A DNA stretch of 64,000 nucleotides, taken from positions 62,001-126,000 of the forward strand of contig JAPMXV010000034.1 of assembly GCA_026936335.1 (NCBI GenBank), given 5' to 3'. Below the pieces are notes generated by a model. That model saw only the letters and a list, made by a program, of their open reading frames with translations, was not told the origin of the DNA and did not search any database. The position numbers and the translations under genes were made by a program. The DNA is from Mantamonas sphyraenae STR306. Its lineage: Eukaryota; Protista; CRuMs. This document shows positions 1 to 64,000 of the stretch, piece after piece (within the stretch, counting starts at the first letter, position 1; the number at the start of each line of letters is the position of its first letter).

Positions 1-1952
1 CCCATGCACAGACCGTTGGGGCTCCTGTAACCGACAATGCCCAGGAACCCACCACCACCACCACCACCACCACCACAAGCAGCAGCAGTAGTAGCTCAAG
101 CAGCTCCAAGTCGGAACCTGAGCACTCAGCAGCTGCAGCCAAGGACGCAGGTCCCAGCAAACCCGAGGAACCCGAGTTTGGTGAGCCTTTGGCTGATATG
201 TACACTCTGGACGTGCCCGACGACTTTCATCTCGGCGCACAGGACCTGGACATCATGAAGCTCGCTGCTCAGTATGTCGCTCGCAACGGCATGGCCTTCC
301 AGCAAGGCCTGGCCTTTCGAGAAAAGCACAACTCGCCCCAATTCGACTTTCTCAACCCACTCCACTTTCTGCACCCACTGTTTCTGGCCATGGGTAAGTG
401 TGGGCAGCGTTGTGCGTGTTGAGGTGCAGAGTGACGACGTGCGCCGCACACCGCTAACCCGTAACCCCACCTTTCACACCACCTCGCATTCATATTATCA
501 CAGTGGACAAATATCGCAAGTGCATCGAGATGCCGGCCGAGGTGTCCGAGCAGATGAAGCACGACGCGCTGCGCAAGAACAAGGACGCGCTGCTGGCTCG
601 CTTGAGGCACAAACAAAAGGTGCTGGCGAAACGGGAGGAGGAGGAACGACGCAAGGAAGAAGACAAGGAGCTGGAAGAGCAGTTCCAAAGCCAGATTGAT
701 TGGTACGACTTCAAAACGGCAGAAACCATTGATTTCGACGACGACGACTTTGAAGAAACCGACGCAGGTGCAGAGGCAGAAGGAGCGAGTGCAGGAGAGG
801 CAAACGAGGACGAGGACGAGGACGACGGGGGAGACATGGACATGGAGGATTCGGACAGTGATGATGACGACTTGGCCAACGTCAAGGTGGTCAAAGACTA
901 TGTCCCGGGACAGGGATTCCAGAGACAAAAGAAGGAGCTGACCCAGGTGTGTCCACGATGTGGCCGCGAAGTGCCCATCGATGAGTTTGCAGAGCATATG
1001 CGTGTTGAGCTGCTCGATCCCAAGTGGCAGGAGCAACGGCGTGCGGCGCAGCAGGTGCCCGATGTCCTGGCCTCCTCCGACACCGTTGCCGCTAGCCTGT
1101 GTCCGTCTGTCCAAACACCGCACAGATATCTTTGGAGGAGAGGACGAAGTGGCTGTCAAGAGGCCGCCCACGCGTGAGATCACCCCGAAAACTGCGAGCA
1201 TGCCCGCCGCCAACGCAAACATGTCTCTGGCCGACCAAATTGCTGCCATCCACGCAAGCAACGCCAAAAACAGGAACACAAACACAGAGGGGTCTCTGTT
1301 GGGCAGTGACCACCCCAAGCACAACACCACCTCAACAACCACAGCCGCCGCCGCACAGGCTGTCTCCCGCCCGCCTTTCATGCCCCAACCCAACCAACCA
1401 GGCATGATGCAGATGCATCACGGTGGCCCTCCCATGGGCTTGTCGCGTACGCCGCAAGCTTCGTCCTCGTTGGTGCGTCCACGCGAGGCCATGTCCGAAG
1501 ACTCCGCTCTGGCCCCCACCTCCTCCTCATCCTCATCCTCATCCTCCTCCAACGCCAAGGTGCCAGGACGCTCAGGCCAACTGGCAGAGTCGGACGGGGA
1601 CGGCGACGAAGCAAGCAAGCGCAGGAAAACCGACACTGGCCTGCTGTCGGAGCAGGAATGGCTTGCAAACCATCCGGGGGACGTGCAGGTGCAGGTGCAG
1701 GTGCCCGACGACTCGGAAAAGAGCGATTGGAAGTTCAATGGTCAGACATTGAGCTACGACATCGACATCCAAAGTCTGGTGAGCGCGCTAAAGAAGCTCA
1801 TCTCCCAGGACCTGGGCATCCCCATCAACAAGCAGAAGCTGAAAATGGACAACATCGGCTTCCTCAAAGACAAGCTGTCGCTAGCCCATTACAACATGAG
1901 CGATGGTGTGGTGCTGGAACTGGGCAGCAAGACTCGCGGCGGCAAGAAATGA
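1..1952 (+). CDS. SF3A1: Splicing factor 3A subunit 1 (Prp21), 5'-partial
   Basis: SURP motif (LDIMKLAAQYVARNG...QFDFL), then QIDWYDF, a CPRC...EHMRVELLDPKW motif and a C-terminal ubiquitin-like domain. GT-AG intron ~394-503. The frame is open from the window start. Apparent 1-nt insertion at ~1100. Confidence 0.93.
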
Positions 1953-1996
1953 AGTCGTGGTGCTCTCCATGTTGCTGTATGGTTCTGCCTTGCTTT

Positions 1997-3607
1997 TCAC
2001 GCCGCATTGCCAGCAACCATCTTTGTCAACTCCTCCAACACCTTTGCTTGCTGGGAAGAGTCCATGCTGGCGAGGAGGGTGAGCACCTTTGTGACGGGGT
2101 CGTCCAGTGTCACAAACGAGTGCAGGTAGACATACACAAAGGCGCCCATGACAATCTGACAGTCCATGCGATCGGTCATGCCACCGTGGCCCGGAATGCT
2201 GTCGCCAAAGTCGTCGATGTTGAATGCTCGCTTGAAGCCGCTGGCAAAGAAGCCGCCAAACGGGGCGACCATGGAAGCAAAGAGGGCCAGCGAGAGGGCA
2301 TGCAGCTGGAACGGTGCCACCGACACAACACCCGAGGTGTTGCCCAGCATGGTAGCGAGGGGATGAAACAGGGCGGGCACAGCCATGTCCTGCGGAACAA
2401 ACACGGGGGCCAGGGTGCACGCCTCGAAACCCCAGGTGAGGCTCTGCTTGGGACACAGGAGAAACGTGAAGCGCAACAGGTAGCCCGAAGCGAAAAAGGC
2501 AAACAGGAAGGTCATGATGGTGGCGCCAATGAAGCCCTCCCACGTCTTGTTGGGCGAGAGCTTGATGAGGCTGGTGCGGCCAAAGAGACGGCCAAACACA
2601 TACGCCTGAGTGTCATTGACAATGATGAGCAAGGCCGGGAAGAAGAACCAGATGAGGCCGTCGAGAGTGTTGGCCACCAGAAAGTTGGACTGCACAATAC
2701 ACACCAGAATGACGCCGTAGGTCCAAGCGAGCTGGCCAAACTGGTTGCGGTAGTGGCCCTTCTGCAGGTTGAGTACGAAAAACACAAAGCCAGCCAGGTA
2801 CAGAGTGAAGCAGACAAAGTTGTGGTGGGTGGCCAGCCAGTGCAGCGGGCTGGACTCGTTGGCAAAGTCCGCCGGGAAGCGCGACACAAACGTGTTGCCG
2901 TACAGATAGTACAGCGCAACCCAGAAGTTGTACCTGTGGCAGAGGGGGGAGGAAGATTGGTCAGAGGGGCACACACACACACACCCATCCATACCTGCTT
3001 GGGGATGAAGCACACACGCATAGAGACTTACCAGGGAAGCAGGCGAGCGGTGGCGTCTTGGCGCGCCTCTCGCACCTTGTTCATGATGACGTTGAGTTCA
3101 CTGAAGATGAGATACTGGCAGGCAACCACGTACACTGAGGCCATCCAGTGACCAAAGTAGATGATCAGAGAGAAACCAAAAATGCCGGCAAAGGTGGAAA
3201 AGGTGCGCTTGCGGCGTTTGGACGCACCAGCCTCGGCTTCGGCTTTCTGCGATGAGCGGGTGAGCCTGTGCGCCAGAAGAAGGACACGGCAGATGGGTTC
3301 CCGCACAATGACGTCATTGCCGTGTGCTCACATGCGTGTTTGTCCATGAAATCGTGGGCAGGAAAGTGTGGATAAGGCAGCAAGGGCAGGAATTCGGCAG
3401 GAACAACGACGGTTGGCCGCCGACGACGTCATCGGCGACGCGGCGAAAACGGACCTTTTTGGCGGCGAGAGCCATGGCATCCGTTTCGGGCTGGGCCTGT
3501 TGGGCAGTCACACGGACAGAGGGATGGGAAACCTGGGAAGCATTTGTGGAGATGACCGATGCATTGTCTGTGTCTGCACTGGGTTTGCTGCGACTCCTCA
3601 AGCCCAT
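1997..3607 (-). CDS. CDS1: Phosphatidate cytidylyltransferase (CDP-diacylglycerol synthase)
   Basis: Signature motifs IVNDTQAYVFG, LSPNKTWEGFIG, GFFASGFKRAF and IPGHGGMTDRMDC; multipass membrane protein; several 5' introns. Confidence 0.93.
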
Positions 3608-3649
3608 TTCGGTGTGGGATTTTGATTTGGGGTGGGGAGCGCACGGTGG

Positions 3650-4663
3650 TCACATCATGGACAAAAGGGCAGGAAGGTTGTTGATGATACGTCCATGGAG
3701 GTAGGAGGGAACACGAGAGGCTGTGCTCTGGACAGGGACGTGGTGAGCAACGAGGACAGGTTGCCAGCCCACAGCCCTTGCTCCGTCGGCATCCTTGGAG
3801 ACAGAGTCACCCACATACACACACTGGGAAGGGTCAAGGTTGGAGCCCAGCGAGCAGTTGGCAATGGCATGCACAGCGTGGAAGGCACACGGGTCGGGCT
3901 TGGCCACAGCAAGCTCACGGGCTGTGAGGACGACGTCGAGGCAGGAGCGATCAATGCCATGGTAACGCAAGATGCGATGCAGGCGGTCGTCAAAGTTGCT
4001 GAGGACAGCGACAAAGAGGTGTTTGTGTCGCTTGAGGGCGCACAGGGTATCGCGTGCTCCTTCAAACAGTTGGTAGGCTGGACCCTGGTAGTGGGCGTAC
4101 ACGTCGCTGTACAGTTCGTCCAGGATGTGGTCGTCGGTGACCGCTTGCATGTCAGCCAGGGCAGAGGCGACAGTGTTTGCAAAGACGGTGATCCACCAGG
4201 TTTTGTTGCTCATGGTTTCGTGTTGCTGGGACAGTGTGGCTACCCGTTCGCGCACAAAGTCCCACGATTGGTAGGGATCACAGATGGAGGAGGAGGAAAG
4301 GTCATCGAGCGCAGCACGCAGGGCATGCACGTCGTTGCCACGCCCGAAATTGGGCGCTTGTTTGTTTTGATGGCCATACCAACCGCCCATTGCCTGGAAC
4401 TCAGCGTGGTCCATGTTTGGTACATTCATGGGTTCGACAATGAGGTTTTTGAGGTCTGGGTTGCCCGAAAATGCGTAGTTGAGCCTGTGCACGACCTGCT
4501 GTTCGGCCTGCGGGGTCAGGTCGACCATCAAGCCGTGGCGCTGCATCACATGAAGATACTGAGCTCCGACGGAGCCACGGACGTGAAAGAGGGTGTCTGT
4601 AGCATCAAAGGCCACCAGTCGGGCAAACATGGGGTTGGTGGCTGCTTGCGCAGGGGCAGCCAA
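3650..4663 (-). CDS. HAD-like hydrolase, HDHD3-like
   Basis: Motif I (FDATDTL), SNFD, KPDP and YVGDS..KD..GARAVG; the start may be the ATG at 4630. Confidence 0.85.
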   Translation of the reverse strand: MAAPAQAATNPMFARLVAFDATDTLFHVRGSVGAQYLHVMQRHGLMVDLTPQAEQQVVHRLNYAFSGNPDLKNLIVEPMNVPNMDHAEFQAMGGWYGHQNKQAPNFGRGNDVHALRAALDDLSSSSICDPYQSWDFVRERVATLSQQHETMSNKTWWITVFANTVASALADMQAVTDDHILDELYSDVYAHYQGPAYQLFEGARDTLCALKRHKHLFVAVLSNFDDRLHRILRYHGIDRSCLDVVLTARELAVAKPDPCAFHAVHAIANCSLGSNLDPSQCVYVGDSVSKDADGARAVGWQPVLVAHHVPVQSTASRVPSYLHGRIINNLPALLSMM

Positions 4664-4683
4664 GCCACGCCGCCGAAACCGGG

Positions 4684-6425
4684 ATGAGCAGCAGCAGCAG
4701 TGGTCCCAAGACTGACAAGCAGGCCAGCATAGGAATCAAAGCGACACCGGAGGGCGTGGAGCAGGTGCGTGCTGTGGTGGACGAACTGTACAGAGTCAAA
4801 GAGCAGGAGTTTGGGCGGGACAAGCAGGCACAGCTGGAGTCGTTGCAGGCCCGGGTCCAAGAGCTGCTCAGTCAAATGGGACGCCACAGCGAAGAAGGGA
4901 CGCATGCAGAGGAAGCGCAAACAGGAGCTCTGGACGAGGCGGAGATACAGCTGCTGTATCTGCGCGGGAAAGCCCTTGCAGCAGGCGACACACACAGTGC
5001 TGAAGCGGAGAAACTGCTTTCGCGGGCCGTCAAGCTGGATCCCCTGTGTGTGGATGCATGGAATTGCCTTGGAGAGAACTTTTGGAAAGCAGGCAAACTG
5101 ACCACAGCCTACCAATGCTTCACCACGGCATCAAACATGGTAGGCAAGGGTGAACGGGGCTGAGAAAACGGTTGGCAAGGTGAAGCCACTTTGTCTGACC
5201 CAGCACACCCACAACGGCTGGTTGATACACACACACACACACACACACAGGAAGAGAACAAAGCATCGTACAGGCTCATGTCGATGGTATTGCGCCAACT
5301 GGGCTCTGGTAAGAACCACGTGCCTCAGCACACGCACACTGACGCACACTGACGCACACTGACACTGGACCTTGATTCTGGGGATAACACCACGCTCACG
5401 CGGTCGCAGACGAGCATGAGAAGAGCCAAAATGTGGAAAAGAGCGTGCGCGTGGCGAAATCGGCCGTGGCGCTGGATTTGGAAGACGGGAATTCGTGGTG
5501 TATGTTTGGCACCCAGCACAGAGAGAAAGAGAAAGAGAGAGACTCACACACACATACACGCCTACCTGGGGGGGGGGGTTCCTGGGTTGGATGCACAGAT
5601 ATCCTGGGAAACGCATTCCTGAGCACTTTCTTTGTAAACTCGCACGAGGTGGAGGACCTGCAGCGAGCCCAGAACGCATACACCAAGGCTGAATCGGACG
5701 AACGGATGTCTGGGAACCCAGACCTGCACTATAACCATGCCATGGCCCTGCGCTATCTGGAACAGTACCAGGAGGCGCTGGAGCATCTGGAGACAGCGAG
5801 CGAGCTGGAACCATCGTGGAAGCAGCCCGGGGCAGATCTAGAGCAGATTGTGCATCAATTGGGCCTGCTGAGCAGACAATTGGGCAGTAGCAGCAAGGGC
5901 CGACTGCCAAAACGTGTGCAAACGCACCTGGCCAAAATGGCCCATGCCTTGGAAGCCGGTCTGGAGCTCACAACCAGCTCCACCGAGCTTGTGCACAACA
6001 CTGTGTCGGAACTGCAGGATGGAAGCAACGACCACGCCCTGGTGATGACATATTGCCTCATGCAAGTGCAGGACACTGCGCCCCAGTACGTTCTCCTTCA
6101 CACACACACACAAACTCATTCACATGCAAACTCACACGCATGCACGTCCTTCTCTTCGTACAGGATCTTTGTGGTGGCCGACGTGACGGGTATGATGGTG
6201 GCGGTCTCTGTGTACAACATGGCAGCCGGTGCGATTCCCGACGGGGCGGATTTGACGTTGCTACGACCTGAGTTTGTTGCGCAGCGCACAGTGGAGTACG
6301 CAGGCACAACCTTTTCATACCCTGCCATCATCATTCACAACGCATCTGAACAGCTGCTGCTTGACGGCAAACCGTATGTGTTCGATGGGGGGAAAGACAG
6401 TGTTCGTTTGCAATCAAAGACGTGA
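4684..6425 (+). CDS. TTC5: Tetratricopeptide repeat protein 5 (TPR plus C-terminal OB domain)
   Basis: LSRAVKLDP..VDAWNCLGE, DGNSW(Y)ILGNAFLS and NPDLHYN motifs; OB-fold C-terminus (AVSVYNMA); about 4 introns. Confidence 0.88.
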
Positions 6426-6496
6426 CAACGCTCCCAGCTGCACTTGCCACATCGTCGAGTCGACCCTCGATGCCCCCATGCATGTCTTGCGAGAAT

Positions 6497-8047
6497 TCAC
6501 CTTGCATGCGCAGAGTCGAGAATGCGTGTGAGAATGAGGTCGAGATCGTTGTGCAGATGATGAAGATCCAGTTTGGTGTTGTGCTGATCGTGGAGAAGCC
6601 AGTAATGGGCTCCTACTGCCTGGGTGATATGATAGTGGAGACGAGAAACACGATGGTCGCCCACAGCGACTTCGAGGACGTGTGTGTTGGCGCTGCTGAA
6701 AACGAGATTGACAAAGGCAGGAGAGGACATACCCACGACCAGTCGTGCTTGTGCAAACAGACTTGCAATCAAGCCGCTGTCGCTGTAGTCGCGTACGATA
6801 TGAAACTCCAGGTGGGCACGGCCGACCGTGGCCGTCTGCATCAGTTCACAGAACCGTTTGCCCAGATCAGCGTCGCCATAGGGACTGGAGCCATCGGGGT
6901 TGTTGAGAATGCATAGGACTTTGCGGGGCGACGATGGGTGGGTGAGCCCATAGGCGCGTGGAAACGTGGCGACCGACTCGCGGGCTGGTTGAGTTAGGCT
7001 CTCGATTCGAGGCAGGAAAAGGTGGTCCACATAGTAGGTGGTGGCAGGCTGACGAATGACGAGGCGGCTTTGCAAGCCAATGGCCTGCCAGGCGGACAGC
7101 ATCCACGGCTCGTGGGGATCAGGGACGAGCAAGGCAACCTGCGGGTTCTCGCGCACAAAGTTGAGCACCTGCATGAACGAGCCCAGAGTCTGGAGCACAA
7201 AGGATTCGTAGGGTCGGTCGGTCTGGTAGTGACTGGTGTCCAATAGGTAGGGAAAGTGGAGGGTGCGTGTGTGTGTCGGTTGCACGTTGCCGCTGTGCAG
7301 GGTCTCGATCTGTTCTGCACAGCCGTGACACACGCCCTGCGACGCCCGAAACTCGTACATGTTGAGTTGATCGTACACAAGGCCACTGGGCAGCATCCAA
7401 GCGTACTCCAGCTCCAGCAGATAGCAGTACATGTGATGGGTGGGCCAGGAGGCCTCGCGCGGGGCCCGTGCGTCGCCTTCGTCCCCAAACATCGGCTTGT
7501 GGGTCAGCCCCTGCAACGTGTGCACCGCATGCAGAGGATAAGCCGCCTTTTCCGTCTTGAGGTGCACTTGATACGACTCCATGTACTTCAGTGCGTCTCC
7601 CAGGGTCTTGGCCACGACAAGCTTGGCAAAGTCTGGCACGCGCACGGCTTTGGGGTCACTTCCGTTGACCACTTTGCCTGTCGTGTCCACGAGAGGCCTC
7701 CATACAGTCACAGGTGTGGGTGTGGGTGTGGGAGTGTTTGAGGCCTTGGGCTTTGGCGTGGAAGACCTCGTCGGTGCACGTGTCGGCCTGGGTCTCGGGG
7801 TGTTCCGTGTCCGCCTCCTGCCTCGCCTGCGTGTACGCTGGCCATGCGTCCGTCTCTCATCCGAGGCTGTGTCATGTGCAGTCGGCCTTGTGCCTTGTTG
7901 CTTCTCCTTGGCGTTGCTATCGGTCGCAGGCCGCACCTCCTCGTCGTCGTCGCCGACTTTGTAGTGGCTCTCCAGCATGGACAGCGACACAAAGTACACG
8001 CAGACGAGCACCACGGCAGCAGCAACAAGAATCGATCTGTCGGCCAT
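6497..8047 (-). CDS. Type II membrane glycosyltransferase, GT61/DUF563-like
   Basis: N-terminal TM anchor, Pro/Thr-rich stem, and C-terminal LFAQARLVVGMSSPAFVNLVFS...VLEV matching the GT61 motif (usually xHGAxLxN, degenerate here). Confidence 0.6.
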   Translation of the reverse strand: MADRSILVAAAVVLVCVYFVSLSMLESHYKVGDDDEEVRPATDSNAKEKQQGTRPTAHDTASDERRTHGQRTRRRGRRRTRNTPRPRPTRAPTRSSTPKPKASNTPTPTPTPVTVWRPLVDTTGKVVNGSDPKAVRVPDFAKLVVAKTLGDALKYMESYQVHLKTEKAAYPLHAVHTLQGLTHKPMFGDEGDARAPREASWPTHHMYCYLLELEYAWMLPSGLVYDQLNMYEFRASQGVCHGCAEQIETLHSGNVQPTHTRTLHFPYLLDTSHYQTDRPYESFVLQTLGSFMQVLNFVRENPQVALLVPDPHEPWMLSAWQAIGLQSRLVIRQPATTYYVDHLFLPRIESLTQPARESVATFPRAYGLTHPSSPRKVLCILNNPDGSSPYGDADLGKRFCELMQTATVGRAHLEFHIVRDYSDSGLIASLFAQARLVVGMSSPAFVNLVFSSANTHVLEVAVGDHRVSRLHYHITQAVGAHYWLLHDQHNTKLDLHHLHNDLDLILTRILDSAHAR

Positions 8048-8139
8048 GGGTTGGGACGCGGGTGTGCAAATGGAGAGCTGGAAAGCGGGGAGGAGCGGAG
8101 AAGGGTGAAGAAGTGGGTTTTGTTGGGGACCAGCGGGGC

Positions 8140-8714
8140 TCAGTAGTGGCAGGTGGCGTCAATCTTCTTCTGAATGAGCTCCACTGAAATGTCATCCTCA
8201 GTCCTAGCGTTGATCTGCACGTGGAAACCCTTGAGGAAGGAGCCAAACCTGTCGGCGTGGGCGTGCAACAAACCCTTACGGATTGTGGGCAGGCCATCGG
8301 GGGCCCATGTGATGTACACAAACTTGTGCTTGGTGCTGCCTTTGTCGTCGTACTCAAACCTGAGAAACACGTAGCTGTGCGTGTTGGGCCACGCAGGTCA
8401 GGTGCAAAGGGTGTGTCAGGTCGCCAAACCCTCTTTGCCTCGTCCCCTCTGTGCACGATGCAAACTCACAGTGCCTTGCCGTCACTCATGTCCCACATCA
8501 TGTCCTCCACGCCTCCGTCGCCTTCGGCCTCGACCTGCAGGACGTTGGTGCCCTTCTTGTACGAAAACACAGCGTAGTTGTTCTTGCCGTCCAGCACGTC
8601 CTGGTATGCCTGCTGCACCGTCTCGTCAGAGAAATCCAGTTCGCCATCGCCAACCTTGGCCGACGTCTCGTACGAGATGCTTGTGTGATTGGAAACTTGG
8701 TCTTTGTACGACAT
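8140..8714 (-). CDS. ADF-H domain actin-binding protein, coactosin-like
   Basis: Two exons (intron ~8376-8468); AYQDV...YAVFSY...GDGGVE...KFVYITW...GFHVQINAR. Confidence 0.85.
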
Positions 8715-8770
8715 GTCGACGGGGCGGGTTTGGCACGCACTGCGCCAACGAAACACACACCGGCCTTCTC

Positions 8771-10285
8771 ATGAGTGCAGAGGAAGTTGCCGACATCATC
8801 GGCTACTCATTGCTGGCCTTTTTTGGGCTGCTTCTCCTGGTAGGTTGTTCAGCGGTTGGGTGTGCGTGGCTCGGGCGAGGCAGAGGTAGAGAGTTGCGCG
8901 GCCGCAGGTGGAGTTTGGCGACTGACGCCTGGAGTTTGCGCCCCCACCGTCGTCCTTCCCACCGCCCACAGATCTTCCTCGGATACGTCATTGCCTCCAT
9001 CAAGATCGTGGAGAAGGGCACGTCCATGATCATTGAGCGATGGGGCAAGTTCAACCGTCGTGTAAGTGCTCCGTGTGTGTGTGTGTGGCCGTGTATCGGC
9101 GCTTGGCGAGGCGCTGACGCTGAAAACTCTCCCCACTTTATTCAAAACCACGGCAGCTCGACGCCGGCTTCCACTTTCTCATCCCCTTTGTGGAGCGCCC
9201 GCGCCTGGTGCGCTGGCGCCAAAGCGAGAGTGTGGCCCGTGACCAGGGCTACAGCTTTGGGTATTCCGAGCCCACGTGGGTGATTGAGTACCAGGAGAAA
9301 ATCATCGACCGCATCGACTTGCGTGAAACCGTGATGGGTCAGTTCCCTCTTTGCCTCCTGCTGCTTTTCACACGGACTCCTTGCTGACCCTGTTGCTCGT
9401 CACGCCTGCAGATTTCCCTCGCCAGTCCATTATCACACGCGACAACGTCGAGATCGAGATCCATCCCATGATTCTCTACGAGATTGTGAATCCCATCAAG
9501 ATCGCCTATGAGGTGCGTTTTGTTTCCGTGCTCGTGCCTCCACACGCTCGCCCTCTCCCGGCCACAAACCCATGTGCTGACCACGCCCCCTCCCCTCATC
9601 GCACCATCGCACCATCGCACCATTCCATTTCCACGGCCTTGCCATCGCACAGGTGTACGACTTTAGCCACGCTGTGGAGAAGCTTGTGCAGACCACGCTT
9701 CGTTCGATTGTGGGTGACATGGGCCTGGACGACACGCTCGCCTCGCGCGAGGAGATCAACCGCCTGCTTATGATCAAGATCAGCCAGGTGTGCCTCAACT
9801 GGGGCCTTGCTCTGCGCAAGGTGGAGATCCTGGAGATTCTCCCCGGCCGCAGCATCCAGCAGGCGATGCACAAGCAGATTGCTGCCGAGCGTATCCGCCG
9901 TGCAGCCATCATCAGCGCTGACGGTTTCCGTGAGATGACCAAGACTGAGGCCGAGGGTGATTCGCAGTCGGCCATTGCCCTCTCCAAGGGCCAGCAGCGC
10001 GTCAGCATCCTGCGTGCAACCGGTTACAGCGAAGCCAAGATCCTCATGGCCAATGCCGAGGCCGAGGCACTCAAGATCATTTCGACGTCGCTTCAGCAGT
10101 ACGGCATCGAGCCCACACAGTACATGATCGGTCTGAAGTACATCGACACCTTCCGCTCGCTCGCCACGCGTGCAGGCAAGCGTGTCGTCTATTTCCCCTT
10201 CGAGACGCATATTTTTGGTGCCATGAAGGCGGTGACCACCCAGGATGGAGCCAAAGGCAAGGGCGGAAACCTGATCGACCTCTGA
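8771..10285 (+). CDS. SPFH/Band-7 (stomatin-like/QmcA) membrane protein
   Basis: N-terminal TM; IERWGKF, IDLRE..DFP.QSIITRDNV, QTTLRSIVGDMGLDDTLASRE and AERIRRA motifs; 4 introns. Confidence 0.9.
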
Positions 10286-10338
10286 GGGAATTGAAACAAA
10301 GCACAATCATCCTTCATCGTTTTGCCATCGCCACTGCC

Positions 10339-11164
10339 TCATTGCTTGCCACCTGCTCGACTCCTGCTTTTGCGCTTGGAAGAGATCTTGTTGGAGCGCA
10401 TGTTGCGCAGAGAGAAGGACGACAGCGGCGACTGCAGGCTCGCGTCAAAGTCGATCTTCTTTACAGGCATTGCACTCGCCGTGGTCTCTGGAGGACTGTC
10501 GCGCTTCTTTTTCCGTGTCGACGTTTTTGTGCTACCTGGCGCCCGCTTCCGCACAGCTGGTGTGCTTGCGCCCGCTTGTTTCTTGTTCGCCGTTGTCTTT
10601 ACCGCCTCCTCGATTGGTTTCGGGTCTGTCGATGCTGTTGTTGTTGTTGTTGTTGTGGTTGTTGCTGTGGCTGCTGCTGCTGGGGGTGGTGGTGGTGCGG
10701 TGACAGACCCTCCACCTGCCAGACTGGTCACGTTTGCATCCAAACTGACCAGCGACGGCGCTGCCACGCTTCCACTCGCACCGGAAGCCTTGAGACTGGA
10801 TGGCGATTGGAAGCGGTATACCTCGTTGTCACTTGCATCGCTTTCCTGTTCGTCCTCGTCCTCCCCGTCTGTGTTGTCATTCTCAGTTTCACTCCCGTCG
10901 TCGTTGTCGTCGCTGATGTCCTCGCTCGTCGTATCCCCTGCAACGTTTACGCAATCGCGTCAGCATCCTCAACAGCACATTCTGCTTCTGCTTCCATCCC
11001 CTCAACAACACACACTATCTCTTGCGGATGGAGGAAGGAACGCGGGTTTTTACTCACCATCCGAATCGTCGTCCGAATCGCTGTCCGATCCGTCGTCATC
11101 ATCGTCATCATCGTCGTCATCGTCATCATCGTCGTCGTCGTCATCATCATCGTCATCATCGTCG

Positions 11165-11196
<32 letters not shown>

Positions 11197-11910
11197 GTTG
11201 GCCTTTGACTCCTTCTTGACACCCTTGCCCTTTGCGGCCTTCTTCTCCCCTCCTGCAGGGGTCTCCTTGTTCTTGCGTGCCGCTCGCGCCTTTTCCAGGT
11301 TAGCACGGCGCTTGGCCAGCGACGCTTTGTCGTGCATTTTGCATGGCATCGGTTTCCCACACATTTCTCCCTTGCGTTTTCCACTCGAAAGCACGGTCGA
11401 GCATGTGTCTCCGCTCTCGCCTCCCTCCACATCCATGCTCTTGCTGCTCTCCTTCACTGCACTCTTCTTGCTCTTCTTGCCCTTGGTCGGCGATGCCTGT
11501 GAACTGCTGCTGCTGCTGCTGCCGCTGCTGCTGCTCTTGCTGCTGCTGCTTGACGAGCTCGTGGACCGCGACCCGCTTTCCTCGGCCCGAGCCCTCTTGA
11601 CATCTGCCCCACCACTACTGCTGTCGGCACTCCCCTTGCGCTTCCTTCCCGGCTGCTTGACACTCTCCCCCTTCTCGGCCACAATGGCCGTCACCTGGGC
11701 ATCCACATCAAACACCGCGTTCACTGTGTACGACGAAGCAGCTGCAAAGCCGTTGAGCTCCAGCCTTGAAATCACCCACTTTTGCTTGAACAACGACCGA
11801 ACGTCTTTGCGGATGCTCTTGATCAATTGGCCCACCGTCTCATCCTCTGGCACGTCCACTACCAGTTTCTTGTCCTCGTGGAACCCTTTGAATGACACAA
11901 ACAAGCGCAT
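10339..11910 (-). CDS. Low-complexity, probably nuclear protein with an N-terminal ubiquitin-like fold, a small Cys/His motif and a poly-Asp tract
   Basis: MRLFVSF...VDVPEDETVGQLI...LELNGF; CSTVLSSGKRKGEMCGKPMPCKMH; intron 10938-11057 (GTGAG...CAG) joins the two ORF-track pieces. Confidence 0.6.
11094..11197 (-). repeat. (GAC/GAT)n trinucleotide repeat encoding about 35 Asp
   Basis: Direct reading of the sequence. Confidence 0.95.
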
Positions 11911-11956
11911 TGGTTTCGAGTTGCCTCCGCCTCCGTGTCCAGCCCAAATTGCTCTC

Positions 11957-12451
11957 ATGTCCTCTGATAGCTCCTTCTCCACCTGCCACATGCAGAATCC
12001 CATGACTGTTGACATTGTTGACGACGAATGGAGCACACATGTCCTCCCCAACGACAGTCCGTTGCTTGTTTTTCGCGCGCTTCCTGCTTCCCGGCTTGCC
12101 CTTCTCCCACTCCATCCTCGCTCCCCCTGCTCTCTCCAAACCCGCTTTGTCATTGACCCTGTCCACTCACTCACCTACTCTGATCCACAGACGTCCAGGT
12201 GCCGCTCTCCATCGAGCTGCCGGGGATGGAGAACGACGACGTCCGTACGTGCCTCCTTGCTCGCTCTTCCCTGCCTTCCCTCAACACCCGATATCCGATG
12301 TCCATTCCTCTTTTGCTGCTCACTCACACGCACATGATCTCTCCCTCGTTTGCCACGTTACTGCACTCCGCCAGGTCCCGACCCTCAGGAACGCTGGCAT
12401 GATCCGCGAATCCTCCAGCGCTTCGTCCCTGCAGAGAGCAGCACGCAGTGA
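11957..12451 (+). CDS. ANAPC13: Anaphase-promoting complex subunit 13 (three-exon microgene)
   Basis: Exons 11957-12056, 12191-12244 and 12375-12451 give MSSDSSFSTCHMQNPMTVDIVDDEWSTHVLPNDNVQVPLSIELPGMENDDVRPDPQERWHD..., matching the APC13 pattern D[LI][IV]DDxW...LPxxxVxxP...W-x-D. Confidence 0.8.
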
Positions 12452-12512
12452 CGTCGCCGTTCCTCTCCCATTCCGTCCTGTACATACAATGTTTATTTCC
12501 CGACGACGTTTC

Positions 12513-14720
<2,208 letters not shown>

Positions 14721-14882
14721 TTCGAACCCTGATCCAACCACACACAACGACACCGACACACCGACACAGCACACATGCACACCCTACAAGAACAAAAAGG
14801 TTCTCACATGATTTTGTTTTGCAGGAATTTTTGCTGCGCAACGCCAACAGCCTCGTGCGTCTGGCGTGCACCTTTCCTCACA

Positions 14883-16484
14883 TCACTCGCTCTTGCTGGC
14901 ACTACGGATCTCCTCCATGACGGCGTGCAACACTTCGGAAACGCGCTCCATCTCTTCGTCGGTGATCGGCATGCCGCTGGGGATGTAGAAACCTCGAGAC
15001 CAGATACTCTCCACGTTGGGCAGTTTGGTGTCGTGGAACAACCCCATGTCCAGAAACACTGGCTGTTGATGCGTGGGGAAGAAGAAGGGGCGCGAGCCCA
15101 CCTTGTGCGAGCCCAGTTTCTGCATCATTTCCTCCGCACTGACCCCAAGGGCTTCGTCCAACACAATGGGGTACACCCAGTAGATGTTTTCTGCGTACTC
15201 TGTCGACTGCACGGGCAGCGTCAAGCCCTCAATGTCTGCCAGGAGACGGTTGTACGTTTCGCCGATGTGTCGCTTCTTCTCCACAAACGTGTCAAGTTGC
15301 TCCAACTGTGCGCATCCCACAGCTGCCTGAAGGTTGCTCATGCGGAAGTTCCACCCAAGACGCTCGTGACGGAACCGGGTGCCAGGCGTGCTGCCGAAGC
15401 ACAGGTTGCGCAGATCGCGGCACGTTGCTGCGAGCTCGTCGTCGTTCGTCACGATGATGCCACCTTCACCCGTCGTAATATGCTTGTTTGGGTAGAACGA
15501 AAACGTGGAGATGTCTCCGAAGCTGCCACACGGTTTGCCTTTGTATGTCTGACCGTGCATCTCAGCCGCGTCTTCAATCACCTTCAGGTCGTGCTCTTTG
15601 GCCAGCTCCAGAATAGGGTCGACTGTGTGTGTGTGTGTGTGTGTGTGCGTGTGTGTCAGTCAATCGGTGTGCTCCAGGCCGTATGCTTTGTCGTTGCTTA
15701 CTGTCAACAGGCAGGCCGTACAGATGCACGACCATGATGGCCTTTGTCTTTTCCGTGATGGCTGCTCGCACGTCATCCACTCCCATGTTGAACGTTTGCG
15801 CATCCATGTCCACGCACACGGGTGTCGCGCCTGCCCGCACGATCGCTGCTGAGCACGAGATGATCGTGAACGAGGGCATGATGACCTAGTGCATCGCATA
15901 CCAACCGATACACAAGCCATTCCACATGGCAATTATGTGCATGGCGTGTGTGTGACCTCTGCCGTGTCAGCCTCGCCCGTTCCGTTTTCTCTTCGTTCCC
16001 TCCGCCTCCCTTCTCCAGCCGTCCGCATACCTCATCCCCTTCTCCGATACCCAAGGCTTGTACCGCCACCTCCAGAGCCACAGTGCCGTTGCATACGCAG
16101 ATGCCGTGCTCACGCTCCACACGCGCCGCAAAGTCCTGTGCAAGCAGCGTCGCTGTCAGTTACCCTATGTCTCCCTTCCTTTGCCAGACACCGCTGCTCA
16201 TCCCTACCTTTTCCAAATCCTTCACAAACGAACCCTCCGACGAGATCCAACCCGTCTCAATGCCTGTGGTCCGTTCCATTGTGCAGTACATGCCGCCGTT
16301 GCCCACATTCCGCGCGTTTTGGTGTCAGCGCGTTCCCGATTCCCCGGATTTCCCGTCTTGCCTTGCCTTTCCCCTCCCTCTCGCACCCTCACACGACCCT
16401 ACACTGCACAAGATTGTCCTTCTCCTTGCCACTCAACAGTGGTACGTTCACAGGGATGAAAGCATGGTTCTCTGAATTGCTCAT
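14883..16484 (-). CDS. DegT/DnrJ/EryC1/StrS PLP-dependent sugar aminotransferase, GDP-perosamine-synthase-like
   Basis: Spliced protein: FIPVNVPLLSGKEK..C|IETGWISSEG...NGTVAL...GDE|VIMPSFT...VHLYG...IEDAAEMHG...FSFYPNKHITTGEGG; 4 GT-AG introns. Confidence 0.92.
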
Positions 16485-16539
16485 GAATGCGTTTTGGCGT
16501 TTGATTGTCTGTCTTGGACTGCGCTGGTCCTCTCTCTCT

Positions 16540-17511
16540 CTACCACCTTCCACGTCCTCCACCAAATCCTCCTCGTCCGCCTCCTCGGCCACCGCCACGA
16601 CCTCCGCCACGGCCGCCCCCACGTCCGCCTCGGAAACCTCCACCACGGCCACCGCCACGGCCACCTCCACGTCCGCCTCCTCGGCCACCGCCGCGACCTC
16701 CGCGTCCGCCACGGAAGCCTCCACCACGGCCACCACGTGCACCACCGGCACCACCACCACCGCCTCGCTTCTTCTTCTTCTTGGCCAGTCTGTGCAGGCA
16801 AGGTAGGGGGAGGGAAAAAGTCAGTGTCGCGAAAAAGCCAATTGCTGCCCATGGCAGCCGCGTCCGCCAGTGAACGTGTGGTCATGTCTACGACGCCACA
16901 CACACGTCCATACGTATGCGCCAACGCTGTCCCGTCGCTTGCCAACTTACGTGCTCTTGGGCTTGGGCAGATATTTGTCCACGGGGTCGAGCTTGCGCGG
17001 CTCGCAGTACACCTTGGCTCCTTCCTCAAAGGAAGACGCCACGATTCCGTCGTCCAGCTTCACTGTGAAGTACTGTGTACATGCCACACACATTCATAAC
17101 ACACAGGGGCACCCCTATGTGTCAGTCTCCTCTCCCTCCCATCCCTCCCTGGCGTGTCACGCGTCGCCAAACCCTGGCTTTGCTTCACATGCGAGCCAAA
17201 CTCACCACCTCGTTCACGGGACCCAGCACTTCGTCAACGCGTCCGATCTTTGATTTGTTCTCCAGAAACACGTAGGCACCAAACACAGGCACCTGGCCCT
17301 TTGCCGAGCCTTTGCACACCATGTCTCCCTCGCACGAGTGCATTTGCCGTCCAGCCTCAACAACTTCCTGCGGCGGACCAAAGTTCCCGTACCCACCGCC
17401 ACCACTGCGTCCACCACCGCGTCCACCACCACGTCCGCCACCACGTCCGCCACCACGTCCGCCGCCACGTCCGCCTCCGAAGCCTCCTCGTCCGCGTCCT
17501 CGATAGCTCAT
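16540..17511 (-). CDS. GAR1: H/ACA ribonucleoprotein subunit Gar1
   Basis: N- and C-terminal RGG boxes flank GPPQEVVE...CEGDMVCK...[24 protein letters not shown]|YFTVK; 2 introns. Confidence 0.95.
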
Positions 17512-17718
17512 GGTTTCTGAGAAGACTGCAAGGTTGGGTTGGGTGGGTTGGCATGTCCAATCCCCAATCCCTTCAGCCTCCAACCTCCATCCATCCCCCT
17601 TCCCCCCCCCTTCCCTCCAACCGTCATCAATCTTCAGTTGGGTGCTGACCAGTTGCGCCTGCGCCGTAGTTGCCAACTACAAAGCGCCTCCCTTTTCCAT
17701 TCAGCACACCATTCGCGA

Positions 17719-20356
17719 ATGCACCACGGCGCCCTGTTGGATCCAGAGTTGGTAGAGGAGATGTACAGGCAGAGCAGAGGCGACGACGAGTCTGCCCATG
17801 ACGATCAAGACCTGTTGCCGCAACAACCACAGAAACGGACAAGCTCTGCCCAACGGCGAGGCTCCCCCATGCACATGGAGCTCGCCGGCTTTGCAGTGCT
17901 CAACCCAAGCACCCTTGCGCAAAGTGATCTGAGCGAAGACGCCAAGATGGCCCTGCTCACCGTCCGCCAGTGGCAAGGTAACGTGTGGGGCCGCCTGCTG
18001 TCCTTGCCGGCTTTTTCTGCTGAACAATCCGAAAGCACACACCCCGCCCCAGCATCTCGACTCACCCTTGCACTGTGCACAGAGTCCCAAATGAGCAAAG
18101 AACAGCGTGCATACCTGCGCATGGTCGAGCAACGCTCAGGGCAGCCAGGTCAGTCGTATGGTGCCGTGCAAGGAGTTTCTTGTGCACCAAAACACCCGTC
18201 TACCACCCCTTTTTTCCTACGCACCGGCACAATCACACACATGCACTATCACGTGCATGCACGCCCCCACACCTACCCCACATCTCCACATCCAACTTGC
18301 CCGCAACACCACACCCAGTCTGTCCTTCGATGCACACCCTCCTGCCTTTTGCTCACGGACCTTCATCACGGTTGTATTCCACAGGCCACACGCACGCATC
18401 CACGCGCAAACACGTGCAAACATCCGACGATTGGTCAGATATGCTCACCAGCGGTGCATTTGACCACAATCTGGCCTACGATGCACAGGCCACCCTCCGG
18501 GTGAGCGAACGTGCAAGTGAATCGGGCACCCAGACGGCGACTTCGTTTCCAGACGCTGTGGACGCTGCCTACGCAGATCTCGAAGGCTCAGCTCGCACTC
18601 GCACTGCCCCCGTGCCACGTAGCCGACGACGCACTCATGTACAACCCCAGTACAACGACCCGCCGCGCAAACGGGCCGCCGACGAACAACGCGAGCGAAA
18701 AACAACAGCCCAACGCTCCACAACGCCCCAACCGCCGGCTGCTTCCTTAGATCAAGATTCTCCCACCGACAGGCGCCGCTCCAAAAGTCTTTCCTGGACC
18801 AGCGCCGATCTCCGAGCGGACGAGCTTCCATCCTCCATGCGTAGCCCAAACGCATGGGGCTCCGCCTCTGAACCGCGCCTTCACCTCGAGGACACCGAGG
18901 ACGACGACGACGCACCCAGCGCCCTCCTCACGGCCCTTGCCCTCGATGAAGGCACATCCTGGGCCACTGTCGCTGCACAGGAGGCCATCGATGACATTAT
19001 TAACGGCCTGAGTGTCAAGCCCAGCTCGCAATGGGACCCTCGCGACTCCCTCCCGTCCCACAACCTCCCAAGCCTCGGCCGCAGCTTTGTCGCACCGTCT
19101 GAAGCCCACCGTGCAGCACACCCGTTCAAACCCCCTCGCAGCCACTCCTCCCACGACGACGACCGCCCGACGCAACGCCCGGCAAACCGCCAACCCCAAC
19201 CTGGTTTTGTCAAACTCGACCACCAGGGCGACGGAGATGCACACATCGCTCCCGAAGGTATGTCTCTCCCCCACCTTTTCCCATCCCTTGTGCAATGCCT
19301 TGACCACTGCTCCCCCGGCCTCTTTGTGCAGACACTCACATCGTCCTCCCTCTCCGCCCCTCCCCTTCAACAGAACGCTCGGTGTTTGGCTATACGCCCA
19401 TCATTGACCCCACCCACCTCGTGTACTGCAAACACTGTGGTGGCACAGTGCGTCGCAACTTCTTCGCCCTTCACCTTTCCAGGTGCAACCGCGATGCCTT
19501 TGCCGAGGACGAGTTTGAGGCTCTGTTTGAAGAATCCAAAGAGACGTTTGTGCCTCATCGTGTGCGTCGGCCCCTCGAGGACCTCTTTCTAAGCGGATTC
19601 AAGCGCAAGAGCGACTCGGCCACGCGTAGCCACGCACAGCAAGAGAACAAGCGAAGGAAAAGCAGTTCGCCAGCCTCCTACCACCATGGCACCTCTCCTG
19701 GGAACGCAGCCGCCCTTGCATCCTCCTCCTCCTCCTCCAAGGACGCTTCTCGATATGTCAAGCGCTACCCGGGCTACTTTGAGCAGGACGACGACGACGA
19801 TGACGACGACGACGACGAAGAAGAAGACCAAGGCCAGCATCGTGCTCGTCTCACAGTGCCCACCCTCAGTCTCGCTGCTCTGCTACGCAACACACGTGCC
19901 GCTGCCGAGTCGCCCGAGAAACCGGCCGAACCGGAAGAGCCTGCCGTGCTCAAAACTTCCTCGCCTCCTTCGTCTGCTCCCCTGTACTATTCCATGTCTG
20001 ATACAACGTCGCCTGTGGGTGCCTGGCTCGACAGTCTCGAGCAGCCCATTGCTGTCGGCGAAACCCTCGCTCGCGGAGGGCCCGCAAGATCCAACTCCCA
20101 CAAGGGACGATATCACGTGACCCCCACCGACGAACACGAGGCCGTGGTCTCGTCCTCCATGTCATCCATGTCCACAACCAGCAGCAGCAGCTCGGCCACA
20201 CTCGGCGGATTCGACCATCCCTACGCGTACTCACACAGGGACTCGCACGCCGCTTGGACGCGCACTGCGGACGTGTATTCGCCTGTTGTCAGGCCCATTG
20301 CCGTCAAGAAAACCAAAAGGCAAGCGCCCCTGCCAGGGGTTCTGGATCCTCTGTAG
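17719..20356 (+). CDS. Disordered protein with an ATXN7/Sgf73-like zinc finger
   Basis: Multi-exon gene with GT-AG sites at ~17977, 18174 and 19257; motif FGYTPIIDPTHLVYCKHCGGTVRRNFFALHLSRC. Confidence 0.55.
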
Positions 20357-20397
20357 AAGTGGCATCTGTGAATCAATCCTTCATTTCCCGTGCATCA

Positions 20398-23300
20398 TCA
20401 CTGCAACCCGCTTAGGAATCCGACCAACAAGTTGAGATTCTCATACTCGTCCTCCACCCGTGTCCACGTCTTCTCCTGCATCTCCATCAGCGGCTCAAGC
20501 AGGTCGAGAAGCTCGCCGTTATCCACCAACACCTCGGAGTTGTGCTTCATGTACACGTTGAGGTACGACTGCCACAGTTCAAAGTTGCTGTTGCTCTCCA
20601 ATTGCTCTGCCAGGAAGGCCAGCAACATTCGGTGGTCCTCATAGTTGTCTGCGCTCGACAGTGACTGCAGCGCCACGTCCAGCTCTGTCGGGCTGGCTTT
20701 GTACACGTAGGCCACCAGCTCCTCATCTGTGCATGTTTGTGTAAGTGAGTATGTGCCCGCGCGTGCATGTGTTGTGCGTGTGTGTGTTCTGTTCGCTTCG
20801 CAACCTACAATTGTCCGAATGGAAGCCAGCACGCAGCAGCTTGCTGAACGGAGTGGTCACGCGCACATCGCTCATGTTGAGCACACGACTGCGATCGTCC
20901 TGCTCCTGTTCAGCTTCAGCTGCCTCCTGTGCAGACGTATCGAAGATCAGCTTTGGGTTCAGGCCCGGCAGCGTCGGAAGGAAGAACGGAGCCTTGCTGG
21001 GCTTCTTCACGGGCTCCTTGGCCTTGTTGCGCTGCTTGACTGTGTCGAGATTGTACAACAGTTGCCAGCGAGATGCAGGAACGGTCGAAAGGGTCACCAG
21101 CTGCTCGTGCAGCGGCTGCGGCGGATCGTTCCCCACCTCCTCTTCCATCTTGTCTTGATCCTCATCGCTGCCGGCCTCGCTGTCACTATCGCTGCTGTCA
21201 TCTCCACCACCGTCGCTACTGCTGCTGCTGCTGCTGCTCTGCTTCTTCTGCAAACGCAGCGACAGCCTTGGCATCTCCACCAGCCCGGCCACCTCGGGAA
21301 CAGGCTTCAGGAACACCTGCATGAATTGCGAGCGGTTAGCCCACATGTATACACCCAGTGAGTCCACGTGAGTGGTGACCAGAAAGTCGCCACTGGGAGA
21401 GAACGACAACGAGGTAACTGCACGGTCAGCGCGGAACCAGTCGATCAGCTTGGCCGTGGACAGGTTCCACACGCGTACGGTGGTGTCCATTGACGCGGTG
21501 ATGAGCCAGTGCGTGTCTGGACTGAAGCACATGTCTGTGATGCGGTTCGTGTGGCCCTCAAAGCGGCGCACGAGCTTCATCGTCTCCAGGTCGTACACAC
21601 GGATGACAAAGTCGTCCGCGCTCACGGCCATTAGCGATGTGTCACGGTGCAGCACGATCTGTTCGATGCTTCCAGCTTCCAGCTGTTCCAGATGGAGCAG
21701 TTCGCCCGTCTGGAAGTTCCAGAACCGCAGCGTGCCGTCCAGGTGGCCAGACACCACCTTTGCGTTGAACAGGTCCGAGACCACACACTGAACACCGCTG
21801 TACACTTCCACTTGATGCTGTTGGGCACTCTCGCTATCGAGAACAAACGTGCGTCGCAACAATCCCGACTGCAGGTTGTACTTGTCGATGCGTCCGCCTT
21901 GTGTGCCCAGCAAACCCAGGTTGCCACAGGCCGAGATTTCCACACAACGCACAGCCGTGTGGTCGCTCGAGCGCAGTTGGTGCTCACCCAGGGCCTTGCG
22001 TTCAAAGTTCCACGTGTACGCACGCGTGTCGCCCACGTGACACGACAGCACGTTGTCCCACTCCCTTTCTTTGGCCGTCGACACCACAAAGTCCACCACG
22101 GGGCGCAATTTGAGAGCCTGCACACGCTTGTGCTTCTTGCGCGCCTTGGCCTTCAAACCCGAGCCTTGCGAAAACTCCCTGTTCTGCTGGTCTTGGATTG
22201 TGGACAGGAAGCGCATCGAACGATCCAGTGCACCCGTCAGCATCTGTTTGCGATCACGGTAGTAGCGCACGCGCACGGGGGGGCGCTGTGGCCTGAACGC
22301 GAGCGGAGCAGGAAGCCTTGCATGTCTTGCTTGGTGAACGCCCACATGTGCAGTGCGTTGTCCGTGCCTGCACTTACCAGCACAGCCTCGTTGATGAGAA
22401 ACTGCAGGCTGGTGACACGCGCCTGGTGTGCGCCGTGCATGACGTGCAGCAGGTGCTGAGATTGCAGATCCCACAGCACAATGTTGCCATTTGTGCCTCC
22501 CGACGCAAGCACGGGTGCATCCGAGCGGAAACTGAGTGCCGTCACCGGTCCATCGTTCTGGTGGAATTTCATCACTGTTTGATCGTACTTGAGGTTGTGC
22601 ACCAGGATGTCACCGTTTGAAAAGCCCACGGCAACCACGTCCAGCGCGGTCGACTGCTCCACACATGTCACACTGCTCGCATAGGGCCCGAATTCGTACA
22701 CCAGTTTCTGTGTCTTGAGGTTCCACAACTGCAGTCGTCCGTCTGTGGAGCCCACCAGGAGTTTGTTGAGGTAAGTGGCCGGGTGCATGATCACGCTGCA
22801 GGTAAACTTGTCGGCAGGCAGCAGGTCCATGTCCACCAACACGTTGTCCTCCCGTTGGCGCACATCCCACACCTTGAGGTGATTGTCTGCGTCCACCGTC
22901 ACCAGTCCGTTCTTGCCAAAGATCATCATGTGCTGCACATCGGCTTCGTGGCCGTCAAACACTGCAACAAGCTTGGCTCGCCTCCAGGCGTTTACCTGCG
23001 TGCCCGTGCTAGTGAACACAAAGTCGCCCTTGGTCGCCAAGCACGTGATGGCCTGCTCATGCGTCGGTCCTGCAAGTGATTGCGCACGGTGTCAGGGTCT
23101 CTGCACAAGACGCCTTGGGAAGCCCGAATGCACGCGTGCGTGTGCATGTGTGTGTGTGCAATTGTGTGTGTGTGTGTGTGTGTGTATGAAAGGCATGGCA
23201 TCATGATCCGAACCCGACGTCGGTGTACTTACCGACTTGCAGCAGGTTGAGTTTCCGGCACTGCGATTTTGTCCGTCCGCGTGAGTGTTTGTCCGTGTAG

Positions 23301-23880
23301 CACAGGCCACAGGAGCATCGATGGCCACAAACATGTTTCCACACTTGCATCACAACCATCGCTCAACGTGATGGTGGCCATTGGGCCCACACACGTTCAC
23401 ACTTACATTGTACGTTTGGTAGCTGCGCTCGATGCATGTTGTGACAAAGTGCTCACCGCCTCGTCGTTGCACACTGAATGGCACCGAATCTGTGATGAAG
23501 CCCAGCGAACGAAACGGCTGGAATAGTTGACTGCTCTGCAGTACCACTGCCTGCTCCATCTCCTTGGATCCCTTGCGTGTTGTTCCGGTTTGCCTCGCCT
23601 TGCCCTTGCCTGTACGCTTTGTGTGTCCCTCCTCCTCTTCCTTGTCACCAATCCCGTCACTCAGATGAAGTTCATCCAGCACAGTGCGATGAATGGCTTC
23701 CACTGCCGCCTTTTCCTCCTCGCTGTCCGAGTCGTCCTCCTGCGCCGCCGCCGCCTCTGCTGCCGCCGCCTGTTCGTCTTCACCGCTCGCTTGCAGATCC
23801 ACAACAATCTCGTCCTTGCTACCGTCGGTGTTGGATACGGATGTGCGTCGTTTCTTCCGGCGTGTGCGACGAGAAGACAT
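20398..23880 (-). CDS. WDR36: U3 snoRNA-associated protein Utp21/WDR36
   Basis: S.LFQPFRSLG.IT, IMHPATYLNKLL, RSRSGHSAPP, WDNVLSCH and K.RNK.KEP.KKP.KAPFFLPT motifs; a frameshift at the G7 run 22277-22283. Confidence 0.95.
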
Positions 23881-23930
23881 GGGTGTTGTCGAATTGTTGG
23901 TGAAGGCAGGGCGGATTGTGGTGGTGGCTT

Positions 23931-24538
23931 TCATTGGCTCTCTCTCGCACCGACGCGTCCCCATGTGAACGACATTCCCTGTGGCACAGGGGTGCCCCGG
24001 AGAATGTCTTCAGAGGTCACAGCGTCAAGTTTGGACAGCTCTTTGCGCACATAGCGCGTAAGCTTGCCCACCTGCTCGGCATCGGCCTGAAAAACAAACA
24101 TGTTGCGCCACAGGGCAGCAGCCAACATGGCGTCTCCATGCAACATGCCCTCGTCGTACGCCACACAGCTTCCGTGGTACGAGTTGCCCAGATCCCGCAG
24201 GGCTCGGTTTACCACAGAAGCACTGTCGATCTGCTTGTCGGTGGGACACAGACATTGGACAGGGCAAGAGACAGGGGAAGGCAGCGGCAAGTGGGTGGTC
24301 AGTATTGGACAGGCGACACTCCCCATTGGCACACAAGCCTGTGGGCCAAACTTACACCTCGCTTGATCACACGCATCTCCGTATGTTCCCAGAATCGTTC
24401 AAACAGATCCCGTGTCAGATCATGCCCAGCCTTACCCTCCTGTCGCAATCGAACAAAGCAGAGCCAGACGTGCAGCAGCGTCACCTCAAACTTGGTTCGG
24501 AACTCCGTCTCGTCCAGTCCCAGCTCTGTAGGAGTGAC

Positions 24539-24574
<36 letters not shown>

Positions 24575-25121
24575 CGGGCGCACGTTGTGATTGTCACGGG
24601 GTTGTGTCAGCCATTGACCCATTTAGCGCGTTGAATACCGTGTGCGGCGTGGAAAGGGCAACGAAGGCACACGTACCAGCGTAAAACTCGCTCATCTCGC
24701 TCGCCTGCCTGCAGTATTCGTACAGCTCAGTGCTGCTCCGGATCATTGTGCTCTCTTCACTGTAGTAGCCCATAAACCGCAGCACTTTGCCCAGCCACCC
24801 GGAGTGCTGTTGAGACCCGTCGGAGCTGCTCTCGGCCCCCGCTTCGCTTCCGCCTGTCCCTGCCGTTGCCGTTGCGTATGTACGGACGTCCCCTGGCAGC
24901 TGCTGCAACCCCCACGGCTGATTGCTACTCTGTGTTCTCTGCCTCCCGCTCAACTGGACACTGTGCACAATGCCAGCCTCCGCACCGTCCTGTGAATCGC
25001 GCAGCCCGCATTCCAACGAACCCACACTCGCCACACCGTGCCATCCCATCCTCATACTCTCCATTACGCCACCCAAGTGGTTCACCACTGTCTTGCCGCC
25101 CCCGCTGGCACGCACAAACAT
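23931..25121 (-). CDS. UQCC1: Ubiquinol-cytochrome c chaperone (Cbp3)
   Basis: F.VTLLHVWL..VRLR.EG and YHG..VAYDEG....DAMLAAALWRN motifs; 2 introns; start uncertain. Confidence 0.88.
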
Positions 25122-25179
25122 TCCCAGCCAAGTGTCTTCAGTCACGCGTTGGCTGCGACGCCGCCCTCAACCTTTCCTC

Positions 25180-26691
25180 ATGTCGCAGAGCGTACGTACC
25201 ACCTCCCACTCACCTGGTTTAGTGCCCATCGTGGGTGTTGCTCGCCAGTGGGGTTCCTCCAGGCTAACCCTGTCCTCTCATTGCCCATGGCCCACCCACC
25301 TCCCCTTCGGACCGCGATGCGTAGGCTGCCCAAGGCTTCGCCGCGATTCAACGCGGCCGCGAGCTGGTGAAGGAGATCAGTCTGCTGATCGACCAGAGCC
25401 TCCACGAGATCCGCGCGCTGCGGGCCATGGAAAACGAGCAGTTGGAAGCTGCAAAGCATGAACGGGCCAGCGCAAGCCCCGCCGAACTTGAAGCAGACCA
25501 AGACCTGGACATTCCCGCCGATTTTCAACCCGTGGTGCGGCGTCTGGGAGGCAAGGATACAGGTGCATTTGCAGCCGACGATGACGACGATGACTTTATG
25601 GACGACTTGGAAATGCCGGATGGCCCACTGCAGCTCAGTGGCGACGTAAGTGCGCGTGTTTGTGGCTGCCAGCACGAGAATGACCACGCGGGGAAACCCT
25701 CTCGCGGCGCCTGCTGACACACCCCAACACAGCTGGCAAACAAAAGCAACCACTCTGCCTTATTTATTGCAAACGCAAGGGGTGGTGCCACAGATGACTA
25801 TGCGGATGACTTTGATTTCGATGGGGAAGGACCCCTGCGGCCGACGCTTCCACACAGTGAAGACGAAGACACAGATCCGTTTGGCGACCTTTCCGACGAT
25901 GGCATGGATGGCAACGACGACATGGATGCCGACTCACGTCCTGCCAGTGCGGGAGAAGGGATTGACGAGGTAGGAATCTCGGGCAGGAGGGGGGGTGGGC
26001 GAGGGCGACGGATGAACAACAGTCATTGGCAGATGGACTGACACGGAGCTGAAACGTGCGACGTACACCCCACGCGCCAATCATACGCGTGTCTCAGGAC
26101 GTGTACGTAAAGAACTTGGTTCAGGCAGGCGAGTCGGACAAGTTGCACCCAGGCATGAAGACCATCAAGTGGTCGGGTGAGCACGGGCCGGTAAAGACAT
26201 TCCGTGGCATGCGGTACAACCCGAAACTAAAGACATGGGAAGGCAACGAGGAGGATGCGGATGTGTTTGAACGGAGAGCTGCCAAACCGGGTCTAATCAA
26301 GCCCATGGGCATGAGTGCACACCTGATGAACAACGACGCAGTGGAATATGACGAGAGTACCCAGCGCTGGGTATACAAGGACAGCGCCCAGGAGGAGGAA
26401 TTTATGAGGGACTTTGCAGACATTGAGGATCTTGAGGACAACAACGACAGGACACCCGCGGGCAGCACACAGGAGCCGTTGAGCAGCGAGATGATGGACA
26501 GCTTCCACCAAATGGCCAAGCAGCACGAGAAAGACATGCACAAGTGGCTAGATAACGGCTACAAGCTTCCCGAAGAAGACGCCTCGGACTTTCAAGACCG
26601 TTGGGTCGACATGGAGCGACAGCACTACGAGTCGCTTTTTGTCGTGCGTGACTACACGTCCAATGATGGACATGCCACCAAGACGAAGTGA
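25180..26691 (+). CDS. Byr4/Bfa1-like spindle-position/septation GAP subunit
   Basis: GMRYNPKLKTWEGNE..DVF, followed by P.LI, a second repeat (VEYDESTQRW) and acidic F.DIEDLED; multi-exon, first intron 25192-25324. Confidence 0.7.
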
Positions 26692-27259
26692 GGTTGTGGC
26701 TACCTGGAACTACACACGCTCCACGCTCTTGTTCTGGCCACCCAACGACGAGACACGCACATCCACATAGAAACAAACAAACACCCCAGCTGTCTCTTTA
26801 TCCTCCTGTTGCCCGTTTGTCGTTGGCCTTGGGCTCGCCCTTGTGGTTTGTTTTTCACACAACCCCTTTTTGAACGTGCTCTGACCCCCCTTTTTACCGC
26901 ATGACACACGGGGAGCATCTGCACATTTCTCGCATTGCCGCATGCTTCAGTTGCCTGTCTGACCTCATGTGAATTCGGGACTCGTCACGCGAACATGTTG
27001 GGCGGTTGACACGTGGGCCGAAAGCTTCGACAAGCTCACCTGTGCGTGTCACAAGGGGCCAAATCACGCTACCTTGCACCTAGTGCACTTCTACACTCTG
27101 TACTATCTTCCGTGTCACCCCACATGTGATCAAGAGCCTGCAACGGTCGACGATCGTCGTCGTCAGGATGCGCAGGCGCCCGCCCATCCACCCATTTCCT
27201 TGTCAGGAACGAGAAAAAACACCCTCGGTGGACCTCTTTTTTACCCCCTTTCTTTCGCT

Positions 27260-29760
27260 ATGAACCCGTCCTTTGACTACCAGCCGATCCAACCTTTATC
27301 AACGTTTCACGACGACGACTTGTGGGAACCCTTGCGCATGGTGGACTCACACAGCGTTGGTACACTCATCTCGTCCGGTGCAGAGAGCCCGCTGCTGAAC
27401 CAGGATGACCGTATCCACATCTTGCAGCGGTCGCCGTCGGTGCCTGTTGTATCGCAGCGGTCGCCGTACCGGATGGCAGGGATGCCTTGGCTAGACACCT
27501 CACCGCACTATAGCATTGAGTCCATTTCGCCGGGGGTCACACTGCTGGACACGTCCCGCGCTGGGGGGTTCGTTGATGTGCAGATGGTGCAGACTTCCAA
27601 TTTGCACCAGGTTCCCGGCGACGACAACACGAGACCGGAGGATTGGGCATCGACCACGCACCCAGCACAACTGCACGACATCACCCAGTTTTCCAACGGA
27701 GCATTTGGCCCTGTTCAGCCTGGACACTACCCATTTCCGCGCCCGGCAGCGCATCATCACGATGCTGTCCTGATGGAGGACATCTGGTCTCACGAGTCGC
27801 CTAGCCCCTTGGTGTCCTCGTCCACAAGCGCCGGAGCTCACACACGCACCAATCAGGGTGTGGAACGTAGGTTGTGGGCGTGAAAGAGAGTGCTGAACCC
27901 TTCCCTTGCGCTCTGTGCAAAGAGTTTCCCGATTCCTGACACAGTCTCCGGAAAAAATCGGCACGTGTTGCCGGATCCACCCAGGCTTGTTTGAAGGCCA
28001 AACACCCCCACGAGAGCGTGTGGAGGCGCAACAGATTCAGGACAGTGATTTGGTGGTCACTGGATGCACCCTGCACTTCCTCAACAACGGATCACCCATC
28101 AAACACAGCTTTCGGCTGGGTCCGAGCAAGTCTGCCGTGGAGAGGCAAATGCCCGCACGCCCTGTTCGTCGCACCTTGTTCCACGAAGACCATGTGCGTG
28201 CGTCCTCACACGAGATGGAATGGTCACGTGCGTGTGACAAGGTTGCACAACCGAGCGAGGTCGCTGTGACCGAGGAGGGCAACGAGGAGACGGATCTGCA
28301 GGGTCATGAGCCATGTGATGGAATGGCACAGGACGCCTACGGCCCTGGAGGGCAACGAAGCCGCATCAGTCCCCGCCAGAGTCCTTCGCGTCCAAAGTGT
28401 GCACCGAGCGAGACGCACACAGAGGCCGTAGATGAGGCACAGGAGCAGCAAGCCGAGAAACGGCAGCGAGTGCATCCGTCGCCCATCTCATCCGAGCATG
28501 CAGAGTCTCCACTGCGGGTCAGCGAGTCCAGTACAACGGGAGAAAGAGAAGAACACACGTTTGCGCAAGCCGGTGCGTCTGCCGTCAGTGTGTTGTCGAC
28601 CTCCACACTCAAGGTGGCGCGTGAAAAGATGCGGGGACAGACAAAAATGTCCTTTGCCGCAAGGTAGGTGCAGGAGCATGCATGCGTAGGGAGCTCAACG
28701 CAGAAGGGGAAAAGCGGGTCATCGATGTCAAAACCTCCAGTTTGCGTGCGAATGGACATTCGCGTGTGCTGGGAATGGCACCGGTTTTCTTTCTTGGCAT
28801 GGGGGGCACTATCGGCGAGTTTACGATGATCGATCATGCACTTGGGTATGACCTGGTGTGGCCATTCGAAACTGACACTGCAGGTGCGATGCATTAGGTT
28901 GCGGCTGCTTCTGGAGTCTGACTTCAGGGGAGCCAAGGTAGGTGGCATGCGAGGAGGGATGGAACATTTTGTGGCCAGGCCGCGAGAGTGGAGCGGTTGG
29001 GGGGAAGTGAAGCGCCTGGAGCATGCCGTGGGTAGGCAGGGCCGTGGAAACATGCGCCATGGGATGCCAGTGGGTGTAGGTACATGATGCGAGGCTGACA
29101 TGGATGTGGATGTGCGCATGCGGGCGTGCGATGAATCGGCATGTCGCAACAAAACAAACGGGGATGACTTGGTCGACCGCGGGGCAGTGGACACCCAACG
29201 GACTTGGCATCGTCATCCAAGAGCAGGCGGTGGCCCGTGCCATGTTGATGAAGACAGAGTCTCTTCGGTCGGATCTGCGCAAGCACGAGTTCAAGATGGT
29301 GTCCCAGCGAAAGCGGGTGCTGCTGGAGGACGCAGGTCGCGAAGGAGAAGGCGAGGCCGAAGCGTTGGAGCGTGCGCTTGCGCTTTCGCATCTGTGGGTT
29401 CACCCACTTTTTAGCAGGGAAGGCACCACCGACTTTCTGGTGATTCGTGTGCAGCAGAAGAAGCGGTTGATTGCCGAAGGCAACGCGTCTGCGGTGGTGA
29501 ATCTGACACGCGCGGATTACATGGGTTTGGAGGACAAGGATTACGACTTGGAACAGGACCGAGACTGGGTGAAGAACCATCTGAGTGTTGCACGCGTGAT
29601 CCCAGAAATCCATCGGGAGGGAGAACGCGAGCGCTTGATCCAGCGCAGGAAGAAGAAACAGGGCAAGGCGAACAAACGAGGGACGGACAGCAAGAACAAT
29701 GGCAAGTCCAAGGGCAAACACAAGTCGAAAGACCGGGGAAGAAAGAGGAAGCGGACGTAG
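27260..29760 (+). CDS. Protein with a long disordered N-terminus and a divergent C-terminal HSF-type DNA-binding domain
   Basis: Splicing 28663|28898-28937|29188 yields SFAARLRLLLESDFRGAKWTPNGLGIVIQE...SLRSDLRKHEFKMV...WVHPLFSREG; Lys-rich tail; 5' exon structure less certain. Confidence 0.6.
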
Positions 29761-29784
29761 GTGGCACCACCAGAACAAACTCCC

Positions 29785-31872
29785 ATGCGCATTCCTCTCC
29801 TGTGTGCCGCAACTCTGTTGCTGCTGGTGGCGATGGCTACTTTGTGTGAAGCGGGGGTGCCCGCCTCGCAACGTAAGTGTGTGTGTGTGTGTGTGTGTGC
29901 TTGTTAGAGACCGCACACTTTCCAATGTGATACAGCCGCGTTTGCAAGGCCACAATGGCCTGCACATGCCGTTCCACACATGCATTCACGATTCGTGGAT
30001 CGGCTGCAAGTGATTGTACAGCCACACTGACACATGCGTGCGGTCCCGTGTCGCAGGACAAGCGCTTGAGGACCTGTTCGATTCCAATGGCGGCAGCCAA
30101 TGGAACAAGCGCGCCGGGTGGAAGGTCAGCGGCGACGTGTGCTCGTGGTACGGCGTAGACTGTACAAACAACGTCACCGTAACCCAACTGTACGTGTTGT
30201 GTCGTCCACACCTCATTGATTGCGAGGCACGCCCAATGAGACGCACGGGCCCTCTGCCCAGCGCTTCTTCTGACAACACTCCACCCCCCCCTCCCGCACC
30301 GATGTGCTTCGCCCTGCCCCGCCCTCCTACTGCAGTGATTTGGACGGAAACAACCTGGTGGGCAAGTTCCCCACCAACTTATTGCAGCGACTGCCCGATT
30401 TGACGTCGCTTTCCCTCAGCTACAACAAGATGGATGGCGATCTGCCCGATGTGTTTGCCCACCAGAAACTGGCGACTCTGGTCCTCTCGTCCAACATGTT
30501 TACGGGTCTTGTGCCCAAGAGCCTGGGTTCTGCACCCCTGGAGATCGTCGACTTGAGGTGGGTGTCCTGTCTCGCCCGCCGCGGCGTTTGGGAAAGGCAT
30601 CAACCAGCAACCCTGCGAATACTCGCTCACACACACTCACACACATGCCTCGACCTGCAGCCTCAACCGCTTTGTTCTGCCCTTGCCTATCGAACTGACC
30701 AAGCTGAACAACACTCTGCTGAGCTTCTCGCTGGAGAGCAACGGCCTGGATGGCGCTCTGCAGTCGGAGATCCTCAAGACCTGGACAAAGGTGCAATCGC
30801 TGAGCTTTGCCAACAACGCCCTCGTGGGCACCATCGTGGGCATGAACGAACGCGACCAGCCGGGTGACCCTGATCTGTGGAAGTACCTGCCTGAGTTGAC
30901 TCACCTTAGCCTGAACAACAACAAGTTCAGCGGCGGTCTGTCGGCCCTCAACGTCCAGGAGAACAACCTGATCTTCCTCAGTCTGAGCTACAACCCTTTC
31001 CAGAGCGCTGAACTGGACGAAGTGACATGGAGCAAGTTCACCAATCTGCGTACGCTGTTCTTGGAGAACTGCAATCTGTTTGGCAAGTACCCCAACTCGC
31101 TGAGCACCCTCACCGGCCTGAAGAACCTGCGATTGAACAAGTGAGTGACCTGGCGTGGTGTGTGCGATTTACTCAGTGGGAACGAGAGACGGGCTGACAC
31201 GGACACAACACATGGACACGGTGCACGCGCAGCAACGGTATCACGGGACCGCTTCCTGCCGACCTGATCCAGCAGGCGCAAAACAACCCACTGAGCGAGT
31301 TGCATTTGGCAAACAACTTTCTTTCGGGCCCCATCGACCCGACAATGGTGGGGGCGGTGACGCGCGAGGTGGATCTTCACAACAACTCGTTTGCCTGCCC
31401 CATGCCCAAGGTGACGCCCAAGAGCAAGTTTACACGTGTAAACCTTGGAGACTGCAAGTGTGCACTGGGTCAGCAGGGAAACAACACCAACAAGTGTGAG
31501 GCATGTCCACTGGGCACGTACGGAAACCAAACGGGTGGACCGGCAGGTGTGGGTGGTGGCATGTGCGCTGCCTGCAGTGCAAACACATATTCCAGCGTCA
31601 ATGGAGCCACCGAGTGCGTGGCCTGCCCTGCATTGCACTCCTCGGAGCCCGGTGCGGCTGTGTGTCAGGGAGGCCCGCTCGCCGGGGTGGTCATTGGTTC
31701 GTTGGCCGGCATTGGCGCCATCGCTGGTGCCATGTTTGTGCGTGACAAGAGCAAGAAGCGCATGCTGGAGGCCAACCGAGTGATGAAGCAGGGTTTGCTG
31801 GACGACATGCGGCACGACAACGAGGAGTTGATGTCAGAACCGAGCAGTGGTGACCACGATGAGCGAGTGTGA
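29785..31872 (+). CDS. Single-pass LRR receptor-like surface protein with Cys-rich (ephrin/TNFR-like) repeats
   Basis: Signal peptide, LRR N-cap (CSWYGVDC), LxLxxNxLxGxxP repeats, CEACPLGTY/C..CSANTYS, a TM helix and a short acidic tail; about 4 introns. Confidence 0.85.
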
Positions 31873-31944
31873 ACACGCCCAGACAGATACAGATAGATGA
31901 TAGAACGTACGTACGTACATAAAGTGTTCCAGGTTCATGCATGC

Positions 31945-34242
31945 TCACTTGGCCCAGGAAGGCTTGGTGCCTCCGTTTGCGTCCTTGGCCAGATTGATGG
32001 GCGTCTTCTTGCCCTTGCCCTTGAGTTTGATGTCTGCGCCGTGGGCAATGAGCAGCTCACAGATCTCGTTGTGATTTTGGGAGGCTGCGTAGTGGAGGGC
32101 AGAGTCACCCTCGTCGGTGAGGAGGGCCACTGAAGCGTTGTGCTCCAACAACATGCGCGCTATTTGCAGGTGGCCGGCCAGAGAGGCAATGTGCAGGGGG
32201 GTGAGACCGACTGTGCTCTGCAGGTTGACCAGAGCCGAGCCTTCGCGTTCGAGGAGCAGAGAGACGACGTTGACGAGGCCAGCGTCACAAGCCACGTGCA
32301 ACAGGGTGAATCCTTCCACGTTGGCTGCGCTGACGTCTGCACCCGAGGTGACGGCTGAACACACGAGGCGTTCACTCACGTCTGGAGATTGACACATGTA
32401 CATGAGAGGGGTGCACTGTTCCGAATCGGTGGCCTCCAGAATGGAGGCGAGTTTGTGGTCCAGCACGTGCTGGATCATCAGCGTCATCATAATGGAGCTG
32501 CCCAACCGCGCTGCTGTATGCAACACATTCTCCTGGGCTTTGTTGACTCGGGAAATGTCCACGGGGGCGTCCTGGAGCAGATAGTCGCAGATGGGCACTT
32601 CCTGCTGCTCACAGGCAGCCTGCAGTGGGGTGGATCCATCCTCCTGCTGCACATTGCAGTCTGCACCTGCGGTGACGAGGATGCGCACCACATCCAAGTC
32701 TCCCTCCTTGCAGGCGAGCATGAGGGGAGTCTCTCCCGTGCTTGTTTGGGCGTTGAGGTCTGCGCCACTCTCCAGGAGGATGGGTAGCACAGTGTCATTG
32801 CCCGAGTGGATGGCCCTGTGGAGAGGAGTCCAGCCAAACGAGTCTCCGGCACTGACGTCGGCGCCACTCTGGATGAGGAGGGTGGAGATGGGGTCCAGAT
32901 CTGGGTTTTCGGCACTCAGATGTAGGGCTGTGTTGCCCGAGGCACTGGATTTGTAGTTTACGTCGCCATGGGCGGCAATGATGGCTTGGATGATGGGGAT
33001 GTGGTTGCCCAGCACAGCCAGGGACAGGGGCCACTCGCCCTTGCCGTCTTCCAGGTTGAGGTCGGCATACTTGTCGATGAGCATGATGGCCAGCTGGACA
33101 TGATTGTTGCTGATGGCCAGATGCAACGCACTCTTCTGCTCTTTGTTCTTCCAATCCATGTTTGCGTTGAAGTCCACCAGCAGCTCTGCAGCCTCCAGGT
33201 GGCCTTTGGCTGCGGCAAGGAGGAGCGGCGTGTTGTTTTCTTCGGTCTTCACCTCTGTATCAGCGTTGTTCTCCAGCAACACGCGCAGGAGATCCACGTG
33301 CGGGTGGTCTGCGGCCTCGTGGATGACATACCAGGGAGGTTCGCCCTCTCCCGGCCGTTTGGTGTCCGGATTAACCCCCTCGTACTCCAGCAGCTCACGG
33401 ACAAACTCGGCGTCGCCCTGTTGGGAGAGCGAGTCGGGATGGTGCAAGGGTGCGTCACAGTGACCATGGGCCACAGTAACCGTTGTGGGTGGACAGAAGT
33501 GTGAGTGGACGAGGGCCAATGGCAAAGGCGGGGCCGTGGAAGGGTCGGGGCTGGGAAGAGGGCCTTGAGGCCACAACCTGCCTTTTCTACAGGTGGCCAC
33601 ATGTTGTGCAGTTGGAAGAAGAAAATGAATTCTTGATCGCTGATGAGGTCGTTGTGGTCTGAGGAGCTTGCATACTCTGCCAGTTCGGAGAGGATGGTGT
33701 CAAGCTTGCTGATTCGGTTGTCGACGACTTTGGTGGAGAGTTTGGACAGGCCCAGGGTCTTGGGCGGAAACTTGGACAGCTTGTACTGCTTGCCAAGGAC
33801 AGCTTTGATCTGTGACGGGCCATGTTGGTGTGGGTGTGGGCGTGTGAGACCAGCGCATGCGTGTGCGAGGGAGGAGGCTGTGTGGTTTCACCAGCCCAGG
33901 CCGCAGCGTACGTGTTCATAAAAGCGCAGAAAGGTCGAGTATCGACGTTCGATACGCCAGTTGTAGTCCCCCCGCCGGACGTCGACTATGTACACCTGTT
34001 CAGGGGCGAGAGAGTGTGAGGGAGGGCGTGTGGTGTGTGAGCGAAACACACGGAAAACGACGAGGAGGATGGGCCACAAACGGTGACGTTGGCCTTACGG
34101 TAAACTGCTTGCCCGTGACGTCCTGGCGTAGCTCAGTCGCTGAAATAAATGCACTCATTTTCAATGTGCGTGCCACGCGCGAGCGCCGTTTGCTGGATGC
34201 GGCACTGGAGAAGCTTGCAGGCCCGCCGTCGCTTGTGCTCAT
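31945..34242 (-). CDS. PX domain plus ankyrin-repeat protein
   Basis: FT|VYIVDV...W.IERRYSTF...KFPPK is a PX domain, followed by about 13 ankyrin repeats (TPLHxA). Confidence 0.88.
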
Positions 34243-34353
34243 CGGGCAGGTGGAGGGGATTCGTTGGCGGTGCTTGTGTGGTTGCAATTGACCCAAGACC
34301 ACAACAACAGGCAGGCACACCACCATCACCACCACCACCACCAACAACGCCAT

Positions 34354-35332
34354 TCACATGCTGGCATTCATTTCCTCCACATCGAGCACAATCTTGCCTC
34401 GCTTCTTGGCAACCTCCTGCGGGTCCTGCAGCTGCTCGAGGGCGGCAAAGACAGCACGAATCATGTTGGGCTTGTTGCGCGAGCCAATGACCTTTGTGAC
34501 ACAGTCCTCAATGCCAAAGGCACGCAGAATGCGCATGACCTGCTGGTTGGCCGTGTAGCCCGTGTCCAGTGGAGACCGGCGCATGATGACCTTGGTTGCG
34601 CAGAACTTGGCCTCCACGTCGTGGCAGATGGTTTTGCCCTTGTGCAGGGGCACCTGGATCAGGTTGCGATGTGCCTCTGCAGCCGCTTTGGATGTGGCTG
34701 TGCCGATTTCGCCTCCCTTGGCAAAGCCGAAGCCTCCCGTGCCCTTGCCGTTGCCCACCACCACAATCGCGTTGTACGAATACACTTTACCATACTTGGT
34801 GACCTTGCTCACGCGGCCCACGTGGACCACATCCTCCACAAAGTCGTTCTGCGTGAACACAGGTGTGAGTGCTCTCGTGTGGGTCCAAAGCGGGGCCTAC
34901 AACCCTTCCGGGATGGCGGCCGCATGCCGCTCCCGCTCAGAGGCCCTGTGGCCAGAGCGTGCATAGCACAGCAGAGGCGTGCACACTTGCAAAGCCCCGT
35001 TGACGCGTCACACTGGCCATGGACAGGCTCTCCTGGTCGTTCTGCTCATGGCTTACCTTGTCATGCCTCAATGTGGTGGCGAGCAGGTCGTCGGTGATTT
35101 CCGGAAAGTACAGCCTGCGCTCAGCAGCAGGATCGTGTGCCGACGCCGTGGTCTTGCGCAGACCAGGTTCATGGCCAGGCAGCCAAGAGTACTCTCGCTG
35201 CTGCATGTTCTGTGCCTCATTGGTCCCCAGGACGACCAACGACGGCCGTTGCCAACTGCGCTCCACAAGTCGACTGCTCCCAGCCTCCATGACCGTGCGT
35301 ACCCTGTGTGCTGATGTGCGACGTGCAAACAT
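34354..35332 (-). CDS. MRPS5: Mitochondrial ribosomal protein uS5m
   Basis: RVSKVTKYGK...AIVVVGNGKG..GFG.AK and GI.D...KVIGSRNK.N.IRA motifs; Arg-rich N-terminal presequence; one intron ending at ~34897. Confidence 0.88.
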
Positions 35333-35625
35333 ATGTGCCTGATATTATGTGTGGTGTGTGTGTGTGTGTGTGTGGGTTGATGTGTGGCTGTTTGTGGCTG
35401 GATGCACTCGCGCGCTCGCACGCAAGAAAATGAGCACTGGTTGAGGCCTTTGTTTCTGTCGTCACATCTTCTCTCTGCCGGTGGTGAATAGGGTTGGGCA
35501 CACCCTTTTGCCCTGTTTGTTTGCAGCGCCAGTCCTTCCCTTTGCACCAGGTGAGTGTCACGCGTCGACATGCGCTTTTCCCCTCCTGCCCCTCCTCCGA
35601 ACACGGCTCCTGTCCGGACGCGTGC

Positions 35626-35748
35626 GCGTGCATAGGATGATCATCTGCAATAACGGACTAGAGTTTCTGAACGAGAAGTCAAGCGCTCGTTGTTGATGAG
35701 AAATGTTGCATTTCTGCCCCACAAAACGTGGGTGTAACTGATGCACGC
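35626..35748 (+). ncRNA. Box C/D snoRNA, predicted guide for LSU rRNA Um2421 (yeast numbering), snR78/U52-like
   Basis: Terminal stem GCGTGCA/TGCACGC; C box AGGATGA 35634; D' CTGA 35667; C' TTGATGA 35693; D CTGA 35738. The D' guide CGGACTAGAGTT is complementary to the conserved LSU sequence GACUCUAGUC(CG). Confidence 0.85.
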
Positions 35749-36056
35749 TTCGCGCCCGGACCCGCTCGCGTCTCGTTTCCGCGCAACGCGCTTTCCTGCC
35801 CTGTTTACCCATCCCTCTTGTACTCACGCCATGCATGCCCGCTTGCTCTCATGCACACCTGCCCTGCGACTCATGCCAGGCGATGCTGAGTGCACTCCAA
35901 GTCCGCAGCGAACTGCGCAAAAAACTCCACACAAAGGTATGTGCTGCCCTCTGGCGAAGTTTTGGACCCCGTCCTCCGTCCTGTGCCCGTCCTCCCTTCC
36001 CCCTCCCCCGTCTGCCAACTTCCCGCCGCCACTGCACGGGCACGCCCCCACGCTAC

Positions 36057-36157
36057 GATCAATGATGATTCGAATTACCGGATGAGGCGCACAACTTTAC
36101 TGCAGTGCGCTGAATGATTCCAATCTTCGAGGCTGCAACTTTGTTGTGTCTGAGATC
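36057..36157 (+). ncRNA. Box C/D snoRNA, predicted guide for SSU rRNA Um578 (yeast)/Um627 (human), snR77/SNORD65-like
   Basis: GATC/GATC terminal stem; C box ATGATGA 36062; guide GAATTACCG complementary to 18S CGGUAAUUC; D' ATGA 36082; internal stem GCGCAC/GTGCGC; C'-like TGAATGA; D CTGA 36150. Confidence 0.88.
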
Positions 36158-36291
36158 TTGGGCCACCTTCCTTGGCAGCTGGCCTATCTTTTGTCCCTTT
36201 TGGCCGTTTCATGCGTTTACGCATGTGTGCAACGTGTCTTCACTCATTTGTCGTGTTGTCTCACTCCGTTTTTCATTTTCTCTGCGCCTGC

Positions 36292-36879
36292 TCACAGACG
36301 CACAATGTCCACACGTGTGCGAGTGTGCACTTCGTGCTCCTTTTCAACCTTTTCCATCTGTTCGACGTCCAGCTGCTTGCCGTCGAGGATCTGGTCCAGG
36401 CTCAGCGTGTGCACAGTCACCTTGGCCAACGTGCCAGCGGCCTTGCTCTTTGCCAGACGGCCTGGGTTGATCAACAGCACACCGTGGAACTCTTTCACGA
36501 AAAAGTTGAATGAACTGGGCACCACCAAAATGTCTGGCGTCACATTCATCTCCAGCGCCTGCAGTTGTGCGTAATCCAGAGGGAGAGCCTCGCCATGCGG
36601 AAACACGGGGTAGAACGTGTGTTGTTCCACCAGGTGGTTGGCCAACCTTCCCATGCGGTCCTTGCGTCCTCGCGAAATCTCGCCAGCAGACATGTCCAGC
36701 AGCACGTCCTCCGATGTCACACCAATCACAGTGTCGTTCACCTGGATCACACACGGGTTCGATGTGCACATCATTGTCACCTCCTTGTCCGTGTTCACGC
36801 CATTGTCCAGCGTCGTCGGCGCATACTCCGTCTCCATACCGTCCACGCTGATCTTGATGGTCGTGTCACTTGTCATCGA

Positions 36880-36914
<35 letters not shown>

Positions 36915-38629
36915 CTGTTGCCTCGTACAAACTCACACGCTTCTCTGGAAAAGCCCCCACGCGGCTGATGATGTTGTTCTTGCGAGGCAGCGGCGGCTGC
37001 GGATAAACGCACTCGGCGACCGCATCGTTCACAGAAGGCACCAGCACCACCTGAGTCTGCGCTCCCACCAGCTTTTCCAACTCGTCTGCAATCCTGGCGT
37101 CAAACAGCTCTTCCACAGTCATCGGCTCGCCCACACGTCCTCCCGAGCTTGATGCAGAGCCTTCTTCCGTGCTGCTGCTTCCGCTGCTGCTGCTGCTCGA
37201 CCCACTCAAGCAGCTGTGGCCTTCCTGCACAAACGGACCAATCAACAACAGAACATCCGGTTTCTCCTCCTGCGCAATCTCCACCAGGGCCTCAAAAGCC
37301 TTAAAGTCCAGGTTGTTGGAGAACGTGAAAGGCCCGCACGCCACAAACAGGCTCATGGGTGCCTTCTGTTGGCCCTGGTCGTCCAGATTGTGATCAAAAA
37401 GCTGGCCGAGTCGTGTGCGTGCCTTTGATCGTCGTGCACCCTCGTGCACTTTGGTCACCGTCAAGCGGTTGCCCTCCAGATCCTCCGCGTCCATCAGGCC
37501 CTCCACCACAACCACCTGGCCAGGAAACAGGGAGAAATCCTGTAGCGAGCTGAGGTCCAGCTCGATCCAGTTGCCATTGAGTCCCTCCAGCATCACGTTG
37601 TCGTTGTTCAGCCGGCCCTCGCCCGCTCGACACACGCGGCCGCCCACAAGGATCTCGCCCGCCCGACACACTCCTGCGTCGACCAGCGGCTTGTCATCCA
37701 GCTCATCCCCTGCAGCTGCAATGATTTCCTCGATACTGCGCTCCATGTGGTCATACAGGGCCGAGGCAATCGACTGGTTGTTCTGCAGCATGTACCTGTA
37801 CGGTCGCTGCAGATTCGATGCTCCCTGGTACTCGGTCACATGCACGTCTGCGCGTGCGTTGCCAGTGCGTGTCTTGAGCTGTCCGCCATACGTGTGCACC
37901 ACCTTGTTCTTCGTCTTGCGGTTCGCAAACTCTCGGTTGGTCGTGTCCGGTGTCCACGCCGGTGTCTGGGCATCTTCCACACGCGAGCGCTTTGGTGACA
38001 TCGTCGTCTTGTCCGGCGACTGGCGCTTGCGTGAGCCTTCGAACCTGAGGTGTTGGCGCGTGTATGCGCGCGTGTGTCGCCGTGTCAGCGCTTCCCGCCA
38101 AAAATTATCAACTCGCGCGCTTTTCCCGCGCGTTTTCTCTTTGCGCCGCTGTCAGCTCCACAGAGACACTTACATGTCCGCAGTCACGTTTGCTGACGCC
38201 TGGTAGGTGCGGTTCTGCACTCCACTCTGCTTCTGGAACTGCTTGGGCCTGTTCTTGCCCGCATTGCGCGCCATCTTGTGCTTCTGCTTGAGCTGCTTCT
38301 GCTTCAAATGCCGCTGGAACGTCTTCAGCGAGTCCAGCTGCGGCGCATCCAAGTTCTTGTTCACTGCAAACGCCTCCCACTGGGTGGCAAAGTCTGTGGC
38401 CGTCAGCCCAAACGTGGCGCAGATGGTGAGACCTGTGGGGGCGGGCGGGAAAGTGTGTCAGGCAACTTTGGGCTGATCAGGCCATTCGCTTCGACGTCCC
38501 ACGAGACACACACACACACGCAGTCAGAAGAAGCTGCTACAAACACGTACATTCACGCTCCACCTGTTCATTCGCCAACGTGTGGTTGAAGCGAGTAAAC
38601 TCCTCTTTGATTTGTGTCAATGTCGCCAT
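36292..38629 (-). CDS. POLA2: DNA polymerase alpha subunit B
   Basis: N-terminal (C.TFGL...F.TQWEAF), FSLFPGQVVVVEG, ACGPFT, PDVLLLIGPFV, PDILVVPS and INPGRL motifs; 2 introns at the 5' end. Confidence 0.95.
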
Positions 38630-38668
38630 CCAGGCTGTTCGGTTCAAGTTGGGCATCGCTGCGCATTC

Positions 38669-40330
38669 TCAAATCAGCGCCATGGGCAACGCGACAGCAA
38701 CATAGAGCAGCCACAAGGCATGAGCCTGCATACCACGCGTACTCCACGCCACCAGAGCACCGTACCGAACCAGAAACTGGCCTACAGGGACGATGAGAAC
38801 GGCGAGCACAAAGCGGGGCAGAATGGCTCGCATTGCAAGCAGCAAGGACACAGGCACGCCTGCAGCAAAGTTGAAGAAAATGAGAAAGATTGTGGTGGCA
38901 CAGTGCCAGGTGAGACCCACCAGATTACTGGCCTGGGACCAATGCGGATCGGACGCACGCAGTTGCAGCACAAGCACAGCCACCGACGTCACAAGGGCCA
39001 CCGCAGCCACATGCAGCGCGTCATCAAATTGGAGCATGATCACAACAGCAGCTTGCACCAGAAACAGGGCACCCAGAGTGCTTGGCCAGGGCGAGGCCGT
39101 CGTCGTTTCGGGTAGTGTGGACCGAGCAATGGCCATTCGAAGGCATGCCACGAGGGCAGAGGCAAACAGAGCCAAGGGTCCCGGAAGATACTCGCCAATG
39201 GAGATGTACTGTCCGGTGGCAGGCAGAAGGTAGTAGTAGAAGGACTGGTGCAGGTGCTCGATGACATTGCTGAGACTTCGCAACACCTTTTCCACGGTCC
39301 TTTGCAACTTCAACCCACTCCGGTGGTCGAGGGTTGTTGGCGTACAACTTTCAGACGCGTGGCTGGGCGGCACAACCAGACCCACCGTGTCCACAGCATA
39401 CCGGTTCAGTGCACCATGTGCCGAGTCCGACCCCAGTGCAAGGCCTGCTGCAAACCCCAGCAGCTGACTGTGGTCACGCAGCACCCCCGCCACATAGCTA
39501 CCCACGTAAGGTTCCAGCGAATCAATAGTCCTGTGCACCTTCTGCACGTCCTGCACGATCACACGAGTGCCCTCCGTGTGCTCAGCCACAATGCGCGCTG
39601 TGTTGATGAGGTCCAGATTGGGCAGCTGGCCGTTGTGGCCATGGGATTGGACATGCAATGCATCCATGGACGAAGCACCTGCATCCACATGCACCGCCAC
39701 GCCTGCCTGCAGCACACCGGCGAACTGGTGTTCCAGATACCAGCGCATCCACGCATCCACAGCCTGCCATGCCCCCTTTTCCGTGTCGTACAGGAGCACA
39801 ATCACGTCTCTGGACAACCATTTCACTGTGGACAGGTGTGCAGCCATTCCCATGACCAGTCCCACGTCCTGCACGTCGTCTTGCCAACCAGCACACCTCT
39901 CCAGGCCGTGCACCAATGGCACAGCCAACACCAGCGCCTCCAGCCCATCGGATCGCTTTCCGGACACCACAAAATGTGCGGTGCCATTCATCCACTGCAT
40001 TTGAACACCCATACGTGCAGCCAGGGCATCCAAAGCGGGGGTGGCAAGCGACGACGCTGCCCCACGTGCGTCCCCACTACACTGCAGCTCCATCTGTGCC
40101 TGCTTTTCCCTTTGGTACATGTGCATCAACGTAAGTGTGCCTTCCCACTGTGCTCCGCCAAACTCGCTTCTCGCCATGCCGGGAAGCAGTGCGTTTTCGC
40201 TGATGTACGTGTTCCGCCTCATGTCTGGGAGCGAGCCCAGCAGGAACAGTCCCCCAACCACACACAATAGCTGGATAAGCATGAGCACACGCTGTGCCTT
40301 GGTCTGCCTTGTCTGCTCCTGCGCCCCCAT
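38669..40330 (-). CDS. GPAA1: GPI transamidase component Gaa1
   Basis: TYISENALLPG, R.DGLEALVL, WLSRDVI, G.NGQLPNLDLIN and RSLSN.IEHLHQSFYYYLL motifs. Confidence 0.93.
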   Translation of the reverse strand: MGAQEQTRQTKAQRVLMLIQLLCVVGGLFLLGSLPDMRRNTYISENALLPGMARSEFGGAQWEGTLTLMHMYQREKQAQMELQCSGDARGAASSLATPALDALAARMGVQMQWMNGTAHFVVSGKRSDGLEALVLAVPLVHGLERCAGWQDDVQDVGLVMGMAAHLSTVKWLSRDVIVLLYDTEKGAWQAVDAWMRWYLEHQFAGVLQAGVAVHVDAGASSMDALHVQSHGHNGQLPNLDLINTARIVAEHTEGTRVIVQDVQKVHRTIDSLEPYVGSYVAGVLRDHSQLLGFAAGLALGSDSAHGALNRYAVDTVGLVVPPSHASESCTPTTLDHRSGLKLQRTVEKVLRSLSNVIEHLHQSFYYYLLPATGQYISIGEYLPGPLALFASALVACLRMAIARSTLPETTTASPWPSTLGALFLVQAAVVIMLQFDDALHVAAVALVTSVAVLVLQLRASDPHWSQASNLVGLTWHCATTIFLIFFNFAAGVPVSLLLAMRAILPRFVLAVLIVPVGQFLVRYGALVAWSTRGMQAHALWLLYVAVALPMALI

Positions 40331-40459
40331 GGCCACCAGCAACAACAACAAGCCTTGTGCTGGCGCACCCAGTGCAATCGCGCTTCATTATTGTATTCAC
40401 ATGTATGATGTACACACATATACACACAGAGAAGAATTCTCGTCACTCCCGCTTTCTCT

Positions 40460-42091
40460 TTACGTGCCTGCCAAAGAGAGGAAAGCAGCAAAGACGCGGT
40501 CGACACTCACGTGCAACCGTTTGAGCGTCAACAGCAGCTGCACAGTGACGACCAAGGACGAAGCCGTGCGCAGGACCACGGCAACTAGAAGCAGCCACGA
40601 GCCATTGGCAGCCAGAGCAATGCACCCGAGCACAGCCCCAGTCAACATGACTGCAGACAGAAACGCATCAACCTTGCCGAAGAAGTCGTAGTGATCCGAT
40701 GTGACCTGGAGAAGCACCTGCACCTCGCTGCGATGCTTCACCATCACTGTGTCTGTAAACTTGGCAAACCCAGCGGCCTCGACCGTCCCTTTGGCAGGTG
40801 CAGAGCCGCGCTGCGAAGGACTCAGCGCATCCTCCTGCTTGTTTGTGGCAAATGAGCGCTTCTCGTCCACATCCTTGAGGATATCCTGTAGCCTAATGTC
40901 CAGGAACTGCATGCAGACGGTAAACAGGAGTGGGATAATCTGCACCAAGGCCATGCTGAGCAGCCAGAACACTGTGCTTATCACAAACGCAGTGGGGATC
41001 CAGTCCATCGACTCAGAAGCAGAGGTGGACGACGACGCAGACGAAGTGGATGAACCGCCTGTGATTTGTCGCAGAGGCGTCTCGCCCGGAAGCAAGGGCA
41101 TGGCGAAAGACGAACTGGCCGCCGTGATGGTGAGGAAAATCGCAGCCAGCACCAGCGTTGTGGTGGCCACAAACACGGATTGGACGTTCATGTTGCGCCT
41201 GTCGTCGCTGGCGTCGTACACAGAGTGGGAATTGCGCTTAAAGACGGCGATGATGTTTGCATAGCCGATGGAGATCACGTACCAGCCCACAACGTACGTG
41301 ACCAGCACTTTGAAGAGCATGGCCACCTCACACCACATGAGCATGACATTGGTGAAGCGTGCGTTGAACACAGCTGCAATTCCAAGCTGGCTCACAAGAA
41401 GCACAATGACAAGGACGGGCTTGAGACCTTGCAACCACAGAGCCGTGCTGCTACGAGAAGTTTTCCTTAGCCCCAGCAGCAGCAACAGGGTGCGCAGCCA
41501 CTTGAACACCGCAACCATGTCCTCGTTGACGTAGCGGATGCGTGAGGCGTCGGAAGCCCCACCGGAATACAGCGACTCCAGCGAATTTTGCCGAGGTAGT
41601 TTGTAATTGCCGCTCAGGTCGTTGCGGGGAGAGAGATTGAGCCGCTCGATGCTTCCTGCAGCTGCAGAGGAGCTCTGCAGCTTGTTTGCCCCTGGGCTAC
41701 CTGCGCGTGTGGTTAGACTGGCCGACCGACGACGCGAATCGACTTTCAGCCTTTGCAGGGCGTTCTTCTTGGTGTGCGCGTCCGGACGACTTTCTTCCTC
41801 AACGCTTTCTCCTGCACCTCCCGTGCTCTCGTCGCCGTGTTTGTCACTTGCACTGTGCACCACCACTCGCAATTCCATGTCGTCGTCTTCATGCACCCTT
41901 TTGCCAAGGCCATCCGTGGAGCTCTCGATCCATCTTTCCACACTGCCAGGAAGATACGCTGTTTCTTCGGATTCTTCCTCGCTCAGCGCCGCTCGGCTCG
42001 ACCGCGCCGTGCTCTTTGCGCTTCGAGCACTGCGCGGTGATCCCTGTGTGGGCGATGTCTCGTCTTCAGGAGAGTCCCTCAGAAGCTCCAT
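40460..42091 (-). CDS. Multipass membrane protein, gustatory-receptor-like/DUF3537-like
   Basis: Long disordered N-terminus, a re-entrant-like WLRTLLLLLGL segment, six hydrophobic helices, and LFTVCMQFLDIRLQD...KH...LQVTSDHY. Confidence 0.55.
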   Translation of the reverse strand: MELLRDSPEDETSPTQGSPRSARSAKSTARSSRAALSEEESEETAYLPGSVERWIESSTDGLGKRVHEDDDMELRVVVHSASDKHGDESTGGAGESVEEESRPDAHTKKNALQRLKVDSRRRSASLTTRAGSPGANKLQSSSAAAGSIERLNLSPRNDLSGNYKLPRQNSLESLYSGGASDASRIRYVNEDMVAVFKWLRTLLLLLGLRKTSRSSTALWLQGLKPVLVIVLLVSQLGIAAVFNARFTNVMLMWCEVAMLFKVLVTYVVGWYVISIGYANIIAVFKRNSHSVYDASDDRRNMNVQSVFVATTTLVLAAIFLTITAASSSFAMPLLPGETPLRQITGGSSTSSASSSTSASESMDWIPTAFVISTVFWLLSMALVQIIPLLFTVCMQFLDIRLQDILKDVDEKRSFATNKQEDALSPSQRGSAPAKGTVEAAGFAKFTDTVMVKHRSEVQVLLQVTSDHYDFFGKVDAFLSAVMLTGAVLGCIALAANGSWLLLVAVVLRTASSLVVTVQLLLTLKRLHVSVDRVFAAFLSLAGT

Positions 42092-42278
42092 TGCCTGCGT
42101 GAGGGGGGGGGGGGGGGGGTTGGGGTTCGTCCCTGAGAAACGAGTTGGTGGGCCCTGGTGCAGCGAAACAGGGAAGGAATCGAGGAAGAAAAAGATGGAG
42201 AGAAGGAGCACAGCAAGAAGACGCAAGTGTGTCATGGTCATTTTCACAACGGGGATGCGCCAGTGCAGCCATCGAGAG

Positions 42279-45200
42279 ATGGAGGAGCTCCGTGAGCAGA
42301 TTCGCACCCGCTATGCTCCCACGGTGATGATCATCACCTCTCGGGGCGCCGACAAGGTGTGCGAGCGCAACCATCTCACATTCACGCAGCTGTTGCAACC
42401 GTTTGCTCGCCTCCGCTATCCTGGTATGTTGGGGCCGCTGTGAAGGACGAGCATCCTTGAAATCCCTCCGCCTGCTAACTCGTGTCTGCACCCGTCCGTC
42501 GTCACTGGCATCGCCGTGTGGTCTGCCTTCGACGTTTGTACCGCTAAACAGAACAAGTGGAAATCGTGGGCAGCGTGGTGGAGCTGGACAACTTCCGCCT
42601 TCGCTTGTTTGACGCCAGCTCGTTCGCACAGCCCAAGCCCTCAGCATCGGACGAGGTCATCGAGCGCATTGTCCGCAGCCATGGCCAGCGCTACGAAGAA
42701 CGCTATGGGCCCAACAAGCAGCCCGAGCCGATCATTCGCTCGGCCCACGACGTGCCCCGTGTGCTGGAAGGTCGGTTCCAAATCGGGCCCGTGAAGTGAA
42801 GGCCTCTTGCGCTGACCCTCTGGCCCACTTCTCTCGCCGCACAGACTATCCAAACCGCACACCCTGGTTTGACGAGTTTTCAGACTACTTTGCAGACTCT
42901 CTGCGCTGTTCCCCGCACGAGTTTCTGTCCCACCCGTGCTTCTGTGCGTTTTGTGTGTGCTTTTTTGGCCTTTGCCGCGTCGACCCTCTGCTGACCATTT
43001 CCCGGCCCGCGTGGCGCGCTGGACTCCCACACAACCCTTCCTTGCGCCCGCCCACCCCCTTCCTCGATGCACACAGGTCTGGTGGTTGTGTCCACAGAGG
43101 ATCCACAGCCTGTGATCCGGTTCAACGAGCTGTTTAGCCCGCTCAACCTGCCCGAGGTTTTCAAGGAGGGCTGGCTGGATCGGATGATCCGCCACCGCTA
43201 CGTGCTCCTTCACGATGTCACCGACGGGCCTCCAGAAACAGCAAGCAACAAGAACGACGTCTCTGTCAAGGGAATCCTCAAGAGCATCCAGTCCTCCTTT
43301 GGCAGCAACTCGTACGAGCTCCTGCGCATCAACTCCCAGCCTAAGGACGAGCCCAACCAACAGATGCTCCAATACTATCGCGACACAGTCCTGCGCCAGA
43401 CCGAGTTGTTCCGAGACGATGGCTCCAGCGGGTCTGCAGAGGGTGGAGCATCCAGCGAGGGCGGATCGTCGTCGTCGTCGTCGTCGTCGTCGTCGGCATC
43501 TGCCTCCTCTTCTGCCAGCTCTGCCACCTCCAGTCGCACTGGCAATGGGCATCCACGCACACTGGATGTGGACGCAGAGACACTGTTTGGTGAGCGGCTG
43601 AGCAAGGATGACGTCAACGCGCTGACGGGTTTCTGCGAGAAGCTGATCCGGGAGCACGTCGTGCCTGCACTCAAGGCAGTCATCAACGACAACAACGATC
43701 TGGTGCAAAGCAAACGCAACAACCTGCAGAAAATCAAAAACTTCCTCGGGTTTGGTTCCGGCGGCAATCAATCACCCGGATCGTCCAAGGAGACGAGCGC
43801 AGACGGCTCTGTGCGCTATCTTCTTACCTCGTTGGAGTCCAAGAACAGGCAACTCGCAGATTTCCAGCTGCTGCTGCAGGACTACGACGGCGCTCTGGTC
43901 AACTATGGCCAGGTGCTGGGCGACTACCGCAACCAAAAGGCGTACGTGTACCAGGCCGGCACGCAGGAGATGATGGGTGTCAGCCAGCTGATGGTCAACA
44001 TGCAGCGGCTCAATGACATCACCACCTATTTGGGCGATGCATCCAAGAACTACGCGCTGCAAGACAACTCTTCTGCTGAACGACGGTACGCAACACGTGC
44101 CAACCTGACCCTGGTCAAGGTGTTGGAAGGCGCTGACCAGTGGCGCAAGGTGGCTGACAACCTGCGCACGGTGGTTTTGGACGAGGAGGACAACCTTCGT
44201 GCTGCGCTGCTTCTTGAGCAGGCGGCACTGGCTTATTTGCGTTTCTCACCCGTGCATGCGCGAAAGTATGCCTTCCATCTCGTGCTGGCTGGACATCGCT
44301 TCAGCAAAGCCAACCAGCGCATCCATGCGCTGCGTTGCTACCGTCTAGCGCAAGCTGTGTACGATCAACACGGCTGGACCCTCATCGAAGACCACATCAG
44401 CTTCACGCTGGGCCGCCAAGCTCGGCATGTCAACAGGCTGCAGCTGGCCGTCGACTACTTTGTACAGTTGCTGGCAGTGGGACGCAAGGACCCCAAGCGC
44501 CAGAAAAGCTATCTGATGGAGTTTCTCAGCATCTTCCAGAGCCTGCTTGGCGGCGAGGCGCAGCAGGATCGCCTGGCGTTGCCAATGCCTTTGGTGGATT
44601 TCCAGCGCATTGGCGTGCTCATTGGCAACGAAACGGACGAAGGGTACCAGCTGTCGTCGCGTGTCAAGGCCAAGGTGTGGGAAGAGCTGTTTGAGCAGTT
44701 GCAGGCCGACCTCGTGCCAGACAAGGCGCAGCGCATCAGTGAAGCCAAAGAGCGCAGGTGGCAACGGCAGTATGGAGGAGTCAAAAAGAGTGACCGCGTG
44801 TCTGCCCTCAACGAGCCCATCGAGGTTGTGGTTGTCCTCAGCAACCCGCTGCACATCGAGCTGACTCTGCACCACGTCATCTTGCGCTGCGATCTGCAGC
44901 AGAACACCGACGACGCAGGGACAAGCGACGACACCTCGGCCGAAGGGCAGACGGCGTCGGGCGGTGTGAACAACGGCAGCACAAGCGACATGAAGCTTAG
45001 CAAGCAAACGGTCGTGCTTGCCCCCAAGGCGACAAAGGAGGTGCGGCTGCGTGTGACACCGCGCAAGCAAGGCCACCTGGTCATCCAAGGCATCAACTTT
45101 AGCGTGGTGGAAATGGTAAACGGCATCCAACTGAGCGTCAAGAGCGGAATCGACTTTGCGATCCGAGGTGCGCGGTTGAACAAGACCAGCGCTCACAAGC

Positions 45201-45425
45201 GAGGCGTGTACTACGACGAGGACCGACGCTGCCACATTGACGTGATCGAAGACATGCCACGCATGCATCTGGACATGGTGAACATGCCAACCAAGATCCG
45301 CGAGGGTGAGATTGTGCACTCGGAAATGCGCATCACAAACAAGGGCAGCCGAGCGATGCGGGACCTGCATGTGAAACTCAACCAAAGCACTCTTTTCTAC
45401 TTTGCAGCAAGGCAGGTGACTGGGG

Positions 45426-45460
<35 letters not shown>

Positions 45461-46780
45461 GGCGTGGCCAACGACGGAGTGGAAATGGTGGCTCGTCGTG
45501 TCCAAGACAACGACAACGAGGTGTGGCTGTCAGACACAGAGGTGAATCCGACGTGCATGTTGCTTGCAGAGACGCTGGAGCCCGAGGAGGAGGTTGTGGT
45601 CAAGTTCAGCGTGCGTGGCGACGTGGTGGGCAGCCGAGACTGCTGCATGCTGTTTCACTTTGGATGCGCAAACGCACCTGCGCAGATGCCGTTCCGACAG
45701 TACCATTGGACAAAGGAGATTCAAGTTGTGCCGTCGTTGCGTGTGCGCACCGAGGTTCTGCCCAACCACTTGGCGTTGCGTGAGCACATCCTGCGGGTGG
45801 ACATTGAAAACCCGCAGGAGCGAGAGGAGTTTCGGATCTTGCAGCTGAGCAGTCTGAGCCCGCGCTGGACTGTGGAACCGCTGAACTTTGACAAAGGCAG
45901 CCTGCGCAAGATGAGCAAGGTGGACGCAGGCGAGTGTGCCTTCAACACGCGCGTGGGACCGGGCGAGGCCACGTCGCTGCTGCTTCGCATCCGTAGCACA
46001 GGCAAACAAGTGCAGGAGGTGCAGAGTGGTTCTGGAGAGCGCCTGTGTCGCACTCACGTGACGTCTCTTGCGCTTGCAGGGGACGACGAGGCACCGATCG
46101 ACGTGCTGAGTGAGCCACACTTTGGGTTTGTAAATCAGGAGAAGCTGGTGACACGTGCGCGAGAGGAGGAGCCGCAGCAGGTCAAGAGGGGTCTGCCCAT
46201 CCACTTTAGCATGCTGGACGACTCGAGCTTCTATCCGCCGGACGTGAACAGCCTGGACGTGGTTGTGTTTTGGCGCAGCAACGGCGTGAGTAGCTCGGCA
46301 GATGGCGGAGCCACATTTGGCCAGCTGAACGCCACGGGGATCGCTGCGCTGGAGGCACAGCAGTCGGCCAGCAAGGGGATCAAGCTGGTGATTGAAATGG
46401 CATCGCAGGTGGAGCACGACTTTGGCCAAAGCAGCGTGTGCCAGGTGCCCATGCGTGTGCTGATTCGCAACTGGTCAGGAAAGCCTGTGCCACGCATGCT
46501 GTTCGAGACGCTCGAGTGCGACAGTGCGGGCAACTCGGCGCGGCACAGGTCCCACTTTTTCTTTACCGGGCGCACGACCAAAGCGATCTACAACATGGGA
46601 GTGGACGAGGAGGTGGCCATCAATCTCAAGGCGTGCTTTTGCGAACCAGGTGTGTTTAACGTCAACCGCCTTCGGGTGACAGTCAACCATCCGAGCGTGT
46701 GCAGGGGCGCAGTGGACTCGCGGGAGGTGACCACAGTGTTTTCGTATGTGGAAAAGTGGGTGGAAGTGGTCGCACAGTGA
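42279..46780 (+). CDS. TRAPPC8: TRAPP III complex subunit Trs85
   Basis: N.LTF.QLLQPF, TPWF..F, S.HEF.SHP, R.YVLLHD, RQLADF..LLQDY and RKYAFHLVLAGHRFSKA motifs; 3 introns at the 5' end. Confidence 0.95.
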
Positions 46781-46859
46781 CGGCAAGAGAGGTGACGGGA
46801 GAGAGAACTCTCCAAGATGTGAAGGGAGAGAGCAAAAATGCATGATTGGATCGATCTCT

Positions 46860-49319
46860 TCATCCTCGCAGGAAACCCGACGAATGGTTGCGCATCTCGG
46901 CGCGGTAGGGCTTGGAGCGGCTCTGCACCTTGCGCACAATAAGAACAATGACCAGGATGAGGAAAATGACGCCAACGGCACCGGTGGCGACCATGGAGAG
47001 GACAAAGAGAGTCATCTCTTCGCCTGCAAGGATGGACGGCGGACCCTCGGGTCCATAGTTGCCGGGGCCACCGCGCGGACCCAGCAGCAGGAGTGGGTTG
47101 CCCTGGAAGGCCGGGAACTTGCGGTCGCCCTGGGCCAGAGAGAGAAGGACATCGAAGCGGGGTGTTCCGATGCCTGTGCTTGCGTCCCAACCAGGGGCGG
47201 CCTTGAAGCCCGCAGGGCAGCACATGTTACCAAAGGCACTGCACCTGTTCTCGCCCTGAGTGACGTCGAAGAAGGCCTCGGGGTGCTCCTTGGCCATTTT
47301 GTACAGCCATGGGTTGATGAAGCCCATGGGCGGGAGACCACGCGCCAGACGGGCCTCGTTGAAAAGGGCAATCATGGCGGCTGTGGCCGGCGTGGAGGCG
47401 CTCGTGCCGTCGACTTGGATGTTGGTGCCGTTCCAGCGGGTGATGTAGTTGTGTCCAATGGCCGACAGATCCGGGTAGGCACGCCCCTGCTTGTTGAACA
47501 TCTTGCTGGGCGGCAGTTTGTCGCCCTGGCTCAGGTAGGCGGCCACGGCTGGGCGTTGGTAGTCGGGCATGGCAAACACGTCGCTGAAGCCACCGCCACT
47601 GGTGATGCCCGAGCCGGTGCCAGAATCGCTGACAATTTCGCCCAGGAGGGAGCACTTGAAGTCAAAGTGAAAGCTATCCTGGTTGCAGAGAGCACGTGTG
47701 TGCGTCGACCACATGGATGCACCCACGGCGGTGACGTACGGGGACGTGGGCGGGAACGAGGGACGGAAGCGGTAGCACTCGGAGACGTTTGTGCGCACGG
47801 GAGTGTCACTGACGCCATCGTCACCCGAGGCAAAGAGGATGGTCATGCCACGCAGGCCAGCAGCCATGAATTGCTGGTTCAGCGCCTGCATCTGAGCGTT
47901 GGTCATGTCAATCTCGTCGTCGCCGTACGAGACACTGTGAACGTAGATGGTCTTGGAGGAGGCCAGCACTTGCTGCATCCATACGTGGAAGGGTTCCATC
48001 TGGGCAGCCGAGCTCTCCACGCTCCAAAAGGTGGTTTCGATGCCCGGGGCCACGCCGATGATGTACTCAATGTCCAAGGTGGCCTCTCCACCCGGCTGGT
48101 TGGCAATGTTGGGGCCAATGAGCTTGATGTTGCTGAGGGCAGGGTCGATGTTGTTGTCAGCCAGGAAGTTGTCCATGTCGGCGGGGCTGTAGTACTGCTC
48201 GAGAAACTCGGCCACAGCCATGGAATTGTTGGTGGCCTTGGATCCTACGTAGGGAATGCGGTAGTAATCGCGAAGGGAGGCCGGGGTGGCCAGCTGACCA
48301 CCGTAGATGGCCACTGGGTTGACAAAGGCATCGCCTGTGGAGGCGTCGGCAAACACAGGGCGCAGGCTCAACACAATGGGCACATAGTTGCGCAACCCCT
48401 TGATGGCAGTGTTGCACACCACCGTGGAGGCATCCTGCAACTTGGCAGAGCAGATGCTGCCCCACACTCCGGGCCAGTGGCGACACTGTTTGCACATGCC
48501 CAGCGACACGGTGTGTGTCTCGTTGTGCTTCTCCTGCGTCGTGTACTCAAAGGTCACCTGGAAGGAGGCCAAGGTTGAGCCGTGGTCGGAACAGGGCTGC
48601 TGCTCGTTGGTGGAGAAGGCGCCGTCCTTGCACCGCGGGGCAATGAGCGTGGGAAGTTGCGTGTCACCGTTTCGCAGACGCAGTACCATGGGAGCAGACG
48701 AGGAGGCAGTCGGGGCACCAGCGTGGGCGTCGGCGTCGGAAGAGACAGAGACGGGGGTTGCGTCGCGATTGGTGGTGTCGATGTGGTCGTGGCTATCCAC
48801 ACGGAGTTTGAGCGCGGGGAAAGAGTCCACGCCGAAAATCACCACGCGATGTTCGGCGAGGGTTTTGTGCAGAGTAGGCTTCTGCAGCGTGCGCGTAAAC
48901 ACCTTGCCTGTGTCGCGATGACGATAGGCACGCAACTGGACGCCAAACTCGCGCTGGATGGCCTCGACAGTGGCGTCGACGGCAAAGATGTTGCCTGTGT
49001 CGGCTGCGTGGACACGGCCGTCGACGCTGAGGGCGGCGAGATGCTGCTGGACGGCACTCGACGAGGGCATTATGGAACGCAGCTGGTCGACAGAGAGGTA
49101 GCGACCGTAGCGAGGCGAGTCTGGGTTGCTGACGTCGTACAGGAGGCTTTCAAGACGCGCATGTGCATCGTCGTCGAGAGCCAAGTAGGCGTGGATGCGC
49201 AGCAGTTGGTCGGCCTGCACCGGCTGGTCGACAGGCTGCCAACCGTGGGGCAAAGGGCGCGCCTGAATGGACACTGCGAGGAAGCAGAGGCAGAGGGCGA
49301 ATGCGACGAGGCGAGCCAT
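46860..49319 (-). CDS. Sedolisin (S53) tripeptidyl-peptidase-1-like protease with a C-terminal TM anchor
   Basis: Signal peptide, activation prodomain (VSNPDSPRYGRYLS), EATLD, ASGDDG, GRAYPDLSA, GTSASTP and GWDASTGIGTP motifs. Confidence 0.92.
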   Translation of the reverse strand: MARLVAFALCLCFLAVSIQARPLPHGWQPVDQPVQADQLLRIHAYLALDDDAHARLESLLYDVSNPDSPRYGRYLSVDQLRSIMPSSSAVQQHLAALSVDGRVHAADTGNIFAVDATVEAIQREFGVQLRAYRHRDTGKVFTRTLQKPTLHKTLAEHRVVIFGVDSFPALKLRVDSHDHIDTTNRDATPVSVSSDADAHAGAPTASSSAPMVLRLRNGDTQLPTLIAPRCKDGAFSTNEQQPCSDHGSTLASFQVTFEYTTQEKHNETHTVSLGMCKQCRHWPGVWGSICSAKLQDASTVVCNTAIKGLRNYVPIVLSLRPVFADASTGDAFVNPVAIYGGQLATPASLRDYYRIPYVGSKATNNSMAVAEFLEQYYSPADMDNFLADNNIDPALSNIKLIGPNIANQPGGEATLDIEYIIGVAPGIETTFWSVESSAAQMEPFHVWMQQVLASSKTIYVHSVSYGDDEIDMTNAQMQALNQQFMAAGLRGMTILFASGDDGVSDTPVRTNVSECYRFRPSFPPTSPYVTAVGASMWSTHTRALCNQDSFHFDFKCSLLGEIVSDSGTGSGITSGGGFSDVFAMPDYQRPAVAAYLSQGDKLPPSKMFNKQGRAYPDLSAIGHNYITRWNGTNIQVDGTSASTPATAAMIALFNEARLARGLPPMGFINPWLYKMAKEHPEAFFDVTQGENRCSAFGNMCCPAGFKAAPGWDASTGIGTPRFDVLLSLAQGDRKFPAFQGNPLLLLGPRGGPGNYGPEGPPSILAGEEMTLFVLSMVATGAVGVIFLILVIVLIVRKVQSRSKPYRAEMRNHSSGFLRG

Positions 49320-49417
49320 TGCAAGCGGCAAGTTTGGGGGAATGGTTGGATCGCGAAGAGGGTGCGATGCATGGCACAAACCAATCAAACAGGCAGAGAG
49401 GGGAAGGAGAACCAAGC

Positions 49418-50526
49418 ATGAGCAACAAGACAGCGTTTGAGTATGCTTACCACACATACTTGGAAAGCAAGGAGAGCGTGGACGACAGGTCGCTGGACAA
49501 GGAGTGTCTGCAGCTGGTGCGTGGGGGTGTCGAGGCACACATGGCAAGTGAGAAAGGTCAATCGGGGGCACCATTCCGTGTGGTGGAGGTTGCAGCTGGG
49601 GTGGGTGCGATGGTGGAGCGGCTGGTGCGGCTAGACACGTTTGCATCGTCGTCTGCAGAGTCGGAGCTCTTTGTGACGTATACGGCCATGGATTTGGAGG
49701 AGGAAAACTTGAAGAGCGCACAGAAGCGGCTGTTGGACATGGGAAAACGCATGGGCGTGGAGGTGGAGGTTGTCGAGGCTTTCGGGGGCGAGGAAGGGAG
49801 CAAGAGGAGTGTGGTGCGGCTGGCGTCCCTTGGGCTGGAGGTGACACTCCAGCAGGCAGACGTGTATGAGTTTTGTGCAGAGCAGGCGAAGAGCGGAGAC
49901 ACATGGGATCTGCTGGTGTGCTGTGCGTTTCTGGATCTGTTTGATGTGCAAGAAATGCTGCGTGTGCTTCTGGGCCTCGTGCGGCAAGGGGGTTGGTTCT
50001 ATATCCCGATCTCTTTTGACGGGGCCACACGATTCAAACCCACCATCGACCGAGACTACGACAAACACATCGAGGATGTGTTTCATGCGAGTATGAACGC
50101 ACGGGTGGACCGGAACGGCAAGCTTATTGGTGACTCGCACTCGGGCAGCTCGATCTTGGTCCATCTACGTGACATCGGTGCGGATGTACACCATGTTGGG
50201 AGCTCGTCGTGGATTGTGCGTGCCATTCGAGGTTAGTTTTTGTTTCAGGGGGTTGTGTGTCTGATAATGGTGGGGGGCGCGGCTGACTCGAAGGGTGACC
50301 CACCATCACAGATGCAGAATCGGGTACGTATGCATATCCAGCAAACGAAGAGTACTTTGTGCGATGCATCCTTCACTTTGTGGAGAAGGAAAGTCTGCTG
50401 AGTGAGGATGTGGACAACGAGGCGTTCGGTGGGTGGTTCGAACAACGGCTGCAGCAGCTGGAGGAGACGACGCTGGTGTATGTAGCACACCAAACAGACG
50501 TGTTTGGACAGTGGATGGGCGAGTGA
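49418..50526 (+). CDS. Class I SAM-dependent methyltransferase, prokaryotic type
   Basis: YLESK.SVDDRSL, VEVAAGVGAM, AFLDL, YIPISFDG.T and GSSSWIV motifs; intron 50232-50311 adds YPANEEYFV..ILHFVE...LVYVAHQTD. Confidence 0.8.
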
Positions 50527-50582
50527 GAAAGGAAGGGTGGCGTGCGGTGGGCCAGCCAACACAAAACAAAAAACAGCGCGAG

Positions 50583-51767
50583 ATGGTTGTTGGGTCGAAG
50601 TGGATGCTTGTTGCGTGTGTGCTGGTGGTTGCTCTGATGGCAGAGGGCACACTTGGGGCTGCATACTGCGCAGGCGCGTCGTGTGCAAGCAGGTCTGATG
50701 CTGTCAAGGACAAGACCACCCTGGCCAAAGGAGACGAGGTCAGTGCGTTTGTGCACGCCCGCGGAGTGCAGGGCGGCGACCGAAAGGCGCTGTTCCTGCC
50801 GTTGCTGGACGACTACACGAGCCTGAACGTCACTGGATGTAAGTAAACTGGTTGGGCAAGAGGGAGCTTCCAATGGAGATGAGGTGCACTGACACTTGGG
50901 TGGCCCACGTGGCGCCTTGTTTCTTGCAGCTGGTTCGCTGATGCGTGCCAACGTGTCGTCGCAGATTGCGGTGGAGGTGCAGGGAGTGATGTCACCGTGG
51001 AAGTCGTTTGGCAACGGAGCGGCGTCGGTGAACTTCTGGACGGTGTTGGCCCGTGTGGTGAACGGGAAAGTGGACAAGCTGGAGTGGAACGAGGACACGT
51101 GCGCCTCGTGCACAACGGCTGGCCTGCAGTGCGTGGACAACTTTTGTGCCACAACCTATGCCAACAACGGAAACTGCAAGGACAACGCCTGCGACGTGAG
51201 GGTGAGTTTGTGACTCGTGGTAGCCGCTGGCGCCGGCGAGACGGATTTGTTGGTGGGCGTTGGGATTTGGGCGCGTGGGAAAACGGGTTCCGCGACACCA
51301 GGCTGAAGGCGGCCGACGTCTGTGTGGCGCCGTGTGGCCCTTTCTGCACGCCCATGCGGGGTCAAGCATGCAGAATGGTCGGCCACGGCGACGTGTCGTG
51401 GTTCAAGAGGGAGTGAGATGCATGTGGAAAGGGCTGCGAGCCGGGAAACTAACGCGCGGTGTGTGGTGGGTTGCGAATTGACTCGCACGGACACAGGTGT
51501 ATCTGGCGTTCTACGGTACAGACGTGAATGCACAGCCGCTGACAAGCGCAGGTAGGTGTGGCGGGAGTGACATGACAGACGCAGAGGAGGGAGGGATGGG
51601 AATGGACGGGTGTAGGGCGTTGCAAGACGCAGAGGGAAGAGCCGTCACTGACTCTGCGTGCGTATGGCTCAGGGTTGATCATGTCTCGCTTCCGCAGCTT
51701 TGGTATCAACCAAACGTATCAGTCGGGCAGGAACTTGGTGGAGAATGTGGAGGTGCCGCAGCAATAG
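50583..51767 (+). CDS. Secreted Cys-rich protein of unknown function
   Basis: Signal peptide; LEWNEDTCASC...C...C.VR|VYLAFYGTD....LTSAG; 3 GT-AG introns; resembles an uncharacterised family recalled from plants and amoebozoa. Confidence 0.65.
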
Positions 51768-51816
51768 AGGATTGGTTTGGAAAGCAGCGCTGGTGTCGCC
51801 AGACGTTTGTCAGAAA

Positions 51817-52741
51817 ATGGCTTGGGAGAGTTTCTTGTGGATCTGTAAGGAGAAGGCATCGATGCACACAGTGGTCACTTGGGCAGGCTAGTGTGCATAC
51901 ACATGTGTTTGGGGGCTGTGTGTGTGTGTGTGTGTGAACATGGAGGCCAGAGTGTTTCTGACACGGGAATGACAATGACGCAATGACAACGCTGCACGGA
52001 CGGCGACTGGCACACAGTGGCGTTTGTGGGTTCTGCTGCACTTTTGTTCAGCATCGTCTACGTGGTAGGTGACATGCAGGACATGGAGGCCAGGGTCATG
52101 TGCGACGGGAGGCAGAAAGGCGGAATGGGAGAGGGCCGGAACAGCTGACGCGGACGCAACGCAACGCACAGATCATCACGCTGGCGGATCTGGAGGCAGA
52201 CCACCTGAACCCGCAGGATGTATGCAAGAGGTTGAACATGTTGGTGCCCTTTGAGTTTGCAGGCCAGGCTGTGTACACTGTGGCCTTTCTGTTCTCCGGC
52301 AACTGGCTGGCGTTTGTCCTCAACCTGCCGGTGACCGCGTTCCATGCGTACAAGTGAGTTGCTGAATGCAAAGGGGCATCCAATGTGTGAACTGAGGGCA
52401 AGCTACACCATATGCTGACACACACACACACACGCACACAGGGTATACGGGGGTCGCTACGAGTACGACCAGACGGAAATCTTCAAGGTGTTGGACAAGC
52501 ATCGACGTGAGGGCCTGGTGAAGCTGGGTAAGTGAGGGACGGACGGAGGGGAAGCTGGTGCACGAGTGCACACAGCAAGCACTGACACACAAGCATCCAT
52601 GCAGCCATGTATCTGATCTTTTTCTTCTACTACCTCTACCGCATGATCCGAGCACTGGTGTCCAACAACACCAGCGGCTCCACGCTGGCACAGGCTATGG
52701 CCAAGCAGGCCCTGGAGAAGGGAGGATTCCCCATGATGTAG
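51817..52741 (+). CDS. CNIH: Cornichon/Erv14 ER cargo receptor
   Basis: ITLADLEADHLNPQDVCKRLN, LNLP and YDQTEIF motifs; 4 introns. Confidence 0.92.
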
Positions 52742-52802
52742 AGAGAGAGAGAGCGAGAGCAAAATAGACGCCCGCGGAGGCAACCCAAACACTTTTTGCA
52801 TC

Positions 52803-53773
52803 ATGGTAGGGCAGACACCACCGAAAGCGAGGCGAGTGGCTGGTGTGGCGTTGTCGCAGGACGCGTGGCGTTGCCATGTCGTCGTCGTAGGAAAGCCAGG
52901 CAGCGGGACGGTGGCGTGGGTGGGAAGCTAACACTGTGCGTTTGCCGCAGTCTGGATCGGCCACATGCACCATCTCAGAAGATGTCGTGAACGCATACGA
53001 AAAGCTGCGTGTGCAGCGCAATGCCAATGGCGATGGAATGATCCGTAAGTGGTGGCGGGTTGGGCGATGCGGGTCGTCCTCGTCCCCAGGCTGACAAGAC
53101 GGATGTGCAGTGAAATGCGACAAGAACTCGTTGGAAGTGATTATTGAGGACATGATCGAGGTAGGGACGAGAAAGAGGGAGAGGCACAGGGATGGAGAGG
53201 AGACGAGGGGAAGACGCGAACGTGGGCGACTAACCTTTTCGTGCAGGAAACGCCGATTGATGAGGTGGCATACGACCTGCCTGCCGCCCCGCGCTACGTG
53301 ATCTACAGGTGAGTGCAACGGAAGAGTGTGGTGGGAAGCGGAGGCACAAAGAGAGCAGGAGTGGAGGGAGCAGGATAGAGGGAGCCAAGGCGCACGAAAA
53401 GCCCTCTCTTGGCGCTGACACACGCACTACACATGGCCAGCTACAAATGGGAGCGCGAGGACGGCCGTGTGCAGTACCCGATGGTGTTTATCTATTATGC
53501 GCCGCCGAGCAGCGCCATGCTGAACATGATGTACGCAAGCACAAAGGTGCTTCTGCAGCAAACGTTTGGTGAGTTCCTTTTTGCAGCGAGAACAGGCGCC
53601 TGGGGCGCCGATGCACAGAGGAGCTGACCCGTGTGTGTGACTATACCGTGTGTGTATCCACGCGTGGCCGAATGTCGTCCACAGAGAACCTCAAGTACAT
53701 GGAGGCGGCGGCAGCAGAGGACATTGATGAGGCGTGGCTGATTGAGAAGCTCAAGGGAAGCCACACTCGCTGA
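52803..53773 (+). CDS. GMF: Glia maturation factor (ADF-H domain)
   Basis: DLP..PRYVIYS|YKWEREDGRVQYPMVFIYYAP...NMMYASTK; 5 introns, with an ATG-only first exon. Confidence 0.9.
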
Positions 53774-53819
53774 AGCGAGTGGGTTGAGGAGTGGAACGAT
53801 GCAGGGTTCATTGGACGTG

Positions 53820-54889
53820 TCACACCGTGTCTGGCAACTCCTGAGCAAACTGTTCGTAGGCCATGGAGGACTCGTTGAGGGTTTGGACGTGGATGACCAT
53901 GGAGGCCCAGACGATGGGGTCCAGCATCTGGTGCTTGTTCGCGAGCACTTCGTTGATGCCATCAATGCACTGCTGGTTCAATTCGACATACACCTTCTTT
54001 GAATCCTCCAGCTTGGCCTCGGCCATCGGCAGCTTGGTGCTGTCGTTGGGCGGGTTCTCGGTCAGGTTCTGCACGATACGACGCTGAGCGTCGTAGTCCA
54101 GCAGCCCCTGTTTGCGCTGTGCAATCAGTGTCTTGATCTCATCAAAGGATGCTTGCAGCTCCGTCAGCGGATCCATGCACTGTGCACGCAGGTTTTCGTC
54201 CTGTACCCAGGCGGCCGCGCGCGTGTGTCCGGGTTGTCAGTGAACGCTGTTCAAGATGCTCCTTGTATACTCTCCGTTGGCCAACCTACTTGCTTCTGTC
54301 GCATGTTTGTTTCGTATGCTTGCGTGGTCTCTTTAAAGTTGGCGGCCGGCGACTGGAGCACGCTGCCCTCTCCGCAGATCTTGACAAAGTCGTCGCCCAG
54401 CGAGCTCACTGCCGAAGCCATGGCTACGCCGCGTGGACATGCGGACATACACAATACAAGGGTCAGCATAAACTCTGTTGTGGGCAGCTTACAACCGTTT
54501 GCGTGGCTGGCGACGTTGTGTTTTCGGGTTTTCTCGCCGGGATGCAAACACGGCCGGTCGCTGCCGCTGCTGCCCAGCTGCTGGATCGCATCTCCTGACC
54601 CCCCTTTGCCCTGCAACTTACTTCGGCTTACGTCCAGGTAGTACTTGTAGTCGCGAGCGAGTTTGTTGATGCGCTCTTCCATCTGCTGGAAGGCCAAATA
54701 GGCTTCGTTGAACTCGGGATCCACCGTCTCTTCGGCCCTGCCGATCTGTTGCAGGAACTGTTTGTGTGTGCGGAGCAGTGGCGCGAGTGTCAGTCGCACC
54801 CATGCACGTCCACACCTTCCTGTCCTGCTGTCGCTTACCTTTTGCTTGTTGCGTGAGTACCCGGCTTTAAGTTTGTCGAAGCGCGACAT
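53820..54889 (-). CDS. N-BAR domain protein (amphiphysin/Rvs161/BIN3-like)
   Basis: Amphipathic N-terminus, QQIGRAEETVDPEF, RKQGLLDYD, KLPMAE and YVELN motifs; 3 introns. Confidence 0.85.
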
Positions 54890-55055
54890 TCCGATTGCAA
54901 TGGCCAAGCCGGGGGTGACACTGTGGATGGTCCACGTGCACCTGCACACAGGCAACGCCATGTACGATGCCTGGCAGGGTGTGTCCGGACACGGACACAA
55001 GGCAGATGAAAAACGGGCCCCGACGGCCCCACCGCAGCCAGCAAAAAACTCAACC

Positions 55056-55528
55056 ATGAGCTCAACCGCTGGGGAACTGCGCATTATCGAAGACGACGAC
55101 GACTACAACCAGGCCGTGGAGGACGCTGGCGACAAGCTGGTAGGTTGTCGAGAGAGCGAGGCCGGTCGGAAAGCACGGCGAACAGCCGGAAGGTTTCACT
55201 CGCCACACACACACACGTACACACTGACACACGGCGTTTCATGCAGATTGTGGCCTACTTTAGCGCAACGTGGTGCGGCCCGTGCAAAATGCTGTCGCCC
55301 AAGATCAAGAAGATGGCCACAAAGTACGCTGAGAACGACGTGGTCTTTCTCAAGGTCGACGTGGACGAATGCGAGGACACCCGCGACGCCGCCGGCATCA
55401 AGGGCATGCCCACCGTCATCTTTTACAAGAACGGCAAGGTTGTCGACGAGAACAAGGGCGCCAACCACGAGAAGGTGGAGGCCAAGCTGCGTGCTGCCCT
55501 GGGTCTGGAGGAGGAGGAATCATCGTGA
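55056..55528 (+). CDS. TXN: Thioredoxin
   Basis: WCGPC active site, FLKVDVDE and MPT..FYKNG; intron 55140-55247. Confidence 0.95.
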
Positions 55529-55725
55529 TCCTGGCCTGATCAAGTTGGACCACAAAAATGGAAATCCTGCACTGCCGTTTCTTCTTGTTCTGTGCTGATT
55601 CCCACATCGCACGGTGCACCCTGCACCACCTGTCCCACGTCCATGGCGGCAGTTGCTTTGGCCAAGCACGAACATGTCAACTCAACAATGACGTCAACGC
55701 GCGCGGCAATCCACAGAAAACAACC

Positions 55726-56886
55726 ATGGCACATCCCACCATGGAACAAAAGAGGCTGTTCATCTTGATTGCGATTGTGGCGGTGGTGGTGGTGGTACTG
55801 GGCATGGTGGCCATGAAGAACTCTCCAACAGGCACGGAAAGGACGGCACGCGTCCGTCAACACTCTGGGGTGCCGCAGAACGAGGTAGCACAGATGTCAA
55901 GCCTCAGCAGCAGCAGCAGCGACACAGCAGGGACGGTGGCACATTCGGGGCAGCAGAACGAGATGATGGCAGCTCCCATGGGTGGAGGAGCAGCTCCCAT
56001 GCGTGCCAAGCAGAAGATGCAGAGCAACAGCCGGGGCGTCGGGGACTCGGGCTCCCCGACCAATCCGATGGGGACCCGGTACGGTGACATGAACACGCAG
56101 GCCAAGGACAACAGTGTGCCTACAGGGGATCAGCTGCAGCGCATGATGATGTATACGGGTTACATGCGCATTCAGGCCCCGGACGTGGAGGCCACTCGAG
56201 ACGCACTGATGGCCGCCGTGAAAGCCAACGGGGGCTTTGTCATGTCCAGCACGGAGCAAAAGTCAGCCACTCCGCACAAGACACCTTCCAAGGACCGATG
56301 GCGCACCATGCGGTACGAGGTGCGTGTGCAGAACCTGCATGAGTTTGTGCGCAGCGTGCAAAAGCTGGGCAAGGGCGAGGTGACGGATCTCAATGTCCAT
56401 GGCCAGGACATGACCTCGGAGTATGTGGACAACGATAGCCGTCTTCGCGACCTCATTCGGTCTCGCACCCAAATGCTCAAGCTGGCCGACCAGGCAAAGA
56501 CCATCCCGGACATCCTCAATGTCCAGTCACACCTGCAGGGCCTGAGCCAGCAGATTGAAACCCTTCAGGGAAGACAGAACTGGATCCGCACCCATGCTGT
56601 GTTCTCCACACTCACCATCGACATCCAACGCGGTTCAAAGGAACCCAAACCAGCGACCCCCGTCACACTCCTCGACGAGATCTGGCGCATGTACGACGAC
56701 GCCATCGACGCATTTGTGTCCATCATTCGCCATTCCTTCCTCTCTGTGCTCTGGTTCATCTTCAACATCGTGCCTCTCCTCACCGTGGCCACTGGGATTG
56801 GTGTCGCCCTGCTCTGCGGCTTCCGCATGTTTCTGCACCACACAGGATGGACGGCCGACGGTGTGGTTGCCCCTCATGCTCACTGA
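55726..56886 (+). CDS. DUF4349-family membrane protein
   Basis: N-terminal TM; GGFVMSS, QDMTSEYVD..SRL, DIL.VQ..L...QIETLQGR and FSTLTI motifs; C-terminal TM; intronless. Confidence 0.8.
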   Translation: MAHPTMEQKRLFILIAIVAVVVVVLGMVAMKNSPTGTERTARVRQHSGVPQNEVAQMSSLSSSSSDTAGTVAHSGQQNEMMAAPMGGGAAPMRAKQKMQSNSRGVGDSGSPTNPMGTRYGDMNTQAKDNSVPTGDQLQRMMMYTGYMRIQAPDVEATRDALMAAVKANGGFVMSSTEQKSATPHKTPSKDRWRTMRYEVRVQNLHEFVRSVQKLGKGEVTDLNVHGQDMTSEYVDNDSRLRDLIRSRTQMLKLADQAKTIPDILNVQSHLQGLSQQIETLQGRQNWIRTHAVFSTLTIDIQRGSKEPKPATPVTLLDEIWRMYDDAIDAFVSIIRHSFLSVLWFIFNIVPLLTVATGIGVALLCGFRMFLHHTGWTADGVVAPHAH

Positions 56887-56980
56887 CAATGAAAAGCACG
56901 ACCCGCTCATCATCCATGCCCGTTCACATCGCACTGGCTCATCCAAACCAACCCCCCCCCCCCCCCCACACACATACACC

Positions 56981-57670
56981 ATGAACATCCCGTGGTACTG
57001 GTTTGGCAGTGCCCACCCGTTCCCCACTCTGCTGCTCACCATGATGCTGTCGGTGACCATGACACTGTCCGCTCTGGGCGCGTACGCGCTGCCAGAGTGG
57101 CGTGACATCCTCAGCTTTGTCTTTATTGCCTCCATTTTCCACCTGTGGGAGTATGCCCACCGTGCACTGTACCACCCGGGCGACATCAGCACCGATGCCT
57201 TTCTGCTCAATCACAGCAAGGAGTTCCACATGGCCTACGCGGCCGCCGTAACCGAGTGGACTCTGGAGCGCCTCTTCTTTCCCGGCCTGCGAATTCCCGC
57301 TCTCTTCTGGATAGGCCTGCTTGGCACTCTGATTTCCCAGGGCATCCGCACACTGGGCATGATCACTGCGGCCAGCAACTTCACCCATCTCGTTTCCTTC
57401 AGGAAGAAGGAAACCCACACCCTTGTCACCACAGGCATCTACTCCGTCCTTCGTCACCCGGGCTACTTTGGCTACTATTGGTGGTCGGTGTTCCACCAAA
57501 TCATGCTCTGCAATCCCATCTGCACCCTTGGCTTTGCCTATGTCTCCTACGTCTTCTTTGAAGACCGTATCACCAACGAGGAGCGTGCCCTGTCCTCTCC
57601 CGAATTCTTCGGCGAGCAGTACACTGCCTACCGCGCTCGTGTTGGCACCGGCATCCCGCTCATCAAGTAA
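56981..57670 (+). CDS. ICMT: Protein-S-isoprenylcysteine O-methyltransferase (Ste14)
   Basis: FLLNHS, TAASNFTH, LVTTGIYSVLRHPGYFG and FF.DRI..EE motifs. Confidence 0.95.
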   Translation: MNIPWYWFGSAHPFPTLLLTMMLSVTMTLSALGAYALPEWRDILSFVFIASIFHLWEYAHRALYHPGDISTDAFLLNHSKEFHMAYAAAVTEWTLERLFFPGLRIPALFWIGLLGTLISQGIRTLGMITAASNFTHLVSFRKKETHTLVTTGIYSVLRHPGYFGYYWWSVFHQIMLCNPICTLGFAYVSYVFFEDRITNEERALSSPEFFGEQYTAYRARVGTGIPLIK

Positions 57671-57781
57671 ACACACCCTTTGGCAACTCCATCATGTCAT
57701 CTCATGGTCGTTTCCTCCTCTCTCCCTCTGTGCTCGAGTGTGCGCAGGTCGGGTCAGCGCAACACCTGCACCCGCAACAAA

Positions 57782-59392
57782 ATGCAACTCACCATCCGCA
57801 CAGTGAGCATCATCCTGTGCATGGTCACCCTCACATGGCTCACCTACTTTCTCATTTACAGTGTGGCATCCATGAACAAGGCCAACCACGGTGACAGCGG
57901 CGTCCAGGACAACCCACCCCTGGGCGACTCGGACCAGGACGAGCAAAAGGTCATTGTGAGCTCAACTGCAGACGTAAGCCTCATTGGATGAGTGGATGGG
58001 AGATGGGAGAGCCGGCGACTCGTCCTTCCATCTCATTCCCACTCACACCCCCCCCCCCCCCTCTGCGACCAGCAACTGGTGTTTGTCAAGACGCCCATTG
58101 CGCAGGTCTCCTTTGTCATCCCATTCAGTGCCACAGACACCACCCCACTTTTACTACGCACCCTCGAATCCATCAAATCACAGTCCACCGGCTCCTGGGA
58201 GGTTGTTGTTGTCGTCGACGGCGCTGCTGCCAAGCTCGACCTCGCCAGTCTCGCAGACGTCCTCGACACCATGGATGACCGTGTATGTTCATCCCTGTGC
58301 CATCACCGTCATCGTGCATGCATACAATTTCCCCGCTGTTTACCTTGTGGCTAACACCGCCTGTGCTGGGCACTGGCGCTTGGTGTTCACTACCCCCCTT
58401 GCAGTTGCGCATTGTGCACAAGTCCCAGTCGACCGGCGTCGCACACGCTCTCAACGTCGGTATCCACCGTGCAAGAGGCATCTGGATACAGCCGCTGCTC
58501 AGTGGAGTCACCTGTGCGCCTGATCTGCTTCAGCAGTACTTCCTGGAGCTTGGGGCGCAGCGAAAGTAAGCTCAAGCGGTTACTCTGGAAAGGGTTCGCG
58601 CTTTCGCGCTTTCAACCGCCTCTCCTCACTTACACTCGATGTCCACTCTTGCCCAACAGCGCCAGTCTCTCGTCTACGGCCAACACCTACAATGTGGTGG
58701 TACCCCAGGTGGTTCGTGCTCGCGACACGTCTGACAGTGTGAGCGGTGCCTCGGAGTCCGGCTCGTCCTCCCACACACCGGTGGCTGAGTACGATCCGGT
58801 GTCCATTACCAACCACAATGTGTTTGGCTCCTTGGCCATGTTTACCAAGGTTCTGTGGCAGATCACAGGTGGTTTCTCCCCTCACCTGCCCGCTCACTTT
58901 CACTGGGACTTTTGGATCCGCTGCGAACGCCGCATGGGAATCCGTCCTGCCTCTGTCCAGGCCCGCATCTTTACCATATCTGTCCCTTCTGCCACCTCCC
59001 ATCTCGACGCGGGACTCGCATACTCCCTGTTTATCACCGTACAACCCAGTGTCTTTAAACCTCGACGTGTCCTCCAAGCCCACCATCGCATCATGAAGGA
59101 TGCCCACGCTCTGCCCTTTAGCACCTTTCTGCGTGCGGCTGTGGATAACTTTGAGGACTGCGCTGCTGTGTGGCTTTGGCGAGCACTCTCCTGCATGGAC
59201 ACCGAGAATTGGTGCGCCGGCATGGAAACCCTCGACGTCCTTCGCCAGGCCAATTGGCTGCGTGACTCCCACGACTGGCAACCCTTGTTTTATGTGGCCA
59301 AGATTGAACAGAAGCTGGGTCACAAAGCACGCGCCGCCCTTGCCATCCAGCGGCTGCACGAACAGTTTGCCGGATTGCGAGGCCACATCTGA
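57782..59392 (+). CDS. Type II membrane glycosyltransferase family 2-like protein with a helical C-terminus
   Basis: N-terminal TM; VSFVIP...TLESIKSQSTGSWEVVVVVDG; GVAHALNVGI..ARG; GGF....DFWIR; 2 introns. Confidence 0.75.
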
Positions 59393-59466
59393 CTGAACGA
59401 TTGGGGTTTGGGGTTTGAACAACGTCGTTTTACAGTACATTTTTCTGTTTCCTCGCAATCGATCTC

Positions 59467-62132
59467 TCATCCAAACGGGTTGTACTGCTGCTGCTGCTGC
59501 TGCTGCGGCTGGCTGTTCTGCGATCCGCCACCAAACGGGTTTCGCTGTCCTCCGCCGAATCCGCCGCCTCCGCCCTGCTGCTGTCCTCCAAATCCACCGC
59601 CTCCATTGTATCCGCCCTGCTGCTGGCCTCCGAATCCACCGCCTCCGAATCCACCCTGCTGTTGCTGGCCGCCGAAACCCCCGCCGCCTCCAAAGCCACC
59701 TCCGCCTCCTTGCTGTCCACCAAAGCCTCCTCCTCCACCGCCTCCCTGCTGGAACGGGTTGAAGCTCTGCTGCTGTTGCTGCTGTTGCTGCTGGCCTCCA
59801 AAGCCGCCGCCTCCTCCAAAGCCCCCTCCGTTTCCGCTCATGGAACGGCCAATGCTCCCTGTGCTTCCGCCTGTTGTCTGCTGCTGAATGTTGCCGCCTC
59901 CGTTGCCTCCGCCAAATCCGCCTCCAAATCCGCCGCCGTTGCCACCATTGGAGTTTCCAAACCCGCCGCCGTTGCCTCCGCCAAACTCGCTGTTTCCGCC
60001 GCCACTGAAGCCGCCAAAGTCCGACTTGAGGTCTGCAAACGCGCTGTACTTGTTGTCCGACCCTGTGTTGCCGTTGTCCTTCTGTGTCTCCTCCTCTTCC
60101 TGCACCTCTTGCTGCTTCTGGTGTGCAAACACAATCGGGCCGCTCGAGTCCACCTGCTGCTGCTGGCCGCCACCGAAGGATCCAAACTGTCCTCCACCTC
60201 CTCCTCCGCCCCCGAATCCTACGTTGTTGCCTCCAAAGCCACCTCCGAAGCCGCCGCCCTGTTGCTGCTGCTGCTGCCCGCCTCCAAAGCCGCCCTGGTT
60301 CATGTTGCCTCCAAAGCCTCCCTGGTTGCCGCCAAAGCCTCCCTGGTTGCCTCCGTTGAAACCTCCCTGGTTGCCTCCTCCGAAGCCAACCTGCTGCTGC
60401 TGCTGTGGGCCGCCAAAGCCACCGCCGTTGTTGAACCCTCCTCCGTTGAAGCCGCCTTGGTTGCCTCCGTTGAAGCCTCCTTGGTTGAAGCCTCCCTGGT
60501 TGCCTCCGTTGATGAAGCCTCCCTGGTTACCTCCGTTGTTAAAGCCTCCCTGGTTGCCTCCGTTGTTGCTGGGGCCCAGTTCAAACAGTTCCAGGATTGA
60601 GCTCTTCTTGTTGTTCTTTCCGTTCTGTTGCTGACCCTTCTGCTCTTCTTCTCCGCCGTTGGTGGATTGCTGGAGCTGGAACATGCCTTCTTCCTCCTCG
60701 TCTCCGTTGTCCTGGTCCTCGCTAACCTCCGAGTCAAAGTTGATCAGATCCGAGCCCGATTCCTGCTTCATCGGCTGCCCCTTCCTGCCCTTGGCCTGCT
60801 TGGGCTGCGACGGGCTGTCGGTCTCACCAAATGCTCCAAAGCCTCCGCCCTGGTTGTTGTCTTCCGTCTTTGGGGTCGTTTTGGATGTGCTGGTGGTGGA
60901 GTTTGGACGTTGTTTGAGTCCACCGACGACACGCTGCGCACCGACGACGATCGCTGCACCGTGCGTCGTCCTCCTCCAATCCCACCCGTGCCTGCCATCT
61001 CTCCTTTGGGCGACGACGTCGTGCGCTTGCGCGTGCTCGCCGAACGGCGCACGCTTTTGCTGCGCTTCTTTTCGCTCAGCACTTCGGCCAGGTTCTGTGT
61101 GCAGCCTCCGTGTCAGTCCCACATGGCCCTATGCCAGCCTATCTCCTTGACCCGCTTCCCCCCTCCAATACGCAGCGATGCTTGGCTGCTGCTGCAAGCC
61201 GTTGCGTGCTCACTGCGTCCAACTGTTCGCCTGCGCCGGCGTCCCAGCGTGGGAGGGAAATCGCAAGCGGGACACACACTGATTCTTCTCGCCCCTTCAC
61301 AGCGCGATGTGTGCATGCGCCTCCATCCACATCCACTTACAGCTGCATTCTCGTCCAGATCTTCCTGCGTTGGCTCGCTGCGGGTGTTTGGTGCACATGC
61401 ATGGTCAGCGGAAGGAAACGCAGGCATGGAACGAGATCTCGGCCAATTCCGACCGAGTGGGGCCCGGCTCCAAACGCCGCCACGGACACTCACCTGTACC
61501 AGAACTTCTGCGTGTACTTGGCCTTCATAAAGTCAAGCAGGGCCGCAGTGTCCTTGGGGTCGGGCAGGCTGTTGCGCTTCGGATCGAACTGTGCAAGGTA
61601 CGTCTTCTTGGCCAGCTCGTTGCCGCCGACCTTGAGCCGCTCCACTTCTTCTTCCGTGAACGTGGCCATGCCGATGCTCTTCACGCGATGGGTCATTTGA
61701 GAGCTATGTGTGTGTACGCACGTGTGTGTGTGTGTGTCATGCCTGTGTGTCAGCTTGTGTTGCCTGTACCTTCCCACAGCGGCGTCGCAACGTCGCGTCG
61801 TCTGAAAACGCCCCGCTCCCACCGTCATTTCCGTCGCCGGCGCCCGGTCCCGCACACACGCATCGCCAACCTACTGCAGTCCTGCACAGCTGCTGCACAC
61901 AAAGATGTCAAAGTTGAGACACACATATTGGGGTCCCTGTGTGTCATGTGCGTGCCCCGCTGCCGTGTCAGCGCGCGCCAAAAAGCCACTCCCGCAAACA
62001 CAGTCCTCCGCCGTCACGTACGCGCTCGTTGCATTCCATGCATCGCTTGTTCCCTTCGTATTTCAGCAGACTGCGGATCGTTGCCACTTGTTTGTCCACC
62101 TTTTTGGGTTTCTTCAACGTGTTGCGCGACAT
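59467..62132 (-). CDS. ArfGAP with FG repeats (AGFG1/HRB-like)
   Basis: NKRCMEC..|GPQYV...F.IFVC..CAGL|H...HRVKSI.MATFT.EEV; G/Q/N/F-rich tail with NPF motifs. Confidence 0.88.
59475..60570 (-). repeat. Imperfect coding repeats (GGNQGGFN / GGFGGQQQ)
   Basis: Direct reading of the sequence; tandem ~24-27 nt units at 60310-60570. Confidence 0.9.
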
Positions 62133-62413
62133 CTGCGTGTGTTTTGGGGTGTCAGTTCTTCTCTCCTTGCATCCGCGCCGGCATCCCACTCGATGAGTCC
62201 ACCACTTGTTTGACACAGTATGCCACATCTATGCATGAACCCACATTGTCCTTTAGTTTTGTTGGTTTGTGCGGGGCGGGGTTCATTTCATTCCATCTTC
62301 GTTTCGACCGACTCCCCACACCCCCTTCGGGCCCCTTCCAATTCCCACTCGTTCCAAATGACACACTCCGTGCATTTGCTTTGTGTGCTTCCGAGTCTGT
62401 GTGTGCACAATGA

Positions 62414-63410
62414 CTACATCCCAAGTTTACCCAGACTGTGCATCCTCTCCTGCCCGATCTTGGACACGGCCGCTGCCATGTGCTCAAACATGCTTTGGCA
62501 TCCATCCGACGCCAGTTTTACCACTTGCTCAAAGTTGTCTGTGTGCAGTTTGGCGTCCATTTGCAACGCCATGATTTTGCCCGACTGCGGCAAGATCGCA
62601 AGGGTCAGGTCAGCGCCCCCCGCGGAGGCCTCGACGTAATTCAAATCTGCAGGTGTGTGGTTGTGTGCACGAAAGAGAGAGAGAGTGTGTGTGTGAGTGT
62701 GTGAGAGAGAGTGTGTGTGTCCAGCATTGTGTGTGGTGTGCGTCGCCACACTGGAGGCGGCTCTGGCGCGTCGATACCGTTACAGCACACACTGCCTTTC
62801 ACCTACCAAGCAACGCATTCCCGTCCACATAACCTGCGCTGCACGCACAAACAAAATCGTTCATGGGCACACCTGCGTCCACCAGCGCCAGCGTAGCTGC
62901 GTTGATAGCTGCGCTGCGAAGTGACCCGTCCGACTGCAACACCTGGACGTAGATGTCGATCTGGCTGCGTGGAAACAGCTCTGTCTGGATGACGCCCTCA
63001 AACGTTTGCTTGATTACAGACGACATCTCCTGTGCTTTCCTGTGGCGTGTGCACAGGCACCGCGTGAGCAAAGCGGCCTCTTCGTATGTTCTTCCGCAGC
63101 CCGCAGCCCGCAGCCGCAGACACCCCCCTTACCTGTTGTTCTTGCTGCTTGCTTTGCGTTGCGCCGTGCTAAACGCAGCCGTACTGTACTGGCACGTGAT
63201 TACAGCACGCTCATGCGAGCTCTTTGCACGTTGCTTGAGCTCTCGAGGTCCGTGCACCACAGCAATCACCCTGCTGTTGCCCAACTGGAAGTATGCCGAG
63301 CCATCTGCTCGCTGAAACGGCGACAGCACACAGCGCACCTTGCGCAGCTCTCCTGCACGCCGGCCGTCCAACCGCAAGCCCTCGGGCGACACGAACTCAC
63401 TTCGCGACAT
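62414..63410 (-). CDS. EXOSC4: Exosome complex component Rrp41
   Basis: SPEGLRLDGRR..ELR, ADGSAYF..GN, PRSQIDIYVQVLQSDG and INAATLALVDAG motifs; 2 introns. Confidence 0.95.
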
Positions 63411-63611
63411 GAAAAATCTCGAGGCGGCGTTTGGTCTGGTCTGCTTTGCGCAAATCTTCGTCCTGCAGGTTGAACAAGACACAGCACACTCTTGTTCAGC
63501 CACGATACTTCTCTTGTGTCCCAAGACGATCTCTGCTCGTGCAAATCACCCGTTTTGTTTTGCTCCCGTCTTCCTTCCCAAGCCTCTCTCCTCCCCAATT
63601 CGTCCACCAGA

Positions 63612-64000
63612 TCACTTCTTGGTCGAGTTGAGGTTTTCCAAGATGGCCACGCCGCCGAGGCCGCCGGCGGCACACACAGAGATCATGGAGTACTTGTTGC
63701 CCGTACGCCTGAGGTCGTTGGCGGCGGCGGTGACAATACGACCACCGGTGGCGGCAAAGGGGTGGCCAATGGCAATGGATGACCCGTTGGGGTTGATCTT
63801 CTCGGCTGGGATGGTGCCCAGGGCGCCGTCGAGACCCAGGACGTCCTTGCAGAAGCTTTCGCTTTCGAGCACCTTGATGGTGGACAGGCACTGGGCAGCA
63901 AAGGCCTCGTGCATCTCCACGGTGTCAATGTCGTCCAGAGTCAGACCAGCCTTGGCCAGAGCCTGCGGGATGGCCACGGCGGGCGCCAGCAGCAGCTGGG
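63612..64000 (-). CDS. 3-ketoacyl-CoA thiolase (trifunctional enzyme beta/FadI type), 5'-partial
   Basis: HEAFA, GHPFAATG and CAAGG motifs. Confidence 0.9.
   Translation of the reverse strand, partial: QLLLAPAVAIPQALAKAGLTLDDIDTVEMHEAFAAQCLSTIKVLESESFCKDVLGLDGALGTIPAEKINPNGSSIAIGHPFAATGGRIVTAAANDLRRTGNKYSMISVCAAGGLGGVAILENLNSTKK

Follow-up and report, generated by a model that had tools for sequence, protein, structure and literature searches.

The stretch of Mantamonas sphyraenae DNA analysed here, called the window throughout, spans 64,000 nucleotides with a GC content of 56-60%, and belongs to a genome whose published FALCON assembly comprises 25.06 Mb in 78 contigs at 59.19% GC (PMC10492846). 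An interval of 960 nt separates two genes of the minus strand, coding for a mitochondrial-type ribosomal protein uS5 and for POLA2, the DNA polymerase alpha subunit B. The uS5 gene is made of two exons (35332-35057 and 34850-34354), both backed by coding scores, and of an intron of ~206 nt with the signals GTAAGC ... CTCAC ... CAG, as read from the sequence. The interval carries two box C/D snoRNA elements on the plus strand; since both flanking genes lie on the minus strand, this snoRNA unit is divergent from uS5 and convergent with POLA2. The features of the locus are the following.

34354..35332, minus strand: uS5, mitochondrial-type ribosomal protein; Pfam Ribosomal_S5 and S5_C; two exons
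35400..35550, plus strand: putative first exon of a host transcript; non-coding; ends cag/GTGAGT; divergent from uS5
35551..35879, plus strand: putative intron 1, 329 nt; donor cag/GTGAGT, acceptor CAG
35626-35748, plus strand: snoRNA 1, box C/D, snR78/U52/snoR37 type, 123 nt; boxes and guide to the organism's own LSU
35880..35936, plus strand: putative internal exon, 57 nt; acceptor 35879, donor 35937; non-coding
35937..36297, plus strand: putative intron 2, 361 nt; donor aag/GTATGT, pyrimidine tract, acceptor CAG
36057-36157, plus strand: snoRNA 2, box C/D, snR77/SNORD65/snoR77Y type, 101 nt; boxes and guide to the organism's own SSU
36298..36400, plus strand: putative last exon; acceptor 36297; antisense into the POLA2 3' end
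36292..38001, minus strand: POLA2, DNA polymerase alpha subunit B; Pfam DNA_pol_E_B and DPOA2_OB

Coding potential was assessed with codon log-odds derived from seven genes of the window that Pfam confirms. The initial annotation had described the region between the two genes as an ORF-free gap. Taken literally this does not hold, since the region is overlapped by spurious ORFs, the longest reaching 178 aa; the log-odds are negative in all six frames from ~35400 to 36300 and reveal no coding potential there.

To identify the two elements, the rDNA of the organism itself was located with a 24-nt 18S pattern, one repeat was taken, and SSU, 5.8S and LSU were delimited with Rfam. Membership of the box C/D class was judged on a C box (RUGAUGA) near the 5' end, a D box (CUGA) near the 3' end and a terminal stem, and guide function on at least 9 bp of pairing in which the nucleotide to be modified faces the guide's 5th position, counted upstream from D or D'. 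Both snoRNAs possess the boxes and the terminal stem, and both carry a guide that pairs in register, over 12 bp with the own LSU and over 9 bp with the own SSU. The initial annotation had placed one complete C/D snoRNA in each of two intron intervals and had assigned the first to the snR78 site and the second to the snR77 site by the D'+5 rule; both statements are borne out on the organism's own rRNA, where the targeted nucleotides are LSU U2655 and SSU U575. Judged by their sequences, the identification of the two elements as snR78 type and snR77 type is firm.

SnoRNA 1 is closed by a 7-bp terminal stem without mismatches, formed by 35626-32 and 35742-48. It presents, from 5' to 3', the C box AGGATGA (35634-40), the D' guide (35654-65), the D' box CTGA (35667-70), a 5-bp hairpin (35671-90), the C' box TGATGA (35694-99), two more hairpins and the D box CTGA (35738-41). 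An overlapping C box reading, ATGATCA, loses the G6-C1 pair with the D box, and AGGATGA is preferred because it keeps this pair. The RNA folds better than 200/200 shuffled sequences (z = -3.0). Its D' guide forms 12 bp with the LSU sequence GACUCUAGUCCG, 11 Watson-Crick and one G-U, and positions U2655 opposite guide position 5 in the context GAC[U]CUAGUCCG, i.e. GAC[U]CUAG. At the 3' end of the site the Mantamonas LSU reads CCG where the yeast LSU has UUG, and the guide fits the organism's CCG variant. The site is that of yeast Um2421, served by snR78, U52 and AtsnoR37 (PMC3511168), an equivalence also found in the tables of PMC8817022.

SnoRNA 2 has a shorter terminal stem of 4 bp (36057-60 with 36154-57). 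Its C box ATGATGA (36062-68) and its D' box ATGA (36082-85) are separated by a 13-nt spacer containing the D' guide (36072-80), and are followed by a 6-bp hairpin (36087-36110), the C' box ATGATTC (36114-20) and the D box CTGA (36150-53). As read from the sequence, A1 of the D' box is able to pair with U6 of C', and a motif ATGATTC-AAT found at the C box recurs at the C' box. The guide pairs with the SSU sequence CGGUAAUUC through 9 Watson-Crick bp, in a duplex that fills the whole spacer between C and D', and U575, located in the 530 loop, lies opposite guide position 5 in the context CGG[U]AAUUC. This is the site of yeast Um578, known from snR77, HBII-135 and AtsnoR77Y (PMC3511168) and likewise equated in the tables of PMC8817022. 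The guide spans only 9 bp and has a second fit of equal length at SSU U156 (8 Watson-Crick and one G-U); both points count against the account favoured below. An alternative D' box, CTGA at 36110, and a 63-nt short form of this snoRNA were rejected: they would leave no C' box, and the D'-hairpin-C' layout of the full form parallels that of snoRNA 1. Neither snoRNA showed a convincing rRNA target for its D guide, the best candidates on the own rRNA being G-U-rich duplexes of 10-11 bp, and both D-guide regions fold into hairpins.

In the Rfam search that had been proposed as a check, no match reached the gathering threshold anywhere in the window; in particular, snoRNA 1 did not attain the gathering score of the covariance models of clan CL00063, and snoRNA 2 was not matched by the snR77 and SNORD65 models over positions 35000-37000, even at E <= 10. 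At that relaxed cutoff, besides chance matches to SNORD48, mir-297 and others, snoRNA 1 is weakly matched by snoZ157 (RF00333, 17.9 bits, E = 4.1, threshold 55), a family of the same clan CL00063 as SNORD52 and snR78. In this weak alignment with the plant Z157/R69/R10 model, the guide and D' box of snoRNA 1, GGACUAGAGUUUCUGA, agree with the family consensus.

These subthreshold scores could be taken to mean that at least one of the elements merely resembles a snoRNA by chance or is a decayed pseudogene, neither expressed nor functional. Short motifs do recur in the window: loose C/D-box criteria yield 17 matches, and with shuffled rRNA a 9-mer match appears beside a C box ~2.5 times per window. 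The full architecture is far more selective. A scan demanding a C box, an in-register 9-mer rRNA match, a D box and a terminal stem retrieved two loci in the window, exactly snoRNA 1 and snoRNA 2, against a mean of 0.198 loci per window with shuffled rRNA (P = 0.012 for at least two), and none of eight other C/D-like candidates in the window has a credible guide. Both snoRNAs moreover target conserved methylation sites, modified in yeast, human and Arabidopsis (PMC3511168) and, according to the tables of PMC8817022, in Dictyostelium; the guide of snoRNA 1 covaries with its own LSU; and the two elements are neighbours on one strand. The genome (assembly of 25,061,354 b, 78 contigs) has a single copy of the locus, therefore nothing else found here would serve U2655 or U575. 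Chance resemblance or decay is thus a very improbable explanation, and the two elements are treated below as methylation-guide snoRNAs.

The initial annotation had further proposed that the pair is hosted by introns. The four splice-like strings on which it relied are in place (GTGAGT at 35551, CAG ending at 35879, GTATGT at 35937 and CAG ending at 36297), and they delimit a first interval of 329 nt and a second of 361 nt, with a 57-nt segment in between. The placement of the donors is the strongest statistic in favour of an intron-bearing host. The consensus AG/GT[AG][AT]GT occurs at only 13 sites in the window when both strands are counted (128 kb), and two of these lie 75 and 120 nt upstream of snoRNA 1 and snoRNA 2, respectively. 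A random point has such a donor at -130 to -40 nt with a probability of 0.6-1.3%; both snoRNAs have one, for a joint chance of ~1e-4. Downstream, branch candidates for putative intron 1 are CTCAT (A 35851, 28 nt to the acceptor) and CTCAC (A 35826, 53 nt), and for putative intron 2 CTCAC (A 36263), 34 nt before an acceptor that is the first AG thereafter. Both snoRNAs are thereby enclosed by donors, branch candidates and CAG acceptors typical of the genome. Each proposed acceptor directly follows an AG-free run, of 177 nt (35701-35877) in the first case and 117 nt in the second; runs of at least 117 nt number ~41 in the window and are therefore weak evidence only.

Other introns of this genome provide a standard of comparison. 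The introns deduced in the window measure 77-132 nt, against a usual range of 77-205 nt, and begin with GTAAGT or GTGAGT, and 9/11 of them contain a CTGAC branch motif, mostly 20-30 nt before CAG. The COPA gene possesses a 268-nt intron (GTAAGC ... CTCAC ... CAG) located exactly between positions 264/265 of the Pfam profile, and this intron holds a box C/D snoRNA whose guide pairs with LSU over 13 bp. In the RPS30 introns the donors are GTGAGT and GTATGT, and a CTCAC branch is present. Because the COPA and RPS30 introns use these variants, GTGAGT and GTATGT donors and CTCAC branches can be considered real splice signals in this organism. A further snoRNA with a U24-type guide, at ~556 kb on the same contig, sits in an intron-like interval (GTGAGT ... 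CTGAC ... CAG) in a non-coding context, on the opposite strand to a gene and just beyond the stop codon of that gene. The intron-host model is statistically supported and fits the intron grammar of the genome, and a spliced non-coding host is likely. Several features of the sequence nevertheless weigh against it: both putative introns are devoid of CTGAC and exceed the usual length; their snoRNA-to-acceptor distances, 131 and 140 nt, compare with ~60-90 nt in two reference introns; another possible acceptor for putative intron 1, CAG at 35906-08, would move the first splice to 35908; and the last exon would need to extend, in antisense orientation, into coding sequence of POLA2.

The account we favour, with good confidence, comprises two methylation-guide snoRNAs, one in each intron of a short spliced non-coding host, whose pair order is inherited. 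We infer transcription and splicing of this host, accumulation of both RNAs and methylation of both sites, along the following path. Transcription of the host would begin in a promoter region that also serves the divergent uS5 gene, at a point between 35332, where the uS5 start codon lies, and the donor at 35551, and would terminate in antisense orientation opposite the 3' end of POLA2. SnoRNA 1 and snoRNA 2 would each be freed from an excised intron by debranching, and exonucleases would then trim the debranched introns up to the snoRNP. The D' guide of snoRNA 1 would direct fibrillarin-dependent 2'-O-methylation of LSU U2655, and that of snoRNA 2 methylation of SSU U575 in the 530 loop.

Two functional snoRNAs could also derive from an unspliced dicistronic precursor, from which RNase III-type cleavage and exonucleases would release them as in Dictyostelium, plants and S. 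cerevisiae, the splice-like motifs being incidental. The equivalent Dictyostelium pair is intergenic and not intronic, which suits such a precursor and counts against the favoured account, as do the lack of CTGAC, the unusual lengths and acceptor distances and the awkward position of a terminal exon antisense to POLA2. A dicistronic precursor, however, leaves unexplained the presence of a full 8-nt donor consensus at the appropriate distance upstream of each snoRNA. The 308-nt spacing and the pyrimidine-rich, AG-free tails before each CAG also suit introns, and the COPA snoRNA indicates that intronic processing is demonstrable in this genome. We consider the unspliced precursor unlikely and retain the spliced host as the working model.

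Non-coding hosts of the UHG/GAS5 type and those of the fungal clusters resemble the putative Mantamonas host in their short non-coding exons, their single snoRNA per intron and their consensus splice signals. The putative Mantamonas host differs in that it would be only ~0.9 kb long, squeezed between two genes, with an end antisense to a coding sequence.

The closest parallel for the pair itself is found in fungi. In Saccharomyces cerevisiae, the snR78-snR72 cluster (the fungal 'cluster I') opens with snR78 and snR77, and these two share with the Mantamonas pair the two rRNA target nucleotides, the 5'-to-3' order and the strand. The fungal cluster follows the order snR78-snR77-snR76-...-snR72 and is intronic in most lineages, with each snoRNA in a separate intron of a non-coding host (PMC3596301), in agreement with what the initial annotation had stated of the yeast cluster and its host in many fungi; the corresponding Mantamonas layout is putative. 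Neurospora crassa likewise addresses these two sites through D' guides, those of CD5 and CD24 (PMC2780460). Beyond this, the likeness to yeast snR78 and snR77 is confined to guide and boxes. At 123 and 101 nt, the Mantamonas RNAs exceed their yeast counterparts in length and have hairpins in place of a second guide, and their locus has two members only, without equivalents of snR76-snR72, because both flanks are protein-coding genes.

The two counterparts in Dictyostelium have the same target sites, order and strand (Tables 1 and S5 of PMC8817022). Table S5 of that study places CD22 (26S-Um2687, the snR78 site) at 3090012-3090090 (+) and CD21 (17S-Um571, the snR77 site) at 3090313-3090388 (+) of chromosome 5. 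On these published coordinates CD22 precedes CD21 by 222 nt, with the strand and order of Mantamonas, where an snR78-type snoRNA is followed on the plus strand by an adjacent snR77-type one. CD22 and CD21 are listed as intergenic and, at 79 and 77 nt, are shorter than the Mantamonas RNAs (PMC8817022). The main text of PMC8817022 names CD21 and CD22 in a table only and does not mention them as a pair shared with yeast.

The human SNORD52 and SNORD65 genes lie on different chromosomes. SNORD52 (U52) and SNORD65 (HBII-135) in human and snoR37 and snoR77Y in Arabidopsis address the same target sites as the Mantamonas snoRNAs (PMC3511168); unlike these, the human and Arabidopsis counterparts show no linkage within the pair. 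In Arabidopsis, snoR37 is grouped with snoR22/23/80, and it possesses a second guide whereas none was found in Mantamonas snoRNA 1. The pair is also unlinked in chicken, where the HBII-135 (snR77) homologue occupies an intron of its own host. In an environmental survey, 80 contigs carried a U52/snoR37-type snoRNA, 66 of them with at least 400 nt of downstream sequence; an snR77-type guide on the same strand within 3 kb downstream was found at 0/80 loci (66 informative).

Mantamonas sphyraenae belongs to the CRuMs, sister to Amorphea, and is indeed the non-fungal protist supposed in the initial annotation. Protein similarity did not help to place it: POLA2 reached 24-32% identity at best, and beta-tubulin is too conserved to be informative. 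The claim then drawn, that the linkage predates fungi, is strengthened by the Dictyostelium pair and limited by the other lineages: the absence of the pair in Arabidopsis, chicken and the 66 environmental loci means that the linkage is not pan-eukaryotic. A linkage older than fungi is plausible and, in our assessment, somewhat favoured. The snR78-then-snR77 order was probably inherited from the common ancestor of Amorphea and CRuMs. We also lean, a little more cautiously, towards regarding the adjacency as the relic of a snoRNA cluster of that ancestor, which animals would have lost and which fungi, Dictyostelium and Mantamonas would have kept.

Because snoRNAs are mobile, the adjacency could alternatively have arisen independently in each lineage, by chance or convergence, and would then be silent on ancestral gene order. 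The lineages in which the pair is unlinked or was not found lend weight to such an origin, and so do the report by Hoeppner and Poole that snoRNA positions are not conserved at LECA depth (PMC3511168) and the placement by Canzler et al. of the origin of the fungal cluster at the ascomycete root (PMC5824354). What these lineages have in common is moreover a single pair, without the other members of the yeast cluster. Set against this are three deep lineages with the same guides, strand and order and with spacings of a few hundred nt, and the presence of the cluster in Basidiomycota and Rhizopus as well, reported by Luo et al. (PMC3596301). With ~45 C/D snoRNAs per genome, a given ordered adjacency is expected to recur in ~1% of cases per lineage, a rough estimate, and inheritance from the Amorphea-CRuMs ancestor followed by later losses is therefore favoured. 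Independent origins are possible, if rather doubtful, and inheritance is the reading followed here.

Both snoRNAs have guide orthologues that go back to LECA and are expected in this organism, and non-coding hosts were already known; the locus as such is therefore ordinary. Its unusual part is the gene order, adjacent in fungi (Obazoa), Dictyostelium (Amoebozoa) and Mantamonas (CRuMs). If true, a linkage maintained since the Amorphea-CRuMs ancestor would be a counter-example to the view that mobility has erased the ancestral organisation of snoRNAs (PMC3511168), and would represent the first snoRNA-snoRNA linkage traceable across eukaryotic supergroups. It could also serve as a marker when asking which mode of snoRNA expression is the older, the polycistronic or the intronic cluster: the pair is (putatively) intronic in Mantamonas, as it is in most fungi, S. 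cerevisiae has it in a polycistronic unit, and in Dictyostelium it is intergenic.

The snoRNA unit, in which snoRNA 1 and snoRNA 2 probably lie in the introns of a putative non-coding host, is flanked on one side by the gene for uS5, and the two probably share a divergent promoter region. The uS5 gene comprises an exon for an N-terminal extension and an intron of ~206 nt with the signals GTAAGC ... CTCAC ... CAG. The features considered here, including two from other stretches of the Mantamonas sphyraenae assembly, are as follows.

Window 34354-35332, (-): uS5 gene, mitochondrial-type ribosomal protein
Window 35345-35376: (GT)n microsatellite, a short distance 5' of the start codon of uS5
Window 35676-35685: D'-C' hairpin loop of snoRNA 1 (AAGUCAAGCG)
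L014 1915-2183 (contig C67 ~225870-226138), (-): COPA intron with a box C/D snoRNA
L015 ~1161-1393 (contig C34 ~555960-556190), (-): U24/snR24-type box C/D snoRNA in an intron-like interval

The microsatellite presumably lies within the bidirectional promoter region, and the Rfam mir-297 match that coincides with it was rated as chance.

The hairpin loop of snoRNA 1 shows 8 nt of complementarity to LSU GCUUGACU, a segment located directly 5' of the snoRNA 1 guide duplex and sharing 4 nt with it. This loop may act as an accessory pairing element, similar to those known from yeast snoRNAs. The guide of snoRNA 2 (window 36072-36080) has a second fit in the SSU, UGGUAAUUC, with 8 Watson-Crick pairs and one G-U pair, which places U156 of the organism's own SSU at position 5 of the duplex. 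U156 is not known to be methylated.

Box C/D snoRNAs are also encountered in an intron and an intron-like interval elsewhere in the genome. The COPA intron is 268 nt long and its snoRNA carries an external stem of 8 bp and a D' guide forming 13 bp with LSU CCACAGCCAAGGG; position 5 of this duplex is occupied by A2595, 2 nucleotides from the snR64/U74-type C. The U24/snR24-type snoRNA, on the same contig as the window, possesses a guide of 13 bp to LSU GCAGAUCUUGGUG. It is enclosed by a GTGAGT ... CTGAC ... CAG interval, a candidate for another non-coding host intron, and follows closely on the end of a plus-strand gene's coding sequence, past its stop codon but on the opposite strand.

In five metagenome contigs (L031, L032, L077, L084 and L094), U52/snoR37-type snoRNAs occur as 2 or 3 tandem copies ~155 nt apart, a layout similar to that of plant clusters.

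Three tubulin loci of the assembly (L007-L009, on contigs C37 and C39) have identical Pfam Tubulin-domain scores, and their open frames, 460-461 aa in length, contain no introns. L007, which was searched against the protein database, encodes a beta-tubulin with at most 96% identity to any database protein; these observations fit an intron-poor genome that is absent from the protein collection.
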